This document shows positions 1-64,000 of a stretch of 64,000 nt of DNA, piece by piece. The position numbers and the translations under genes are program-made. Under the pieces are notes generated by a model that was given only the letters and a program-made list of their open reading frames with translations, was not told the origin of the DNA and did not search any database. Origin of the DNA: Candidatus Sulfomarinibacteraceae bacterium (lineage in GTDB: Bacteria > Acidobacteriota > Thermoanaerobaculia > Thermoanaerobaculales > Sulfomarinibacteraceae); contig CAWCLO010000004.1 of the NCBI GenBank assembly GCA_963796455.1, forward strand, positions 224,001 through 288,000, read 5' to 3'. Positions within the stretch are counted from its first letter, which is position 1; each line of letters starts with the position of its first letter.

Positions 1-391
1 GACGGCTGCACCACCATGGTGGTGCACGCGTCTCGCGTGCACATGGTTGAACCGCAAAGAACGCAAAGTCGCAAAGACGCAAAGACGCCAAGGCGCGGTT
101 GGCGAGATTGTGGGGGGTGCCATAAGTGTCGGCAGATCGACAGACGATCTCCGATCGCCCGTCGCCGGTGAGAAGCGGGGCGCCTCCGATCGCCAGCGCT
201 CGGAGTCACCCCGCTCCCCACCGCCCGGCACGCCTACGGCATGCCGGATCTGCCTTGTGTCGGTGACACCCTTTCTTGATTGAAGATGAGAGGAGGAAGA
301 AGGCGAGACCTGCGCGGTCGCGCAGGACCTCGCCGGGCGGAGGATTCTACCGGGACGTCCTCTGCGTCTTTTCGACTTTGCGTCTTTGCGT
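1..391. repeat. Non-coding structured repeat, direct-repeat sister of 61214-61680 (truncated by window start)
   Basis: 1-~330 aligns by eye at high identity with 61214-61529, and 327-391 with 61615-61680; contains REP palindromes and CGCAAAGA/CTTTGCG units. Confidence 0.9.
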
Positions 392-493
392 CACTCTTGT
401 CCAAGACTGCGTCTCAGACAGCGATCAGCGTCAGCGAACAGTAGTCAGCGAACAGGAGTCAGCGTCACGTATGACTGGTATGGAGCCCTGAAA

Positions 494-847
494 TCAAGAC
501 TCTGGGTTGAGTAAACGCCAGGTCATCGCACGGACTTGATCGAAGGCGTTCATCGCATCAATGGCTCCGTTCGGGCTGATCGCCCCGGCGTGGGCGAGGA
601 GCTGCAAGTGGCTGTCGACCTCTTTCGCCGAGGCGTAGGCGATTCTCCAGTGATTCGACCGGTCTCTACCGACTCGGCCGTGCCCTTCTGCCAGATTCGC
701 AGGGACCGAACTTGCCGACCGGATCACCTGATCGGCTATGGATTTCAGCGGAGCCGGAACCCTCATCACGAGCTTGATCGCGATTCCTGCCGCTTCGAGG
801 GCCTTCGAGTGGGCAACGAGGTTGGTGTTCGTGTCGGCTGAGGACAT
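494..847 (-). CDS. Four helix bundle protein (23S rRNA intervening-sequence protein / Avd-like family), 117 aa
   Basis: Motif DQVIRSASSVPANLAEGHGR...IAYASAKEV; ATG at 847 with GGAGGTG RBS. Confidence 0.9.
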   Translation of the reverse strand: MSSADTNTNLVAHSKALEAAGIAIKLVMRVPAPLKSIADQVIRSASSVPANLAEGHGRVGRDRSNHWRIAYASAKEVDSHLQLLAHAGAISPNGAIDAMNAFDQVRAMTWRLLNPES

Positions 848-984
848 GGTCACCTCCGGGTCGTTCATGCCCATACCCACAAGCCGGTGAGGCGGCCGAT
901 GTCAAGGATGCCCTGCACCCTGCTTGTCCTTGACATCGGCCGCCCACCGGCTACCCCTTCCTTGGAACGACCCGGAGGTGGCCA
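847..984 (-). promoter_or_regulatory. Nested RNA hairpin leader sequestering the RBS of the four-helix-bundle gene
   Basis: 847-866 is complementary to 965-984 (19/20); inner 26-bp stem with one bulge at 882-952. Confidence 0.7.
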
Positions 985-1443
985 CTTCGTCGCCTGTAAT
1001 CCTGACCGCTGCCGCTGCCGCTGCCGCTGATCACTGAACACTGATCGCTGTTACCTGTCGCTGCCCCTGGACTCTGTCGCTGCCGCTGCAATTCGGGATC
1101 GGGAACGGGTAGGGGCCAACCGCGAACCGGATATGCCAAAAACCAACCCGTAAACCACGTGTTGTCAGGTGGGAAGCTTCAGGTGACGATCTGTTTTGGA
1201 CAGCAGCGTCTTTGCGTTAAAACCTCGAGAGGCTGAGGCCGTTTTTTGCAGAGGTGGCTGATGGCGCTGCAACCGGGCTGTCATGTGCGTCGATCTGCGT
1301 GATCTGCGGGCAATTTGAGCGGTTCTTCCAACGGCTTTTTTTCTGGGTGCCTCTGTGGTTTTCTCGGGAAGGCCGTGTGGCATACCGTTCGCGGGCCTGC
1401 CCTGATATTCTCTCCCCTGCATTTCGCACCGGGGGGATTCCAG

Positions 1444-4400
1444 ATGAAAGCTCGTTGGCTCGTTTCTTTGGTTGTTTTATTGGCAGCTTCGGCGACCTTT
1501 GCCGAGGTCTCTGATGAAGTTCTGAATTCACTTTCCTACCGTCTGGTCGGCCCCTTTCGCGGCGGTCGCGTCACCGCGGTGACCGGAGTGCCGGGTGATC
1601 CGTTGACCTACTACATGGGCTCGACGGGAGGTGGTGTGTGGAAGACCACCGACGCCGGCAAGACCTGGAACAACGTATCGGACGCGGTCAGGATGCTGGA
1701 GCCGAAATCCGAGCCCGAAATCATGGGCGAGGTCGACCCCGCTCTTTCCGAGCTGGGTCTGCTGCGACCCCCGATCGGTGGTCTGCCGTCGGATGTCGAA
1801 TGGGAGCAACGCCCCGGCGACGCATTCGGTACCGCCTCCATCGGAGCGATCGCGGTCGCCCCTTCCGACACCAACGTGGTCTACGTCGGTACCGGTTCGG
1901 CCTGCCCGCGCGGCAACGTTTCTCCGGGCGACGGAATCTACAAGTCGGTCGACGCCGGTTCCACCTGGCGTCATATCGGACTTCCCGAGGCCGGTCAGAT
2001 CGCCCGGATCGTCGTCCATCCGACGGATCCGGATGTGGTCTACGCGGCGGTCCTGGGTCACATCTTCGGCCCCAATCCGGAGCGTGGGGTTTATCGTTCG
2101 ACCGACGGCGGTCTGAGTTGGTCGAAGGTCCTCTTCGTGTCCGACGAGGCCGGAGCGGTCGATCTTTCGATGGATGCCTCCAACCCGCGGGTGCTCTATG
2201 CCGCCATGTGGCAGGCCAAACGTTTGCCCTGGACAATGGTGTCCGGAGGCGCGGGAAGCGGCGTCTACAAAACCACTGACGGCGGCAACACCTGGGTCGA
2301 ACTCACCGAGGGGCTGCCCGAGGGGACCAAAGGGCGGATCGCCGTGGTGGTTTCACCGGCCGCGTCGAACCGCGTGTGGGCCCTGGTGGAGGCTGAGGAC
2401 GGTGGGCTCTTCCGCTCGGACAACGGCGGCAAGAAATTTCGCCGCGTCAGCAAGAGCCGCGATCTGGTTCAGCGTGCCTGGTACTACACCCACATCGAGG
2501 CGGATCCGAAGAACGCCAACACGGTCTATGTCAACAACGTCATGTTTTGGAAATCTGTTGACGGCGGCAAGAGCTTCCGCCCGATCCGGACCCCTCACGG
2601 CGACAACCACGCGATGTGGATCAACCCGGATGATCCGGCCAACCTCATTCAAGCCAACGACGGTGGCGCCAACATCAGTTTCAATGGTGGGCGCACCTGG
2701 TCGGTGCAGTCGAATCAGCCGACCTCCGAGATCTATCGCGTCACGGTGGACGACCAATGGCCCTACTGGCTCTACGGCGGCCAGCAGGACAACTCGGCCG
2801 TCGCCACTCCGAGTCGTGCCCCGGGCGGTATCGCCTGGCGTGATTGGTATGCCCCGGCGGGCTGCGAAACCGCCACAGTCGCGGTCGATCCGCGCAATCC
2901 GAACATCACCTATGGAGGCTGCTATGGAGGTTCCATCGGTCGCCACGACCGAGAGACCGGGCACGAACAGAACATGATGGCGTGGCCTCAGATGGCGGTT
3001 GGTCAACAGGCCAAGGATCTCAAGTACCGCTTCCAGTGGAACGCACCGATCCGGATTTCACCCCACGATCCGTCGATTCTCTACCACACGGCGAATATCG
3101 TGTTGAAATCCACCGACGAAGGCAGAAGCTGGACGGAGATCAGTCCGGATCTGACCCGTGACGACGAGTCGAAACAGGGTTATGCCGGCGAGCCGATCAC
3201 CCGCGACAACACCGGGGTGGAGGTCTACGGCACCATCTTTGCCTTTGAAGAGTCGCCCCATCAGGCGGGTCTGCTCTGGGCGGGCAGCGACGACGGACTG
3301 GTTCATATCTCGTCCGACGGCGGCGCGAGTTGGAGCGATATCACACCGGTCGATATGCCGGAGTGGGGGACGGTCAATGCCATCGAGCTCTCGGCTCATG
3401 ACGCCGGCCGGGCCTTTCTCGCCGTCCAGCGCTACCGCCAGGACGATTTCACCCCGTACATCTTCCGCACCGATGACTTTGGCAAGAGCTGGTCGATGCT
3501 CAGCAACGGCTCCAACGGCATTCCCGCCGATCATTTTGTCCGCGTCGTACGCGAAGATCCCGAACGTGAGGGTCTGCTCTACGCCGGCACCGAGTTCGGG
3601 CTCTATGTGTCATTCAACGACGGCACGAAATGGCAGCCGCTGCAACTCAATCTGCCGGTTACCCCGATCACCGATCTCGCCGTCAAACGTGGAGATCTGG
3701 TGGTGGCGACGCAGGGCCGGTCGTTCTGGATCCTGGATGATTTGACCGTTCTGCATCAGCTGACCGAAGACGCGGCTGAGGCGGACTTCCACCTCTTCAC
3801 GCCTCGCACCGTTGTACGGTGGGTCGATCAATCGGGCGGCGGTGGACGCGGTGCGGTGGGACAGAACCCGCCCTTCGGCGCCACGATCCACTATGTCCTG
3901 CCGAATGGCATGGGCGAGAAGGATGCCGACGAGGTGACCCTCGAGATCCTCGACGCTTCGGGAGAGGTGCTGCGAAGCCTTTCGAGCAAGACCCCTGAGA
4001 AAGTCGCACCAAGCCCCTGGCGGCAGATGTTCCCGGAGCTCTTCGAACCGCTTCTTTTGAAGGTGCGGGCCGGCGCCAACCGCTATGTTTGGAACCTGGC
4101 TCTGCCCGATGCGGGCTTGGTTGACGACGCGGTGGTTTGGGGCTCCCCGGGGGGGCCGACGGTTCCGCCGGGCTCCTATCAGGCACGGATGACGGTGGGC
4201 GACTGGAGCAAGACGACTTCGTTCGAGGTTGTCCAGGACCCGAGGCTCGATGTTTCGCAGGAGGCCGCCGATCAGCAGTTTGCTCTGGCCTCAGCGATCT
4301 GGAGAGAAATCACCCGTTCACACGACGCCATCAAACGGATCCGGAAGATCCGTGATCAGGTCGAGACCATCGCCGAACGGATGGACGACGAGGCGATCAC

Positions 4401-4707
4401 AGAAAAGGCTGGGGAGATCAACGAGGCTCTGACCTCGATCGAGGAGAAAATGCGCCAGGTCAAGAGCGAGGTGGGCCAGGACGTGCTCAACTTCCCGCCA
4501 CAGATCGACAATCAACTGGTTTACCTCCAGGGTGTCGTGGAGAGCACTGTCGGCGCCCCGCTGCAAAGCTCTCGCGATCGATTCACAGAGCTCGAGACCG
4601 AGCTTAATGGTTACATCGCGGACCTCGATGCGATCGTCGAGGAGCGGGTGGCGGAATTCGAGGGGATGCTCGAAGCAGCCGATCCCCCGCGCATCGCGGT
4701 CGACTAG
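1444..4707 (+). CDS. Secreted BNR/Asp-box repeat beta-propeller protein (VPS10/sortilin-like, glycosyl hydrolase-like)
   Basis: Signal peptide MKARWLVSL...; GPFRGGRVTAV; many S/T-x-D-G-G-x-T/S-W Asp boxes; C-terminal coiled coil. Confidence 0.9.
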   Translation: MKARWLVSLVVLLAASATFAEVSDEVLNSLSYRLVGPFRGGRVTAVTGVPGDPLTYYMGSTGGGVWKTTDAGKTWNNVSDAVRMLEPKSEPEIMGEVDPALSELGLLRPPIGGLPSDVEWEQRPGDAFGTASIGAIAVAPSDTNVVYVGTGSACPRGNVSPGDGIYKSVDAGSTWRHIGLPEAGQIARIVVHPTDPDVVYAAVLGHIFGPNPERGVYRSTDGGLSWSKVLFVSDEAGAVDLSMDASNPRVLYAAMWQAKRLPWTMVSGGAGSGVYKTTDGGNTWVELTEGLPEGTKGRIAVVVSPAASNRVWALVEAEDGGLFRSDNGGKKFRRVSKSRDLVQRAWYYTHIEADPKNANTVYVNNVMFWKSVDGGKSFRPIRTPHGDNHAMWINPDDPANLIQANDGGANISFNGGRTWSVQSNQPTSEIYRVTVDDQWPYWLYGGQQDNSAVATPSRAPGGIAWRDWYAPAGCETATVAVDPRNPNITYGGCYGGSIGRHDRETGHEQNMMAWPQMAVGQQAKDLKYRFQWNAPIRISPHDPSILYHTANIVLKSTDEGRSWTEISPDLTRDDESKQGYAGEPITRDNTGVEVYGTIFAFEESPHQAGLLWAGSDDGLVHISSDGGASWSDITPVDMPEWGTVNAIELSAHDAGRAFLAVQRYRQDDFTPYIFRTDDFGKSWSMLSNGSNGIPADHFVRVVREDPEREGLLYAGTEFGLYVSFNDGTKWQPLQLNLPVTPITDLAVKRGDLVVATQGRSFWILDDLTVLHQLTEDAAEADFHLFTPRTVVRWVDQSGGGGRGAVGQNPPFGATIHYVLPNGMGEKDADEVTLEILDASGEVLRSLSSKTPEKVAPSPWRQMFPELFEPLLLKVRAGANRYVWNLALPDAGLVDDAVVWGSPGGPTVPPGSYQARMTVGDWSKTTSFEVVQDPRLDVSQEAADQQFALASAIWREITRSHDAIKRIRKIRDQVETIAERMDDEAITEKAGEINEALTSIEEKMRQVKSEVGQDVLNFPPQIDNQLVYLQGVVESTVGAPLQSSRDRFTELETELNGYIADLDAIVEERVAEFEGMLEAADPPRIAVD

Positions 4708-4727
4708 CGGCAACGCACCGAACAAAC

Positions 4728-4755
4728 AAACCCGGGGCAAAGGCCCCGGGTTTTT
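4728..4755 (+). terminator. Rho-independent terminator
   Basis: AAACCCGGGGC-AAAG-GCCCCGGGTTT followed by T-run, just after stop at 4707. Confidence 0.8.
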
Positions 4756-4869
4756 CTGTTTGGGGCCGGCTTGCGGTTCAAGGAAACCGGGACCGCGAAA
4801 ATCCGTATTACAGACGATGCTTTTCGCCATCGCTTCACACATGCAACAAATTGAAAATCAGGAGGTCTG

Positions 4870-6063
4870 ATGCAACGTCACGTCGTGTTCCTTTTTCTCG
4901 TGTGCCTTGTGGCGGCCGCGGCCAACGCCGGCGAGCCCATTACCATTGGTGAGACCATCACCCTGCAGTCGAAGATCATGGGCGAGGAGCGCACTGTCCT
5001 GGTGTCCACACCTCCCGGTTACGAGCAGGGCACGGGCACCTTCGCGGTCCTCTATATGACGGATGGCAACGGCCATTTCACCCATACCCGCGGGACCGTC
5101 GATTTTCTCGCCGGCAACGGTCTGATGCCCCAGGTCATCATCGTGGCGGTCGGAAACACCGATCGGACCCGTGATCTCACGCCGACCCACGTCGAGCGCC
5201 CCCAGACGGAGGGTGGACCACCTCCAGCGCCCACCAGCGGCGGCGCCTCGAAGTTTCTCGATTTCTTTGAGAGTGAGCTCATTCCGTTTATCGATGAGAA
5301 TTACCGGACCGTGCCGCTGCGGCTCTTTGCCGGCCATTCATTCGGCGGACTCTTCGCGCTCAACGCCAACTTCACCCGTCCAGAGCTCTTCGGCGCGGTC
5401 ATCGCCGTCAGCCCGAGTCTTGCTTGGGACGACGAACTGCCGGCGCGGCAGGCGGCGGAGTTTTTCAAGGATCGGAAGGAATTCAACGCGGACCTCTTTG
5501 TCACCATGGGCAATGAAGAGGAGGGCGACCCGAGGCCCAACCGACTCGACCGTCTCGAATCGGCGCTCGAGGCCTCGAATGCCAAGGGCTTCCGCTGGCA
5601 GATCAAACGCCTGCCCGACGAGACCCACGGATCGGTGGTGCTCCGATCCCACTACTGGGGCTTGCGTTTTGTCTTTGAAGGTTGGCAACTCCCGAGAGAC
5701 GCCGAAACCGGTCGAGTCGATGGCGGTCTCGATACAGTCAAAAAGCACTACGCCGCTCTGTCGAAGCGATATGGGTTCACGGTCCTGCCCGACGAAAACC
5801 AACTCAACGGCCTCGGCTACCAATTCCTCCTGGGAGGGGATATCGAACCGGCGATCGAGGTCTTTTTATACAACACAGAGTTGTATCCCGGGGCTGCAAA
5901 CCCCTTTGACAGCCTCGGCGAGGCCTATGAAGCAGCGGGGAAGATGAAGCAGGCCTTCGAGGCCTACTCCACGGCCGTCACGAATGCCGAAAAAAGCGGC
6001 GATGACCGAATCGGGATCTTCACCACCAACCGGGATCGAGCGAAAACCGCGATCGAGCAGTGA
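4870..6063 (+). CDS. Secreted alpha/beta-hydrolase esterase (IroE/BesA-like) with C-terminal TPR
   Basis: VLYMTDG, RTRDLTP, GHSFGG nucleophile elbow, ETHGS; TPR-like DSLGEAY; AGGAGG RBS. Confidence 0.9.
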   Translation: MQRHVVFLFLVCLVAAAANAGEPITIGETITLQSKIMGEERTVLVSTPPGYEQGTGTFAVLYMTDGNGHFTHTRGTVDFLAGNGLMPQVIIVAVGNTDRTRDLTPTHVERPQTEGGPPPAPTSGGASKFLDFFESELIPFIDENYRTVPLRLFAGHSFGGLFALNANFTRPELFGAVIAVSPSLAWDDELPARQAAEFFKDRKEFNADLFVTMGNEEEGDPRPNRLDRLESALEASNAKGFRWQIKRLPDETHGSVVLRSHYWGLRFVFEGWQLPRDAETGRVDGGLDTVKKHYAALSKRYGFTVLPDENQLNGLGYQFLLGGDIEPAIEVFLYNTELYPGAANPFDSLGEAYEAAGKMKQAFEAYSTAVTNAEKSGDDRIGIFTTNRDRAKTAIEQ

Positions 6064-6150
6064 CATTGTGATCGACCGGTTCAAGGGTCGTCGACGTGCG
6101 GACAGATGGCGCGGCCGCGACCTTCGACCTATATTCGAGGTGGAGGAGCC

Positions 6151-8296
6151 GTGTTTCGATTAGGGCTCGTGACAATTCTGACGGCCGTCGTTTCGACCGG
6201 TTTCGCGACCGACAGGCCGGACAACCGCGAGGAGACAGAGGACGGGTGTTCGCGCGCCAAGATCGCGCTGCATCGAATCGAGACGCTGACCAAGCACCTC
6301 GAAGATTCCGGCCATGCCTTGACCGATGTCCAGCACTACGTGCTCGACTTCGAGGTCGATCCCGCGGCCGAGATCATCGATGGCTCCACCACCATGACGG
6401 TCATGAGCAGGGTGGATGATCTTTCCGAGTTCAGGTTCTGGCTCAACGAGACCATGGTCATCTCGTCGGTGGAAATCGATGGCCAAGCTGCATCGTGGCA
6501 ACGCTTCGACACCACCCGGGTCGATGTGAACCTGGATCGTGTGTATGCCGAGGGCGAGATCTTCGCTCTCGAGGTGAGCTATCGCGGGAGGCCTGCACCC
6601 GCGTGGTTCTTCTCGACCCAGGGCACCTCACCCATCGTGTCGACCCTGAGCCAACCGTGGAATGCCTCGGACTGGTGGGCGGTCAAGAACGACAATACCG
6701 ACAAGGCAACCGGTGAGCTCCTGGTGACGGTTCCCGCGAATCTGATCGTTGTATCCAACGGCGTTTGGATATCAACCGAGAACGTGTCCGGCAATCGGAG
6801 TCGCTTTCACTGGTCCACTGCCTATCCCACCACGCCCTACCTTTTTGCATTTTCGACCACCGAATACAACACCTTCGAGGAGACCTATTTCTTCGAAGGC
6901 GGTTCGATGCCGGTGGAGTTCTTCATCTACCCCGATTCGGACACCACCGAGAATCGTGACGGGTGGCGTCTTTCGGTCGACATGCTGGCGACCTTCGAAG
7001 AGCTCTTTGGTCCCTACCCGTTCCAGGATGAAAAATACGCCATCTATCAGTTTCCATTTGGCGGCGGAATGGAGCACCAGACAGCGAGCGGCCAGGGCGG
7101 CAATTCGGCCTTCAGGGACTATCTGACCGCACATGAAGCGGCCCACCAGTGGTGGGGCGACATGGTGACCTGCGCAACATGGAATGACATCTGGCTCAAC
7201 GAGGGTTTTGCCACCTATTCCACGGGTTTGTGGTACGAGTGGGAGTCCGGAACCTCCAACCCCGACGCGCTTCAGACCTATATGGAGATCCGGCGGCCGG
7301 ACCAGCTCGACGGCACCGTCTACGTCTACGATGCCTCCGACTCGGCTCGCATCTTTTCGTCGAACTATTCCTACAGCAAAGGAGCCTGGGTTGTTCACAT
7401 GTTGCGCGGAGTGGTGGGCGATGAGAACTTCTTCGACATCCTCGCCGCCTACCGCGATCGGTATGAGTTCTCGACCGCGACGACCGACGACTTCAAAAGG
7501 GTCGCGGAGGAGATCTGGGGCTCCAATCTCGCGTGGTTTTTTGACGAGTGGGTCTACGGCGGCGGTGCGCCCGCATACCGCAATGGCTGGCAGGAAACCG
7601 TGGTCAACGGACAACGGTATCTGGAGCTCCTCATCGAGCAGAGCCAAAATGAGGCGGTCTTTCAGATGCCTTTGGAGATCGTGACCGACGAAAGTGGTCA
7701 GCCCCGCAGTTACACCATCTGGAACGACGCTCGCGTCGAGCACCATCTGATCCCTGTTTCAGGTGCGGTGGACGATGTCGACCTCGACCCGGAGAACTGG
7801 ATTCTCAGCCGGATCAACATCGAGGGTCGCATTCTTCGATGGACCACCAAAAGTCGTGGCGATCGATCCTGCACCAGGGTTCGTCCACTTCATGGGCGAG
7901 CCCCTGGCGGTCGACATCACCTTCCATCGAGATGTCGTGATCGACGCTGACGACTTTGTTCTCCGTCGTCAGGGCGGCCGCGACCATGCGCTCGATGTCT
8001 TCTACAACGCCACGACCCAAACCGTAACCCTGAGGGCCGGGGCGCAGCTGCCGGGTGGGTGGTACCAGATCATCGTCAAGGATGCGATCGTCGATACCGA
8101 AGACGGCATCGCGCTCGACGGCGAGCTCGAGACCGTTCGAAGCAGCCTCCTTCCGAGTGGTGACGGCGTTCCCGGTGGCGACTCCGTGATCGATTTCGGG
8201 GTCATCGGCCTCAGGCAATCCACCGACCGCCGGATGATCCCGATGGGCGCCGCCAAAACCCCTCAGCGAAACCAACCCGGCTGGGCTCCATTCTGA
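6151..8296 (+). CDS. M1 family zinc aminopeptidase with C-terminal Ig-like domain; +1 frameshift near 7825
   Basis: GGMEH, HEAAH...WLNEGFA motifs; reading continues in the 7763-8296 frame (VAFFDGPPKVVAIDPAPG) after GAGGGTC; GTG start with GGAGGAG RBS. Confidence 0.85.
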
Positions 8297-8811
8297 CGCG
8301 CTTCGGAGACGATCCTTCCAAGCGATGCCCGCTGCCGTCTCAGCTCTTCCCCGATCTCTTTCAATCGAGCCTCAGCGCGAGCGAGTCGTGCCAGGCTCCT
8401 GGGAGTCAGACGGCCGTCCTGGATGAGATCGATATCGGCTTCCACCTGCCTCTTCTTGCGCTCGACCTCATGGACTCGTTGCTGTTGTTTGAGGTACCGC
8501 GAGCGCCAGAGGGCCCGAGTGCGGGCCTCTGCGGCCGCCGGTGCCGAGGCCACCACGAGATCCCCCGATGGGCCCTCGATCAAGGCCGTTTGGCTGCCGA
8601 TGACCTGGACGTTGTCGTTGCTGATGGTCACCCGGCCGGTATCGTCGGTGGCGAGGGTTCGACGAAGTTCGAGCGTTCTGGCGTAGGCGGCGAGAGTCCC
8701 GGGCCGGGGTGTTGAAGGTGGCTGTTCAGCCGAGTTGGCAACGACCGAACAACAAAATGTGAACAGAATCTGGGCCGCGAGTGTGGTCTGGGATTGGTTT
8801 GGAAAATCCAT
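8263..8811 (-). CDS. Hypothetical exported coiled-coil protein
   Basis: Hydrophobic N-terminus, charged helical C-terminus ending PGWFR. Confidence 0.6.
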   Translation of the reverse strand: MDFPNQSQTTLAAQILFTFCCSVVANSAEQPPSTPRPGTLAAYARTLELRRTLATDDTGRVTISNDNVQVIGSQTALIEGPSGDLVVASAPAAAEARTRALWRSRYLKQQQRVHEVERKKRQVEADIDLIQDGRLTPRSLARLARAEARLKEIGEELRRQRASLGRIVSEARQNGAQPGWFR

Positions 8812-8865
8812 GCCGGAGTCCTTTCCGGCGTGGACGGGATGGGGTGATCATAGACGATTCAGGGC

Positions 8866-9040
8866 AGGGGGGAAAGGGAGGAAAGGGAGAAAGGGAGAAA
8901 GGGAGAAAGGGAGCAGGGGGGAAGGGGAGAAAGGGAGATCGCCAGTCGACCCCATTTCGCTCCTGATCCCGTTCCCGATCCCGGATAAGACGTACATCGC
9001 AGAGGGGCAGAGGGGCAGAGGGGCGAGGGAGGGGCAGAGG
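8866..9040. repeat. Tandem-repeat cassette (GGGAGAAA)n + (ATCCCG/TTCCCG)n + (GCAGAGGG)n
   Basis: Same unit types as cassettes at 10653-11494, 43457-43603 and 44543-44940. Confidence 0.85.
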
Positions 9041-9189
9041 ATGGCTCGCCATCTTCGCTATCGAACGGTTTTTGTGGATACCGGTATCAAAGGGGTAAAG
9101 GGAGACTGAGGCGGTGCATCTGGTTGTGAGGAATCAGGAATTCCATCGCGCCCTTACTTGACAGTCCTTGAGGCGAATCTACGATTTCG

Positions 9190-9285
9190 CTGCATCCTGC
9201 ATCCTGTCTGCATCCTGCATCCTGCATCCTGCATCCTGCATCCTGCATCCTGCATCCTGCATCCTGCATCCTGCATCCTGCATCC
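9190..9285. repeat. Heptamer array (CTGCATC)x13 with a 4-nt interruption
   Basis: Direct reading; abuts the ferredoxin stop codon. Confidence 0.95.
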
Positions 9286-9286
9286 G

Positions 9287-9610
9287 CTACCAGATTTCGG
9301 GTGGGGCCTTGAGCCTCTCGACGGCTTGCCCGCCGAGGAGGTGGTCGTCAAAGATTTCGCGAACATCGGCCGTGGTAACTCCGACGTACATGACGCCGTC
9401 GGGGTAGACGAGCACGCTCGGTCCGAGTTCGCACGGACCGAGGCAACCGCTGCGGGTGATCTTGATCCTGCCGTAGGCCTGCCGCGCCTCCATCAATCGG
9501 CCGAATTCCATCATCAGATCCTGGGCACCGCGTTCACCGCAAGATCCTTTGGGGTTCCCGGGCGGGCGTTCGTTGAGGCAGAGAAACACGTGTTTTTCGG
9601 GTCGGGGCAT
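9287..9610 (-). CDS. Thioredoxin-like [2Fe-2S] ferredoxin
   Basis: HVFLC...GSC...SGCLGPCELGPSVLVYPDGVMY. Confidence 0.92.
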   Translation of the reverse strand: MPRPEKHVFLCLNERPPGNPKGSCGERGAQDLMMEFGRLMEARQAYGRIKITRSGCLGPCELGPSVLVYPDGVMYVGVTTADVREIFDDHLLGGQAVERLKAPPEIW

Positions 9611-9704
9611 GACGGAACTCCAGCAATGATGTTCAGTGTCCGCAACGAAACGGAAGATCGAATTGTTCCCTGAGAGGGGCCAAGAGCACAAGGCAATATG
9701 CTAA

Positions 9705-9739
9705 AGCCCATAGCCCATAGCCCATAGCCCATAGCCTAT
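9705..9739. repeat. Heptamer array (AGCCCAT)x4 + AGCCTAT
   Basis: Direct reading. Confidence 0.9.
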
Positions 9740-9762
9740 TGCCTGTAGGTTGCGATGCCCGC

Positions 9763-10578
9763 CTACCGATCGATCGAGATCAACTCCACGTCGAAGACCA
9801 ACATTCCGGCCGGGGCGCCCGGTTGCCCCTGGTAGGCCAGCTTCTCAGGAATCCAGAAGCGGCGTTTTTCTCCCGCGACCATGAGCTGCACTCCTTCGGT
9901 CCATCCTGCAATCACGCGGTTGAGGGGGAACTGAACGGGCTCGCCGCGGCGCACTGAAGAATCAAATAGTTCACCGTCGGTGGTCCATCCGGAGTAGTGG
10001 GCGGTGACCGTCGATGATGCCGTGGGGTGTTTGTCCCCAACGCCAGGCTGGAGCACCTTGGTGGCCAGGCCGCTGTCGGTGAACTCGGCATCGGCGGGTG
10101 GTGCCGCGACATCGGAGGGCACTGGTGGTGGCGGTGGCGGCTGAGGATTGTCTTTGATACCGAGAAGTTCGACATCGAAGACCAACATGCCCGCCGGCTT
10201 GCCTGGTGCATTGTTGTACGCCAGTTCGACGGGTATCCAAAGGCGGCGTTTTTCGCCCACCAGCATCAACTGGAGGCCCTCGGTCCATCCCGGAATGACC
10301 CTGTTGAGCGGAAAGGTCGCCGGTTGACCGCGGCGGACCGAAGAATCAAAGAGCTGACCATCGGTGGTCCAGCCTGAGTAGTGCACGGTGACTTCGTCCC
10401 ATGCATCGGGGTGTTTGTCACCGGTTCCGGCAGCGAGTACTTTGGAGCACAGTTTGCTTTCGGTGCATTCGGCGTCGGCGGGCGGCGCCGCAACGTCGGT
10501 CGGTGTCTGAAGGTCCTGGGCCTTGATGGAAAGCGTGCAAAAAACGGCGGCAACAACAAAATATGCTATCAACTTCAT
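9763..10578 (-). CDS. Secreted FKBP-type peptidyl-prolyl isomerase with two FKBP domains
   Basis: Twice HYSGWTTDG.LFDSS..RG.P..FPLNRVI.GWTEG.QLM..GEKRR.WIP...LVFDVEL. Confidence 0.95.
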   Translation of the reverse strand: MKLIAYFVVAAVFCTLSIKAQDLQTPTDVAAPPADAECTESKLCSKVLAAGTGDKHPDAWDEVTVHYSGWTTDGQLFDSSVRRGQPATFPLNRVIPGWTEGLQLMLVGEKRRLWIPVELAYNNAPGKPAGMLVFDVELLGIKDNPQPPPPPPVPSDVAAPPADAEFTDSGLATKVLQPGVGDKHPTASSTVTAHYSGWTTDGELFDSSVRRGEPVQFPLNRVIAGWTEGVQLMVAGEKRRFWIPEKLAYQGQPGAPAGMLVFDVELISIDR

Positions 10579-10652
10579 GGCGTTACCCTAACCCGACGCC
10601 ACGGATACGGCAAGGGACAACCGGTCTGCTCGCACCGGGCGTGTCGGGGCAA

Positions 10653-10835
10653 AGAGGAGCAGAGGAGCAGAGGAGCAGAGGAGCAGAGGAGCAGAGGAGC
10701 AGAGGAGCAGAGGAGCAGAGGAGCAGAGGAGCAGAGGAGCAGAGGAGCAGAGGAGCAGAGGAGCAGAGGAGCAGAGGAGCAGAGGAGCAGAGGAGCAGAG
10801 GAGCAGAGGAGCAGAGGAGCAGAGGAGCAGAGGAG
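10653..10835. repeat. Octamer array (AGAGGAGC)x22 plus partial unit
   Basis: Perfect tandem array. Confidence 0.95.
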
Positions 10836-10868
10836 ACCCGGCCCTTATCACGAACGACGTCTCCGGTA

Positions 10869-11494
10869 CGGTTCTCCCTTTCTCTTTTTCGGGAACTGGA
10901 ACGGGAACGGAACAATCCTTCAAGATGTCATCCTGAGCGAAGCGCCTTCGGCGCGCAGTCGAAGGATCTGCGGTCGCATGGTCCTATCGGTCGTCCCATA
11001 GATCCTTCGACTACGCCCCCGGCGGGGCTCCGCTCAGGATGACATCGGAGGAAACATCGCCATCAGGCGACAGTGCCGGTGGTTTCCCTCTGCCCCTCCG
11101 CCCCTCTGCTCCTCTGCGCTGTGGGGTGCGGTTCTCCCTTTCTCTTTTTCGGGAACGGGAACGGGAACGGAACAATCCTTCAAGATGTCATCCTGAGCGA
11201 AGCGCCTTCGGCGCGCAGTCGAAGGATCTGCGGTCGCATGGTCCTATCGGTCCGTGCCATAGATCCTTCGACTACGCCCCCGGGCGGGGCTCCGCTCAGG
11301 ATGACATCGGGAGGAGACATCGCCATGCAGGGCAGATCAGTGCCGGGTGGTTTCCCCTCTGCCCCTCCGCCCCTCTGCTCCTCTGCGCTGTGGGGTGCGG
11401 TTCTCCCTTTCCCCTTTCCCCCTTTCGGGAACGGGAACGGAAACGGGATCGGGCATCCAGCATCCAGCATCGAGCATCGAGCATCGAGCATCGG
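10869..11494. repeat. Tandem ~260-bp cassette x2.3, each full unit with a GATGTCATCCTGAGCG...CGCTCAGGATGACATC palindrome (10924-11046, 11184-11308), ending in (GCATCSR)x6
   Basis: Units start at 10869, 11129 and 11398; 16-bp perfect outer arms and inner GTCGAAGGATCT/AGATCCTTCGAC arms. Confidence 0.9.
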
Positions 11495-11593
11495 GTTGCT
11501 GGCGATCTCCCGAACGAATTCTGAGATCAACAACCCGAGTCGGAATCAGCCTGCTACAGTTGAGGGGAATGGAACCCAGGCGAGGAGAACGCT

Positions 11594-12442
11594 ATGAGGT
11601 GCAGTCTCTGGACTCTGAGCTGTCGTTTGATATCCGTGGCCTGTGCAGTTGCATTGCTCGCCGCGTGCGGCCCCACAACCATCGACACCTCCAGCTTCGA
11701 GGGCCTCGAACGCTCGGTGACCGATCTCCGCGAACCGATGGAGGAAGGGCAGCGAGCACAATTCGATGAGTCACTCAATTATCTGGTGGGCGAGACGGCG
11801 TTGTTGAACGGGGAGAAGCAACCCGCCCATCCCGAACTGGTTTTGGCGCTGTACAAACCTCTGGCCGGTATGACTGCCGAGGGCATCATCTCCGAAGCAT
11901 TGCGGCGGCGGTTGGACGAGGTTCAGACCGCGGTCGCAGCCATCGAGCGCAAGCGTGAAGGCGCCGAGGAGCAGCGCCTGGCCCTGGACGCTTTTGATCT
12001 CCAGAAGAGCAAGGTCTACAAACGGAATCGCGGCTCCCTCGAGTGGCCGGTCATCGAATTCAAGGCCGCGAACAACACCGATCAGCTGATCTGGCTGATT
12101 CACTTTCGCGCAGCGCTCATGCGCCCTGGCTATGACGAACCGTGGCTGGTGGAGGAATTCGATCAATTGGTGCTCAACGGGATTGCGCCCGGTGAACGGG
12201 ATCTGTGGCGGATCGAGCCCGAACGGCAGGAATGGGTGACTCTCGTCGATCCCCATCCGGATCTCCTCTTCACTCTCGAAGTGATGCGCCTCGAAGGCCT
12301 CGGTGGCAATGTCATCGCGGCGACCGAGTGGGGCTTCATCGAAGAGATTCAGATCGAAATGTATGAAAAGACTCTCGAGATCATCCGTGAAGGAAACAGT
12401 CTTGCTCTCGACCAGCCTCCGCGACCGGGTGTTCCTCAGTAG
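11594..12442 (+). CDS. Hypothetical lipoprotein (DUF6694-like N-terminus)
   Basis: Lipobox LAAC; IDTSS..GLERS...L; GAGGAG RBS. Confidence 0.7.
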   Translation: MRCSLWTLSCRLISVACAVALLAACGPTTIDTSSFEGLERSVTDLREPMEEGQRAQFDESLNYLVGETALLNGEKQPAHPELVLALYKPLAGMTAEGIISEALRRRLDEVQTAVAAIERKREGAEEQRLALDAFDLQKSKVYKRNRGSLEWPVIEFKAANNTDQLIWLIHFRAALMRPGYDEPWLVEEFDQLVLNGIAPGERDLWRIEPERQEWVTLVDPHPDLLFTLEVMRLEGLGGNVIAATEWGFIEEIQIEMYEKTLEIIREGNSLALDQPPRPGVPQ

Positions 12443-12489
12443 ATACCGGGTGTCGGTGCCCCGTTTCCGCGCCCGTGCCCCTGTCCCTG

Positions 12490-12575
12490 CCCGAATTGCA
12501 GTGGCAGCGACAGTGTCCAGCGTCCGCGACTGCGATCAGCAATCAGGGGCCGAGGCAGCATCAGCGACATCGTTC
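12490..12575. repeat. Fragment of the TIR-element family (CAGCGA-type array)
   Basis: CCCGAATTGCAGTGGCAGCGACAGTGTCCAGCG matches ~38477-38509 and the reverse complement of ~1066-1097. Confidence 0.7.
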
Positions 12576-12719
12576 AGTCGGACTGGTATGGAGATTCTAA
12601 ATTCTTGAAAATAGGCCTATTCAGGGCTGTTTTCCCGGTTGAACCGGATCGAATCCGTCCGTGCGAATTTCGGCAATCGGACTTTTTTCGGGTCCACGGC
12701 CGTATTACACTGCACGCCC

Positions 12720-13487
12720 ATGATCGATCCAACATATCTACCCAGCGGCCTCCAGGGAGAGCCCTATTTTCGTTGGCGCGGCGGCGACGTCTCGCGTATC
12801 GAGGGTCTGTCCGATGCTGTTTTTGCGCTCTCCCTGACTCTGCTGGTGGTGGCGCTCGAGGTTCCTTCGTCGTCACAGGAATTGATCACCGTTTTCTGGC
12901 AGTTTCCGGCGTTCGCCTTCTGTTTCGGGTTTATCCTCTGGGTCTGGTACGAACACTACATCTACCACCGGCGCTACGGTTTCGAAGACGGGATGACTGT
13001 CGCCCTGAATGGGTTGTTGCTGTTTTTTATCGTCTTCTACGTCTTTCCCCTCAAGTTCCTGGCGTCGGCGCTGGTGACCGGACCCTTGACCGGCGACCGA
13101 ACGGTGCAGAACATGAGCCAGGGAACGACCGTGATGCTGTTTTACAGCGCTGGTTTCGTTGCCATTTTTACAGTCCTCACCCTCATGTACGGGCGGGCAT
13201 GGCGGCTGCGCGATCGGCTCCATCTTGATCTGTTGGAGCGGATTGCGACTCGAGGGGCCATCCGGCGCCACCTGTTGTCGATCGCCGTCGGGCTCGCATC
13301 CATCGTGTTGGCAGTGTTTGTGCCTCAGCACCCGGCATGGTCGGGAATGATCTATTTCCTGATGGGACCGGTTCAGGGTATCAGCGGCTATCTGAGCGGG
13401 AGAGAGCTGGAACGCGCGATGGAAGCCGGGATCGAGGATGTAGGAATCGAGTCTGAAAGTCGCGAGTCGGTTGCCGATTCCGACTAA
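12720..13487 (+). CDS. TMEM175 family (DUF1211) potassium channel
   Basis: SRIEGLSDAVFALSLTLLVV signature; 6 TM segments. Confidence 0.9.
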   Translation: MIDPTYLPSGLQGEPYFRWRGGDVSRIEGLSDAVFALSLTLLVVALEVPSSSQELITVFWQFPAFAFCFGFILWVWYEHYIYHRRYGFEDGMTVALNGLLLFFIVFYVFPLKFLASALVTGPLTGDRTVQNMSQGTTVMLFYSAGFVAIFTVLTLMYGRAWRLRDRLHLDLLERIATRGAIRRHLLSIAVGLASIVLAVFVPQHPAWSGMIYFLMGPVQGISGYLSGRELERAMEAGIEDVGIESESRESVADSD

Positions 13488-14143
13488 AAACGATAACCCA
13501 GACCCGCGAGGCCGTGCAGGGACACGTTGAGCCCTTCCGCGTGGCCGTCGACCACGGGTACCCGGAACCAGGCCACGAAGAGATCGGCCTCGATGACAAA
13601 GAAGAGACCCTTCCAGATCGTGAAATCTTTGCTGACGCCGCCGACGACGGCCGGCCCGGTGAGGGTGTAACCGCTGCCGAAGAGCCCGCCCGAATCTTCA
13701 TCGGCCATGCCGCGGATGATGGTGTTGGGCTCGGCCAGCACGAGGCCGGCGCCGATACGGAGCGTGACCGGCAGGTCTTCGAAGCTTCGGTGGAAGCTCA
13801 GGATGTTGAATCCGTGGGTGATCTCGAAGTGCTCGACCTCGAGGGGTGGGTTGCTGAGGAAAAGTTTGTGGTGCCGGGCCTGAAACTCCCACGCTCCCTT
13901 TTCGGTGCGGTTGAATGCCAAACGAAAGGACCAGTACATCGGCCGCTCGAAGCCGCGGGTTTCGTATTCTGCCGTGAAGTCGAGGGTCGGATATCCAGTT
14001 TGGGAGATCTTCAGCGGGGTCTGGAGATTGACCGCGTTGCCGAGAAAGAACTCAAAGGACGAAAACTCGATCGCCGCCACCGGAATGGCGAAGCCGAGCA
14101 GGATCACCGAGACGGACGTGATGATGATCTGAATGCGGCGCAT
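13484..14143 (-). CDS. Outer-membrane beta-barrel protein
   Basis: Signal peptide, amphipathic strands, C-terminal GLGYRF. Confidence 0.75.
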   Translation of the reverse strand: MRRIQIIITSVSVILLGFAIPVAAIEFSSFEFFLGNAVNLQTPLKISQTGYPTLDFTAEYETRGFERPMYWSFRLAFNRTEKGAWEFQARHHKLFLSNPPLEVEHFEITHGFNILSFHRSFEDLPVTLRIGAGLVLAEPNTIIRGMADEDSGGLFGSGYTLTGPAVVGGVSKDFTIWKGLFFVIEADLFVAWFRVPVVDGHAEGLNVSLHGLAGLGYRF

Positions 14144-14180
14144 TGTTGTGCTCCGCGGGAATCATACCTCGGGTCGGGTT

Positions 14181-14741
14181 CTACTGCGGCCAGAGCCAGC
14201 CGAATATCCCGGCTGTGAGCAGGGCGTAGACCAATCCGTCGAAAACGTGCTTGAGGCACATGGAGAACGGCTTCTGCTTCCACACGGCATCCGCAATGTA
14301 AGCAAAGGAGTAGGCCATAAAGCTCGAACAGCCGACAACCCGGAAGACCTGGAGATAGTGGGTACCGGCTGCGAGCGTCCGGCTGGCCAGATAGGCCGCG
14401 AAGACACCCACCACGATGCTGTAGATGAACCACAGAACAAGGGCTTTTCCCATGGCCGGCGGGCCGCTCGGTCCCACGTTGATGGTGCCGACCGGTCCCT
14501 CCTCGTACTTCTTCAACATCTCGGGCGAGCCCATTTCCTTCATGGTTCCTGCATAGGGGAATGCATAAAAACCAGGCTCGACGCCTGCGTTCCGCATCCC
14601 GTCGAGTACCGATGCTTCGTCAGGTAATTGTCGATATTCCGAGTTGTGGTATTTCAGCGCCATGTGGATGACGGAGCTCGCGATGAAGACCGCAACCGCA
14701 GCGAGCAGGATCGGGAGCCAGAGCGTGGTCAAGGACACCAT
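14181..14741 (-). CDS. Hypothetical integral membrane protein
   Basis: 4 hydrophobic helices; GGAGGTG RBS before ATG 14741. Confidence 0.75.
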   Translation of the reverse strand: MVSLTTLWLPILLAAVAVFIASSVIHMALKYHNSEYRQLPDEASVLDGMRNAGVEPGFYAFPYAGTMKEMGSPEMLKKYEEGPVGTINVGPSGPPAMGKALVLWFIYSIVVGVFAAYLASRTLAAGTHYLQVFRVVGCSSFMAYSFAYIADAVWKQKPFSMCLKHVFDGLVYALLTAGIFGWLWPQ

Positions 14742-14882
14742 ATACACCTCCGAATAACGGACAATTTCGTTGTGACTCGGTCTCGATTTCTGGCCCCTTT
14801 TATAGCAGCGCGGTCTTTTCCTGTCCACCGCGTGAACCTTGTAGAATGTGGTCGTCGACAGTGTTCTGTCGCAGGAGGAGGC

Positions 14883-17018
14883 ATGATGTTGAAAGTTGGC
14901 AAGGGGACTCTGTATTCACTCGCACTGGTTGTGATCGGTGCAGCACTCAGTGGAGGGATTGCCGTCGCCGGGGAAACAGGCGGTCTTTCTTTCGAACAAT
15001 TGGCGGCGATTCGATCGGTGGGGGACGTGGCGTTTTCGCCCGATGGTTCTCTGGTGGCTTACACCCTGAGCGTGCCCCGACGGCCGGGTGAGGATGACGA
15101 CGGTTCGGCGTGGCGCGAACTCCGGGTGGTGTCGGTTCCCGGCGGTGTCGACCGAGTCTATGTCGGTGGGCAGGTCAGTGTCTCCGGGATTCGTTTTACC
15201 CCGGATGGCAGCGCGATCACCTACCTCGCAAAACGGGGTGATGACGAGCACACGGCCCTATGGACCATTCCGATCGACGGCGGAGAATCGCACCGGTTGA
15301 TCGGCTTCGACACGGCGATCGCAGATTACCGGGTCTCACCTGATGGCACACGAATCGCCTTCGTGGCGAATCAGCCAATGTGCGAAAAACGCGAGAAAGC
15401 CGAGGAGAAGGGCTACACGCAGGAGGTCTTCGAGGAGGATTGGTTGCCGAAAATGGTGTGGGTCGTGCCCATGCCGACCACGGCGGTTCCCGATCCTTCG
15501 CAACCGGAGGAAGAGGCTGTCGAACCCAAAGCGCTCGCTATTGACGGCAGTGTTTTTAATGTCCGCTGGAGCCCCGACTCGGCCACGCTGGCGGTCGATG
15601 TGGCGCCGCGGCCTCTCGTCGACGACCGGTACATGTTCCGCAAGGTGACGATTGTGGACGCTGCAAGCGGGGAAGTGCGCACGCGTTTTGCCAACCCAGG
15701 CAAGCTGGGAGATTTTCAGTTCAGCCCCGATGGTGCAACCGTTGCGATGATCTCGGCCGCCGATCCGAATGATCCGGGACAGGGGCGCCTGATGGTGGCG
15801 CCGGCCGCTGGTGGCGATCTCAAAGATGTCCTGCCCGGCCTCGAGGGCCACGTCAGCAGATTTGCCTGGCGGGACTCGGAAACCCTGGTCTATGTGGCCG
15901 CTGTCGGTGTCGAGAGCAGGCTTGGTGAAATCGATCTTGGCGGCAAAAGGGCGCGGACCTATCTCGAATCTCCAAACGAGTTTGCCGGCGTGCGGGTGCC
16001 GATCATGGGTTCGATGAGCCTATCCGGCGACGGGATGCGGGTCGCGATCTCCGGCAACACCCCGCTCCACCCCAACGAGGTCTATGCCTTCAATCTCGGA
16101 GAAGCTGCCGGTGCACGCCTGACCGACAGCAACCCGTGGCTCGCGAATGTGGCGCTCGAGCCGCAGGAGGTCTTCAACTGGAGGGCGAAAGACGGCCTCG
16201 AGCTCGAGGGTCTGCTGATCCGGCCCGCGGGTGCGGCTGGCCCCCTGCCGCTCATCATGGGGGTCCATGGTGGACCGGAGGGGCACCGGAGCAATGGTTG
16301 GCTCAGCTCCTATTCTTTGCCGGCCCAGATGGCGGCCCACCAGGGTTATGCTGTTTTTTATCCCAACTATCGCGGCAGCACCGGACGGGGTGTCGAATTC
16401 TCGAAGCTGGGTCAACACGACGCAGCCGGAAAAGAGTTCGATGATCTGCTCGATGCCCTTGCGACACTGATTGATCGCGGGATCGTCGATGCCGATCGAG
16501 TCGGGGTCACCGGTGGGTCCTACGGTGGTTATGCGACCGCCTGGTTGGCCACCCGCCATACCGAGCACTTCCGTGCCGGAGTGATGTTCGTGGGCATCAG
16601 CAACAAATACAGTAAGGCATTCACCACCGAAATTCCGGTGGAGGACGTCATGGTCCACGCCTTGTATCCGCCCTATACGAATACCGAATTCAGTCTCGAG
16701 CGCAGCCCCATGAGTTGGGTGGAAAAGGGGAGGACACCTCTCCTGATCGCGGGGGGCACGGCTGACAGCCGGGTCCATCCCTCACAGAGCCTGCAGTTTT
16801 ATCGCGCACTCAAACTGGTCGGTAAAACGCCGGTTCGCTACGTGCGCTATCCGGGAGAAGGCCACGGCAACCGCCGCGCTGCTTCGCGCGACGACTATGC
16901 CCATCGGGTGATGCGATGGATGGATCACTTCGTCAAGAACAAACAGACCGATCTTCCGCCCTGGGCGTTGGAGGTCGCCGACGAGAAGACAGATGCCGGA
17001 GAGGGTGAAAACGACTGA
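14883..17018 (+). CDS. S9 family prolyl oligopeptidase / acylaminoacyl peptidase
   Basis: SPDG propeller repeats, VHGGP, PNYRGS, GGSYGG, D-x-RV, EGHG. Confidence 0.93.
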   Translation: MMLKVGKGTLYSLALVVIGAALSGGIAVAGETGGLSFEQLAAIRSVGDVAFSPDGSLVAYTLSVPRRPGEDDDGSAWRELRVVSVPGGVDRVYVGGQVSVSGIRFTPDGSAITYLAKRGDDEHTALWTIPIDGGESHRLIGFDTAIADYRVSPDGTRIAFVANQPMCEKREKAEEKGYTQEVFEEDWLPKMVWVVPMPTTAVPDPSQPEEEAVEPKALAIDGSVFNVRWSPDSATLAVDVAPRPLVDDRYMFRKVTIVDAASGEVRTRFANPGKLGDFQFSPDGATVAMISAADPNDPGQGRLMVAPAAGGDLKDVLPGLEGHVSRFAWRDSETLVYVAAVGVESRLGEIDLGGKRARTYLESPNEFAGVRVPIMGSMSLSGDGMRVAISGNTPLHPNEVYAFNLGEAAGARLTDSNPWLANVALEPQEVFNWRAKDGLELEGLLIRPAGAAGPLPLIMGVHGGPEGHRSNGWLSSYSLPAQMAAHQGYAVFYPNYRGSTGRGVEFSKLGQHDAAGKEFDDLLDALATLIDRGIVDADRVGVTGGSYGGYATAWLATRHTEHFRAGVMFVGISNKYSKAFTTEIPVEDVMVHALYPPYTNTEFSLERSPMSWVEKGRTPLLIAGGTADSRVHPSQSLQFYRALKLVGKTPVRYVRYPGEGHGNRRAASRDDYAHRVMRWMDHFVKNKQTDLPPWALEVADEKTDAGEGEND

Positions 17019-17041
17019 TCGCCCTCGACGTATTAAAACTG

Positions 17042-17075
17042 AAGGGCCGGTCGCAAACCTGCGACCGGCCCTTTT
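17042..17075. terminator. Intrinsic terminator between convergent genes
   Basis: 14-bp stem AAGGGCCGGTCGCA/TGCGACCGGCCCTT with T-run. Confidence 0.85.
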
Positions 17076-17100
17076 CTATTTGTACTCGATGGAATTCGCC

Positions 17101-17853
17101 TCAGAGCGTCATCGCTCTTCCGGCGAGATAGGAGACGATGTCGGCGGCTTCGTGCATCGCCTTGTCACCGACGCAGAGGCAGGGCGCCTGGCCCTTGCCG
17201 GCGATCTTGGTCAGGTCGTCGAGAGCCCCCTGGTCCTCACTCACGTTGCGCACCGGCACCGTGTCGAGGTGGAGATTGCCCAGCGCCGCCGCGGCATTGG
17301 TCGAAAACATGCAGTTCGATCGTACGAAAAGCACGGTATCGTCCTCGAGGCCTGGCGGGTCTTCGGGCGTTCTGAGAGTGTTTTCGTGTTTCCGGTTGAC
17401 TTCTTCGCAGAGTGCGGCGAGTTCAGCGATGTCTCTCTTGCCGCCGGGACCGACGGACGATGCGTGGCGGACCACGCCGTCGGCATCGATGATGACGGTG
17501 GCGCGATCGGTGATCCCGGCTTCTTCAAGATAGAGACCATAGGATTTGGCGACCTCACCCTTGGGGTGAAAATCTGCCAGGAGCGGGAAAGATACTCCTC
17601 CGAGGCTCATTGCCCAGTTCATGTGGCAGTAGATCGAGTCAACGCTGACACCCAGAACCTGGGTGTTGGCGGCGAGGAAGCGGTCTTGAAGAGCTTCCAC
17701 GCCGGGTACCTCGGTGCTTCACGTGGGTGTGAAATCGAGGGGGTAAAAGAGCAGCATCACATGGCGCCGCCCCTTGAACTGGTCGAGGCTGATGTTTCGC
17801 GAGAATTGGTCGGTCAGGCTGAATCCTGGTGCGGTCTGTCCTACTTCGATCAT
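17101..17853 (-). CDS. Peroxiredoxin (AhpC/TSA, AhpE-like)-glutaredoxin fusion, probable selenocysteine at TGA 17719-17721
   Basis: FYPLDFTPT-TGA-STEVPG in frame with downstream LGVSVDS..., FPLLADF, DRATVIID; C-terminal Grx-like CMFS...QAPCL; GGAGG RBS. Confidence 0.88.
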
Positions 17854-18214
17854 TTTTCCTCCTTGTCCTTGCTCGCGGCATGATACCTTTTCGCTGCTGG
17901 GCAGCCAACCGCGGATGAACCGGATTGCCGGAGCGAGGGTCCTGAACGAAAATGGACCATGGTTTCTTGCGGAAACCGGTGCCCCGCACCTATACAGAGC
18001 ACCAGGAGCTTGGCGTCGGCACCCCACAAAAGCGCGGACACGGTAACCTATGTTCAGCGTGAAGGAGTCAATAAAGGTGCGCACATCCGTAAAGGTTAAA
18101 GGTGCCAGGTACGGGGGTATTGATCTTTCGGATTCTGGCGGCCCGAAACACCATGGCCACGACGAAACGGCCATCGTGTGAACAGGGGAAAACTTGCGAT
18201 AGAGTTGTGAAAGG

Positions 18215-19277
18215 ATGATCGTTGGTTCGGGAGGAAGGAAAAGCTTGGGATACACCAAAGATTCGAAAAGCACGTCTATCCGTCTTCCATTTCATATTGG
18301 GTTCGTCGGGCTGGCACTCCTCCTTGGAGCCTCCTGTGATCGGGCTGTCTCAAGCCCGGCAGGTGAAGGTGCTTCAGAAAACGAAACCAGCGCCAAAACC
18401 ACCGCGGGGCCCGAGGGGCAGCCAATCCCAACATCCGGGTTGGAAAATAGACCGACGCCAAATACTTGGCCGGTCGAACCACCTGGGAACCCCGCTGCAG
18501 GCGAACTGTGGGTGGACTCTGCTGCCAATATTGGTTTCCGTGCTATCCCGCACGGGTCGTTCACGATGGGAGGGCCGATAGAACATCTCAACACCCGACG
18601 GCTGAAGGTAACGCTCACGCGAGATTACTGGTTGGCTGAAACGGAAATCACACGACAGCAGTGGGATATCATCATGTCCGACAAAGACAATTCAAAACGG
18701 GGACCCAGTCGCGGTTTTCCTGAAGACTCAGTCACCTGGTGGCAGGCCGTCGAGTTCGCAAACCGTCTTTCGCAGAAATCCGGCCTGGAGGAATGCTATG
18801 AACTCGCCGTTGCCGAAGCCGGCGCACCTGGCGACCAGCATCCAGATCCTCAATTTTTGGGGCTCGATTGTGAGGGCTATCGCTTACCAACCGAGGCTGA
18901 ATGGGAACGGGCGGCGCTGGCGGGAAGCAATACTCTTTTCTCGGGCGGCGATGACCTGGAAGCTTACGGCTGGTACGAGTCCAACAGCGACAGAAAGGTT
19001 CACCGTTGCGCAGAAAAGGCGCCGAATGCATGGGGTCTTTATGATATGTCGGGGAATCTGAACGAATGGGTTTGGGACGAAACCCGGAATTCGGCCCTTT
19101 TGGTTCGCCGTCGATTTCTTTGTATCAGAGAATCCTGACGCCCTCGACGAAGAAAGGGTCAGGAAGGGCGGATCCTACTGGGATCGAGACTCTCAATGCC
19201 GGGTGCATGAGAGCCGTGCCGAGGGGCCAGGCCATGCCGGCGATACCGGCTTTCGGGTAGTGCGGACCGGTGGTTGA
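18215..19277 (+). CDS. Formylglycine-generating enzyme (SUMF1/FGE-sulfatase) domain protein; frameshift near 19075-19105
   Basis: F.MG, TEIT, YRLPTEAEWERA, PNAWGLYDMSGN..EW; +1 frame gives RVRKGGSYW...GFRVVR; start uncertain. Confidence 0.85.
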
Positions 19278-19292
19278 GCCAGAACATGGATC

Positions 19293-20066
19293 TTAGTGGA
19301 TGTTGATGTAGAACATCTCTTCGATTTTCGGTGTGTCTGACAAATCGGTTTCGATGGACACCCGAACCGATACATTATTGAGATCCGGGTCCTCTGCTTG
19401 CATCAGATCGAGCAGGAATTGGGTGTGGGCCTGGTAGTGGAGTTTCTCTCCGTCTTCGAGCTTGCGCACCCTCACCTCGAGTTCGGTCGTGTCCAGAGAG
19501 ACGTTTGTGATCTGAAAATCAAGGTTCGGCTCTCCAGAGATGAGAATGATCCTGCGCACAAAATCCCCTTGGTTCGGGTAACTACTTAGGGGGAGTTCGG
19601 GCCCCAGCAGAAGCAAAAGATCGGGAAGCGGCTCAACACGAAGGTTGAAATCGACTGATCGCGGGCTGCGAACTCCAACCCGAAACTGGAGACGCGCAGA
19701 GCCTGTCTCCCAGGGCACGACCCAATGCCGATACGTCTGGGTTTTCTCGGGCGGTTGGATTTCGATCCTGATTTTCTTCATCCCATTGGGTGGGATTTCT
19801 CCAGTCGGGTCGGGGACAGAAAAAAGGTCGCTTTGAAGACCCACGATCACCATCACTTCGTCCGATTCGTTTCTGACGGCGATCTCGGCCGCTTTGAATT
19901 TCCCGGCCCGGATCGAACCCAAGTCAAGAAACGGGTCTGGCACGGCCAACTCATACGATGCGTCCAGCACTATCGCCTGTTCGGCGCCGAGAGCGGGACC
20001 TATGAACGATGCAAAAAGCAATACCAGCCCGGCCCTGCGAACCAGCGATCCTTGTATACCCAACAT
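19293..20066 (-). CDS. Secreted Ig-like protein (DUF1573-like)
   Basis: Signal peptide; DLGSI...VRN.SDE.....EIPPNG pattern; GGAG RBS. Confidence 0.6.
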   Translation of the reverse strand: MLGIQGSLVRRAGLVLLFASFIGPALGAEQAIVLDASYELAVPDPFLDLGSIRAGKFKAAEIAVRNESDEVMVIVGLQSDLFSVPDPTGEIPPNGMKKIRIEIQPPEKTQTYRHWVVPWETGSARLQFRVGVRSPRSVDFNLRVEPLPDLLLLLGPELPLSSYPNQGDFVRRIILISGEPNLDFQITNVSLDTTELEVRVRKLEDGEKLHYQAHTQFLLDLMQAEDPDLNNVSVRVSIETDLSDTPKIEEMFYINIH

Positions 20067-20109
20067 TAATCCGTCTCCATTGGTTTTTGACCCCTCTCGC
20101 CTCATTTTC

Positions 20110-22097
20110 TCAGCCACGCTTCCTGACAATGAAGACAAGGACAGCAACGAAGGCAACGGCCAGGAGCGCCAGCAAGATGATCGGGCGGCCGCGCCATGGA
20201 AGGTCGAACTTCGTCTTTCCGTCAACCTCAAGGCCAGACGGATCTTCCCTGGTCGGATCAAAACGCCGGATAGCTTCTCCGACAGCGAAGGCGCCCCCAT
20301 TGCCATCACCCCAGACGGCCGATAGATCGCCGTCCTCCCTGGCATCAACTGGGGACCAGGACTCACCATCGAAATGGAAGATGTTCATTTTCGTATCGCG
20401 TCCGACAGCAATGACATCTGCCGGCCCATTCCCGCCGACGCTTGCGAGGTAGGGCGCATAGTCATCGGTCAATGGCATCAATGTCCAACTCGATCCGTCA
20501 AAGTGACCAATTCTCGCGCTGTGGCCGACGACAAAGACGTCATTCGCTCCACTGCCCCAGATACTCGTGGAGTACATCTGGTAGGGGTATTCCGGCAAGC
20601 ACATCTCCCCCCACTCGGTCCCATCCCAATGTTGGACGCACCAGTTTCCTCGGAGAATGTACACGTCATTCGGCCCGCTACCCCAAACTGATACAAAGTC
20701 GTGTTGGTCCCCGGCATCGAACTTGGTCCATGATGCCCCGTCATAATGCACGGCGGTTCCCTTGGCACCGACAACGTAAATGTCATCCGCAGCACTACCC
20801 CAAACCCCCTTGAGATCCTCTTTGGTGCCAATTTCAATCGGGGACCAATCGTCGCCGCCGAAATGCAGGACCGAGCCCGCGTTTCCAACGGCATAGATGT
20901 TGTCCGGACCGCTACCCATCCGTGGGTCAGGTTGATCCGAGGCCGCGGTCGGCGGTATCGAATTTCGCCTTTTTTTTGACGGTGCTCGCGATCAGCCTCC
21001 TGACCGTAGACGATGGCCCAGTTCTCGCCATCATAGTGCGCGATGAGTGCGTCTTGTTCGACGTACCCAAAAGCGTAAACATCGTCTGGCCCCGTCCCCC
21101 AAACAGAATTGAACTTGGCATTCCAGGCGACGACGTTCCTGCTGATCTCGTGCCACGCTGTCCCGTCAAAATGCATGATGATGCCTCGCTTCCCGACCGC
21201 GTAGACATCGCGTGGGCCGGCGCTCCAAACCTCACGAAAAATCCCGGAGCAGTCCGCGACTTTCACCCACTCCGATCCATTGAAGTGCAGTGTCCAAGAA
21301 TCAGAGTCTCTCATGTTTTGAACCTGAACGAAGGCATTATCTGGACCGGCTCCCCACATGTGGGTGGTCATCTGGCTGTGTGCGATTTTCGGCAACGGAA
21401 ACGGGGTCCAGCTTCGACCGTCGTAATGGAACATCGAGGAAAAGCTCGCCTCTCCTCGCACGATTTCCTCTGAAAAGAAACCCTCTTGCGATCGGCCCAA
21501 GACTCCTCCATACCCCCAAGCTTCGCGGGACATCATGGTCCATTCGGAACCGTCGAAATGTCGTACGGTTCCCCCTTCTCCAATCACATAGACATCTTTC
21601 CGACTCACTCCCCAGATCTTCGTGTTGCTCGGGCCGTCGATTTCAATTGACGACCAGGAGGCTCCGTCGAAATGGAGGATCGACCTTTCTGAAATGGCGT
21701 ATACGTCCTTTTTGCTGCTTCCCCACACGTCCAGCAGATGCTTCGTATCCGTGCTGACGTTTGCCCAATTTCGACCATCGAAGTGGAGGAGCGTGCCCTG
21801 TTGACCTACGACAAAAACGTCTTTCGGGCCACTACCCCAGACACCATTGAGCTTTTCCTTTGTCAGGCGATCGAGGACATTCCAGGATCCTCCATCGAAG
21901 TGGACGATGGTTCCAGCATTCCCGACGGCGTAAATGTCGGTGGGCCCGCTTCCCCAGATGTCGTGCAGCGTATGCCCTACAGGATATGGGTGCTGCCATT
22001 CCCATTGTTGTTCTGCGCCGACCTGCTGCCCCAGGCCGAGGGCAATCGTGAAAAGAACGATTGTGGTATTCAGTTGCCTCCCGACGGGTCCTTTCAT
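20110..22097 (-). CDS. Secreted WG-repeat beta-propeller protein with C-terminal membrane anchor; 1-nt deletion near 20915
   Basis: Many [IV]WGSG..D[IV][YF]AVG..G.I.HFDG..W repeats across ORFs 20478-22097 and 20110-20919; hydrophobic tail ending RKRG. Confidence 0.85.
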
Positions 22098-22488
22098 CGG
22101 CTACCCCCAAATCGTCAGCCCATTTCCATTGGGCGAATGGAATCAGGTTTTTCCTACGACTTCTCTGACAATTTCTCGTTTCTCGATTTCCACGTCGTCG
22201 AAACAACTCTATCTCATGTCCGGGAGTCAGGCCTCGCATGGAAACGGAGAATGAGGCCGTGAAAGCGGTGGCGGTCAGAAGGTTCTGACTCTTCTGAAGA
22301 TGGGCGGCACCAAAAGGTACTTCAGATTTCCAGCGAAAGTCTCCGGGTTCGACGGTACCCAGGAGTTCGATTGACCACGGCACCCATGTGCCTGATCCTG
22401 CGATGTTGTGCCCTTGCGGTGGCATCATTGAGTAGAGAGGACGGGATCATGATCCGTCGCAGTCAGGTCTGAGACCAAGGAAAAGGCA

Positions 22489-24354
22489 ATGACCCAACAG
22501 ACGCCCAAGCAACGCGCCGGTATTTCCTGCGCAGTAGTCCTGTGTTCAATGGTCCTTTTGATTCTCGCTGCGATGATGGTCTTCTGGGGATTTGTCGCCG
22601 ACATGAACGTGAATCTCATCACGACGGGTCTGGTTACCGCTTTCCTGGGCGCGTGGCTGTCGCTGCGTCCGCTGGTATTCGAGCGGGGCAAGAGGGTGCA
22701 CAAATCAGCCCTCAGCGCGAGTGTGGTGACCGGCATTTTCGCCCTGGTGTTGGTGGCGGCAGGCATCGCGTTGGTTGTCGCCATTGGTTGGGGCCGACCC
22801 TTTTTGAAAAAGGACCGCACGGCTTTTTCTCGCGAAGACAAGATGAAAATTTCGTTGAGCCCTCGGCCATCCGACGGCACGCAAGGAATCGATCCCGATA
22901 CGGAATTTCTCATCGAAATCGAGGGAGCACATTTTCGCGACGGGTTTTCCAGGTTGGGCCTGATGCTGGCCGACCACGGCAGGCAGTCCGTCGAGTCCAT
23001 CTGTCAAACCACCGACAAACACGGCCGCCAGATTCGTTGTCAGCCGCGAACTCCGCTTTTGTTTGACACCAGGTACAAGGCGAATTTCACGACGACAGCC
23101 TACGGCAAGAAAGGCCGTGCAGCGATCACCGTGAACGAGTCGTGGTCATTCACGACATCTTCCAGGTACGACGACCTCAGGGGGATTTTTCCAGCATTGA
23201 TTCGAATCATATCGCCGGCCGAGAACAAGGTGGTCATCGAAGGGAAGGCCGGCGCTCTGCCGGCCCACGCTGTCGCGAGTGGCTGGCAGGTGTACCTACG
23301 GGACCGCGGGTCCTTGCGACTTCAGCTGCCGGTTCGGGCCGACGGGAGTTTTGGAGACATCGTTACTTTTGTGCGGAAGGATCGCCTGAACGGTAGCCGA
23401 GGCTTCTACCTCGAAATCACCGGCGCCACGGGCGAACCCGTGGCCCGTCTCCCGTTAGGGCCGATGGTGTCCAGCGACGGACGGACGATCCACCTCGTGG
23501 GGCAGCGCCCGTTTCGATACCTCACCCCGGACGGGGCCATCGTGGTGTTCGACGGAGACGACCCCCAAGGCTATATCGGCTCCGTCTTGATTCAGAGGAT
23601 CGAAGATTCCTGCTCACACCTCCTTCCACCCGAACTCGGATGTGCTGGAACCTGGAAGATAACCCACAACGTGACCCAAAGCGGCCGGTTCCCCCCCGGC
23701 GGCGGGGTGAGGGCCGAGTTCGTTCGTCCCTCACCCGCCGTCGAGGTGCTCTACCCGGCACCGAATGGCGTTGAAGAGTCGCCACTCTTTCTCGACACGA
23801 CTCTCGGCAACATCATGATGAGGAATAGCGGAAGGCGAATGTTCATTCTCCACGGCATCGGCCGGTCGCTCGAAACAGGACTCGGCCGCTTCGTTTCGGT
23901 CCGCGAGGAATTCCCGGTCGCTGGTGGCGGCAAACTCAACGAGATCGATCCGTCCAGGATTTTCAACAGAGATCCCGACGGGACCCATCACCTCTTGTAC
24001 GCACGATCGAATACCGTCGCCCTGGTGGTTGGAGACTACAGTGGTGAAAATGGCGCGGGTAAGTGGCACGTGAGCTCTCACAGTCTGGTCGTCAGTCCGG
24101 ATTCCAGGCTCAACGTGGCTGCGCCCCTGCCAGTGTATGGAGCCTCGATCATCGCCCGAGAGGATCGCACTCTGGCGATCCTCCCAGTCATCGCCGAGCA
24201 ACCGTTTGATCTCCTCAGCATCGATCCCCTGACTGGATGGGTTGGTGGCAACGTGCACTTCGAAGGCGTCGACGAGAAGGTGGGGACCATCCAATTCGTG
24301 GGGGATCTTGATCGACTTCAGGCGGCGAAGATGGCAAAATCGCCGAGGAGATAG
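22489..24354 (+). CDS. Membrane protein with Ig-like (Big_5-like) domain
   Basis: 3 N-terminal TMs; P.P.DG.QGIDPDT...P..PL.FDT.Y...WSFTT. Confidence 0.65.
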   Translation: MTQQTPKQRAGISCAVVLCSMVLLILAAMMVFWGFVADMNVNLITTGLVTAFLGAWLSLRPLVFERGKRVHKSALSASVVTGIFALVLVAAGIALVVAIGWGRPFLKKDRTAFSREDKMKISLSPRPSDGTQGIDPDTEFLIEIEGAHFRDGFSRLGLMLADHGRQSVESICQTTDKHGRQIRCQPRTPLLFDTRYKANFTTTAYGKKGRAAITVNESWSFTTSSRYDDLRGIFPALIRIISPAENKVVIEGKAGALPAHAVASGWQVYLRDRGSLRLQLPVRADGSFGDIVTFVRKDRLNGSRGFYLEITGATGEPVARLPLGPMVSSDGRTIHLVGQRPFRYLTPDGAIVVFDGDDPQGYIGSVLIQRIEDSCSHLLPPELGCAGTWKITHNVTQSGRFPPGGGVRAEFVRPSPAVEVLYPAPNGVEESPLFLDTTLGNIMMRNSGRRMFILHGIGRSLETGLGRFVSVREEFPVAGGGKLNEIDPSRIFNRDPDGTHHLLYARSNTVALVVGDYSGENGAGKWHVSSHSLVVSPDSRLNVAAPLPVYGASIIAREDRTLAILPVIAEQPFDLLSIDPLTGWVGGNVHFEGVDEKVGTIQFVGDLDRLQAAKMAKSPRR

Positions 24355-24423
24355 CTCCAAGTCGACGGTACTTGATTCATGGGTTTGCGATTTCCAATCC
24401 AATTCGACCTGAGAGGAAACCAG

Positions 24424-25533
24424 ATGAACACCCCGCGTTCTATCCGCATTTTGGTTGTCGGCACTTGCCTGGTAGCAACAATGGTGCTCATTGCGTGCGG
24501 CAAAGACGAGAGACTCGAGAGTGCGGCGGTGTTGTTGGACCTGGGAAAGACGGAAGAGGCGGCCAGTGTTTTGGACGCGGTGATTCATGATGATCCGAAG
24601 AACGCGGAAGCGCATGTAATGCTCGGTCGGGCATTCGCCGAAACGGGCGATCTCGATCAGGCTGACGAAGCATTCAACACAGCCATAGCGATCGGCGGAA
24701 AAACGACCGTGAAGTTGATCGACGAAGAGCTTCTTGATGCGTACAAATCAATCTTCGTGGAGCACTTCCCGTTTCAAGGAGAAGGGGAACTCGAACGGTA
24801 CAAAAATATCTGCGGGGCCCTTGCACTTTTGAACTCCAAGGACTCCAAGAGTGCGCTTGCCAACTGGCAGGCAGAACTCGACATCAATGAACCGTGGGAA
24901 ACCACGAGGCTCGAGACGCTGCGAGATCTCTCGAGGGTGTGGCTTCGTCTCGGGGACAACCAAACCGAAAGCCTCATGCAAAACATGGTCGTCAAGGCTG
25001 TTGAAACTTCGGAGAACCAAGAGCAAGCTCGCGAGGTGTTGAAAAGTTCGCTGGAGTATTTCAGGGAACCCGCCATCAAGGTTGAGATCGAGGAACTGTA
25101 TCGCTCCTACAAGACTGACTCGGATTTCGGTTTCGACACCGTGGCCCTCATGAAAACCCTTGGTATTGCGATTGAAGCGTACGCGGTGGATTGGGCGTTC
25201 TACCCAACCACAAGTGACGTATCAGAAACGGTTCCCCTCCTTTCACCAACCTACGTGAAGAGCGTGAGTGCCAATGATGGATGGGGGCAGAAATTTTTTG
25301 TGGCCTCGCAGTCCTATGCGTACGTCATCGTTTCTTCGGGCGCTGATGGCCGGTTCGAAATTGACTACTCCGATCTGGATCTTGGCAATGTCGGTTGGAC
25401 GAGGGGCGTCGGCACGGAAGTCAATCAGGTAGGATTTCCGCTACGCGGACCCGCCAACAACCTAGATAGCGACACCATATACATCAATGGAAACTTCTAC
25501 CGTTGGCCGGAGGAATTAATAGGTACCAAATAG
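24424..25533 (+). CDS. TPR lipoprotein with C-terminal GspG/pseudopilin-like domain
   Basis: Lipobox LIAC; TPR (DPKNAEAHVMLGRAF); MKTLGIAIEAYAVD...YP...DGWG..F.....IVSSGADG. Confidence 0.7.
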   Translation: MNTPRSIRILVVGTCLVATMVLIACGKDERLESAAVLLDLGKTEEAASVLDAVIHDDPKNAEAHVMLGRAFAETGDLDQADEAFNTAIAIGGKTTVKLIDEELLDAYKSIFVEHFPFQGEGELERYKNICGALALLNSKDSKSALANWQAELDINEPWETTRLETLRDLSRVWLRLGDNQTESLMQNMVVKAVETSENQEQAREVLKSSLEYFREPAIKVEIEELYRSYKTDSDFGFDTVALMKTLGIAIEAYAVDWAFYPTTSDVSETVPLLSPTYVKSVSANDGWGQKFFVASQSYAYVIVSSGADGRFEIDYSDLDLGNVGWTRGVGTEVNQVGFPLRGPANNLDSDTIYINGNFYRWPEELIGTK

Positions 25534-25560
25534 GTACCATATTCCACATTGTTGCATTTT

Positions 25561-25590
25561 CATCAGTGCCCATCAGTGCCCATCAGTGCC
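25561..25590. repeat. Decamer (CATCAGTGCC)x3
   Basis: Direct reading. Confidence 0.85.
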
Positions 25591-25833
25591 TGGTCTGACG
25601 ATTCCGACGATTTGAGCGGGAACTGAGAAATGGCACCAATACCGATATAACACCGATGCCGATAGTTTTACTCGCGCCCTTTGGTCGCGGTGACCAGCCG
25701 TCACCAGCGAGTGGCCGAACGCACAGGGCAGTATTGGCGCCAGTCTCACCGACCCTCCTCCGGTTATTTCGAGATACGATGGAGTGGACGGTTTCTGAGA
25801 TGACCCTGTAGTTCAATGAGTCGAGGAGGACAC

Positions 25834-27549
25834 GTGCGCTCTGTCATTGCCAAGCTCTGCGGTGTCGGCGTTGCGATCGTATCTGGGGGTTTGTTGTACT
25901 ACGCACTGCTCATCAACTCGTTGCCGCTGGACTCCGGGGAGATGCGGTGGTGGATCCCGGCCCTCAAGAAGGTGCTCTACGCTCCGACCCTTTGGATGAC
26001 GGGCCCAATCCACCAGGCACTCTATCTCTCGGGTACCTACTGGCCGATCCGGTGGCTGATGTTTGCCGAGATCGGGTTGCTGGCTGTTCTCTACGGGGTG
26101 TTGTTTCACCAGGCGATCATGGGCAAGCTGACTCCAACGAAGATCGCTGCGTGGTTCTCGCGGCGCAAGGTGCCGGTGGCGGCAGTTGCCGCCATCATGA
26201 TCGTCGGGTCGATCGCGGGCCGGGTCGCCACAGCGCAACAGGATTTTCGAAGGGAGGTATCGGCCGACGAGGACGCGCCCGGCGTAGTGTCACTCGTCGA
26301 AACTCGCGGCATTCAGGTGACAGTGCTCGACGCCAAAGAGATCGTTTTCCCGGAGGGTTCTGAACCCGCAGCGATCCTGAGAACCAAGGGTGAACCGGTC
26401 AGCGTTCTTCTGACCGGCAATGTCAAACGCGATGAGACCAACTTCATGTCTGCGACCGGGGACCTGACGATGCTGCGGTTGGATGGAGAGAAATGGGCCG
26501 TTCGAAAGGGTCTGGCCGGATTGCAGATGTCGCCGATGTCGAGCGACTTCCGTTCGCCGAGCGATCCGGCTTCGTCCGGGGTCATTTTTCTAAACATTGC
26601 TATAGGTAATCCGCAGCTGATGCTGCCATTCGACGATGAGGGTCAGCTGATCTCCTTCGCACCGTTTATCGATTCCGAAGCCGGGTTTGCGGCGGGCGAC
26701 TCGATCTGGGTGGTCGGCCTCGGTTTTGGCTGGGAGAGCTGGGACGGGCCATCGGTCGATCGGATTTCGGCCTATCAACACCCGAACTTCGCCACGCACT
26801 CACTCGGGGTGTTTCGGCTCGATCCGGCCACCGGCTCGATCGAACTCAAAGGGGTTTGCGACAACTTCACCGACCACAGCATCAACACCCTCGATGCGAC
26901 CCTGGACGACGAAGGCGTGATGCACGTGGTGGCGGCCGAAGTTCTGATTGCCAACGAAAACTCGATTCGAGTTCATTACCTGCGCTTCGACACCGCGGGC
27001 TCGAAGTGGCTTGGCGATGAGGTGATATGGAAATCGGACGTCTTCACTTCAACGGTAGACACGCTGATTCGCAGAAGCTCTCAGGGCATCGAGATGTTCT
27101 GGAATCTCTCTCGATCGCCGACTGTGGAGACGGGTGGCGTCTTTGGCTATCGCGCGGGCGATCCGCAGGCGTTCCAGCTCACCGACCGTGAGGACAGCTT
27201 CCTCGGGGTTCTCGCCGATCCCAGCCCGGGCATCGAGATGCTGGTGGGCCGAGTCGACCCGGGATTTCAGACCGACCGGACACCGGGGCTGACGCAACAG
27301 GAAAGCCTGATGAAGTCGTTGGAAGCGAACAGGGCGGCCCAGGAGTCGAACGAGACGACGGTCGAGTGGTACCTGAAACAGGGCGGCGGGTGGGCCAATG
27401 CGGGTACGACAACCGTGCCGGTGAAACTCTACGACACTGATTTCGGCCAGACCGGATTCTGGCTCTGGCCGGGCGCCGACGGCAAGATCCTTGCTGCTTT
27501 CAGAGCGCGCAGCTCGATGATCGTCCAAGAGCTGGTGATTGGGGAATAG
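25834..27549 (+). CDS. Hypothetical membrane-anchored protein with large beta-rich extracytoplasmic domain
   Basis: Long ORF, N-terminal TMs; GTG start with GAGGAGG RBS. Confidence 0.7.
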   Translation: MRSVIAKLCGVGVAIVSGGLLYYALLINSLPLDSGEMRWWIPALKKVLYAPTLWMTGPIHQALYLSGTYWPIRWLMFAEIGLLAVLYGVLFHQAIMGKLTPTKIAAWFSRRKVPVAAVAAIMIVGSIAGRVATAQQDFRREVSADEDAPGVVSLVETRGIQVTVLDAKEIVFPEGSEPAAILRTKGEPVSVLLTGNVKRDETNFMSATGDLTMLRLDGEKWAVRKGLAGLQMSPMSSDFRSPSDPASSGVIFLNIAIGNPQLMLPFDDEGQLISFAPFIDSEAGFAAGDSIWVVGLGFGWESWDGPSVDRISAYQHPNFATHSLGVFRLDPATGSIELKGVCDNFTDHSINTLDATLDDEGVMHVVAAEVLIANENSIRVHYLRFDTAGSKWLGDEVIWKSDVFTSTVDTLIRRSSQGIEMFWNLSRSPTVETGGVFGYRAGDPQAFQLTDREDSFLGVLADPSPGIEMLVGRVDPGFQTDRTPGLTQQESLMKSLEANRAAQESNETTVEWYLKQGGGWANAGTTTVPVKLYDTDFGQTGFWLWPGADGKILAAFRARSSMIVQELVIGE

Positions 27550-27566
27550 CTGAGGGTGGAGATAAT

Positions 27567-27711
27567 TCTGTACATTGTGTACAGATAAGAGCATGCCGTA
27601 GAGAGTCTCAACACGACTGAAGCTCACGAGGATCTCGCCGAGGTCATCAACCGCGTCAACTCCGCAAAGGACCGCGTGCGGATCGCCCATCGAGGCGAAG
27701 CATATCGCTGA
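27567..27711 (+). pseudogene. Phd/YefM antitoxin remnant with TGTACA operator palindrome
   Basis: 27601-27711 reads ESLNTTEAHEDLAEVINRVNSAKDRVRIAHRGEAYR* with no in-frame start; TCTGTACA-ttg-TGTACAGA upstream. Confidence 0.7.
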
Positions 27712-27920
27712 GAGGTTCTTTCTTTAGCCGCTGTCCCGCGGCTGATGTGGCACCGTGACGGGCCACCACCAACGGGGACAATCCTAGACCTCAGCATTGC
27801 GAACGCGATGCCTATAGGTATCGGCACCGATACCTATACGCCATCACTCTCAGTCGCCGGAAGGCCGACCACAGGCATTTCAATATTTGTCGGGGCTGGG
27901 TTCCTGGCGGATAATGGACC

Positions 27921-29043
27921 ATGATCCAGGCTTCCAGATGGTCCAGGTGGCGCTTCGCCGTGCTCGCGATTGCGGCCATCGTGCCCCGCCTGCCGGCGGT
28001 TTCATCGGGCTTCGGCATCGAAGATCTTGCCTACCTTCAGTACGCTTCCGAACATTCGGGCCCGGGCGGTATTCTGTTGGCAGCGTGGCCATATGGATTC
28101 TACCGGCCCCTGGTGACACTCCATTTCGAGCTCCTCCAGCCGGTATTCGGCGAGTGGGCCGCGGGTTATCACCTGGCTTCGATTATTGTTCATGTGCTGG
28201 TGGTCTGGCTCGTCTACCTCTTGATCTCGAGGATCCTCAAGAACGCGAAGGCAGCTTTCCTGGCCGCGCTCGTTTTTGCGGTGCTGCCGAGCCAAACGGA
28301 GGCGATCGCCTGGGCGTGCAGCGTCGGTGATCTCTGGGCCGCCGCATTGGTGATCGTGTCGGTCCTGCTGGCGATCGCGGCTCCCGATCAGCGGCCCGAA
28401 AGGGCCCCTTGGTTCTGGGTTGGGGCCTTGCTGGCCGCTCTCGCCGCCTGCGGGGCGAAGGAGTCTGCCGTCGCCGTCGGTCTTGCGGCGCCTTTGGCGG
28501 CATGGCTCTTTGCCAAAGCGTCGTGCCCATTGGGCATGGCTGGCTTGCTTTCCCACGTTGATCATCACCTATGTTGCATGGTATGGAACCAGAACCGGGA
28601 ATGCAGGCGCGGCCCTCGGCCTCTTCGGTTGGCCGCACGATTGGTTGAAGCGTTTCTTCCAGGAGATCGGGATGATCCTGATACCGGCGGCCAAGGGACC
28701 GATCGGAGATCGGATCTGGTCCGATGCCACGCTGACCTGGCTGTGGACAGTCGGGGGGGTTGCGCTCGCCGGATGGCTCATCATCAACGCTTTTCGGAAA
28801 GGAGATCGAGCCATGATCTTTGGGTGGTGGTGGGCGGCGGTTTTCTTCTTTCCGTCGTGGAGACTGCCCTGGGCTGAACGGTATTCCTATCTGCCGAGCG
28901 TCGGTTTGATCCTGGTTGTGGCGGTACTCATCAACCGAGCGCCTGAAAAAAGATGGAAGACCTTGACGGCCTGCCTTCTCGCCATGGTGGCCCTGCTGGC
29001 GCTTGCCAGCGGCGTCGCTGCGGCGAATTGGGGATGGAACTGA
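27921..29043 (+). CDS. GT-C fold (ArnT/PMT-like) membrane glycosyltransferase; frameshift near 28510
   Basis: FYRPL, GYHLASIIVH, QTEAIAW, KESA; C-half in 28420-29043 frame with AERYSYLPS. Confidence 0.8.
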
Positions 29044-29082
29044 GTTGCGCCGCAGGCTGAGATCGGCGTAGAGTCCGAGTCC

Positions 29083-30003
29083 ATGTCGTCGCCCAGTATT
29101 TTGCTCAAAACCGTGACCCTCGTCTTTTTGACCCTCGTCTGGGGCACGACGTGGGCGGCGATCACCGTTTCGCTCAGGTCCTTCCCGCCGTTTACCGGGG
29201 TGGCCCTCAGATTCGTGATCGCCGTGGCATTGCTTGCCCTCTATGCTGTCCTGCGGGGAATTCCCCTGTGGTCGACCAATCGATTGCACCGCCGACTGAC
29301 GCTGCTTCACGCCGGGCTGACGTTCTGCGTTTCTTATGGTGTGGTTTTCTGGGCAGAGCAGTGGGTGCCTTCAAGTCTGGCTTCGGTTCTCTTTGCGACC
29401 TTTCCTCTGTTGGTGGCGGTCCTCGCTCATTTCATGCTGCCCCGTGAGCGCATGACGATGCCTGTTGTCGCGGGCACCCTCGTCGGTTTTGCAGGAATCG
29501 CGGTGATTTTTGCGGAGGATTTCAATCTGCTTGGGGGCCGGCAGGTCCTGGTGGCGTCCGTTGTCATGCTTCTTTCACCACTCGCCGGGGCTTTCGTGAG
29601 CGTCTCGGTAAAACGCTGGGGCTCGGGTATGCATCCGGTGACCTTCAATACCGCCGCGATGGGATTGGCGGCGATGACCATGGGAATCGTGGCGGCGGTT
29701 GTTGAAGGTGATCGTACTCTGGTTGTGGAGCCGGGCCCGGTGGCCGCCCTGTTCTACATGGCCATTCTCGGAACCGCGATAACCTTTCCCATGTACTTCT
29801 GGCTGCTCGACCATATGGAGGCCCGGCAGGTTGCGCTCATCGGCTATGGCACGCCCGTGGTGGCGCTGATCCTCGGTGCCGTCTTTATGAATGAGCCCGT
29901 CACTCCTCGAACGCTTGTTGGGTCGGCGATGGTTGTTGTCGGTGTTGCGATGGCATCACACCTCCTGAAAGGGAAAACCCGACCGAAGAACCGAACACAA
30001 TGA
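29083..30003 (+). CDS. EamA/DMT family transporter
   Basis: LVWGTTW, RF, AEQWVPSSLASVLFA; 10 TMs. Confidence 0.92.
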   Translation: MSSPSILLKTVTLVFLTLVWGTTWAAITVSLRSFPPFTGVALRFVIAVALLALYAVLRGIPLWSTNRLHRRLTLLHAGLTFCVSYGVVFWAEQWVPSSLASVLFATFPLLVAVLAHFMLPRERMTMPVVAGTLVGFAGIAVIFAEDFNLLGGRQVLVASVVMLLSPLAGAFVSVSVKRWGSGMHPVTFNTAAMGLAAMTMGIVAAVVEGDRTLVVEPGPVAALFYMAILGTAITFPMYFWLLDHMEARQVALIGYGTPVVALILGAVFMNEPVTPRTLVGSAMVVVGVAMASHLLKGKTRPKNRTQ

Positions 30004-30051
30004 GGAGATCCGAATTGGCCGGAAAATGCATGTTGGTTGTACGATAGATGT

Positions 30052-30615
30052 ATGAGCCAACAAAAAGTCAAAGCATCCGTATTGAAATCCAGGTTGGCAT
30101 TTGTCGAGACCCGGTTCGGCAGTGAGGGGCTCGATAAAGTCCTCAAGAGCCTCGACGAGGAAGACCGGAAAGCCCTCGCCGGGATGGTCCCGGTGGCGTG
30201 GCTCGATTTCGGAGTGGGGAAACGCTTGGATGATGCCATCGTCAGGGTTCTGGGTGGAGGCCGGACGGAGATCTTCGAACGTTTGGGTGAGGCGTCGGCG
30301 GACAGCAATCTCACGACAGCCCACGCGGCTTTCATCGCTCCCGGGGATCCCCAGGCCTTCCTTGCCAAAGCGCCGCAGATCTATCGGATGTACTACCAGA
30401 CCGGGCGGCGCGAGTACGAGGCCCTCGGCGAAAACGAGGGCGTGTTGACCACCTACGATGCGGAGACGTTTTCCAAACCGGACTGCCTGACGGTCATCGG
30501 TTGGTACCGGCGGGCGCTCGAAATGTGCGGTGCCAAGACGGTACGGATTCACGAGGAGCAGTGCCGCGCAGCCGGCGGTGAGGTCTGTCGTTACCGGGTC
30601 AGTTGGAAGACCTGA
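30052..30615 (+). CDS. DUF2378/TIGR02265-like (V4R-related) protein
   Basis: FVETRFG.EG, GW...ALEMCG, C...GG.VC.Y.VSW. Confidence 0.7.
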   Translation: MSQQKVKASVLKSRLAFVETRFGSEGLDKVLKSLDEEDRKALAGMVPVAWLDFGVGKRLDDAIVRVLGGGRTEIFERLGEASADSNLTTAHAAFIAPGDPQAFLAKAPQIYRMYYQTGRREYEALGENEGVLTTYDAETFSKPDCLTVIGWYRRALEMCGAKTVRIHEEQCRAAGGEVCRYRVSWKT

Positions 30616-30621
30616 AGAGCT

Positions 30622-31143
30622 TCAAATTCCTTCGAGACTGATCTCGGCGGTGTCGAACCAGAAGCCGGCCCCGGTGACCATATCCATCTCCGCCTGGACG
30701 ATGGCCACATGGCCTTCTTCGATCTCGACGAATCGTTCGAAAAGCTGTTTGCCTTCGGCATCCAGGGTGGCCACCATCTGCTTGTAAAAGGCGCTGGTCT
30801 CCCGTTCCAACTGGAGCGCCTTGGTGAGGCTTTCGAGTTCGGTGCCGCGGCTAACCCGTCGATCCGGCGAGAGGTTCTGCTTGAGCTTGGCGGCGTGGTT
30901 TTCGATCGCTGCCTTTGGAACCAGCACGGTTGAAAGATCGACCACGGTGATTTTTCCGGTCGAGCGCCACTCCGACAAGCGCTCCTTGAGGTATTTGATG
31001 TGTCCGAGTTCTTCGTCGCACAGGGTTGCGAACACCTTTTTCGCCACCTCGTGTTCGGCTTTCTCGACCGCCTCGGCATATGTGTGGTGGACTCGCGCCT
31101 CGAATTCGAGGGCAGTGGTGATTGCCTGCTCCAGATTCATCAT
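30622..31143 (-). CDS. Ferritin-like/rubrerythrin family protein
   Basis: Paired E...ExxH motifs (DEELGH, IEEGH). Confidence 0.85.
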   Translation of the reverse strand: MMNLEQAITTALEFEARVHHTYAEAVEKAEHEVAKKVFATLCDEELGHIKYLKERLSEWRSTGKITVVDLSTVLVPKAAIENHAAKLKQNLSPDRRVSRGTELESLTKALQLERETSAFYKQMVATLDAEGKQLFERFVEIEEGHVAIVQAEMDMVTGAGFWFDTAEISLEGI

Positions 31144-31240
31144 TTCCTCCAGCAGCTTGCGTTCGCTGACATTATGCTCCTTCCCGGCCGACCTTGCGTG
31201 TTAGCCTTTTCGGACCAGGCGATCAGAAAAGGGGGATCCG

Positions 31241-33358
31241 ATGGGAAAGACAGTCTTCAAGGTGGCGATTTGGTTTTTGGCTTATATGCTGATCGCGCCG
31301 GCGGTGGGAGCCGGGACCGAAGAATCAGAGAGCCCGGATTTCAAACAAGTCCTCAGTCTCGAATCATCCAGCGGCCCCCGCATCGCCCCCGATGGCGGCG
31401 ACGTGCTGTACTCGGTCAACACCGTCGACTGGGAAAACAACCGTTATGATTCCGAAATCTGGCTGTCGAGAAAGAGCGGCGAATCGTTCCAACTGACGCG
31501 AACGGATGACGGTCGGAGCAGCGGCGCCAGTTGGTCGCCGAACGGATCGTGGGTGGCGTTTTTGGCCGATCGAGGCACGGACACCCAGATCTGGCTGATT
31601 GCTCCGACGGGCGGAGAGGCGCGACCTCTGACAGCGGTCGAAGGCGGTGTCTCGGACTACCAATGGTCACCGGATGGTCGATTGATGGCGGTTTCGGTTA
31701 CCGAACCGCAATCTTCCGAGGACAAAAAACGTGAAGAAAAATTCGGCCAGTATTCGGTCGAAGACCGGGATTTTCGACTGACCCACCTCTGGGTCCTGGA
31801 TGTGCAAGCCGCGCTGGCTCAGGATAGTGGTGCCGAGCTGCCGGATGCCGAAACCGGGGAAGATGATGAAGGCGAAAAGATCGCGGAGGACCCGAAGCCT
31901 GATGAGGATTCAGAATCAAATGGTGAATCACCGTTTCGCCGCCTCACCGGCGGGAGCGACTTCACGGTTCGAAATTTTCGTTGGTCTCCCGACGGCAGCC
32001 GGATCGCCTTTGACCACACGCCCGATCCACGAGTCGAGAACCGCAATCAATCCGACCTGTCGTTGATCACGATCGCGGATGCCGAAGTGCATTCGCTGGT
32101 CGCCCGGCCGGGTCCGGACGGCGATCCCTATTGGTCGCCGGACGGCCGCTGGGTGTTGTTCTCCACCGGTGACGGTGACGCCTCGTATTTTTTGAATTCG
32201 GAGCTCGCCAGAGTCCTCGCCAATGGCGGCCAATCCGAGGTTCTCAGCGAGGCCTTTGACGAGGACGTGAGCGCAGTGGGATGGCTCGAGGACGGCATTC
32301 GTTTCATCGCCCTCGACCGGACGACCCGGAGGCTCTATCGCCTGGATCCGGAGAGCCGCCGGATCGATCTCGTCGACATCGAGGGATTGCCGCCGGTACT
32401 GTGGTCGGTGGATTTTTCGAAGGACGGAACTTCGATGGCCGTGCAGGGTGAAGGACCGGACACGCTCGACGAGATCTACCGCGTCGATGCCAACGGGGCT
32501 GCGGCAGCCCGCATTACGGAGATGACGCAGCAGACTGAGGGTTGGCCCACCGGAAGTCGGGAGGTCATTCAGTGGCCGAGCCGCGACGGCGCGATGATCG
32601 AGGGTGTGCTGCTCAAACCAGAAGACTTCGATCCGGAGGTCGAACATCCGTTGATGGTCATCATCCACGGCGGACCGTCGTGGTTGTCCTTTCCTTCGCC
32701 CGTCTACAGTTACGTCTACCCGGTTCAACAATGGCTGCAAAAAGGTGCCGTCGTTCTCATGCCCAACTACCGCGGCTCCGCGGGTTATGGTGAGACATTT
32801 CGATCGCTCAATGTTCGCAATCTCGGAGTCGGTGACGCCTGGGATGTGCTCTCGGGGGTGGACTTTCTGGTGGAAAAGGGCTTTGTTGACAACGATCGGG
32901 TGGCTTCAATGGGTTGGAGCCAGGGCGGTTATATTTCGGCCTTCCTGACCACGACCAGTGATCGATTCAAGGCGATCTCGGTGGGTGCGGGTATCTCGAA
33001 CTGGATGACCTATTACGTGAATACCGACATCCACCCTTTTACCCGCCATTACCTCGGGGGCACCCCCTGGGACGACCCGGAGGTCTATGCAAAGACCTCA
33101 CCCATGACCTTTATCACCGAAGCTTCGACACCGACCCTGATTCAACACGGCGAGTTCGACCGAAGGGTGCCGACCCCAAACGCATACGAGCTCTATCAGG
33201 GTCTGCAGGATGTGGGGGTGGATGTGGAACTCATCATCTACAAGGGCTTCGGCCACGGGATTTCCAAACCCAAAGAGCGGCTGGCTGCGGTGTGGCACAA
33301 CTGGCGATTCTTCGCCAAATGGATCTTTGATGAGGAGATCGAGATCCCGATCGAGTAG
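31241..33358 (+). CDS. S9 family peptidase
   Basis: WSPDG repeats, IHGGP, PNYRGS, GWSQGG, DRRV, GFGHG. Confidence 0.93.
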   Translation: MGKTVFKVAIWFLAYMLIAPAVGAGTEESESPDFKQVLSLESSSGPRIAPDGGDVLYSVNTVDWENNRYDSEIWLSRKSGESFQLTRTDDGRSSGASWSPNGSWVAFLADRGTDTQIWLIAPTGGEARPLTAVEGGVSDYQWSPDGRLMAVSVTEPQSSEDKKREEKFGQYSVEDRDFRLTHLWVLDVQAALAQDSGAELPDAETGEDDEGEKIAEDPKPDEDSESNGESPFRRLTGGSDFTVRNFRWSPDGSRIAFDHTPDPRVENRNQSDLSLITIADAEVHSLVARPGPDGDPYWSPDGRWVLFSTGDGDASYFLNSELARVLANGGQSEVLSEAFDEDVSAVGWLEDGIRFIALDRTTRRLYRLDPESRRIDLVDIEGLPPVLWSVDFSKDGTSMAVQGEGPDTLDEIYRVDANGAAAARITEMTQQTEGWPTGSREVIQWPSRDGAMIEGVLLKPEDFDPEVEHPLMVIIHGGPSWLSFPSPVYSYVYPVQQWLQKGAVVLMPNYRGSAGYGETFRSLNVRNLGVGDAWDVLSGVDFLVEKGFVDNDRVASMGWSQGGYISAFLTTTSDRFKAISVGAGISNWMTYYVNTDIHPFTRHYLGGTPWDDPEVYAKTSPMTFITEASTPTLIQHGEFDRRVPTPNAYELYQGLQDVGVDVELIIYKGFGHGISKPKERLAAVWHNWRFFAKWIFDEEIEIPIE

Positions 33359-33411
33359 GCCGGGAGTGTGACCTCCGGCACCGCTTCACGCCGGCAGGCG
33401 ATCCATCATGG

Positions 33412-34716
33412 ATGATGGACCGGATCATGAATGGACTGTTGCACGAGGGGGTCATTCGATTCGTCTTCGCTTTTGGCTTGGTCCCGTGGATGGGTGGAGT
33501 CTGCTTTGCCCAGGGCCCGTGTCCGGGCCTGGAGCCGCCTTCGGGGCCGATCGTCGAGGTTTCCCCTGATGATGCGGATGATCTTCGCGACGTCGTTGCC
33601 GGTGCCGCGGCAGGCACGACGATCCTCCTGGCCGATGGAATCTATGCGATGGATGGGGGCGACTATTCCCACCGGCTCCATTTCACGACACCCGGTGTCA
33701 CCCTGCGATCGGCAAGTGGGAATCGAGATGCGGTCATTCTCGATGGCGGTTATGTCACCGCCGAGCTGATCAGCATTCAGGCCTCGAACACGGTGATCGC
33801 CGATTTGACCGTGCAAAAGGCATTCGACCATCCGATCCACGTCAGCGGGCCCGGCACCTCGATCGAAGGCATCGTGATCCACAATGTGAGGATCGTGGAC
33901 CCCGGTCAGCAGGCGGTGAAAATCAACGCGGTGGAAGGTGGCACCGTCAACAACAGCGTCCTTCGGTGTTCACATATCGAGCTCACAAACTCCGGCCGGT
34001 CGATGATCCGAGACAACTGCTATACGGGTGGGCTCGACGCCCACGCGGCGACCGGATGGCGTATCTGGCGCAACAGAATCGAAGGCTTCTGGTGCGCTGA
34101 GGGGCTCTCCGAGCACGGTATCCATCTGTGGCGGCAATCGGCCGACACGCTGGTCGAAGAAAACGTGGTTGTCGACTGCGCGCGCGGCATCGGATTCGGG
34201 CTCGGTCCCGGTGCCGACGGCACCACCGGTGGGGTCATTCGAAATAATTTCATTGCCGCCGCGGATCCTGGCCTCTTCGCGTCTAGTGACGGTTTCGATT
34301 CGGGCATCGTCCTGTGGGGAGCGGAGGAAGCGGAGGTCTACCACAACACCATCGCCTCGACCCAGGCTCCGCGGGCCTCATCGATCGAGTGGCGTTTTAT
34401 CGACACCAATGTCACCATCGCCAACAATCTGATGACCGACCGGATGTGGGATCGCGGCGGCACGGTTGTGGCCTCGAGCAATATGGAATACGCCTCGACC
34501 GACCTGTTGATCGATGTGGCGGCGGGAAAACTCTATTTATCCGATCCAGTCTCGTCGCCGGTCGGTGCCGGGACTCAACTGGCGGCCGGTGTCTGTGACC
34601 GCGATATCGATGGCCAGCTTCGTGGTACTGCCCCAGATATCGGCGCCGACGAATACGGGTGGGGGATTTTTGTCGATGGGTTTGAAAGTGGGGACGATTC
34701 CTGGTGGTCCGACTGA
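33412..34716 (+). CDS. Secreted right-handed beta-helix protein with choice-of-anchor-Q-like region and C-terminal IFVDGFESG motif
   Basis: TILLADGIY, parallel beta-helix repeats, DIDGQLRG..PDIGADE; start uncertain. Confidence 0.75.
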   Translation: MMDRIMNGLLHEGVIRFVFAFGLVPWMGGVCFAQGPCPGLEPPSGPIVEVSPDDADDLRDVVAGAAAGTTILLADGIYAMDGGDYSHRLHFTTPGVTLRSASGNRDAVILDGGYVTAELISIQASNTVIADLTVQKAFDHPIHVSGPGTSIEGIVIHNVRIVDPGQQAVKINAVEGGTVNNSVLRCSHIELTNSGRSMIRDNCYTGGLDAHAATGWRIWRNRIEGFWCAEGLSEHGIHLWRQSADTLVEENVVVDCARGIGFGLGPGADGTTGGVIRNNFIAAADPGLFASSDGFDSGIVLWGAEEAEVYHNTIASTQAPRASSIEWRFIDTNVTIANNLMTDRMWDRGGTVVASSNMEYASTDLLIDVAAGKLYLSDPVSSPVGAGTQLAAGVCDRDIDGQLRGTAPDIGADEYGWGIFVDGFESGDDSWWSD

Positions 34717-34881
34717 CGCGGCAGATCGTCCAACTTGAGCCTTGCATTAAATCGCCATGTAACTACTTGCCAAGTATTGAATTAGACCAAGCCCCCGGTT
34801 GATATAATTGAGACAGTTCCGATTTTTGATTCCACAAACAGGCGAAAAAAGAGCGGTCGCTCTTCCGAAAAGGGGGTCATC

Positions 34882-35988
34882 ATGCGTGACGAGAAGGCTT
34901 CGAATTCAATCATGTGTTTTCTGGTTGTTGCGGTGGTGATTCTGGCATCGGCAACAGTTCGGCCGGTGGTGGCGGCGCTCGCACCGGATGACTGTATCGA
35001 TTTCGGGGATCTCGGGCTTGACTCAGCCTACGTTGTGCCGGGCGGGTTCACCACGGCGGGAACGACAGTCACAACCTCGGCATTTCAATTTTCCAACTTG
35101 AATTGGACCACAGCTGGATGGGCAGCCGTCCGGAATGCGAACGCTTCTGGCGGTACGGGTAAAGACCTGCAGGTCAACAACGTCACCTTGAACTTCGATT
35201 TTGGCCGTCCGGTTGAGGATTTGCGGCTGTTTTTTGGTGAATATGGCGGCAATGTCAATCTCACGATCAACGGTGCTTTCAACAATCTCGACGACTTCGA
35301 CGAACTCGATCAGCAAATGGTCGGTGGCACCCTGGTCGAGGTCGGTATCTCGCCGACCGGGCTTGGAATCATGGTCATCACCGGAACGATCAACTCCTTT
35401 TCGATCGGTGGACAGGAGCTGTGGATCGACGATATCTGCGAATCCGCGGAGCCGTCCGGGTGCATCGAGTTTGAGGATCTGCCGTATCCGCAGACCTATG
35501 AATACGGACAGTTCCTTGTCGATTCGGGTGTTGGGATGTGGCTTGACGAGTTCTTCTGGTTGCCCTCCGGGTCGACGACTGGCGGGACCTGTCCCGTCGC
35601 GGTCTCCCAGGCCTCGGGCGGCACCGGTCAGGATGTCTTTCCGAGCAACCTCAATTTGTTTTTCGGTCTTCCGGAAACGCTGGCGGAGATCACCTTGCTC
35701 TATGAGGACTACGGAGGCAACGTCAACCTCGTCGTCAACGACGATCTGGCGAATGTCGGAAACTTCACGGCTTTGCACAACACGATGGTCGGCGGCGCAG
35801 TCGTGACCCTGCAACCCGCAACTGGAACCGCCGGCCAGCTGACTGTGACTGGTTCAATCGAGTCCTTCGCAATCGGCGGCCAGGAGACATACATCGACCA
35901 TGTCTGCTATGTCCCTGTCGCCCTATGGAGCAATGGCTTCGAAACAGGAAATACCACTCCCTGGACGATGACTGTCGGTGGGCCCTGA
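34882..35988 (+). CDS. Secreted protein with two tandem ~150-aa domains and C-terminal LWSNGFETG motif
   Basis: Duplicated CI.F.DL...ASGGTG.D...YGGNVNL..N...SF.IGGQE..ID..C. Confidence 0.8.
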   Translation: MRDEKASNSIMCFLVVAVVILASATVRPVVAALAPDDCIDFGDLGLDSAYVVPGGFTTAGTTVTTSAFQFSNLNWTTAGWAAVRNANASGGTGKDLQVNNVTLNFDFGRPVEDLRLFFGEYGGNVNLTINGAFNNLDDFDELDQQMVGGTLVEVGISPTGLGIMVITGTINSFSIGGQELWIDDICESAEPSGCIEFEDLPYPQTYEYGQFLVDSGVGMWLDEFFWLPSGSTTGGTCPVAVSQASGGTGQDVFPSNLNLFFGLPETLAEITLLYEDYGGNVNLVVNDDLANVGNFTALHNTMVGGAVVTLQPATGTAGQLTVTGSIESFAIGGQETYIDHVCYVPVALWSNGFETGNTTPWTMTVGGP

Positions 35989-35995
35989 ATCAGGG

Positions 35996-36967
35996 TCAAA
36001 CGACTTTGAGTCTCCGGATAGTGGCCTTGAGTATTCCCGAGGCGGGGTAGTAGGAGTAGAGCTTGTAGCTCAGGAGCCCCGCGGTGTGGGGGACGGTCGA
36101 GGCACAGGTGCCGATGATCCTGACACCTCCGACTCTCCTGTCGAGATTGTCGTGGGTGTGGCCGTGCAGAATGGCCTTGACCTCGAAGGTGCTTGCCAGA
36201 AGGCGGAGGCCGACCCGGTCGACCCGGTCGAGTTGCAGTGCCGGTCGGAGCCAGAAGGGCCTCGGTTTCTCTCCCCTCCGTTTGGAGGTCGCGGAGCGCG
36301 GAATGTTTGGCGAGTGGTGGAGGGCGATCAGCTTGCACGGGATTTCAGGGTTTTCATTGAGCAATCGACCGAGACGGGCCAGCTGGTCGAAGGTGATCCG
36401 TCCGACCGCATTGTCGGCGATGTTGAAATTTCCTGCATTGACGCTATCGATCGAAAAGACACCGATTTGTTTGTTGGCAAAAAGCCGGAGATTTGGAAAC
36501 TCCGACGATTGCCCACCCGCCGTGAGACCTGCCTCGACGATGGCCAGTGACTCCACCTTTGCTTTGCTGCGCCTGAGGTCGAGACAGGCGGCGTCGTGGT
36601 TGCCTGCAAGGACGCAGATCTTCTGGCGGTCCAGACCGGCATCCGCGACCGCCCTCCAGAGATAATTCCAGGCGGCCAGTTCGCCGCGATCGCTGACATC
36701 GCCAGTGATCAGGACGAGATCCGCCTCCGTCACGGGGGCGTGGCGAAGGAGGCGGCACAGATTCACATTCATGTTGCGCGCACGATCCTCCTTGCGGCGA
36801 CCGCTCTCGGTGGCCGTGAGGTGCAGATCTGAAAGGTGGGCGATCCTCAGGTTTTTGCTCACGGGCGGGCTCCCTGGACGAGTGTATCGTTGCCGTATTT
36901 GATCACGGGCGGTCTTGGAGAGAGGCCCGTAACCTTGACTGCGTCCCAGTCTCATCGTAGAATCCAA
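35996..36967 (-). CDS. Calcineurin-like metallophosphoesterase (Icc/CpdA-like)
   Basis: SDLH, ITGDV, AGNHD, LHH, HGHTH; start uncertain. Confidence 0.88.
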   Translation of the reverse strand: MDSTMRLGRSQGYGPLSKTARDQIRQRYTRPGSPPVSKNLRIAHLSDLHLTATESGRRKEDRARNMNVNLCRLLRHAPVTEADLVLITGDVSDRGELAAWNYLWRAVADAGLDRQKICVLAGNHDAACLDLRRSKAKVESLAIVEAGLTAGGQSSEFPNLRLFANKQIGVFSIDSVNAGNFNIADNAVGRITFDQLARLGRLLNENPEIPCKLIALHHSPNIPRSATSKRRGEKPRPFWLRPALQLDRVDRVGLRLLASTFEVKAILHGHTHDNLDRRVGGVRIIGTCASTVPHTAGLLSYKLYSYYPASGILKATIRRLKVV

Positions 36968-36984
36968 GCAAAACGAGGTGAAAA

Positions 36985-38331
36985 ATGTTGTCAGGATCTC
37001 TCCGTCGTGTGTCGGCCGGGGCGTCAGCTCTTTGTGGGCTGCTCATTGCCATCGTGTGTTGGACGCCGTCGGCCTCGGCGCAGGAACCTGGTTTCAGGAT
37101 CTTTGGTGAGGTCAACATCAACTATCGGGACTCCGCTTTTGTCGAGGCCAGGGTGCCGGTTGATTTCCCTCCGAGTTTCTGGGAAGAGGGGGATGACGGC
37201 GTTTTTCTGAGGACGGTTGACCCGGGTTCCCACTACGAGCTGTCGGATGTGGAGATCGGGTTCGAGATGACCTTTTCCAAGATGTGGAGCGCCCAGATTC
37301 TGGTCCATGTCGAGGATCTCTACAACCGAAATCCGACGTCCATCGATGATCGAATCTTCGTGCGTGAGTTCTGGCTCCGTTATGGCACCGTGGATCGCCG
37401 ATTCCGGCCGCTCGAACCGTGGGGGGGATTTGTCCAACTTGGAAAGGCGCCTCGCTTTGCCAAGCAGATCATTCGAAATCTCGAGAGCTACGGTTTGTGG
37501 GGAACGGCGGTCAACCGTTTCGAAATTCCACAGATCCAGCTCGGTCTGAATCTGGGCGGCAACTTCTATGCCCGGGCTCAGTACGGCATTGCCGGCCCGC
37601 TTTTCATGCGTGACGTCAACGCATTGGCCGGAGACAACGGAACATTCGATCGGGTTCCGGGTGCCAATGCACCAAAGTACAACTCCGGATTCCCGATTCT
37701 CTACGACGCCCGGATCAAGAACTTCAGCCTCGACGGTGAATCAGAACTCGGTATCGGTTTCGGGTTCCGATCCGCCAGTGAAGACGGTGACTCTTCGATT
37801 GACGTGATGGCCTGGTACTACCAACGCACCTTGGCCGATGCTCCCGACATCGAAGGCACCTTCTATCAGGGGGATCTCGACCTCCTCGCCGGTGCGGGCC
37901 TGCCACTGCCTTATGAGGGTGACCGGAAATGGGAAGGGGGCCTCAATGTGGAGTGGCGTCTTGGCGGGTGGCTCGGATTCGCCCAGTTCGTCAAACAGGA
38001 CATCGCGTCCCTCGAGCGTCAGGGTTTCGAGATCGAAACCGCCTACAACTTCTCCATCACGCCGCTGTTTGCGGCCTGGGACCAGCCGGTGTTCAACTGG
38101 ATCCGACCGGCCGTGCGCTATTCCCAGATCGACAACGATTTCTCGGTTTCGGGACCGTTCATCACGCCGTCCATGTTCTGGGATTGGCAGAAGCTCGATA
38201 TCGGTCTCCGCGTGGGCATCGTCCGCGCCTCGGATCTCACCATCGAATACAGCAAAAACGACGCCAAGCTGACGAACGGTAAGGAACTCCACCCCAACGA
38301 GTGGTTGGTGACCCTGCGGATATTCTGGTAG
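36985..38331 (+). CDS. Outer-membrane porin-like protein
   Basis: Signal peptide, amphipathic strands, C-terminal aromatic (LRIFW). Confidence 0.7.
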   Translation: MLSGSLRRVSAGASALCGLLIAIVCWTPSASAQEPGFRIFGEVNINYRDSAFVEARVPVDFPPSFWEEGDDGVFLRTVDPGSHYELSDVEIGFEMTFSKMWSAQILVHVEDLYNRNPTSIDDRIFVREFWLRYGTVDRRFRPLEPWGGFVQLGKAPRFAKQIIRNLESYGLWGTAVNRFEIPQIQLGLNLGGNFYARAQYGIAGPLFMRDVNALAGDNGTFDRVPGANAPKYNSGFPILYDARIKNFSLDGESELGIGFGFRSASEDGDSSIDVMAWYYQRTLADAPDIEGTFYQGDLDLLAGAGLPLPYEGDRKWEGGLNVEWRLGGWLGFAQFVKQDIASLERQGFEIETAYNFSITPLFAAWDQPVFNWIRPAVRYSQIDNDFSVSGPFITPSMFWDWQKLDIGLRVGIVRASDLTIEYSKNDAKLTNGKELHPNEWLVTLRIFW

Positions 38332-38359
38332 CGCGCGACGATCCTTCGAAATTGCTATT

Positions 38360-38574
38360 CAGTGTTGTCCGAACCGAATCGTGATCTGAAGATGCCCGAT
38401 TGACACCACGAGGGTTCGGGGTTGGTTTTTGGCATATCCGGTTTGCGGTTGGGCCGTACCCGATCCCGATCCCGATCCCGAATTACAGCGGCAGCGACAG
38501 TGTCCAGCGACAGGGACAGGCAACAGCGACAGCGAACAGTGATCAGTGATCAGTGATCAGCGGCAGCGATCAGG
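38360..38574. mobile_element. Truncated inverted copy of the TIR-element family
   Basis: Starts CAGTGTTGTCC; reverse complement of the 990-1208 arm including GGTTGGTTTTTGGCATATCCGGTT. Confidence 0.75.
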
Positions 38575-38619
38575 TACATCCACCGCGGCCCATCGAAAGC
38601 GGTACTTTGTCGGCCGTGC

Positions 38620-38922
38620 CATAGATCCTTCGACTGCGGCGCCACCGGGTGGCGCCTCCGCTCAGGATGACATCAGGAGAGGACATTGCCTGGCGCCTCA
38701 GCTTTTTTGCAGGACATGAAAAGGTCTTTTCATTCTGTCCTAGTGGGCGGAGTTGAAACCGTTCCAAGAAAATATCGGTCGCACGAACGCCACGGCACCG
38801 GTAGGCCGTTCCAATATGTCATCCTGAGCAGAGCGCCTCGGGCGCGGAGTCGAAGGATCTGCGGCCGGGGCAGTCGGGTGTAGATCATTCAACCCGATAG
38901 CTCGTCCCCCTCGGTCAGGATG
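38620..38922. repeat. GTCATCCTGAG palindrome family: right half (38620-38674) and degenerate full copy (38816-38922)
   Basis: AGATCCTTCGACT...CGCTCAGGATGACATC and ATGTCATCCTGAGC...GTCGAAGGATCT. Confidence 0.8.
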
Positions 38923-38952
38923 GTTCGCCTTTGATTGGCCGAATTCGAGGGG

Positions 38953-41115
38953 TCACCACTCAGTGACAAGCACCTCACGTAGCCCGAGATAAACCGCATT
39001 GGCCGACGCCGGTCGTCGGCTCGGATCTTTGGCGAGACAACTCATTACGATGGTCTCGAGTTCAGCCGGGACATCGGCCCGGGCGGCTCGCATGGGTGGG
39101 GGAGGGGTCGTGAGCTGTTGCTGGATCATGGAACCCACGGTCTTGCCCGTGAAGGGCATGTGACCGGCGAACATTTCCCAAAGCATGATGCCCAGGCTGT
39201 AGATATCGCTCTGATTATCCGGGGTTTCGCCGCGGCACTGCTCGGGGCTCATATAGGCGGGTGTTCCCTCGACCATCTTCTTTTCACCATCGCCACTCGA
39301 AGTTTCGCCCCGCGAGATCCCGAAGTCCATCAGCTTCACGACACCATTCGGCAGGACCATGATGTTCTGAGGCTTGAGGTCGCGGTGGACGATGCCCTCG
39401 CGGTGGACCGCCTCGAGTCCCCGGCACATCTGTTTGGCGATCTGCAGACCGGGAGCGAAGCCGAGATTCTTGGTCTGCTTGAGAACCTTGAGCAGAGTGG
39501 TGCCCGGGACATATTCCATCGACAGACAGCGCATCCCGCCCGCTTCGACAAGATCATGGACCCGAATCACATTGCTGTGCGAAATACGGCGGGCGAGCCG
39601 GATCTCTCTCTTGAGTTTTGCCAGACCGTCGGTGGCGTCCTCGAAGGCGCCGGGTTTCAAGACCTTGAGGGCGACGTCTTCTTCGAGTTCGAGATCGGTT
39701 GCACGGTACACAACGCCCATGCCACCCCGTCCGAGCTCCGATCGGATCTTGTAGCGGGTACCAAAGGACTCGCCAAGTTCGGGGAGGCGAAGGTCCTCCA
39801 CCGAAGTGGATGCGGACTGTTCCGCGGCAGTCGATGAACCGGTGTCGGACGACCGCGCTTTGAGGTCCACCAACAACTGTTCGAGGGCCTCTTTTTCGCG
39901 CAGTTCGTCCACCATCTTCCGGAACGCGTCGGCCAGGACCCCGACTTCGCCGCTTCCTTCGGTGGGCAGTTCCACGTCGAGTCGGCCATCGCGAATGAAC
40001 TCCGCACCGGCGGCAAGGGCGCGCAAGGGGCCGGCTATGCGGCGGCCAAGGAGAAAAGAGATGGGCAGGGACAACAGCAACATCACGGCCCCGGCGATGA
40101 TCAATGCTCTGCGAATTGCGTAGAAGGAGGCCATTTCTTCGGCCCTCGACCGAGCGACCAGCAGCGCCGCAAAGACGTTGCCGTCGGAACTCTCGATCGG
40201 AACGCCGAGAATCACCCGTTCGCCGCCATGCATCTGGATTCGTTCAGGCCCGAAAACCAACCGTTCACCGACCAGTCGATCCACCGTGTCGGGTTGGTCA
40301 AATACCATTCGCGTGAGCATCTCGCCATCGATCCCGGGCGTCGATAGGCTGAGACTGAGTTGTGGATCTTCGCCGCGTTTGGCCATATCCACCACAACAG
40401 CGACCTCGCCTCGGGTGAGACCACGAAGCTGGGAGAGGGCCTCGCCATCGACGGGAAAGGTTACAGCAAGGACTCCCAACAGCTGTGCCCCATCGCCCTC
40501 GCCGGCAATCACAGGTGCCGCGGCCACCACGGCCAGGGTCTGCTTTTCGCGGATGAATGCAGTTGTGCCCTGTCGGCTGTCGAGGACCGAAGCGACCCAT
40601 CCCACCCCGGCGAATGCCTGGCCGACGCCGCTGCCGTCGGGTCGGTCGCTGCGCGCGAGCACGCGACTGTAACGATCGAAAAGGAAAAAGGTCTGGGCGT
40701 CCAAGAGCATCTGTGGGGCGTCTTCCGTGGCAAAACTCAACCGCGTCTGAAGATCGACCTGCTCGGCGAAGAGTGCCACCGTCCCCGGTTCGTTCGCCAA
40801 TGACCGGACCTGATCGAGCGCGCTGGTCATTTGGGTCGAAGCGTAACCAGCCCAAACCTCGGGGACTCTCGCGAGGTCGTCCTGAATGGTGCGTTCGGCG
40901 ACCTGCGAGGAGCGCCACGAGGCGACCGCAACCGTCAGCCCGAGAGTGACGACGAGCAGCAGAGCCGCGAGGAGGAAGAACTGAATCGCGAGACCGAGGC
41001 CCGCTTTGCGTGGCGGAGCCACCCCGGCAACTGTCCGCATGTGTTCCAGAGCAAGGGTGTCGACTGCGTCCTCACCCATCGCGCGGGTGTTATCAGTACC
41101 TGAAATCGTCGTCAT
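38953..41115 (-). CDS. Membrane Ser/Thr (Hanks) kinase with extracytoplasmic sensor and HAMP domain
   Basis: TM-sensor-TM-HAMP (GEVGVLADAFRKM); LGRGGMG, VALK, HRDLKPQN, DFG, GTPAYMSPEQ. Confidence 0.92.
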   Translation of the reverse strand: MTTISGTDNTRAMGEDAVDTLALEHMRTVAGVAPPRKAGLGLAIQFFLLAALLLVVTLGLTVAVASWRSSQVAERTIQDDLARVPEVWAGYASTQMTSALDQVRSLANEPGTVALFAEQVDLQTRLSFATEDAPQMLLDAQTFFLFDRYSRVLARSDRPDGSGVGQAFAGVGWVASVLDSRQGTTAFIREKQTLAVVAAAPVIAGEGDGAQLLGVLAVTFPVDGEALSQLRGLTRGEVAVVVDMAKRGEDPQLSLSLSTPGIDGEMLTRMVFDQPDTVDRLVGERLVFGPERIQMHGGERVILGVPIESSDGNVFAALLVARSRAEEMASFYAIRRALIIAGAVMLLLSLPISFLLGRRIAGPLRALAAGAEFIRDGRLDVELPTEGSGEVGVLADAFRKMVDELREKEALEQLLVDLKARSSDTGSSTAAEQSASTSVEDLRLPELGESFGTRYKIRSELGRGGMGVVYRATDLELEEDVALKVLKPGAFEDATDGLAKLKREIRLARRISHSNVIRVHDLVEAGGMRCLSMEYVPGTTLLKVLKQTKNLGFAPGLQIAKQMCRGLEAVHREGIVHRDLKPQNIMVLPNGVVKLMDFGISRGETSSGDGEKKMVEGTPAYMSPEQCRGETPDNQSDIYSLGIMLWEMFAGHMPFTGKTVGSMIQQQLTTPPPPMRAARADVPAELETIVMSCLAKDPSRRPASANAVYLGLREVLVTEW

Positions 41116-41866
41116 CGGGAGGGGGGTACTCCTTTCCGTGCTTGTTCAGGTGCGGCGCCTCGCGCCAACTCGTGATGTCGATCTCGACATTCAAGAGACT
41201 GGTTCGGCCCGGTCGCACCTGGACCTGCCTGGACCACATCCCACCGCGCACGTTCCAGCCTTTGACGGTCTGCCGACCGACCGGAATGTCGCGCAGCAGG
41301 AGTTTACCGTCGTCATCCGCGACGGCATGACTGCGCGAATCGACCACCATCAGATAGGCGGCCATATGAGGGTGAATATTGCAGTAGACCTGGACCAGGC
41401 CTGGTTGCTCGAAGGAGACCGATTTCGACTTGCCTTTGCGGTAGAGGCCGAGGTCGAATGACTTCGGGGTCGACAGGCTGAAGACGTTGTGGAAGACACG
41501 GTCATAGTTCGGGAAGTCGATGGTCGAACCGGTAGAGACCACGGCCAGTCTCGGTTCGAACTGCTTGTCTTTTTGCGAGACGGCGATGTGATCGCCGGTG
41601 CCCGTGGCGCGCATATCCGGGATCCAGGAGACGGTGTCCGTACCCGGCGACCGTTGATCGCCGGTGATCATTACCATTTCGACTTGGACCGCACCGGGGG
41701 GCACCGGGGTCGGCGGCGCCGGCGGGGCAATAGGCGCCGGTGTCGGAAAATAAAAACTGGGGACCTGGGCGCCGATGACGACCGAAAAGGTCACCACGAT
41801 TCCGACCGCCATCACCGATGCGGCGGTCAAGCTTGTTGCACGATGCGGACCCGGCTTCATGATCAT
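41093..41866 (-). CDS. Secreted cupredoxin-like protein with carboxypeptidase-regulatory-like domain
   Basis: FPN.D.VFHNVFS...YCNIHPHM (His/Cys/His/Met). Confidence 0.85.
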   Translation of the reverse strand: MIMKPGPHRATSLTAASVMAVGIVVTFSVVIGAQVPSFYFPTPAPIAPPAPPTPVPPGAVQVEMVMITGDQRSPGTDTVSWIPDMRATGTGDHIAVSQKDKQFEPRLAVVSTGSTIDFPNYDRVFHNVFSLSTPKSFDLGLYRKGKSKSVSFEQPGLVQVYCNIHPHMAAYLMVVDSRSHAVADDDGKLLLRDIPVGRQTVKGWNVRGGMWSRQVQVRPGRTSLLNVEIDITSWREAPHLNKHGKEYPPPDDDDFRY

Positions 41867-41975
41867 CTCGTCCCGAGCGTTGGTTTCTATTACAGAGATT
41901 GAGTTTCGGTCCGAATAATACACGAAGATCCGCCCGATGTCTCGGGTGCCGGCTGTCCTGCATTTCTTTGCTGGC

Positions 41976-42176
41976 TTATTGCCTCGTTGCCTCTTCGTCG
42001 TCCTCGACGAGCGACCAGGGGCCGTTTTCACGAAGCAACGGGTCTGCCGCGAGGTCGTAGCTGCAGGTGGGGCATCTGGTGGATGTGGATTCATCGAAGG
42101 ACCACACCTGCCAAACTGCGAAGACACCTCCACAGATGGGGCACCTGACCTCGACCATCTCGGTTGGCGAATTCAT
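41976..42176 (-). CDS. Small zinc-ribbon protein
   Basis: CPIC...CPTC; GGGAGG RBS. Confidence 0.65.
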   Translation of the reverse strand: MNSPTEMVEVRCPICGGVFAVWQVWSFDESTSTRCPTCSYDLAADPLLRENGPWSLVEDDEEATRQ

Positions 42177-42258
42177 GTCGCCTCCCTTCGTTTCGAGCTT
42201 TTGAGTGTCTTGCTTATCAATATAGGTCGCGATCGCCCGTTTCGCCGCGGCCGGAAGC

Positions 42259-43161
42259 TTATTCGCCTGCTGCAGCGGGAGCTTGCCTCCGAAGGCGGAC
42301 TCTGAGGTCCCAGGAGTAGATCGCGAGGGCGATCCAGATCAGCGTGAAAGCGAGAGCGTGCGGTGCGGTGAAGGCCTCCCCGTAGACGAAGACCGCCAGC
42401 AGGAAGGTACAGGTGGGGGCGATGTATTGGAGGAGACCGATCGTTGAAAGAGGGAGCCGCCTGACGCCCTGGGTGAAAAAGAGCAGGGGCACGACCGTTA
42501 CGACGCCGGCAAGCATGAGCAGAATGTCGGTGGACCACCCGTGGTGGCCGAGGCTGCCGCTGCCCCGCGCGTCGATCACCATCAAGAAGGCGATGGCAAA
42601 GGGCGCCATGACCCCGGTTTCAAAGGTCAGACCGACCACCGCGTCGGCGTTCACCGTTTTTCGGAGCAGGCCGTAAAACGCAAAACTGAATGCCAGAACC
42701 AAGCTGATCCACGGCAGATGGCCGACCTGAAAGGTCAGAATCAGCACTGCCAGCGCGGCCAGCGTGACCGCAATCCATTGGGCTCGATCGAGACGTTCAC
42801 GGAGGACGATCAGACCGAGGAAAACGTTGACCAGGGGATTGATGAAGTAGCCGAGGGATGTGTCGAGGACCCGATCGGTGTTGACCGCATAAATAAAGAC
42901 CAGCCAATTGAGGGCAATGACCACGGTTGATACCAGAAGAGCGGCGACAGTCTTCGGTCTGCGAAGTACTGCCGCGAAATCCGGCCACCGTTTGCGGATG
43001 GTCATCCATGTGGCGACCACGAGAAGGCCCCAGACGACGCGGTGAGCAAGGAGGTCGGTGGCCGCCACATCCGACAGCATTTTCCAATAGATCGGGATGA
43101 GCCCCCAGAGAACAAACGCTGTGGTGGCGTAGACGACGCCGATTCTGGTCTCGCGGCTCAA
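42259..43161 (-). CDS. rarD: EamA family transporter RarD
   Basis: LWGLIPIYWK, SLGYFINPL, YGLLRK, GLLQYIAPT. Confidence 0.92.
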   Translation of the reverse strand: MSRETRIGVVYATTAFVLWGLIPIYWKMLSDVAATDLLAHRVVWGLLVVATWMTIRKRWPDFAAVLRRPKTVAALLVSTVVIALNWLVFIYAVNTDRVLDTSLGYFINPLVNVFLGLIVLRERLDRAQWIAVTLAALAVLILTFQVGHLPWISLVLAFSFAFYGLLRKTVNADAVVGLTFETGVMAPFAIAFLMVIDARGSGSLGHHGWSTDILLMLAGVVTVVPLLFFTQGVRRLPLSTIGLLQYIAPTCTFLLAVFVYGEAFTAPHALAFTLIWIALAIYSWDLRVRLRRQAPAAAGE

Positions 43162-43215
43162 GGATTGCCCCTCTTCACGATGGATGCAACAAGCTGAGAT
43201 CTCGATGTATTCGTT

Positions 43216-43413
43216 TCAGTTCGTTTCTTTGGAGCCCTTGTTTGGAAGCACGAAGGTCCCGTCAAGCCGTGAGACCAGGGACTCGAAACGCCGGTCGAGA
43301 TCATCAATGAGTTTCTGCGCCGCCGCCGCATCGATTTCTTCTCGATCGAGTCGCGCCTGGATCACCGCGCGGTGGTTTTCGTACCAACGGTCAGGGTCGA
43401 AATTGTAGGTCAT
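43216..43413 (-). CDS. Small hypothetical protein
   Basis: 65-aa ORF with GAGG RBS, codirectional with rarD. Confidence 0.6.
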   Translation of the reverse strand: MTYNFDPDRWYENHRAVIQARLDREEIDAAAAQKLIDDLDRRFESLVSRLDGTFVLPNKGSKETN

Positions 43414-43456
43414 GTGCCTCGGAGGAGAGCATACTCCTGATTCGAGGAAGATGCTC

Positions 43457-43603
43457 CGCAGAGGAGCAGTTAGGAATTAGAGAATTCAGGAATTAGGAAT
43501 ACCCGCTCCTTATCACGGAAGGGACTTCAGGTACGGTTCTCCCTCGCTCCCTTTCTCCCTTTCTCCCTTTCTCCTCTGCCCCTCTGCCCCTCTGCCCCTC
43601 TGC
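43457..43603. repeat. Repeat cassette lacking the central palindrome
   Basis: GCAGAGGAGCAG, AGGAATT-like units, CCTTATCACG...GGTACGGTTCTCCC, (TCTCCCTT)n, (CCTCTGCC)x3. Confidence 0.85.
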
Positions 43604-43770
43604 CATACGAGGAGATGTATACTCGGGCCTTCAAGTTGAGCCCCCTCCCGCAGTTGGGGCTCGGAATCGAAATAGGCATCACAATATGGATCCAGTATCC
43701 AGAATCGAGAGTCGGGAAAATCCTGGAAGGTTATCCCTGTCGTTTCGGTTCACCTGGCGGAGGTTCGACA

Positions 43771-44718
43771 ATGGCTTTTTTCAGCACGAGGTTCATCATC
43801 ACCTTTTGCGCGATTTGTGCGGTTTTGTTGCCGGTGGCAGCGAGCGCACAAACCGACGCCGACAGCAAATTCGTTCTCGAACTCGAGGCCGGTCCGGCCT
43901 GGCAGACGTCGAACGACGTCCAGATCCCCAACGATGAGACGGGTACCCGGTTTTCGCTCAAGGATCTGGTCGGTACCGGTCCATGGGCAGCGGGTCGCGT
44001 CTACTTCACCTGGAACATCAAGCAGAAGCACGGTTTGCGTGTCCTGCTGGCACCGCTTTCATACACCGAGACGGGGATCTTTGACGAAGAGGTAAATTTT
44101 GTCGGCGAGTCCTATCAGCCCGGGGTTCCGACCGACGCGACCTACCAATTCAACTCCTGGAGGCTCACGTATCGTTATCTGTTCAAGAACGGCGAGCGAT
44201 GGAAGCTCTGGGTCGGCGGTACCGTCAAGATCCGCGATGCGAAGATCAAATTGCGTCAGGGCGATACCACCAGCGAGGACACCGACGTCGGGTTCGTCCC
44301 GCTGGCTCACTTTGGCGCAGACTACCGTTTTGCCGACCGGTGGCATTTCATCGTCGATATCGATGCCCTCGCCGGTGGGCCTGGACGGGCCATCGACGTT
44401 GGGCTCAAGATCGGCTACAACTTCAACGACAGTTGGAGTCTGCGGGCCGGATACCGCACCGTGGAGGGTGGCGTCGATATCGACGACGTCTACAACTTCG
44501 CCTGGTTCAACAGCGCGGTCGTTTCGGGAGCGTATCGATTCTGGAGCAGAGGAGCAGAGGAGCAGAGGAGCAGAGGAGCAGAGGAGCAGAGGACTGCCTG
44601 CTCCTTATCACGTGGATCGCTTCCGGTGCGGTTTTCCCTTTCTCCCTTTCTCCCTTTCTCCCCTTCGGGAACGGGATCGCGCTCGGGAAAGGAGTTGTCG
44701 ATCAAGATGTCATCCTGA
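43771..44718 (+). CDS. Outer-membrane beta-barrel protein; native end probably YRF at 44541, ORF runs on into repeats
   Basis: GGAGG RBS, signal peptide, beta strands, GAYRF followed directly by the (GGAGCAGA)x6 array. Confidence 0.75.
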   Translation: MAFFSTRFIITFCAICAVLLPVAASAQTDADSKFVLELEAGPAWQTSNDVQIPNDETGTRFSLKDLVGTGPWAAGRVYFTWNIKQKHGLRVLLAPLSYTETGIFDEEVNFVGESYQPGVPTDATYQFNSWRLTYRYLFKNGERWKLWVGGTVKIRDAKIKLRQGDTTSEDTDVGFVPLAHFGADYRFADRWHFIVDIDALAGGPGRAIDVGLKIGYNFNDSWSLRAGYRTVEGGVDIDDVYNFAWFNSAVVSGAYRFWSRGAEEQRSRGAEEQRTACSLSRGSLPVRFSLSPFLPFSPSGTGSRSGKELSIKMSS

Positions 44719-44940
44719 GCGAAGCGCCTCTCGCGCGAAGTCGAAGGATCTGCGGTCCGTCTCATAGATCCTTCGACTACGCCCCTGTAGGGCTCCGCTC
44801 AGGATGACATCGGGTGGCGCCGTGCCCATGGAGGGGAAATCGGTGCAAGGTGGTTCTCCCTTTCCCCCGCGCTCCCTTTCCCCCGCGCTCCCTTTCTCCC
44901 TTTCTCCCTTTCTCCTCTGCCCCTCTGCCCCTCTCGCTCG
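44543..44940. repeat. Complete repeat cassette: (GGAGCAGA)x6, GTCATCCTGAG palindrome (44706-44811), (TCTCCCTT)n, (CCTCTGCC)n
   Basis: Same module order as 10653-11116. Confidence 0.9.
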
Positions 44941-44942
44941 GA

Positions 44943-47123
44943 TCATTCCTCAGCGAAGACCGGTTCGACCCCCATCTCCTCGAGCAGATGGTGGGCCCCG
45001 TCGATGCGGTCCATCACCCACAGCATGTAGCGGACATCGACGTGAATCGACCGCGTGACCTCGGGCAGGAAATCCCAGTCCGAGATCATGCTCTCCCAGT
45101 TGCCATCGAAAAGCAGACCCACGAGCCGGCCCTGAGCATCGATGGTGGCTGAGCCCGAGTTGCCGCCGGTGGTGTCGACATCGGACAGGAAGTTGACCGG
45201 CAACGATCCAATCTTCTCCGATGCGTAGGGACCGAAATCACCGTCTGCGATGGCGTCGAGCACCGTCTGCGGCGCGGCAAATGGGTCTTCCCCGGTGGCC
45301 TTGGCCGCCACTCCCTGGGCGGTCGTAAAGGGCCGGTAGACCACCGCATCGCGAGGCTCATAACCCTGGACATTGCCGAAGGTCACCCGCAGGGTCCCGT
45401 TGGCATCGGGATAGATCTCTTCACCCTGGGCAACCTGATAGGCGAGCAGGGCATTCATGAACCGCGGCCTCGCCTCGAGCAGCATGCCGCTGAAGGCTTC
45501 CTTCTCGGCCTCCAGAACGAGCCTTGTGGGGTACATTGCGATGGCCAGCCGAACAAAGGGGTCGTCACTGGATTCCAGTGTCTCGCGACCCGCGTCGAGC
45601 AGCGCCATGCGCTGGCCGGGATCGGTGAGTTCCGTCGCCATGTACATCTGGTGCAGAGTCGACGCGATGAGATCTGCGGAATCCGCCTCACCATCGATGC
45701 CGAACCAGTCGTCGAGCACCGGTAGGCGCTCGTCCTCGGGCAGGGCGGCGTATTCCTCGAGCGAATTCTGAAGGAGGGCCATGTCGACCTGGGCGTCGAA
45801 GCTCCGCGCCATCCGTGCGATCCGCGCCCGGATCCGACGCATGTCCCGCTTCTGATAGCCCGTCTTGCGTTCGGCGTCGGGCTTTTCCTGTTCGCGGGCC
45901 AACCGGTAGGCGGTGGCGGGTGCCGAGATCATCTGGTTGAAGTTGATGGAGCTGAGGATCTGATCGCGTTCGCGAAGATTACCCTGTTGGTCGAGCACTG
46001 CTTCGACCCCGGTCAGCGCATCGCCCCATTTCGCCTGGCGTGTGGGATCGGCGGCGATCCATTTCGCGAGTTCGGCCTCGAGGGACTTTTTCCTTGCAAC
46101 CGAATCAGAATAGGCGAAACCGGCGACCATTCCCTGGGCGTTCTTCAACGAATTGTTGAGATAGGACGAGGTGGCGGCGTAGGCAATGGCCGCATCAGGC
46201 CGACCCTCGGTTTCGCGGGCGATGATGTCGAGGCTTTCCTTACGGCTGGCGACACGCTGGGGATAAGTCCAGTTGATGGCTTCTTCGACCTCCGACGCCA
46301 GACGGTAGCGGTTGGTGCGGCCGGGGAAACCGACCACCATCACGAAGTCGCCTTCCTCGACGCCCTCCGTCCCAAGTCGCAGCCAGTGTTCGGGCTGGAA
46401 AGGCACGTTGGCGTCCGATCGGTCGGCGGGTTGGCCGTCGGGCCCGACCCACGCCCGATACATGGCGAAATCGCCGGTGTGGCGAGGCCACATCCAGTTG
46501 TCAATGTCGCCGCCGTATTTTCCGATGGAGGACGCTGGTGCATAAACCAACCGCACATCGCGGATCTCGAGCTGGTCGTAGAGGCGGTACTCCGCGCCTC
46601 CATGGAAGGTGGAGACCTTGCAGCGGTGGCCGGGTGTCTCTTCGCACCCGGCGATCAAGGTTTTTTTGATGTTCTCGATTGCCTTGAATCGGGCCGGTCC
46701 GTCGGAATCCTCGGGGATCGAGGCCAGCACCTTGGAGGTCACATTCTTGACGGCAACGGTGACGTAGATCCTCGCGCCGGGTGAGGCCGGCAATTCGTCA
46801 CCCCTGGTGGTGGCCAAAAAGCCGTTTTGGAGGAGGTTGTTGTCCTCGCTCGAATTGAACTGGATCGATCCATAGGCGCAGTGGTGGTTGGTGGCCACCA
46901 GGCCCTCGGGCGATACGAAAGATGCCGAACACCCGCCGAGCGAGATGATCGCTCCCATCGGATGGCCGGTGAGATCCGAGAAGTTCTTCGGGTCTGTATC
47001 GAGGCCCGCGGCCCTCAGTTCCTCGGCGATCTTCGGCAATTGGTCTGGCAGCCACATGCCGTCACCGGCGAAGGAAAAAGAAGCTGTCACGACGACGACG
47101 AGACATAAGACGAAACTGCGCAT
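44943..47123 (-). CDS. S46 family dipeptidyl peptidase (DPP7/DAP BII-like)
   Basis: GMWLP, CSASFVS..GL..TNHHC, DNWMWPRHTGDF, DTTGGNSGS. Confidence 0.95.
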   Translation of the reverse strand: MRSFVLCLVVVVTASFSFAGDGMWLPDQLPKIAEELRAAGLDTDPKNFSDLTGHPMGAIISLGGCSASFVSPEGLVATNHHCAYGSIQFNSSEDNNLLQNGFLATTRGDELPASPGARIYVTVAVKNVTSKVLASIPEDSDGPARFKAIENIKKTLIAGCEETPGHRCKVSTFHGGAEYRLYDQLEIRDVRLVYAPASSIGKYGGDIDNWMWPRHTGDFAMYRAWVGPDGQPADRSDANVPFQPEHWLRLGTEGVEEGDFVMVVGFPGRTNRYRLASEVEEAINWTYPQRVASRKESLDIIARETEGRPDAAIAYAATSSYLNNSLKNAQGMVAGFAYSDSVARKKSLEAELAKWIAADPTRQAKWGDALTGVEAVLDQQGNLRERDQILSSINFNQMISAPATAYRLAREQEKPDAERKTGYQKRDMRRIRARIARMARSFDAQVDMALLQNSLEEYAALPEDERLPVLDDWFGIDGEADSADLIASTLHQMYMATELTDPGQRMALLDAGRETLESSDDPFVRLAIAMYPTRLVLEAEKEAFSGMLLEARPRFMNALLAYQVAQGEEIYPDANGTLRVTFGNVQGYEPRDAVVYRPFTTAQGVAAKATGEDPFAAPQTVLDAIADGDFGPYASEKIGSLPVNFLSDVDTTGGNSGSATIDAQGRLVGLLFDGNWESMISDWDFLPEVTRSIHVDVRYMLWVMDRIDGAHHLLEEMGVEPVFAEE

Positions 47124-47457
47124 TTTGGATCCCCCCAATCCTCGACTGAATGCGCCGAAACGGCGCCGGTAAAAATCCTAGCAGACTGAATCTTCAGGAA
47201 TCTTCAGACCGTCACGAGACGAATCGGACAATTCAAACGAAAAATAGTCGTGAGGTTTCGTGGCGAGCTGAGGTCTGCCACCGGGCGTTCACATGAAGCA
47301 AAGGACACGGTTGTGTGGAGAGCCGCTGGGCGGCAGTGCCACCTGCGGGCCTCCATCTGGTTTTGACGGCCGCTCTGGTGGTCGCTAAGGTGAGGTCGAG
47401 GCGACCACGAAAAACGATCATCCGAAGCCGCTGACCCACAGGCGAGTCATCGCCGGT

Positions 47458-49386
47458 GTGCTTTCGGTCCTGGTCCTGACCGGGGCACTGGGTGTCATTC
47501 GGGCTGGTCTGTGCGACGGCTTCGTGAGGATCTCGGAAGATCGCATCCGCAACTCCTTGGTTGCCGTGTTCGGTTCATCGCACACGGTGGCGAGCCCCAT
47601 CGCACCGATCGCCTGGACGGGCGCGGGTCCCCTGGTCTTTGACGGGTTGCCGGTTGAGCGAGGGCTCAAGGTGGAGCTCAAGTTCCGTTCGGATTCCGGT
47701 CTGGTTCCGGTGCAGATCACCATCGACGGGCGGAGTGCGCACCAGCTGGAGATCGGTCCGGCATGGCGAACCCATGAATTCTGGCTGCGCGAAGATGGAG
47801 ACAGCCTCGCGGCAATCCAGCCGGAGGCGCCGGCCGTCCCGATCCATATCGCCAGGGTCAAGATCTCCAACGTCCTTCACTATTCGGAAGGCCTCTTCGA
47901 AGCATGGATCGTGCGCAAGGATCAGATCCATGCGCCCGCCGAAACCCGAGCCACGTGGTTGCCTCTTGTTCTTGGACTCGCCGCGATGGTGGCGGTGATT
48001 GTCTGGCTGTCGATCGGGTCCGGATCTTCCGTTTCCGCTGTTCGTGGATTCGGTTTGTGGGTCGGTGCAGCCGTGGTGGGTCTGGCGCTGACCCGGCTTG
48101 TGGTGGCCGCCTCCGGGTACCTCCTTATCCTGACTCCTCAAACAGCCGCCTCGGTCATGGTGGTGCCGTGGTTGGCGTCTCGTTTCTGGCCACAGATCCG
48201 TGGAGCCGTGGCGATTTCCACCCGGACCCTCCTCGACTCGCCCTTTCTGAGGCTGACGCTGGCGGTTTCGGGAGTCGTTGCGGGGTGGACGCTGATCTTG
48301 TGGACGCTCACCATGGGACCATTTGATGGCGACGCGCGAGCGGTGGCGCGATTCGGATCCCAATTTCCCGTGCCGGCGGTCCTCGAAGACGTGATGGAAT
48401 ACAGCACCTCGGGCTATGACGGGCAGTTCTATTCGGTCATTTCCACGGATCCGTTGCTTCGCGACCAGGTGACCCTCGAGTGTCTCGACAACCCGTCCTA
48501 CCGTGCGGCACGGGGATTTCTGCCGATGCTCTCGTGGCTGAGTGTGGCAGGATCCAGCGCCCACGCCCCCTACGCCTATGTGGCCTGGTGTTGGATTCTC
48601 GGTTTGGCCGGACCCTTTCTGGCGCTCGTGTGGCTTCGCGGAGCTCCATTTCAACTCTCTCTTTTTATCGCTCTGGCCATGAACGGTGGGCTTGTGGTGA
48701 GCGTGACGAGAGCCACCCCCGATGCGGCCGCAGTGACCTTGATTTTGGTCGCTTTGTTCGTGGCGAGCAGGCCTGGGGCGACGTCTGCAACTGCGTTCGC
48801 TGGAGGGTTGGCCGTCGTTGCTCGTGAGACCTCGGTGCTGGCGGTGCCTGGGATGGCTTGGCCCGCGATTGTCGAACGAAGGTGGATCCGTGCTGCGCTC
48901 ATCCTCGGAACGCCAGTCGCCGCGCTGGTCTCGTGGCGGATCTATGTCCGGTCCGCCACGGAAAGGGGGGTGGGTGAGGCGTGGAAGAACTTCGGTCCTC
49001 CGCTGGGTTGGTTGCCGTCGAAGGTGCACCGGATGGTGGCCGACGGTTGGGACCCCGGCGCCATCGAATGGACCGGTGTGGCCTGGGTGCTCCTTTGCAT
49101 CAGCTGCGCGGCGTCCTATCTGTTCTGGAGACGAGAGATCTCTCCGGTTTTGGTGTCGCTGGTGCTCTTTTCGGGCTTGGCGATGGTGCTGAACATGTTG
49201 GTCTTTGTGGAGGCCTTTGCATTCACCAGGGTGCTGATGGTCCTGCCGTACCTTGCCGCTCTGCTGGTGCCCGGTGAACAGCGCCGATGGCGCCGTGTTC
49301 TTTTGATGTCGATTGTCGGGTTGGCGGCCTGCCAGGGATGGTTGCTCCTGGAATTCGAATGGGACCATTGGCAACACGGTCTCTGA
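47458..49386 (+). CDS. Polytopic membrane protein, probable GT-C-like cell-surface glycopolymer protein
   Basis: GYDGQFY...DP...D.P.YR, ARETS; many TMs; start uncertain. Confidence 0.7.
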   Translation: MLSVLVLTGALGVIRAGLCDGFVRISEDRIRNSLVAVFGSSHTVASPIAPIAWTGAGPLVFDGLPVERGLKVELKFRSDSGLVPVQITIDGRSAHQLEIGPAWRTHEFWLREDGDSLAAIQPEAPAVPIHIARVKISNVLHYSEGLFEAWIVRKDQIHAPAETRATWLPLVLGLAAMVAVIVWLSIGSGSSVSAVRGFGLWVGAAVVGLALTRLVVAASGYLLILTPQTAASVMVVPWLASRFWPQIRGAVAISTRTLLDSPFLRLTLAVSGVVAGWTLILWTLTMGPFDGDARAVARFGSQFPVPAVLEDVMEYSTSGYDGQFYSVISTDPLLRDQVTLECLDNPSYRAARGFLPMLSWLSVAGSSAHAPYAYVAWCWILGLAGPFLALVWLRGAPFQLSLFIALAMNGGLVVSVTRATPDAAAVTLILVALFVASRPGATSATAFAGGLAVVARETSVLAVPGMAWPAIVERRWIRAALILGTPVAALVSWRIYVRSATERGVGEAWKNFGPPLGWLPSKVHRMVADGWDPGAIEWTGVAWVLLCISCAASYLFWRREISPVLVSLVLFSGLAMVLNMLVFVEAFAFTRVLMVLPYLAALLVPGEQRRWRRVLLMSIVGLAACQGWLLLEFEWDHWQHGL

Positions 49387-49420
49387 TGCAGTGTGCGCGC
49401 GCTCACTGCGCGATCGCAGG

Positions 49421-50443
49421 ATGACGATCCGGGTCCTCCTCCTTGCCGATACCCACCTCGGCTTCGATTTCCCTTCGCGACCGCGGGTCGAGAGGAGGCG
49501 CCGGGGTCCGGACTTCTTCGCCAACACCCGGCTGGCGCTCGAACCGGCGCTCCGGGGCGAGGTGGATCTGGTGGTACACGGCGGCGATCTCCTTTTTCGC
49601 AGCAAGGTCGGTGCGGGCCTCGTGGCGGCAGCCTTGGAGCCGTTGCTCGAGGTCGCGGACACCGGGATGCCGGTTTTTCTGGTTCCGGGCAACCACGAGC
49701 GGTCGGCACTTCCGTATCCGCTTTTGGCGACCCACGAACACCTTCACATTTTCGATAGGCCGCGGAGCTTCAATTTTCTCGTCGGAAAAACGACCATCTC
49801 GATTTCCGGTTTTCCATGTGAGCGCAAGGGCATTCGGGGACGATTTGCGGACCTCGTTAATCAGTCATCCGCTCTCGATTCCACGGCGGACATCCGGCTG
49901 CTCTGTCTGCATCAGACCTTCGAAGGCGCCCGAGTCAAGGGTTATACCTTTCGAGGTGGCGACGATGTCGTGCCGGGACGCGATATTCCATCGGGCTTTG
50001 CCGCGGTATTGAGCGGCCACATTCACCGGGCCCAGGTCCTCACCCACGATCTGGGAGGTCTTCCGTTGGCGGCACCGGTGGTTTATCCGGGCTCGATCGA
50101 ACGCACCAGTTTTGCCGAACGCGAAGAGACCAAGGGTTATTTCATCCTCGATCTGGATCCCGATGCCGCCACCGGCGGCCGGCTCGAGAGAACCGAATTC
50201 TCCGAGCTTCCGGCGCGGCCCATGTTCGTGATCACCATCGACGCGACCGGACTGCCTCCGGAGGCCCTTCGGCAGCAGATCTTGAACGAACTGGGTAAGA
50301 TTCCCGCGACCGGAGTTGTTCAGCTCGCGGTCGATGGCGTGTTATCGAGCGAGGCGTCGGAGGAGATTCGGGCCGCGCGACTGCGTGAACTCCACCCTCC
50401 GGAGATGACGGTGGAATTGAGATACCGACGCGAACGTCGGTGA
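49421..50443 (+). CDS. SbcD/Mre11-like metallophosphoesterase nuclease
   Basis: ADTHLG, GGDL, PGNHE, LSGHIH, YPGSIERTSFAE...KG. Confidence 0.88.
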   Translation: MTIRVLLLADTHLGFDFPSRPRVERRRRGPDFFANTRLALEPALRGEVDLVVHGGDLLFRSKVGAGLVAAALEPLLEVADTGMPVFLVPGNHERSALPYPLLATHEHLHIFDRPRSFNFLVGKTTISISGFPCERKGIRGRFADLVNQSSALDSTADIRLLCLHQTFEGARVKGYTFRGGDDVVPGRDIPSGFAAVLSGHIHRAQVLTHDLGGLPLAAPVVYPGSIERTSFAEREETKGYFILDLDPDAATGGRLERTEFSELPARPMFVITIDATGLPPEALRQQILNELGKIPATGVVQLAVDGVLSSEASEEIRAARLRELHPPEMTVELRYRRERR

Positions 50444-50478
50444 TAATCTCCATGCAATAACTGGAACCCGGGGGGGCC

Positions 50479-52944
50479 ATGCACAGATCGGTTTATCTCG
50501 CGATTGCCACGCTCGTCACACTCTGTACGATCACGATGCCGGTCGGAGCCGCGGACGCGCCGGGGCCGCTGCCGCAGATCGATACCCAGGTCCAGGGACT
50601 GGAAAAACTCGAAGGTCTGCTCACGCTCTATCTGGACCGCCAACGCGGCAAGGTCCTTCTCGAGGTCCCGCCCTCCGACGATCCTGATGTTGGGCATCAG
50701 TTGCTCTACATCGAAGGTCTGGTCACCGGGCTCGGATCCAATGACGTCGGGCTCGACCGCGGTCAGATCGGGCCGGCACGGCTTGTGGGTCTGCGCCGGG
50801 TCGGCGGCCGGGTCCTGGTCGAAGAGGTCAATCTGGGTTACCGGGCCCTGTCGGACGATTCGGACGAACTGCGTGCGGTCCGCCAGTCCTTTGCCCGCTC
50901 GGTTCTCTGGGGCGGTGCCGTGGAAGCCGCGGATGCTGACGGAAGCGTCCTGGTGGATTTCACTTCGTTCATCGTTCGCGATGCACACATGAGCGCTGAT
51001 CGGTTGGAGACAACGGGCCAGGGAACATTTGCGCTCGATGCTTCGCGTAGCGCCGTCGATGTGGATGGCTGTCTCGTCTTTCCGGAAAATGTGGAGTTCG
51101 ACGCAATCCTGACCTTTGGCGGCAAAAAACCGGGTCAATATGTTCGTGAAACGGCGCCGTCTGCCACGTCTGTCACGCTCATCCAACACCACTCCTTTCT
51201 CAAATTGCCCGATGACGGTTATCGACCCCGAGCCTTCGATCCAAGAATGGGGTCCTTTGGAATCGCTTTCTTCGATTACGCCGCGCCGCTCGACCAATCA
51301 ATCGAAAAACGGTGGATTGTTCGTCATCGCCTGGAGAAGATCGACCCGACTGCCGCTCGATCAAAGGTGGTCGAGCCCATCGTCTACTACGTGGATCGCG
51401 GCGTGCCCGAACCGATTCGATCGGCCCTGGTGGAGGGTGCCGGCTGGTGGGCCGAGGCCTTTGACGCCGCCGGTTTCATCGATGCGTACCGGGTCGAGGT
51501 TCTGCCCGAGGGTGTGCACAACCTCGACGCCCGCTACAACGTCATCCAATGGGTCCACCGCTCGACGCGTGGGTGGTCCTATGGCGGCGGCGTCGTCGAT
51601 CCCCGGACCGGCGAGATGATCAAAGGGCATGTTTCTCTGGGATCGTTGCGGGTGCGTCAGGATCGACTGCTCTTCCAGGGTCTCGCCGGTGCCGACGGAA
51701 TCGGAAGCGGAACCCCGGATGATCCGGTGGAGATCGCCTTGGCACGGATCCGCCAGTTGTCGGCTCACGAGGTGGGCCACACTCTCGGTTTCACCCACAA
51801 CTTCGCTGCCAGCACCCGGGATCGTGATTCGGTGATGGACTATCCGGCACCTCTGATCGGGATCGATATCGATGGCGAACTCGACTTCAAGCGGGCCTAC
51901 GGGGTCGGCATGGGCGAGTGGGATCTGCACGCGGTGCGCTGGGCCTATTCGGAGTTTCCGCCCGGGGCGGAGGTGGCGGGGGAGCTCGATACGATCGTTC
52001 GCGATGGCCTCGATGGCGGTCTGTTCATCCTCTCGGATGGCGACGCACGGCCTCCGGGGGCGGCCAACCCCCTTGCCAATCTGTGGGACAACGGCGACGA
52101 CCCGGTCGAACAGCTCGAACACGATCTCGAGGTACGCAGAATTGCCATCGATCGATTCGGTGCGAGTTCGATCCCCGATGGTTCGCCACTGGCCGGGCTC
52201 GAAGCAGTCCTGGTGCCCCTCTATCTCCACCACCGTTACCAGCTCCAGGCTGCGACCAAGGTCATCGGAGGTCTCGACTACCGGCACGTATTGCGAGGCG
52301 ACGGCCAGATCCCGACCGATTTCATCGACCCGGAACGTCAGCGCCGGGCGCTCGATGTGGTGTTGTCGATCCTCGACCCGGAGGTCCTCGATATCCCCGA
52401 ATCGATTCTGGCGATCATTCCGCCGCAAGCCCCGGGCTCCGGTTCGCGGCGCGAGCTCTTTGATGGTGCTGCCGATCCGGTCTTCGATCCACTTGGAGCC
52501 GCAGCCACGGCCGCCCAGATGGTGGTGGTGGGGTTGCTGCAACCCGAGCGAGCCGGACGGCTGGTCGATTTCAATCGACGGGACCCCGAGCAACCGGGTC
52601 TTGAAGCGGTCCTGGATGCGGTGATCGCCCAGGTTTTTGCCAACGCACGTCCTCTGAGCGCGCGGCGCGCGGAAATCCGGCGCGTCGTCCAGACGGTCGC
52701 ACTCGAAGGGCTGATCACCCTTTCGGGGGACGCCGGCGCTTCTCCGGGTGTCAGATCGCGGGTCGACAACCGTCTCAACGCCTTGCGCGGGATGTTGGAG
52801 TCTTCCGCCGAAGGAAATCGAGTCGACGCGGCCAACCGGGCGGCGCTCATCGACCGGATCGACCAGCACCAGGCTGGAACTACGCCGCCGACGCCGGCGC
52901 CCCCGCCGGCCGCCGGGCCGCCGCCGGGAGATCCCATCGGTTGA
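50479..52944 (+). CDS. Secreted zinc metalloprotease (DUF5117/DUF4953 type)
   Basis: HEVGHTLGFTHNF, SVMDYP, DPRTGEMIKG. Confidence 0.9.
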   Translation: MHRSVYLAIATLVTLCTITMPVGAADAPGPLPQIDTQVQGLEKLEGLLTLYLDRQRGKVLLEVPPSDDPDVGHQLLYIEGLVTGLGSNDVGLDRGQIGPARLVGLRRVGGRVLVEEVNLGYRALSDDSDELRAVRQSFARSVLWGGAVEAADADGSVLVDFTSFIVRDAHMSADRLETTGQGTFALDASRSAVDVDGCLVFPENVEFDAILTFGGKKPGQYVRETAPSATSVTLIQHHSFLKLPDDGYRPRAFDPRMGSFGIAFFDYAAPLDQSIEKRWIVRHRLEKIDPTAARSKVVEPIVYYVDRGVPEPIRSALVEGAGWWAEAFDAAGFIDAYRVEVLPEGVHNLDARYNVIQWVHRSTRGWSYGGGVVDPRTGEMIKGHVSLGSLRVRQDRLLFQGLAGADGIGSGTPDDPVEIALARIRQLSAHEVGHTLGFTHNFAASTRDRDSVMDYPAPLIGIDIDGELDFKRAYGVGMGEWDLHAVRWAYSEFPPGAEVAGELDTIVRDGLDGGLFILSDGDARPPGAANPLANLWDNGDDPVEQLEHDLEVRRIAIDRFGASSIPDGSPLAGLEAVLVPLYLHHRYQLQAATKVIGGLDYRHVLRGDGQIPTDFIDPERQRRALDVVLSILDPEVLDIPESILAIIPPQAPGSGSRRELFDGAADPVFDPLGAAATAAQMVVVGLLQPERAGRLVDFNRRDPEQPGLEAVLDAVIAQVFANARPLSARRAEIRRVVQTVALEGLITLSGDAGASPGVRSRVDNRLNALRGMLESSAEGNRVDAANRAALIDRIDQHQAGTTPPTPAPPPAAGPPPGDPIG

Positions 52945-52952
52945 CCTGAAAA

Positions 52953-54110
52953 CTATCCCGGTTTGCCGTCGGGCCGGGGGGTCAGCAGGGTTCTGGTATT
53001 GACCGCCAGATAGAGGGCGAAGGCGAGCATCCACAAAGCGGCCGAGGCGATCAGGATGTTTTTGGTGAGGTCCATCCTCATCCACGGTCCACCGACCCGG
53101 AGGATGGCGCTCGCCGTGATGGCGAAAAATGCGATCGTCATCAGCGGCGAGACCAGCAGCGGGCGTCCGGTGTGACCGAGGGTCACTCGGGCCATCATGC
53201 CGAGGGTCAGAGACCCGATGGCGCCGGCCGTCAGGGCGTGGGTGGCGATGCTCGGTTGGACCGACATGGTGACCGCCGCGACAGCCTTGAGCGCCAGACC
53301 GATCCAGATCCATGCGTGGCCGATGTGGAGGATCCACAGGATCGGTCGTCCGAGGGTCTTCCGTGAGCCCCAGGTCAAGGATCTCCCGAGGACCAGGAGT
53401 CCTGCGATCCCTGCGACGAGCGCCATCAAAATGCCGGTTGGAGCGACGAGTTCGACCAGGGCCACGGCGATCGTGGCGATGATCGCGGCGAGATTGAGGC
53501 CAGGGATGGCTCGAATGCTCTCGTCACCGAGCGCATTTCGGGTAAACAGAGGGACGATTCGGCCGGTGATGATCACCAGGATCACGACGATCAGATCCAC
53601 GGCCACGAGATCGCTGCGCAAAAAGCTCTGCGGCAGGAGTCCAGAAGTCCGGAGGTGGAGGAGGAGATCGCAGATCCATAGGGCGGGCAGAAGGGCGAGG
53701 AACAGGAAGTTCCTTTTACTCCGGCCGAGGATCAGCGGTATTCCGATGGCGATGGTCAGGGCGGGAATGAAACACAGATCGGCGAGGCCGCCGATCGTCG
53801 CGGCGACTCCACCGAGCCCGACCAGACGCCCGAGCAGCCACAAGGCCAGGAGGGCCGCCAGGAATGGTCCGCGGGCGGTGGGCCGGTCGGTCCAGTTCTC
53901 CACCGCGGTCAGGAGAAAGCCGGCAATGATTGCCATGGCGAAGCCGAAGATCATCTCGTGGCTGTGCCAGGAAATGCTCTCCAACCCGGGCTCACCCGTC
54001 ATGGGTTCTGCATAGGTGAAGGCCCAGTAGGGAACCAATCCGATGGCGGCAAGAGATCCAAAGAGAAAAAACGGTCGAAAGCCTTTTTGAAAGAACACGT
54101 GTGATTTCAT
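52953..54110 (-). CDS. nnrS: NnrS family protein
   Basis: GFRPFFL, WHSHEMIFGF, GFLLTAV.NW, MMARVTLGHTGR. Confidence 0.93.
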   Translation of the reverse strand: MKSHVFFQKGFRPFFLFGSLAAIGLVPYWAFTYAEPMTGEPGLESISWHSHEMIFGFAMAIIAGFLLTAVENWTDRPTARGPFLAALLALWLLGRLVGLGGVAATIGGLADLCFIPALTIAIGIPLILGRSKRNFLFLALLPALWICDLLLHLRTSGLLPQSFLRSDLVAVDLIVVILVIITGRIVPLFTRNALGDESIRAIPGLNLAAIIATIAVALVELVAPTGILMALVAGIAGLLVLGRSLTWGSRKTLGRPILWILHIGHAWIWIGLALKAVAAVTMSVQPSIATHALTAGAIGSLTLGMMARVTLGHTGRPLLVSPLMTIAFFAITASAILRVGGPWMRMDLTKNILIASAALWMLAFALYLAVNTRTLLTPRPDGKPG

Positions 54111-54160
54111 CCGGCGATTCTAACCCAAGGGCTCAGAGCCCGACCGGTGTATGGTCTGGT

Positions 54161-54961
54161 ATGGCTCGTGTTCATCTCTTCGAATTCCACGACCAGGAGT
54201 GGTTTCCCGCTGTCTGGCGGGATCTTCTGACCGATTTTCTGGCGTTCTTCTTCAAATCCTTCAAGCCGTATCTCTGTGTCAGTCCGATCCTGGCGGATGC
54301 TCTTGAGGAGGTGCCGACAACAGAGATCGTCGATTTGTGTTCGGGTGCCGGTCAGTCGATTCTTTCGCTGTTGCCCGCATTACATCGGGAAAGCTGCAAT
54401 CTGACCTCGGTCACCCTGACCGATAAATTTCCGAATCTGCTGGCTTTCCGATCGGCGGTCGCCCTCGCCAACGGGACGGTTCGGGGCCGGGAAGATTCGA
54501 TTGATGCTGCAGACGTCCCTGAAGGATTGACCGGTTTCCGGACACTGTTCACCAGCCTTCATCACTTCGAACCGAGCGCTGCTCGCAAGATCCTCGCCGA
54601 CGCCGCGAAGAGTGGTCAGGGAATCGGTATTTTCGAGTTCACCGAGCGCAACTGGGCGCTGTGGACCCTTCCGGTGCTGATGATTCCGATCATGATCTGG
54701 CTGGTCACTCCGCTGATTCGTCCGTTCCGGCTGCAGCGCCTGGTTTGGACCTATCTGATTCCGGTGGTGCCGCTGGTTGCCATGTGGGACGGCCTGGTAT
54801 CGAACTTGAGGTCGTACTCGATCGCTGAACTCGAGGCTCTGGTCGAGGGACTTGGAGAGCCCGGCTATGCCTGGCGGGCCGGGCGCGTGCCCTCGATCGG
54901 TCTGAGCCGCGTGACCTATCTCGTCGGCTTTCCCGATCCGATAGAATGTGCGCCACCATGA
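54161..54961 (+). CDS. Class I SAM-dependent methyltransferase
   Basis: VDLCSGAG, LTD, SLHHF, WDG.VS.LRSY. Confidence 0.85.
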   Translation: MARVHLFEFHDQEWFPAVWRDLLTDFLAFFFKSFKPYLCVSPILADALEEVPTTEIVDLCSGAGQSILSLLPALHRESCNLTSVTLTDKFPNLLAFRSAVALANGTVRGREDSIDAADVPEGLTGFRTLFTSLHHFEPSAARKILADAAKSGQGIGIFEFTERNWALWTLPVLMIPIMIWLVTPLIRPFRLQRLVWTYLIPVVPLVAMWDGLVSNLRSYSIAELEALVEGLGEPGYAWRAGRVPSIGLSRVTYLVGFPDPIECAPP

Positions 54962-55878
54962 TCACGGGAGAAACTGGAGACCGGTGTCCCAACTGTTCGG
55001 CGCCCCTGAGCGGACCGTTCTGTTCGTCCTGCGGTCAGCGTCAGCTCGATCTCGATCGCCCTTTCCGCGAGATCGCATCGGAGGCGATGGAGGCCTTTGT
55101 CTCCTTCGACACGCGGATTTTTCGAACTCTGTGGCCGCTGATCAGGCGACCGGGTTTTCTGACCGTTGAATTCTTCGAAGGTCGGCGCGCCCGCTACATC
55201 CATCCCTTCAAGCTCTACTTTGCCTTCAGCGTGATGCTCTTTGTCGGTCTGGCCCTGACCGGTTTCCTCTCCATACGGGTCGGAAACACTGGCAATGACG
55301 GGGATGACGACCAACAGATCGTGAGTATTTTCACCGTTGAAGAGGAGACTGAGCCCGGTGGCGAGAGTCCAGAAGCGGACTCCGGGGAAAGCGGCGAAGC
55401 TGCGACCGACGTGGAGGGCGGCGAGGAGGAGGAAGGGCTGATCGGTCGGGTCCTGCGGCCGCTGGCCGGCATGATCGAAAACGATCCCGACCAACTCAAC
55501 CGGATCTTCACCGAACGGCTGGCGAACTCGATCATCGTTTTGGTGCCGGTCTTCGCCCTGCTCCTGAGGTTCCTCTACTGGGGAATTCCGTACATCAAAC
55601 AGCTCGTCTTTTCTCTCCACCTCCACAGCGCCGCTTTTCTGATCATTCTGGTCGGTCTCGGAATCGACACTGTTCTGAAGGCGGAACCGGGTGAAGGGTG
55701 GGGCAACGCTTTAGGGAGCGTGGTGATCCTGGTCTACACTTTTCTCGCGTTGCGTCGCGTCTACGGCCAGGGAAGGTTTCGCACGGGCTTGAAGATCGTG
55801 GTGCTGCTTCTCGGCTATCTGATCGCCCTGATTCTGACCATGATCATGACCCTGGTCGTGACCGCGCTCACGATCTGA
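54958..55878 (+). CDS. DUF3667 domain membrane protein
   Basis: CPNC......FCSSCGQ, RPG.LT.EF..GRR.RY..P.KLY; ATGA overlap with upstream gene. Confidence 0.88.
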   Translation: MITGETGDRCPNCSAPLSGPFCSSCGQRQLDLDRPFREIASEAMEAFVSFDTRIFRTLWPLIRRPGFLTVEFFEGRRARYIHPFKLYFAFSVMLFVGLALTGFLSIRVGNTGNDGDDDQQIVSIFTVEEETEPGGESPEADSGESGEAATDVEGGEEEEGLIGRVLRPLAGMIENDPDQLNRIFTERLANSIIVLVPVFALLLRFLYWGIPYIKQLVFSLHLHSAAFLIILVGLGIDTVLKAEPGEGWGNALGSVVILVYTFLALRRVYGQGRFRTGLKIVVLLLGYLIALILTMIMTLVVTALTI

Positions 55879-55931
55879 ACGCCGGATTGTGGTCCGCCGG
55901 CGTGCTCAGAGTCGTCAGTCCGGGCGCGGAC

Positions 55932-56720
55932 TTATTTATCCGACGGGGTCTCGACGGCAATCGTGAAGCTGGTATCGGCCAGGGTTCCGGGAGCATCGGG
56001 CGCGGCCACCACCCAGCCGATGTCCGTCTTGGCCTCCTGATCGAAATAAGATCCGTCGGTGGAGGCCACCTTGACCGCGATCCTGCCGGCGGGTTCGTCG
56101 AGGACGAAAGGCATGAAAAGGTAGATGCGGCCGCTGTCGTCATACCTGCACGCCAGGGTTGCGCCCTCCTTACCGCTGAGGTGGAGCGGGCCGTAGCCCT
56201 CGCGTTGAACCCGAATGCTCACCCGCCGATCGGCGAGGCGGAAATCGGCCCGGCTTCTGCGCTCTTGAATCGGGATCTGGAAATAGACTTCTTCCACCAA
56301 CCATCTGAGGTAGGTGACGAGATCTCCCTCCGACGACCAGAATTGTTTGTCGAATCCGACGCAGCCCGCCCCGCTTGCTGCGAGAAAAGGGTAACGGGCG
56401 CCCCACAGTGGCACCTGGCCATAACTCGAGCCGGCGTGATCGAGGTCCCACGAGGCCGTTCCCGGCAGTTCGATCCGCATTTTCGAACCGTCGGCCTCGC
56501 CGACGAAACGGCCGCCCGGAAATGGCGCCGCCGATAGCAGCAGCATTCCGCGTTCGGGATTGAGCAACGCGATGAAGGCGCCCTCGACCGATGGACAGCC
56601 CGAGGAAGGGTCGCCGGCAACCATCGATGGCCGCAATACCTCTTCGGCTGAGAGAGGCAACACCGCCGCAACGATCAACAGCACCAGGGCAGGCCACGGG
56701 TTGTTGTGGTGGAAGTTCAT
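55932..56720 (-). CDS. Hypothetical secreted protein
   Basis: Signal peptide; ORF fills gap between neighbours. Confidence 0.65.
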   Translation of the reverse strand: MNFHHNNPWPALVLLIVAAVLPLSAEEVLRPSMVAGDPSSGCPSVEGAFIALLNPERGMLLLSAAPFPGGRFVGEADGSKMRIELPGTASWDLDHAGSSYGQVPLWGARYPFLAASGAGCVGFDKQFWSSEGDLVTYLRWLVEEVYFQIPIQERRSRADFRLADRRVSIRVQREGYGPLHLSGKEGATLACRYDDSGRIYLFMPFVLDEPAGRIAVKVASTDGSYFDQEAKTDIGWVVAAPDAPGTLADTSFTIAVETPSDK

Positions 56721-56778
56721 GGAGAAACCCTACCTCGGGAAAGACCCGGGCACTGTGGCGTGGGTCACTCGCGGGGTC

Positions 56779-57432
56779 CTACTGGTCATATCGTGCGACG
56801 TGCCACGTTTCTGCACGTGCCTTGTCGGCCCAATCGACCATTGGCGGATAGGTCCACAGAGCTTCCATATAGCTCCCGGCCGCTCCCTCGAGGGCGACTC
56901 CATATGTCAGGAACCGGCTCACGATCGGTGCAAAAAAGGCGTCCGCGATTGTGAAGTCGCCGAAGAGAAGATCGCCGCCCTGACCGTGGGATCCTCGGCA
57001 TTCGTTCCAGATCTTCGCGATCCGTTCGATATCCTCCCCGACTCCCTCACCGCTGCCGAGACCGGGGTAGGAGGCGCGTAGATTCATCGGCATGTGTTTG
57101 CGGAGCGGTACGAAGCCCGAATGCATCTCGGCCACCACCGATCGCGCGATCGCCCGTGCGGCCGGTTCCTCCGGCCAGAGGCCGGTTGCGGGCGAGATCT
57201 CGGCCAGGTATTCGCAGATCGCCAACGAGTCCCAAATGAGGAGGTCACCATGGTGGAACGCAGGCACTCGACCGGTCGGCGAGTGACGCAGGATCTGTTC
57301 CTCGGTGTCCACCTGCCCGAGCGGGACGACGATTTCGTCGAATTCCATGCCGGTCGCTTCGAGGGCGAGCCAGGCCCTCAGCGACCAGGACGAGTAGTTT
57401 CGATTGCCGATGATCAAGGTGCCTTGACTCAT
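56779..57432 (-). CDS. Glutathione S-transferase family protein
   Basis: NYSSWSLR.W, SPTGRVP, WDSLAI.EYL, AEMHSGF. Confidence 0.93.
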   Translation of the reverse strand: MSQGTLIIGNRNYSSWSLRAWLALEATGMEFDEIVVPLGQVDTEEQILRHSPTGRVPAFHHGDLLIWDSLAICEYLAEISPATGLWPEEPAARAIARSVVAEMHSGFVPLRKHMPMNLRASYPGLGSGEGVGEDIERIAKIWNECRGSHGQGGDLLFGDFTIADAFFAPIVSRFLTYGVALEGAAGSYMEALWTYPPMVDWADKARAETWHVARYDQ

Positions 57433-57501
57433 TTTCCCTCCCGAGGCACGAATTCTATCGCAACGTGAATTCTGGGTCATAATTCCATGCGAGGGAGAGC
57501 C

Positions 57502-58101
57502 ATGAACGATGAATTGCGGCGAGAGTTGGTGGCGATGTCGACTCGCGACTCCTTGAAGCGGCAAAGCCTGATCGATTCGAATGATGTCTTTGACGGTTAC
57601 TCGACCGAGATGGAGGAGCTTCACCGAGAGAACGCGCTTCGCCTGGAACAAATCGTCGTGAAGTACGGTTGGCCGGGGATTTTGCTGGTTGGCGAGGATG
57701 GATCGGAGGCGGCCTGGTTGGTCGCTCAGCATGCCATCAGCATGCCCGAATTGCAGCGCCACTTTCTCAGAATGATTCAGGACGCGGTGGCGAGGGAGGA
57801 CGCACCCCAGCGCCACGAGGCCTATCTGCTGGATCGAATTCTCTTCAATCGGGATCAACCCCAGCTCTACGGGTTGGTTTTTGATTGGAATGTCGAAGGC
57901 GAGCTCAGCGCATGGATCGATCAAGATGATCTGGCCGATCAGCGCCGCCGGGAACTGGGCCTGCCAAGCGTCGAGGAAGCCACCCGGCAGGCGCGGCTGG
58001 AGGCAGAGCGCGAAGGTCATCGCCCACCCGAGGACATCGACGAGTATCACCGCAACAGGCGCCGTTGGGCACGTGAGGTGGGCTGGATCGAGGACAGTTG
58101 A
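57502..58101 (+). CDS. DUF6624-like protein
   Basis: YGWPG..LVG.DG..AAWL.AQHA, AYL.DR......PQ.YG. Confidence 0.85.
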   Translation: MNDELRRELVAMSTRDSLKRQSLIDSNDVFDGYSTEMEELHRENALRLEQIVVKYGWPGILLVGEDGSEAAWLVAQHAISMPELQRHFLRMIQDAVAREDAPQRHEAYLLDRILFNRDQPQLYGLVFDWNVEGELSAWIDQDDLADQRRRELGLPSVEEATRQARLEAEREGHRPPEDIDEYHRNRRRWAREVGWIEDS

Positions 58102-58128
58102 AGAGTGGTGAGACCTTTGATCCGCAAT

Positions 58129-58583
58129 CATTGCTGTCCAAGACGGAGTCTCAGACAGCGATCAGGAACAGCGTCAGAGAACAGGATTCAGCGGCAGCGA
58201 TCGTCGTCAGCGTCAGCGACCAGTGGCCGGGACAGCGAACAGCATTCACTTCTTCGGGTTCCGGCCTTTGTGGTGCGGCCGTCTCGGCCGCACGGTGTGC
58301 AGGCGAGACGCCTACACCACAACGGCTGTTCCTTCTGTTGAACCACCCGGAGGAGGCCACTTCGTCGCCTGGACTCCTGATCGCTGCCGCTGAACACTGA
58401 TCGCTGAACCCGGTCGCTGCTCCCTGTCGCTGTCGCTGGAAACTGTCGCTGCCGCTGCAATTCGGGATCGGGATCGAAATCGGGTACGGGCCAACCGCGA
58501 ACCGGATATGCCAAAAACCAACCCGTAAACCACGTGTTGTCAGGTGGCTAACTTCAGGTGGCGATCTGTTTTGGACAGCACTG
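58129..58583. mobile_element. MITE-like gene-less sibling of element 392-1208
   Basis: TIRs CATTGCTGTCCAAGACGGA vs rc CAGTGCTGTCCAAAACAGA (16/19); flanks ATCCGCAAT (58120-58128) and ATCCGAAAT (58584-58592); 58488-58547 identical to 1113-1172. Confidence 0.85.
58268..58322. repeat. REP doublet (REPIN-like), GTGG type
   Basis: Two inverted GTG-GTGnnnnCG-TCT-CGnnnnCAC palindromes. Confidence 0.8.
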
Positions 58584-58647
58584 ATCCGAAATATTCAATC
58601 CTGAAACTTTGCCTTGATGTGGACACCGCGGACAGCGAGAACTATAT

Positions 58648-58675
58648 TAGTCCGTAAGTGAAGACTTACGGACTA
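58648..58675. promoter_or_regulatory. Probable autoregulatory operator of the ArsR repressor
   Basis: TAGTCCGTAAGT-gaag-ACTTACGGACTA perfect 12-bp arms overlapping the GTG start. Confidence 0.75.
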
Positions 58676-58981
58676 GTATTCGAAGCTCTGGCGGACCCCA
58701 CCCGGCGCGGGGTATTCGAGGGACTTCGCCGAGGCCCGCGGTCGGTGGGGGACCTCGCTTCGGACCTGCCCGTAAGCCGTCCTGCGGTCTCTCAGCACCT
58801 GAAGGTTCTCAAGGACGCGGGGCTGGTACGGGAAAACAAACGAGGCACCCGGCGCTTCTATGAAATCGATCCTCGCGGTCTGGATCCGATACGAAAGTAC
58901 TTCGATGATTTCTGGGGAGATGTGCTGACTGCATTCGCGGACGCAGTCTCGGCAAAGAAGGGAATGGGCAATGAGTCCTGA
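58658..58981 (+). CDS. ArsR/SmtB family transcriptional regulator
   Basis: FEALADPTRR, SRPAVSQHLKVLKDAGLV. Confidence 0.93.
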   Translation: MKTYGLVFEALADPTRRGVFEGLRRGPRSVGDLASDLPVSRPAVSQHLKVLKDAGLVRENKRGTRRFYEIDPRGLDPIRKYFDDFWGDVLTAFADAVSAKKGMGNES

Positions 58982-59423
58982 AAATGTATTCGAGCCGGTC
59001 CGGAAAACTGTTGAGGTCTCGTGCGAGCCTGCCAGGGCATTTCAGATATTCACCGATGAGATGGAAAGCTGGTGGCCCCTGGCGACCCATTCCATCGGTC
59101 AGGAACAAAGCGAAGCCTGCTATTTCGAGGGGCGGAACGGCGGCAGGATCTTCGAAACCCACAATGATGGATCGATCCATCTCTGGGGGACCGTCACCGT
59201 CTGGGAGCCTCCGTCGCGGGTGATATTTGCGTGGCATCCGGGGCGCGATGCCGCGACCGCTCAGGAGGTGGAGTTGCGCTTTGAATCCGCCGGCGGTGGG
59301 ACGCGCATTGAGCTCGAACACCGTGGCTGGGAGATCCTCGGCGACGAGGCCGAAGAAATCCGTGACGGCTACGAGACGGGCTGGGTCCCGGTCCTCGCCC
59401 GCTACGTCGAATCGTGCTCCTGA
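58971..59423 (+). CDS. SRPBCC (AHSA1-like) domain protein
   Basis: AF..FT..M..WWP, WEPP.R..F.W, TR.ELEH.GW, Y..GW. Confidence 0.9.
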   Translation: MSPENVFEPVRKTVEVSCEPARAFQIFTDEMESWWPLATHSIGQEQSEACYFEGRNGGRIFETHNDGSIHLWGTVTVWEPPSRVIFAWHPGRDAATAQEVELRFESAGGGTRIELEHRGWEILGDEAEEIRDGYETGWVPVLARYVESCS

Positions 59424-59429
59424 ATCAAC

Positions 59430-60692
59430 CTATTCCTGACTTTCGAGGCGGGCACGACGGTTGGCATCGATTTCTCTGGAGGCCCTGACGCCACGGTGTC
59501 GGAGCGAAAAGACCACCAGTCGTTTGCGGTCCATCGTAAAGAACTTTTTGCCGTACCTCGAGAGGGCCTGGCGGTCGACCCCGAATCCCAGACCTGGAGC
59601 GCTTGGAATCTGCAGGGTCCCGCGATCGTGATCAAATGCTTTCTGAAGGATGCCGTCGCGGGCCTCCACGGTCCATCCGGGTGGCGCCAGCGGATACTCC
59701 AGTTCGCGTTCGCCGGCGAAGCCCGAGGCGGCGAAGAGCTGGAGGTTGACGGCGAAGCCGATCCCGTTAGTCCAGGTGTGGGGCGAGTAGGCGAGGCCGT
59801 TGTTTCGGCAACAACGGGCGATCTCGATGGTCTGGGCGATGCCGCCGGTGAAGACGGCGTCGGGCTGAAAGATGTCGTAACAACGATTCTCGATCATCAT
59901 CTCCAGTTCCGGCAGACCGGAGCCGTGGAGCTCGCCCCCGGCAATGGGCACCCGGCTGTATCGGGTCAACGCGGTCAGGTCTTTGTACCGGTCCATGGCC
60001 AGAGGTTCTTCGATCCATGCGATCCCGAGATCCGCGCAGGCATCGGCGAATCGTTCGGCCCGATCGAGATCCCATTTCGGGGCATCGGAGACGATGGTCA
60101 CCCGCCACCCCTGGTTGGCATCGACCGCGAGCTTGACGCGATCGCCGAATGCTTCCGCGGTCTCCCTCACCTGTCGGATGTCGACCGCCTCGTCAAAATC
60201 GTGGACCCTGAGCTTGACTGTGGTAAAGCCTTCGTCCAGACGCGCCTCGACTTCGGCGATACGTTCCTTCGGCTCCTTGACCTCGCCTGTCGATGCGTAG
60301 AGGCGGATGGTACCGGGCGTGCCTCCGAGCAGTTCCCAGACCGGTTTGTCCTCGATCTTGCCTTTGATGTCCCAGAAGGCGGGTTCGATCCACCAGTTGC
60401 GCCAGCCGAGGTATGAGATCTCGCGCAGGCGTTGTTGAATGAGGTCGATGTCAGTCGCGTCTTCACCGATGAGATACGGCCCGAGCACATCTCCGAGCCC
60501 GGCCCGTTCGCGGCCGATTGCAGGTCCCGCGCTATAACCCTCGACGCCTTCCCCGGTGGTTATCTTGACCAGGGTGAAGCGATTTTCGTTCGCCGGCATG
60601 CCCGGGATCCAGGCCGGTCGGAAGGTTGCCGGCAGCGGAATGGCAACGTGATAGAGCTCGACCTTCGCAACACGGTTCTGTTTGTTGCTCAT
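59430..60692 (-). CDS. Mandelate racemase/muconate lactonizing enzyme (enolase superfamily)
   Basis: FWDIKGK, KLR, VDANQGW, WIEEP, AGGE, QPD, PH. Confidence 0.9.
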   Translation of the reverse strand: MSNKQNRVAKVELYHVAIPLPATFRPAWIPGMPANENRFTLVKITTGEGVEGYSAGPAIGRERAGLGDVLGPYLIGEDATDIDLIQQRLREISYLGWRNWWIEPAFWDIKGKIEDKPVWELLGGTPGTIRLYASTGEVKEPKERIAEVEARLDEGFTTVKLRVHDFDEAVDIRQVRETAEAFGDRVKLAVDANQGWRVTIVSDAPKWDLDRAERFADACADLGIAWIEEPLAMDRYKDLTALTRYSRVPIAGGELHGSGLPELEMMIENRCYDIFQPDAVFTGGIAQTIEIARCCRNNGLAYSPHTWTNGIGFAVNLQLFAASGFAGERELEYPLAPPGWTVEARDGILQKAFDHDRGTLQIPSAPGLGFGVDRQALSRYGKKFFTMDRKRLVVFSLRHRGVRASREIDANRRARLESQE

Positions 60693-60739
60693 GGGAAAAC
60701 CTTAGCACTGAAGGACTCCGATTCTCTGGTTCGGTCGAA

Positions 60740-62095
60740 AAACCACCAAGACACCAAGGAGTCACACCAAGAAAACCACGGAGGCACGGAGACACAGAGA
60801 GAGAACGCCCGCAGATCACGCAGATGGACGCAGATCCATCGCAACACGAACCGCCGCAAACACGAAGACACAAAGACACCAAGGAGCCACACCAAGAAAA
60901 CCACGGAGGCACGGAGACACAGAGAGAGAGAACGCCCGCAGATCACGCAGATGGACGCAGATTGATCATCGCTATCGCTATCGCTATCGCTATCGCTATC
61001 GACTGGAGACGAACCGGAATTACCCACAGATGGACCCAGAGACAGCCACGAACGTCGCAACCACGAAGACACAAAGACACGAAGGAGTCACACCAAGAAA
61101 ACCACGGAGGCACGGAGACACAGAGAGGGAACACAGAGAGCTGGCGCAAAGGCCCACAGAACAAACAGAAAAACACAGAAGCCATCGCAAAGGCACGACC
61201 GGAGTGCAGCCGGGACGGCTGCACCACCATGGTGGTGCACGCGTCTCGCGTGCACATGGTTGAGCCGCAAAGAACGCAAAGCGCAAAGACGCCAAGGCGC
61301 GGTTGGCGAATTGTGCGAGGGTGCCGTCAGTGTCGGCAGATCGACAGACGATCTCCGATCGCCCGTCGCCGGTGAGAAGCGGGGAGACTCCGACCGCCAG
61401 CGCTCGGAGTCACCCCGCTTCCCACCGCCCGGCACGCCTCCGGCATGCGGTTCTGCCTTGCATCGGTGACATCCTGCCTTGATTGAAGGAAAGGGGAGGA
61501 GGGCGGCGAGACCTGCGCGACTGCGCAGGCCGCTGGGTCAGGAAACCACGACGAAAGCTTGTTTTCGGGGTGGTTTCCTGACCCAGCGGTACCTGGCCGC
61601 CCTTGGCGGCCAGGATCTCGCCGGGCGGAGGCTTCTCACGGGAAGTCCTCTGCGTCTCCGCGACTCTGCGCCTCTGCGTTTCAATACACTTTTGGCGATA
61701 TGGATCCAGCAGCTCGGTTGCCATTGCGCCTTGGCGTCTTTGCGCCTTTGCGTTGAAGACCCCTACGCTGACGCCGTTCGACTCCAGAGATGGCCGATGT
61801 CTTCGCAATCAGGCTGTCATCTGCGTCTATCTGCGTGATCTGCGGGCTACTCGCGCTGTGTTGCGATGGTTTCTGTGTTTTTCTGTGTGTTCTGTGGGTC
61901 CGGTTTCGTCGCTCCGCGGCTACGCCGTGACAAACGCCTTGGTGGCGCCTTTGCGTTAAAAAACCCCTACGCTGACGCCGTTCGACTCCAGAGATGGCCG
62001 ATGCCTTCTCAATCAGGCTGTCATCTGCGTCTATCTGCGTGATCTGCGGTTTTGCGATGGCGCCGTGTTGCCTTCGTGGTTGCGACGGCCCGACT
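60740..62095. repeat. ~1.35-kb non-coding mosaic of nested inverted repeats
   Basis: ACCACGGAGGCACGGAGACACAGAG x3, CCCGCAGATCACGCAGATGGACGCAGAT x2 and (ATCGCT)x5 on the left; reverse-complement modules on the right. Confidence 0.9.
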
Positions 62096-62101
62096 CGGTG
62101 C

Positions 62102-63784
<1,683 letters not shown>

Positions 63785-63916
63785 ACGGCATAGTGTACTT
63801 CAGACGCGACCAACCCGAATTGCAGACACCGGGCTGACGCCGCAGTGTGACTTTCGGCTGTGGACCGGCACTGCTAATCTTCACCGCCTCGAGATTGAGT
63901 GAGGGAACAAAGCCTG

Positions 63917-64000
63917 ATGACAAAACGGATCGGTATTTTTGGTTGGGGGGTCGTGGCCCCGAGATCTCCAGACATCGAGACCTTTGAAACGAATCTGCGC
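63917..64000 (+). CDS. Partial gene, beta-ketoacyl synthase-like N-terminus (runs off window)
   Basis: MTKRIGIFGWGVVAPRSPDIETFETNL; GAGGG RBS. Confidence 0.55.
   Translation, partial: MTKRIGIFGWGVVAPRSPDIETFETNLR

Follow-up and report, generated by a model that had tools for sequence, protein, structure and literature searches.

Structure of the Element and Its Flanks

In the window, by which we mean the whole 64,000-nucleotide stretch of DNA analyzed here, an 817-bp element occupies positions 392–1208, starting with CACTCTTGTCCAAGAC at its 5′ end and finishing with GTTTTGGACAGCAGCG at its 3′ end. It is bordered on both sides by TCTTTGCGT, the two 9-bp copies of a target duplication (383–391 and 1209–1217, both +). 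From left to right, the element consists of a left terminal inverted repeat that equals the left end of an IS4-family element (392–407, +); an arm of CAG-type 6- to 8-nt repeats that lies 3′ of the gene and pairs with the right arm (418–467, +); a four-helix-bundle gene for 124 amino acids (PF05635/TIGR02436; 494–868, −); an inner leader hairpin with a covarying stem and TTGACA in each arm (883–951, −); a mirror arm pairing with codons 1–8 and a GGAGGT motif (965–991, −); a CTG-type repeat arm 5′ of the gene (1002–1090, +); a subterminal stretch aligning to the right end of the IS4 element (1083–1192, +; score 65, the maximum of 300 shuffles being 58); and the right terminal inverted repeat (1193–1208, +). 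The host of the cassette is another dispersed repeat, whose left part covers 41–391 (strand unassigned) and which resumes after 1217. This host repeat (41–391 and 1218–1310) is present in about 30 copies and has octamer arms around inner hairpins. A large secreted glycosyl-hydrolase-like gene directly downstream (1444–4707) is kept in most congeners.

The original prediction of an 817-bp element with defined ends and a flanking duplication was correct in its segment, ends and flanks. An alternative 12-bp reading of the direct repeat was not: it arose only because this copy ends in GCG and most copies in GTG (the termini here are CA..CG, the family norm CA..TG), and 9 bp is the length among 91 two-ended copies. 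The doubt that the left duplication could be a chance product of a low-complexity tract is answered by flank comparison, as elsewhere the host repeat has a single 9-mer ahead of identical downstream letters, a paralogous unfilled form. An orthologous empty site was found in none of the 24 congeners searched by the right flank, where matches were mostly to the downstream gene; the empty sites found were all of the paralogous kind. The joint 383–1246 in run X1 resembles a further copy of the host repeat, and one RNA run (word share 0.05) gave 8 contigs on the window and no evidence of transcription.

Both ends recur at 58129–58583 (+), as had been noted, although the duplication there has one mismatch. 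This copy belongs to a gene-less subfamily, with a REP-like palindrome in place of the gene and the inner hairpin. A short remnant at 12471–12578 and another at 38361–38578 are listed with no strand given.

Copy Number and Target Sites

A profile of the element run against the 5.02-Mb source assembly gave 243 merged loci covering 113 kb, or 2.3% of the DNA, and the genome further contains 271 target arrays. With end profiles we located 194 left and 116 right ends, which form 96 pairs; the 91 pairs without a nested end made up the clean set. Among these 91, the 9-bp duplication was exact in 22 and within one mismatch in 43 (shuffled flanks gave 2.0 and 7.8, respectively), with two or more mismatches in the remaining 48; exact duplications at other lengths from 5 to 13 bp numbered zero. 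Arrays of GATGCTG/CAGCATC were the site of 57 clean copies, and the 34 copies outside such arrays included 2 exact duplications and 10 within one mismatch. A long reading frame was open across the site in 9 of 91 copies, compared with 165 of 300 random sites, and the cassette sites are intergenic. Nine copies had a reversed flank on one side, a pattern that suggests exchange between element copies.

Loss of the right end is far commoner than loss of the left (98 left and 25 right ends are unpaired), and many copies stop 50–120 bp before the right end. We rejected 5′-truncated retro-insertions as an explanation, as no duplication was seen at the break in the 103 unpaired left ends that were inspected. 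Copies with two left ends in inverted orientation, found at C1:610714–611495, C3:57141 and C3:329664 of the source genome, probably arose by recombination between arms.

An IS4-Derived Outer Shell

The end pattern was found in 11 of 25 genomes of the genus. In the congener G017, the same ends enclose an intact 1411-bp IS4-family element with CA ends, whose transposase matches DUF4372 and DDE_Tnp_1 (NF033592, 251 bits) and has Y(2)R(3)E(6)K readable in translation; about 110 bases of the window element, internal to its right end, align with it. The flanks of this IS4 copy are unequal, with no duplication, and among 41 related IS loci, many of them cut by contig ends, 7 have such ends and exact 9-bp duplications. 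The row for IS4Sa in the available part of PMC2266710 lists CA ends, 1150–1750 bp, an 8–10 bp duplication, and DDE and YREK motifs; by size, CA ends and the YREK motif, the parent element appears to fit this group.

The cognate IS4 transposase was found neither in the source assembly, which is 90.5% complete, nor in four end-rich congeners; the congener transposase as a query had no match in five genomes, and none of 20 long pairs of terminal inverted repeats in the source genome enclosed an autonomous element with these ends. The lone DDE_Tnp_1 match of the source genome has other ends and was rejected as the cognate transposase. The broken DDE_Tnp_1 element at C7:290807–292340 has repeated ends unrelated to the cassette.

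The congener G006 carries the identical cassette type, with exact duplications in 15 of 30 fetched copies, and in G021, G008, G020, G024, G012 and G016 the same ends hold other, palindromic cargo. Four loci in the first three of these (L045–L048) are MITEs with the same IS4 ends and REP-like palindromes inside, and G021 has many end pairs about 387 bp apart, also IS4-ended MITEs.

Mobile insertion cassettes, as described in the available part of PMC6199540, have two IS4-family inverted repeats and one or more passenger genes, range from ~700 bp to 3 kb, and are moved in trans. The window element has two IS inverted repeats, no transposase inside, a single passenger gene within its 817 bp, and a duplication of the same length as in the parent IS. 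The 9-bp duplications, the same-ended IS4 element in a congener and the lack of a transposase of its own make the outer shell a mobile insertion cassette, presumably moved in trans. A non-autonomous unit moved by an IS4-like transposase had been anticipated and is borne out by the G017 ends and the duplications; that the shell was an undescribed system is not, as mobile insertion cassettes are a known kind. MIC231 of Bacillus cereus (IS231/IS4) shares the IS4-family repeats, the absence of a transposase and the single passenger (PMC6199540, available part). In contrast to MIC231, the window cassette has ends of the IS4Sa and not the IS231 type, reaches ~200 copies per genome that are recombinant and ~10% diverged, and carries a passenger that is itself structured, repeat-flanked and also taken up by ISL3 ends.

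The Gene as a Passenger

By tblastn, the source genome has 101 matches to the gene, 59 of which span it nearly completely; of the latter, 36 have both element ends and 4 have none, and of those with a single end 13 keep the left and 6 the right. Roughly three quarters of the element loci are without a full gene (59 of 243 have one), and 60 of the 194 left ends lead into one common REP-like palindrome replacing the gene and the inner hairpin. Clean copies of this gene-less subfamily had exact duplications in 9 of 29 cases and duplications within one mismatch in 16, the corresponding numbers for clean gene-bearing copies being 8 and 17 of 34. Because the gene-less subfamily is of similar size and has equally good duplications, and because these ends enclose different cargo in congeners, TIR-bounded jumps do not need the gene, which travels as a passenger. 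The description of this gene as the only cargo holds for the window copy, but most copies are without it and the congener ends hold other cargo.

The REP-like palindrome has 147 matches genome-wide, 61 of them more than 500 bp from any cassette end, and the source genome has six matches to Y1 transposases. MITEs and REP/TIR repeats (RAYT/TIRYT) are likewise abundant, non-autonomous intergenic palindromes (PMC3733652, available part), and the gene-less subfamily is a plain MITE with a REP-like palindrome; unlike REP/RAYT systems, it has DDE-type ends and a 9-bp duplication, not HUH signatures. Neither four-helix-bundle genes nor heptamer arrays are mentioned in the available part of PMC3733652.

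A Structured Core with Several Wrappers

The open reading frame at 494–880 (−) scores 53.9 bits against PF05635 (cut-off 33.8) and 55.5 against TIGR02436 (cut-off 24). Alignment with 11 relatives places the conserved start at the ATG at 868; a second in-frame ATG at 847 lies behind GGAGGT in most lineages, though not in G040. Among solved structures, XCC0516 (2GSC, five chains; E 0.001) is the nearest relative, and with a pI of 7.0 the protein is not basic. In the predicted fold the arms close around the gene, and codons 1–8 are buried under the mirror arm. Folding z scores of −7.3 for the whole element (20 shuffles) and −8.3 for the leader (200 shuffles) support the nested folding of the repeat arms that had been proposed from the sequence. 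Across 38 leaders, both sides had changed in 22 of 35 pairs, against 0 of 500 shuffles, although kinship inflates such counts. Rfam gave only hairpin-like microRNA matches far under the cut-off.

Ten sampled congeners have arms, leader and gene without the IS4 ends. Of 12 copies in G014, 9 are bounded on both sides by ends of a different, ISL3 type, with an 8-bp duplication that is within one mismatch in 7 of the 9. In G008, 8 of 11 fetched copies have the core in ISL3 ends; they are 822–823 bp long with a median identity of 99.6% and five exact duplications and, judging by this similarity, are a young burst. An intact autonomous ISL3 element bears the same ends as the ISL3-wrapped cores; at the ISL3 locus of G008, considered as the cognate, the cassette ends were not seen. 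At a further locus (L236), an intact ISL3 element (947–2250) lies ~170 bp from a core copy (2420–3186) keeping one ISL3-type end. Of the best 80 metagenome loci, 7 were dropped for want of a usable start; among the 73 usable ones, a strict count, which supersedes a looser one of 35, found an ISL3 end at 24 (control 0.2), an IS4 end at 2, and neither wrapper at 10 with full flanks. In G040, a genome of a different family, hexamer arrays surround the core and no IS4- or ISL3-type ends were seen; its gene is often in convergent inverted pairs (for example, C393:1585–2468, C26:2461–3310 and C500:376–1281), and the arrays run the same way on both sides of the gene. A third recurrent context (L297, L303, L305 and L310) has the motif CCCCGAAGGCCGGG near one or both sides of the core, possibly a further wrapper. 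As judged from these distributions, the core is older than the IS4 shell and was picked up independently by IS4 and ISL3 ends.

Repeat arms extend beyond the cassette. In the source genome, each of the four other PF05635 genes is flanked by inverted arrays built from a unit of its own. Among the best 30 phylum-wide loci, 28 had full flanks, and of these 24 had inverted shared repeats (control 7 of 55) and 21 had arrays on both sides (control 0 of 55), the arrays being built of 7–9-mers. The main target array of the cassette, GATGCTG, flanks another clade of PF05635 genes in G015 and in G006, and a close variant does so in G020; all nine members found of this clade have related heptamer arms, mostly of the GATG type, although these are close kin and so do not bear on co-evolution. 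The arrays precede the cassette, because G015 has 357 array matches and no exact IS4 end. The cognate gene of the GATG arrays was not found in the source genome at E 1e-25, despite 255 pattern matches, and array abundance and presence of the cognate gene gave no clean match across genomes. The idea that the cassette spreads a protein and its own repeat substrate together holds in part: gene and inverted repeats do occur as a pair, as a trait of the whole family that predates the shell.

Selection and Recombination among Gene Copies

The 59 gene copies have a median identity of 90%, and only one contains an internal stop. We measured selection by variant frequency classes. Variants found in at least three copies comprised 101 synonymous and 33 nonsynonymous changes (pN/pS 0.09–0.15), and private variants 39 and 72, plus one stop (pN/pS 0.6–0.7); the contrast between the classes is strong (Fisher P = 3e-10). 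Within-genome dN/dS was 0.13, 0.17, 0.21, 0.11 and 0.25 in five genomes with 59, 17, 11, 5 and 24 ungapped copies, respectively, and 0.12 at a dS of 0.56 between the source genome and G006, both IS4-wrapped. The shared variants are under purifying selection and the private ones nearly neutral. Of the pairs of informative sites, 57% were incompatible, increasing from 0.45 to 0.62 with distance (P = 0.0005), although part of this could be repeated mutation, and 11 of 56 nodes in the tree of copies were well supported. From the selection pattern and the incompatible sites, the copies are mosaics in which working proteins are favored among the spreading sequences.

Such a pattern could also result from selection at the level of the host: the protein would benefit the host, for example by binding repeat-bearing transcripts or hairpins, conversion would spread variants among the 59 copies, and harmful ones would be purged once present in several. 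Near-neutral private variants, synonymous shared ones and recombination do fit a multigene family under conversion, and the arrays and element loci in the genome are many (271 and 243). We nevertheless consider this reading unlikely, given that about three quarters of the loci are without a full gene, that copy number varies from 0 to ~60 among congeners, and that growth of E. coli was unaffected by the Coxiella homologue (PMC4990558, available part). Distinctly less probable is that the gene is now idle and that recombination brought in its synonymous diversity from older units, unwrapped and selected elsewhere. Unwrapped cores exist (the 10 of 73 metagenome loci and G040), the private variants are near neutral and the translation start is buried in the predicted fold, but a dN/dS of 0.12 between two IS4-wrapped sets and of 0.17 within the younger G006 set, with an internal stop in 1 of 59 copies, argue against it. 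The least probable, and for TIR-bounded jumps largely refuted, is a retro-type or autonomous element, in which the Avd-like protein acts with a reverse transcriptase or moves the unit itself: the kinship with Avd, a pentamer that binds an RNA stem-loop (bioRxiv 10.1101/2023.10.23.563531, available part), and the excess of left over right ends (194 and 116), as 5′ truncation would give, are outweighed by the absence of RVT_1 matches in the source genome and of adenine bias (21 private changes from A at 84 sites, 44 from C at 120), by truncated copies without duplication at the break, by gene-less copies that jumped too, and by ends and duplication lengths that track the wrapping IS (9 bp for IS4, 8 bp for ISL3).

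Discussion

The cassette is real and mobile in origin, its shell of a known kind and its core unexplained. The closest described relatives of the core are the intervening sequences of 23S rRNA. That of Coxiella has a terminal stem, GACAGAT heptamers before the start and poor translation (PMC4990558, available part), and the window element shares with it the protein family, a terminal stem around the S23p-family gene, short tandem repeats 5′ of the start and, probably, poor translation. In contrast to these intervening sequences, the cassette lies between ordinary genes and not in rRNA (the rRNA motifs on C10 gave no PF05635 match), is bounded by IS ends and target duplications, and carries a gene under purifying selection and not in decay. 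Avd of diversity-generating retroelements forms a pentameric barrel similar to S23 proteins and binds an RNA stem-loop (bioRxiv 10.1101/2023.10.23.563531, available part). A pentameric ring may be expected here from family membership (PMC4990558 and the same preprint, available parts), yet, unlike Avd, the protein is not basic, and the element has no reverse transcriptase, template, variable repeat or adenine-biased change; RVT_1 is absent inside it as in the rest of the genome.

The reading that we favor, and hold to be reasonably probable, has two layers, a shell derived from IS4 and moved in trans and an older, repeat-flanked gene core whose protein is favored among copies. The shell is an IS4-family derivative that kept both ends and has no transposase, and a cognate DDE transposase acting in trans would have spread it; its insertions gave the 9-bp duplications, mostly in GATGCTG heptamer arrays between genes, and the transposase would since have been lost from the source genome or gone unassembled. 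The core of inverted arms, hairpin leader and gene was captured by IS4 and ISL3 ends independently. Through its arms the transcript may take the form of a long rod, like that of rRNA intervening sequences, with the mirror arm holding translation low, and the protein, ring-shaped if it resembles its family, most likely binds the repeat units of its own clade as single-stranded nucleic acid. Copies with a working protein would contribute more to the family, most likely as recombination donors, and we propose that shared variants stay synonymous for this reason.

The pairing of gene and mirror-image repeats across related bacteria hints at an undescribed selfish unit. More tentatively, as a rather doubtful extension of the two-layer model, PF05635 genes with clade-specific inverted 6- to 9-mer arms could be widespread units of this kind, in which the ring recognizes its own repeat, favors copying of its unit and sheds gene-less arrays as RAYT sheds REPs; the arrays would then be targets of insertion sequences, which capture the unit, and copies that landed in rRNA would be the intervening sequences known there. 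The literature searched, with most subscription journals and supplements outside its scope, contained nothing on such cassettes or on family-wide repeat arms.

Where ORF-bearing intervening sequences come from and what their protein does are questions decades old, and an old idea held that the ORF served mobility (PMC4990558, available part). The same type of gene in a high-copy cassette separates the two questions, as jumps need only the IS ends and the protein is yet selected. The protein also tracks a specific repeat, and the system offers a defined protein, a defined candidate ligand that varies naturally, and a transposase that is likewise defined; the core is a possible source of dispersed short tandem repeat arrays in bacteria.
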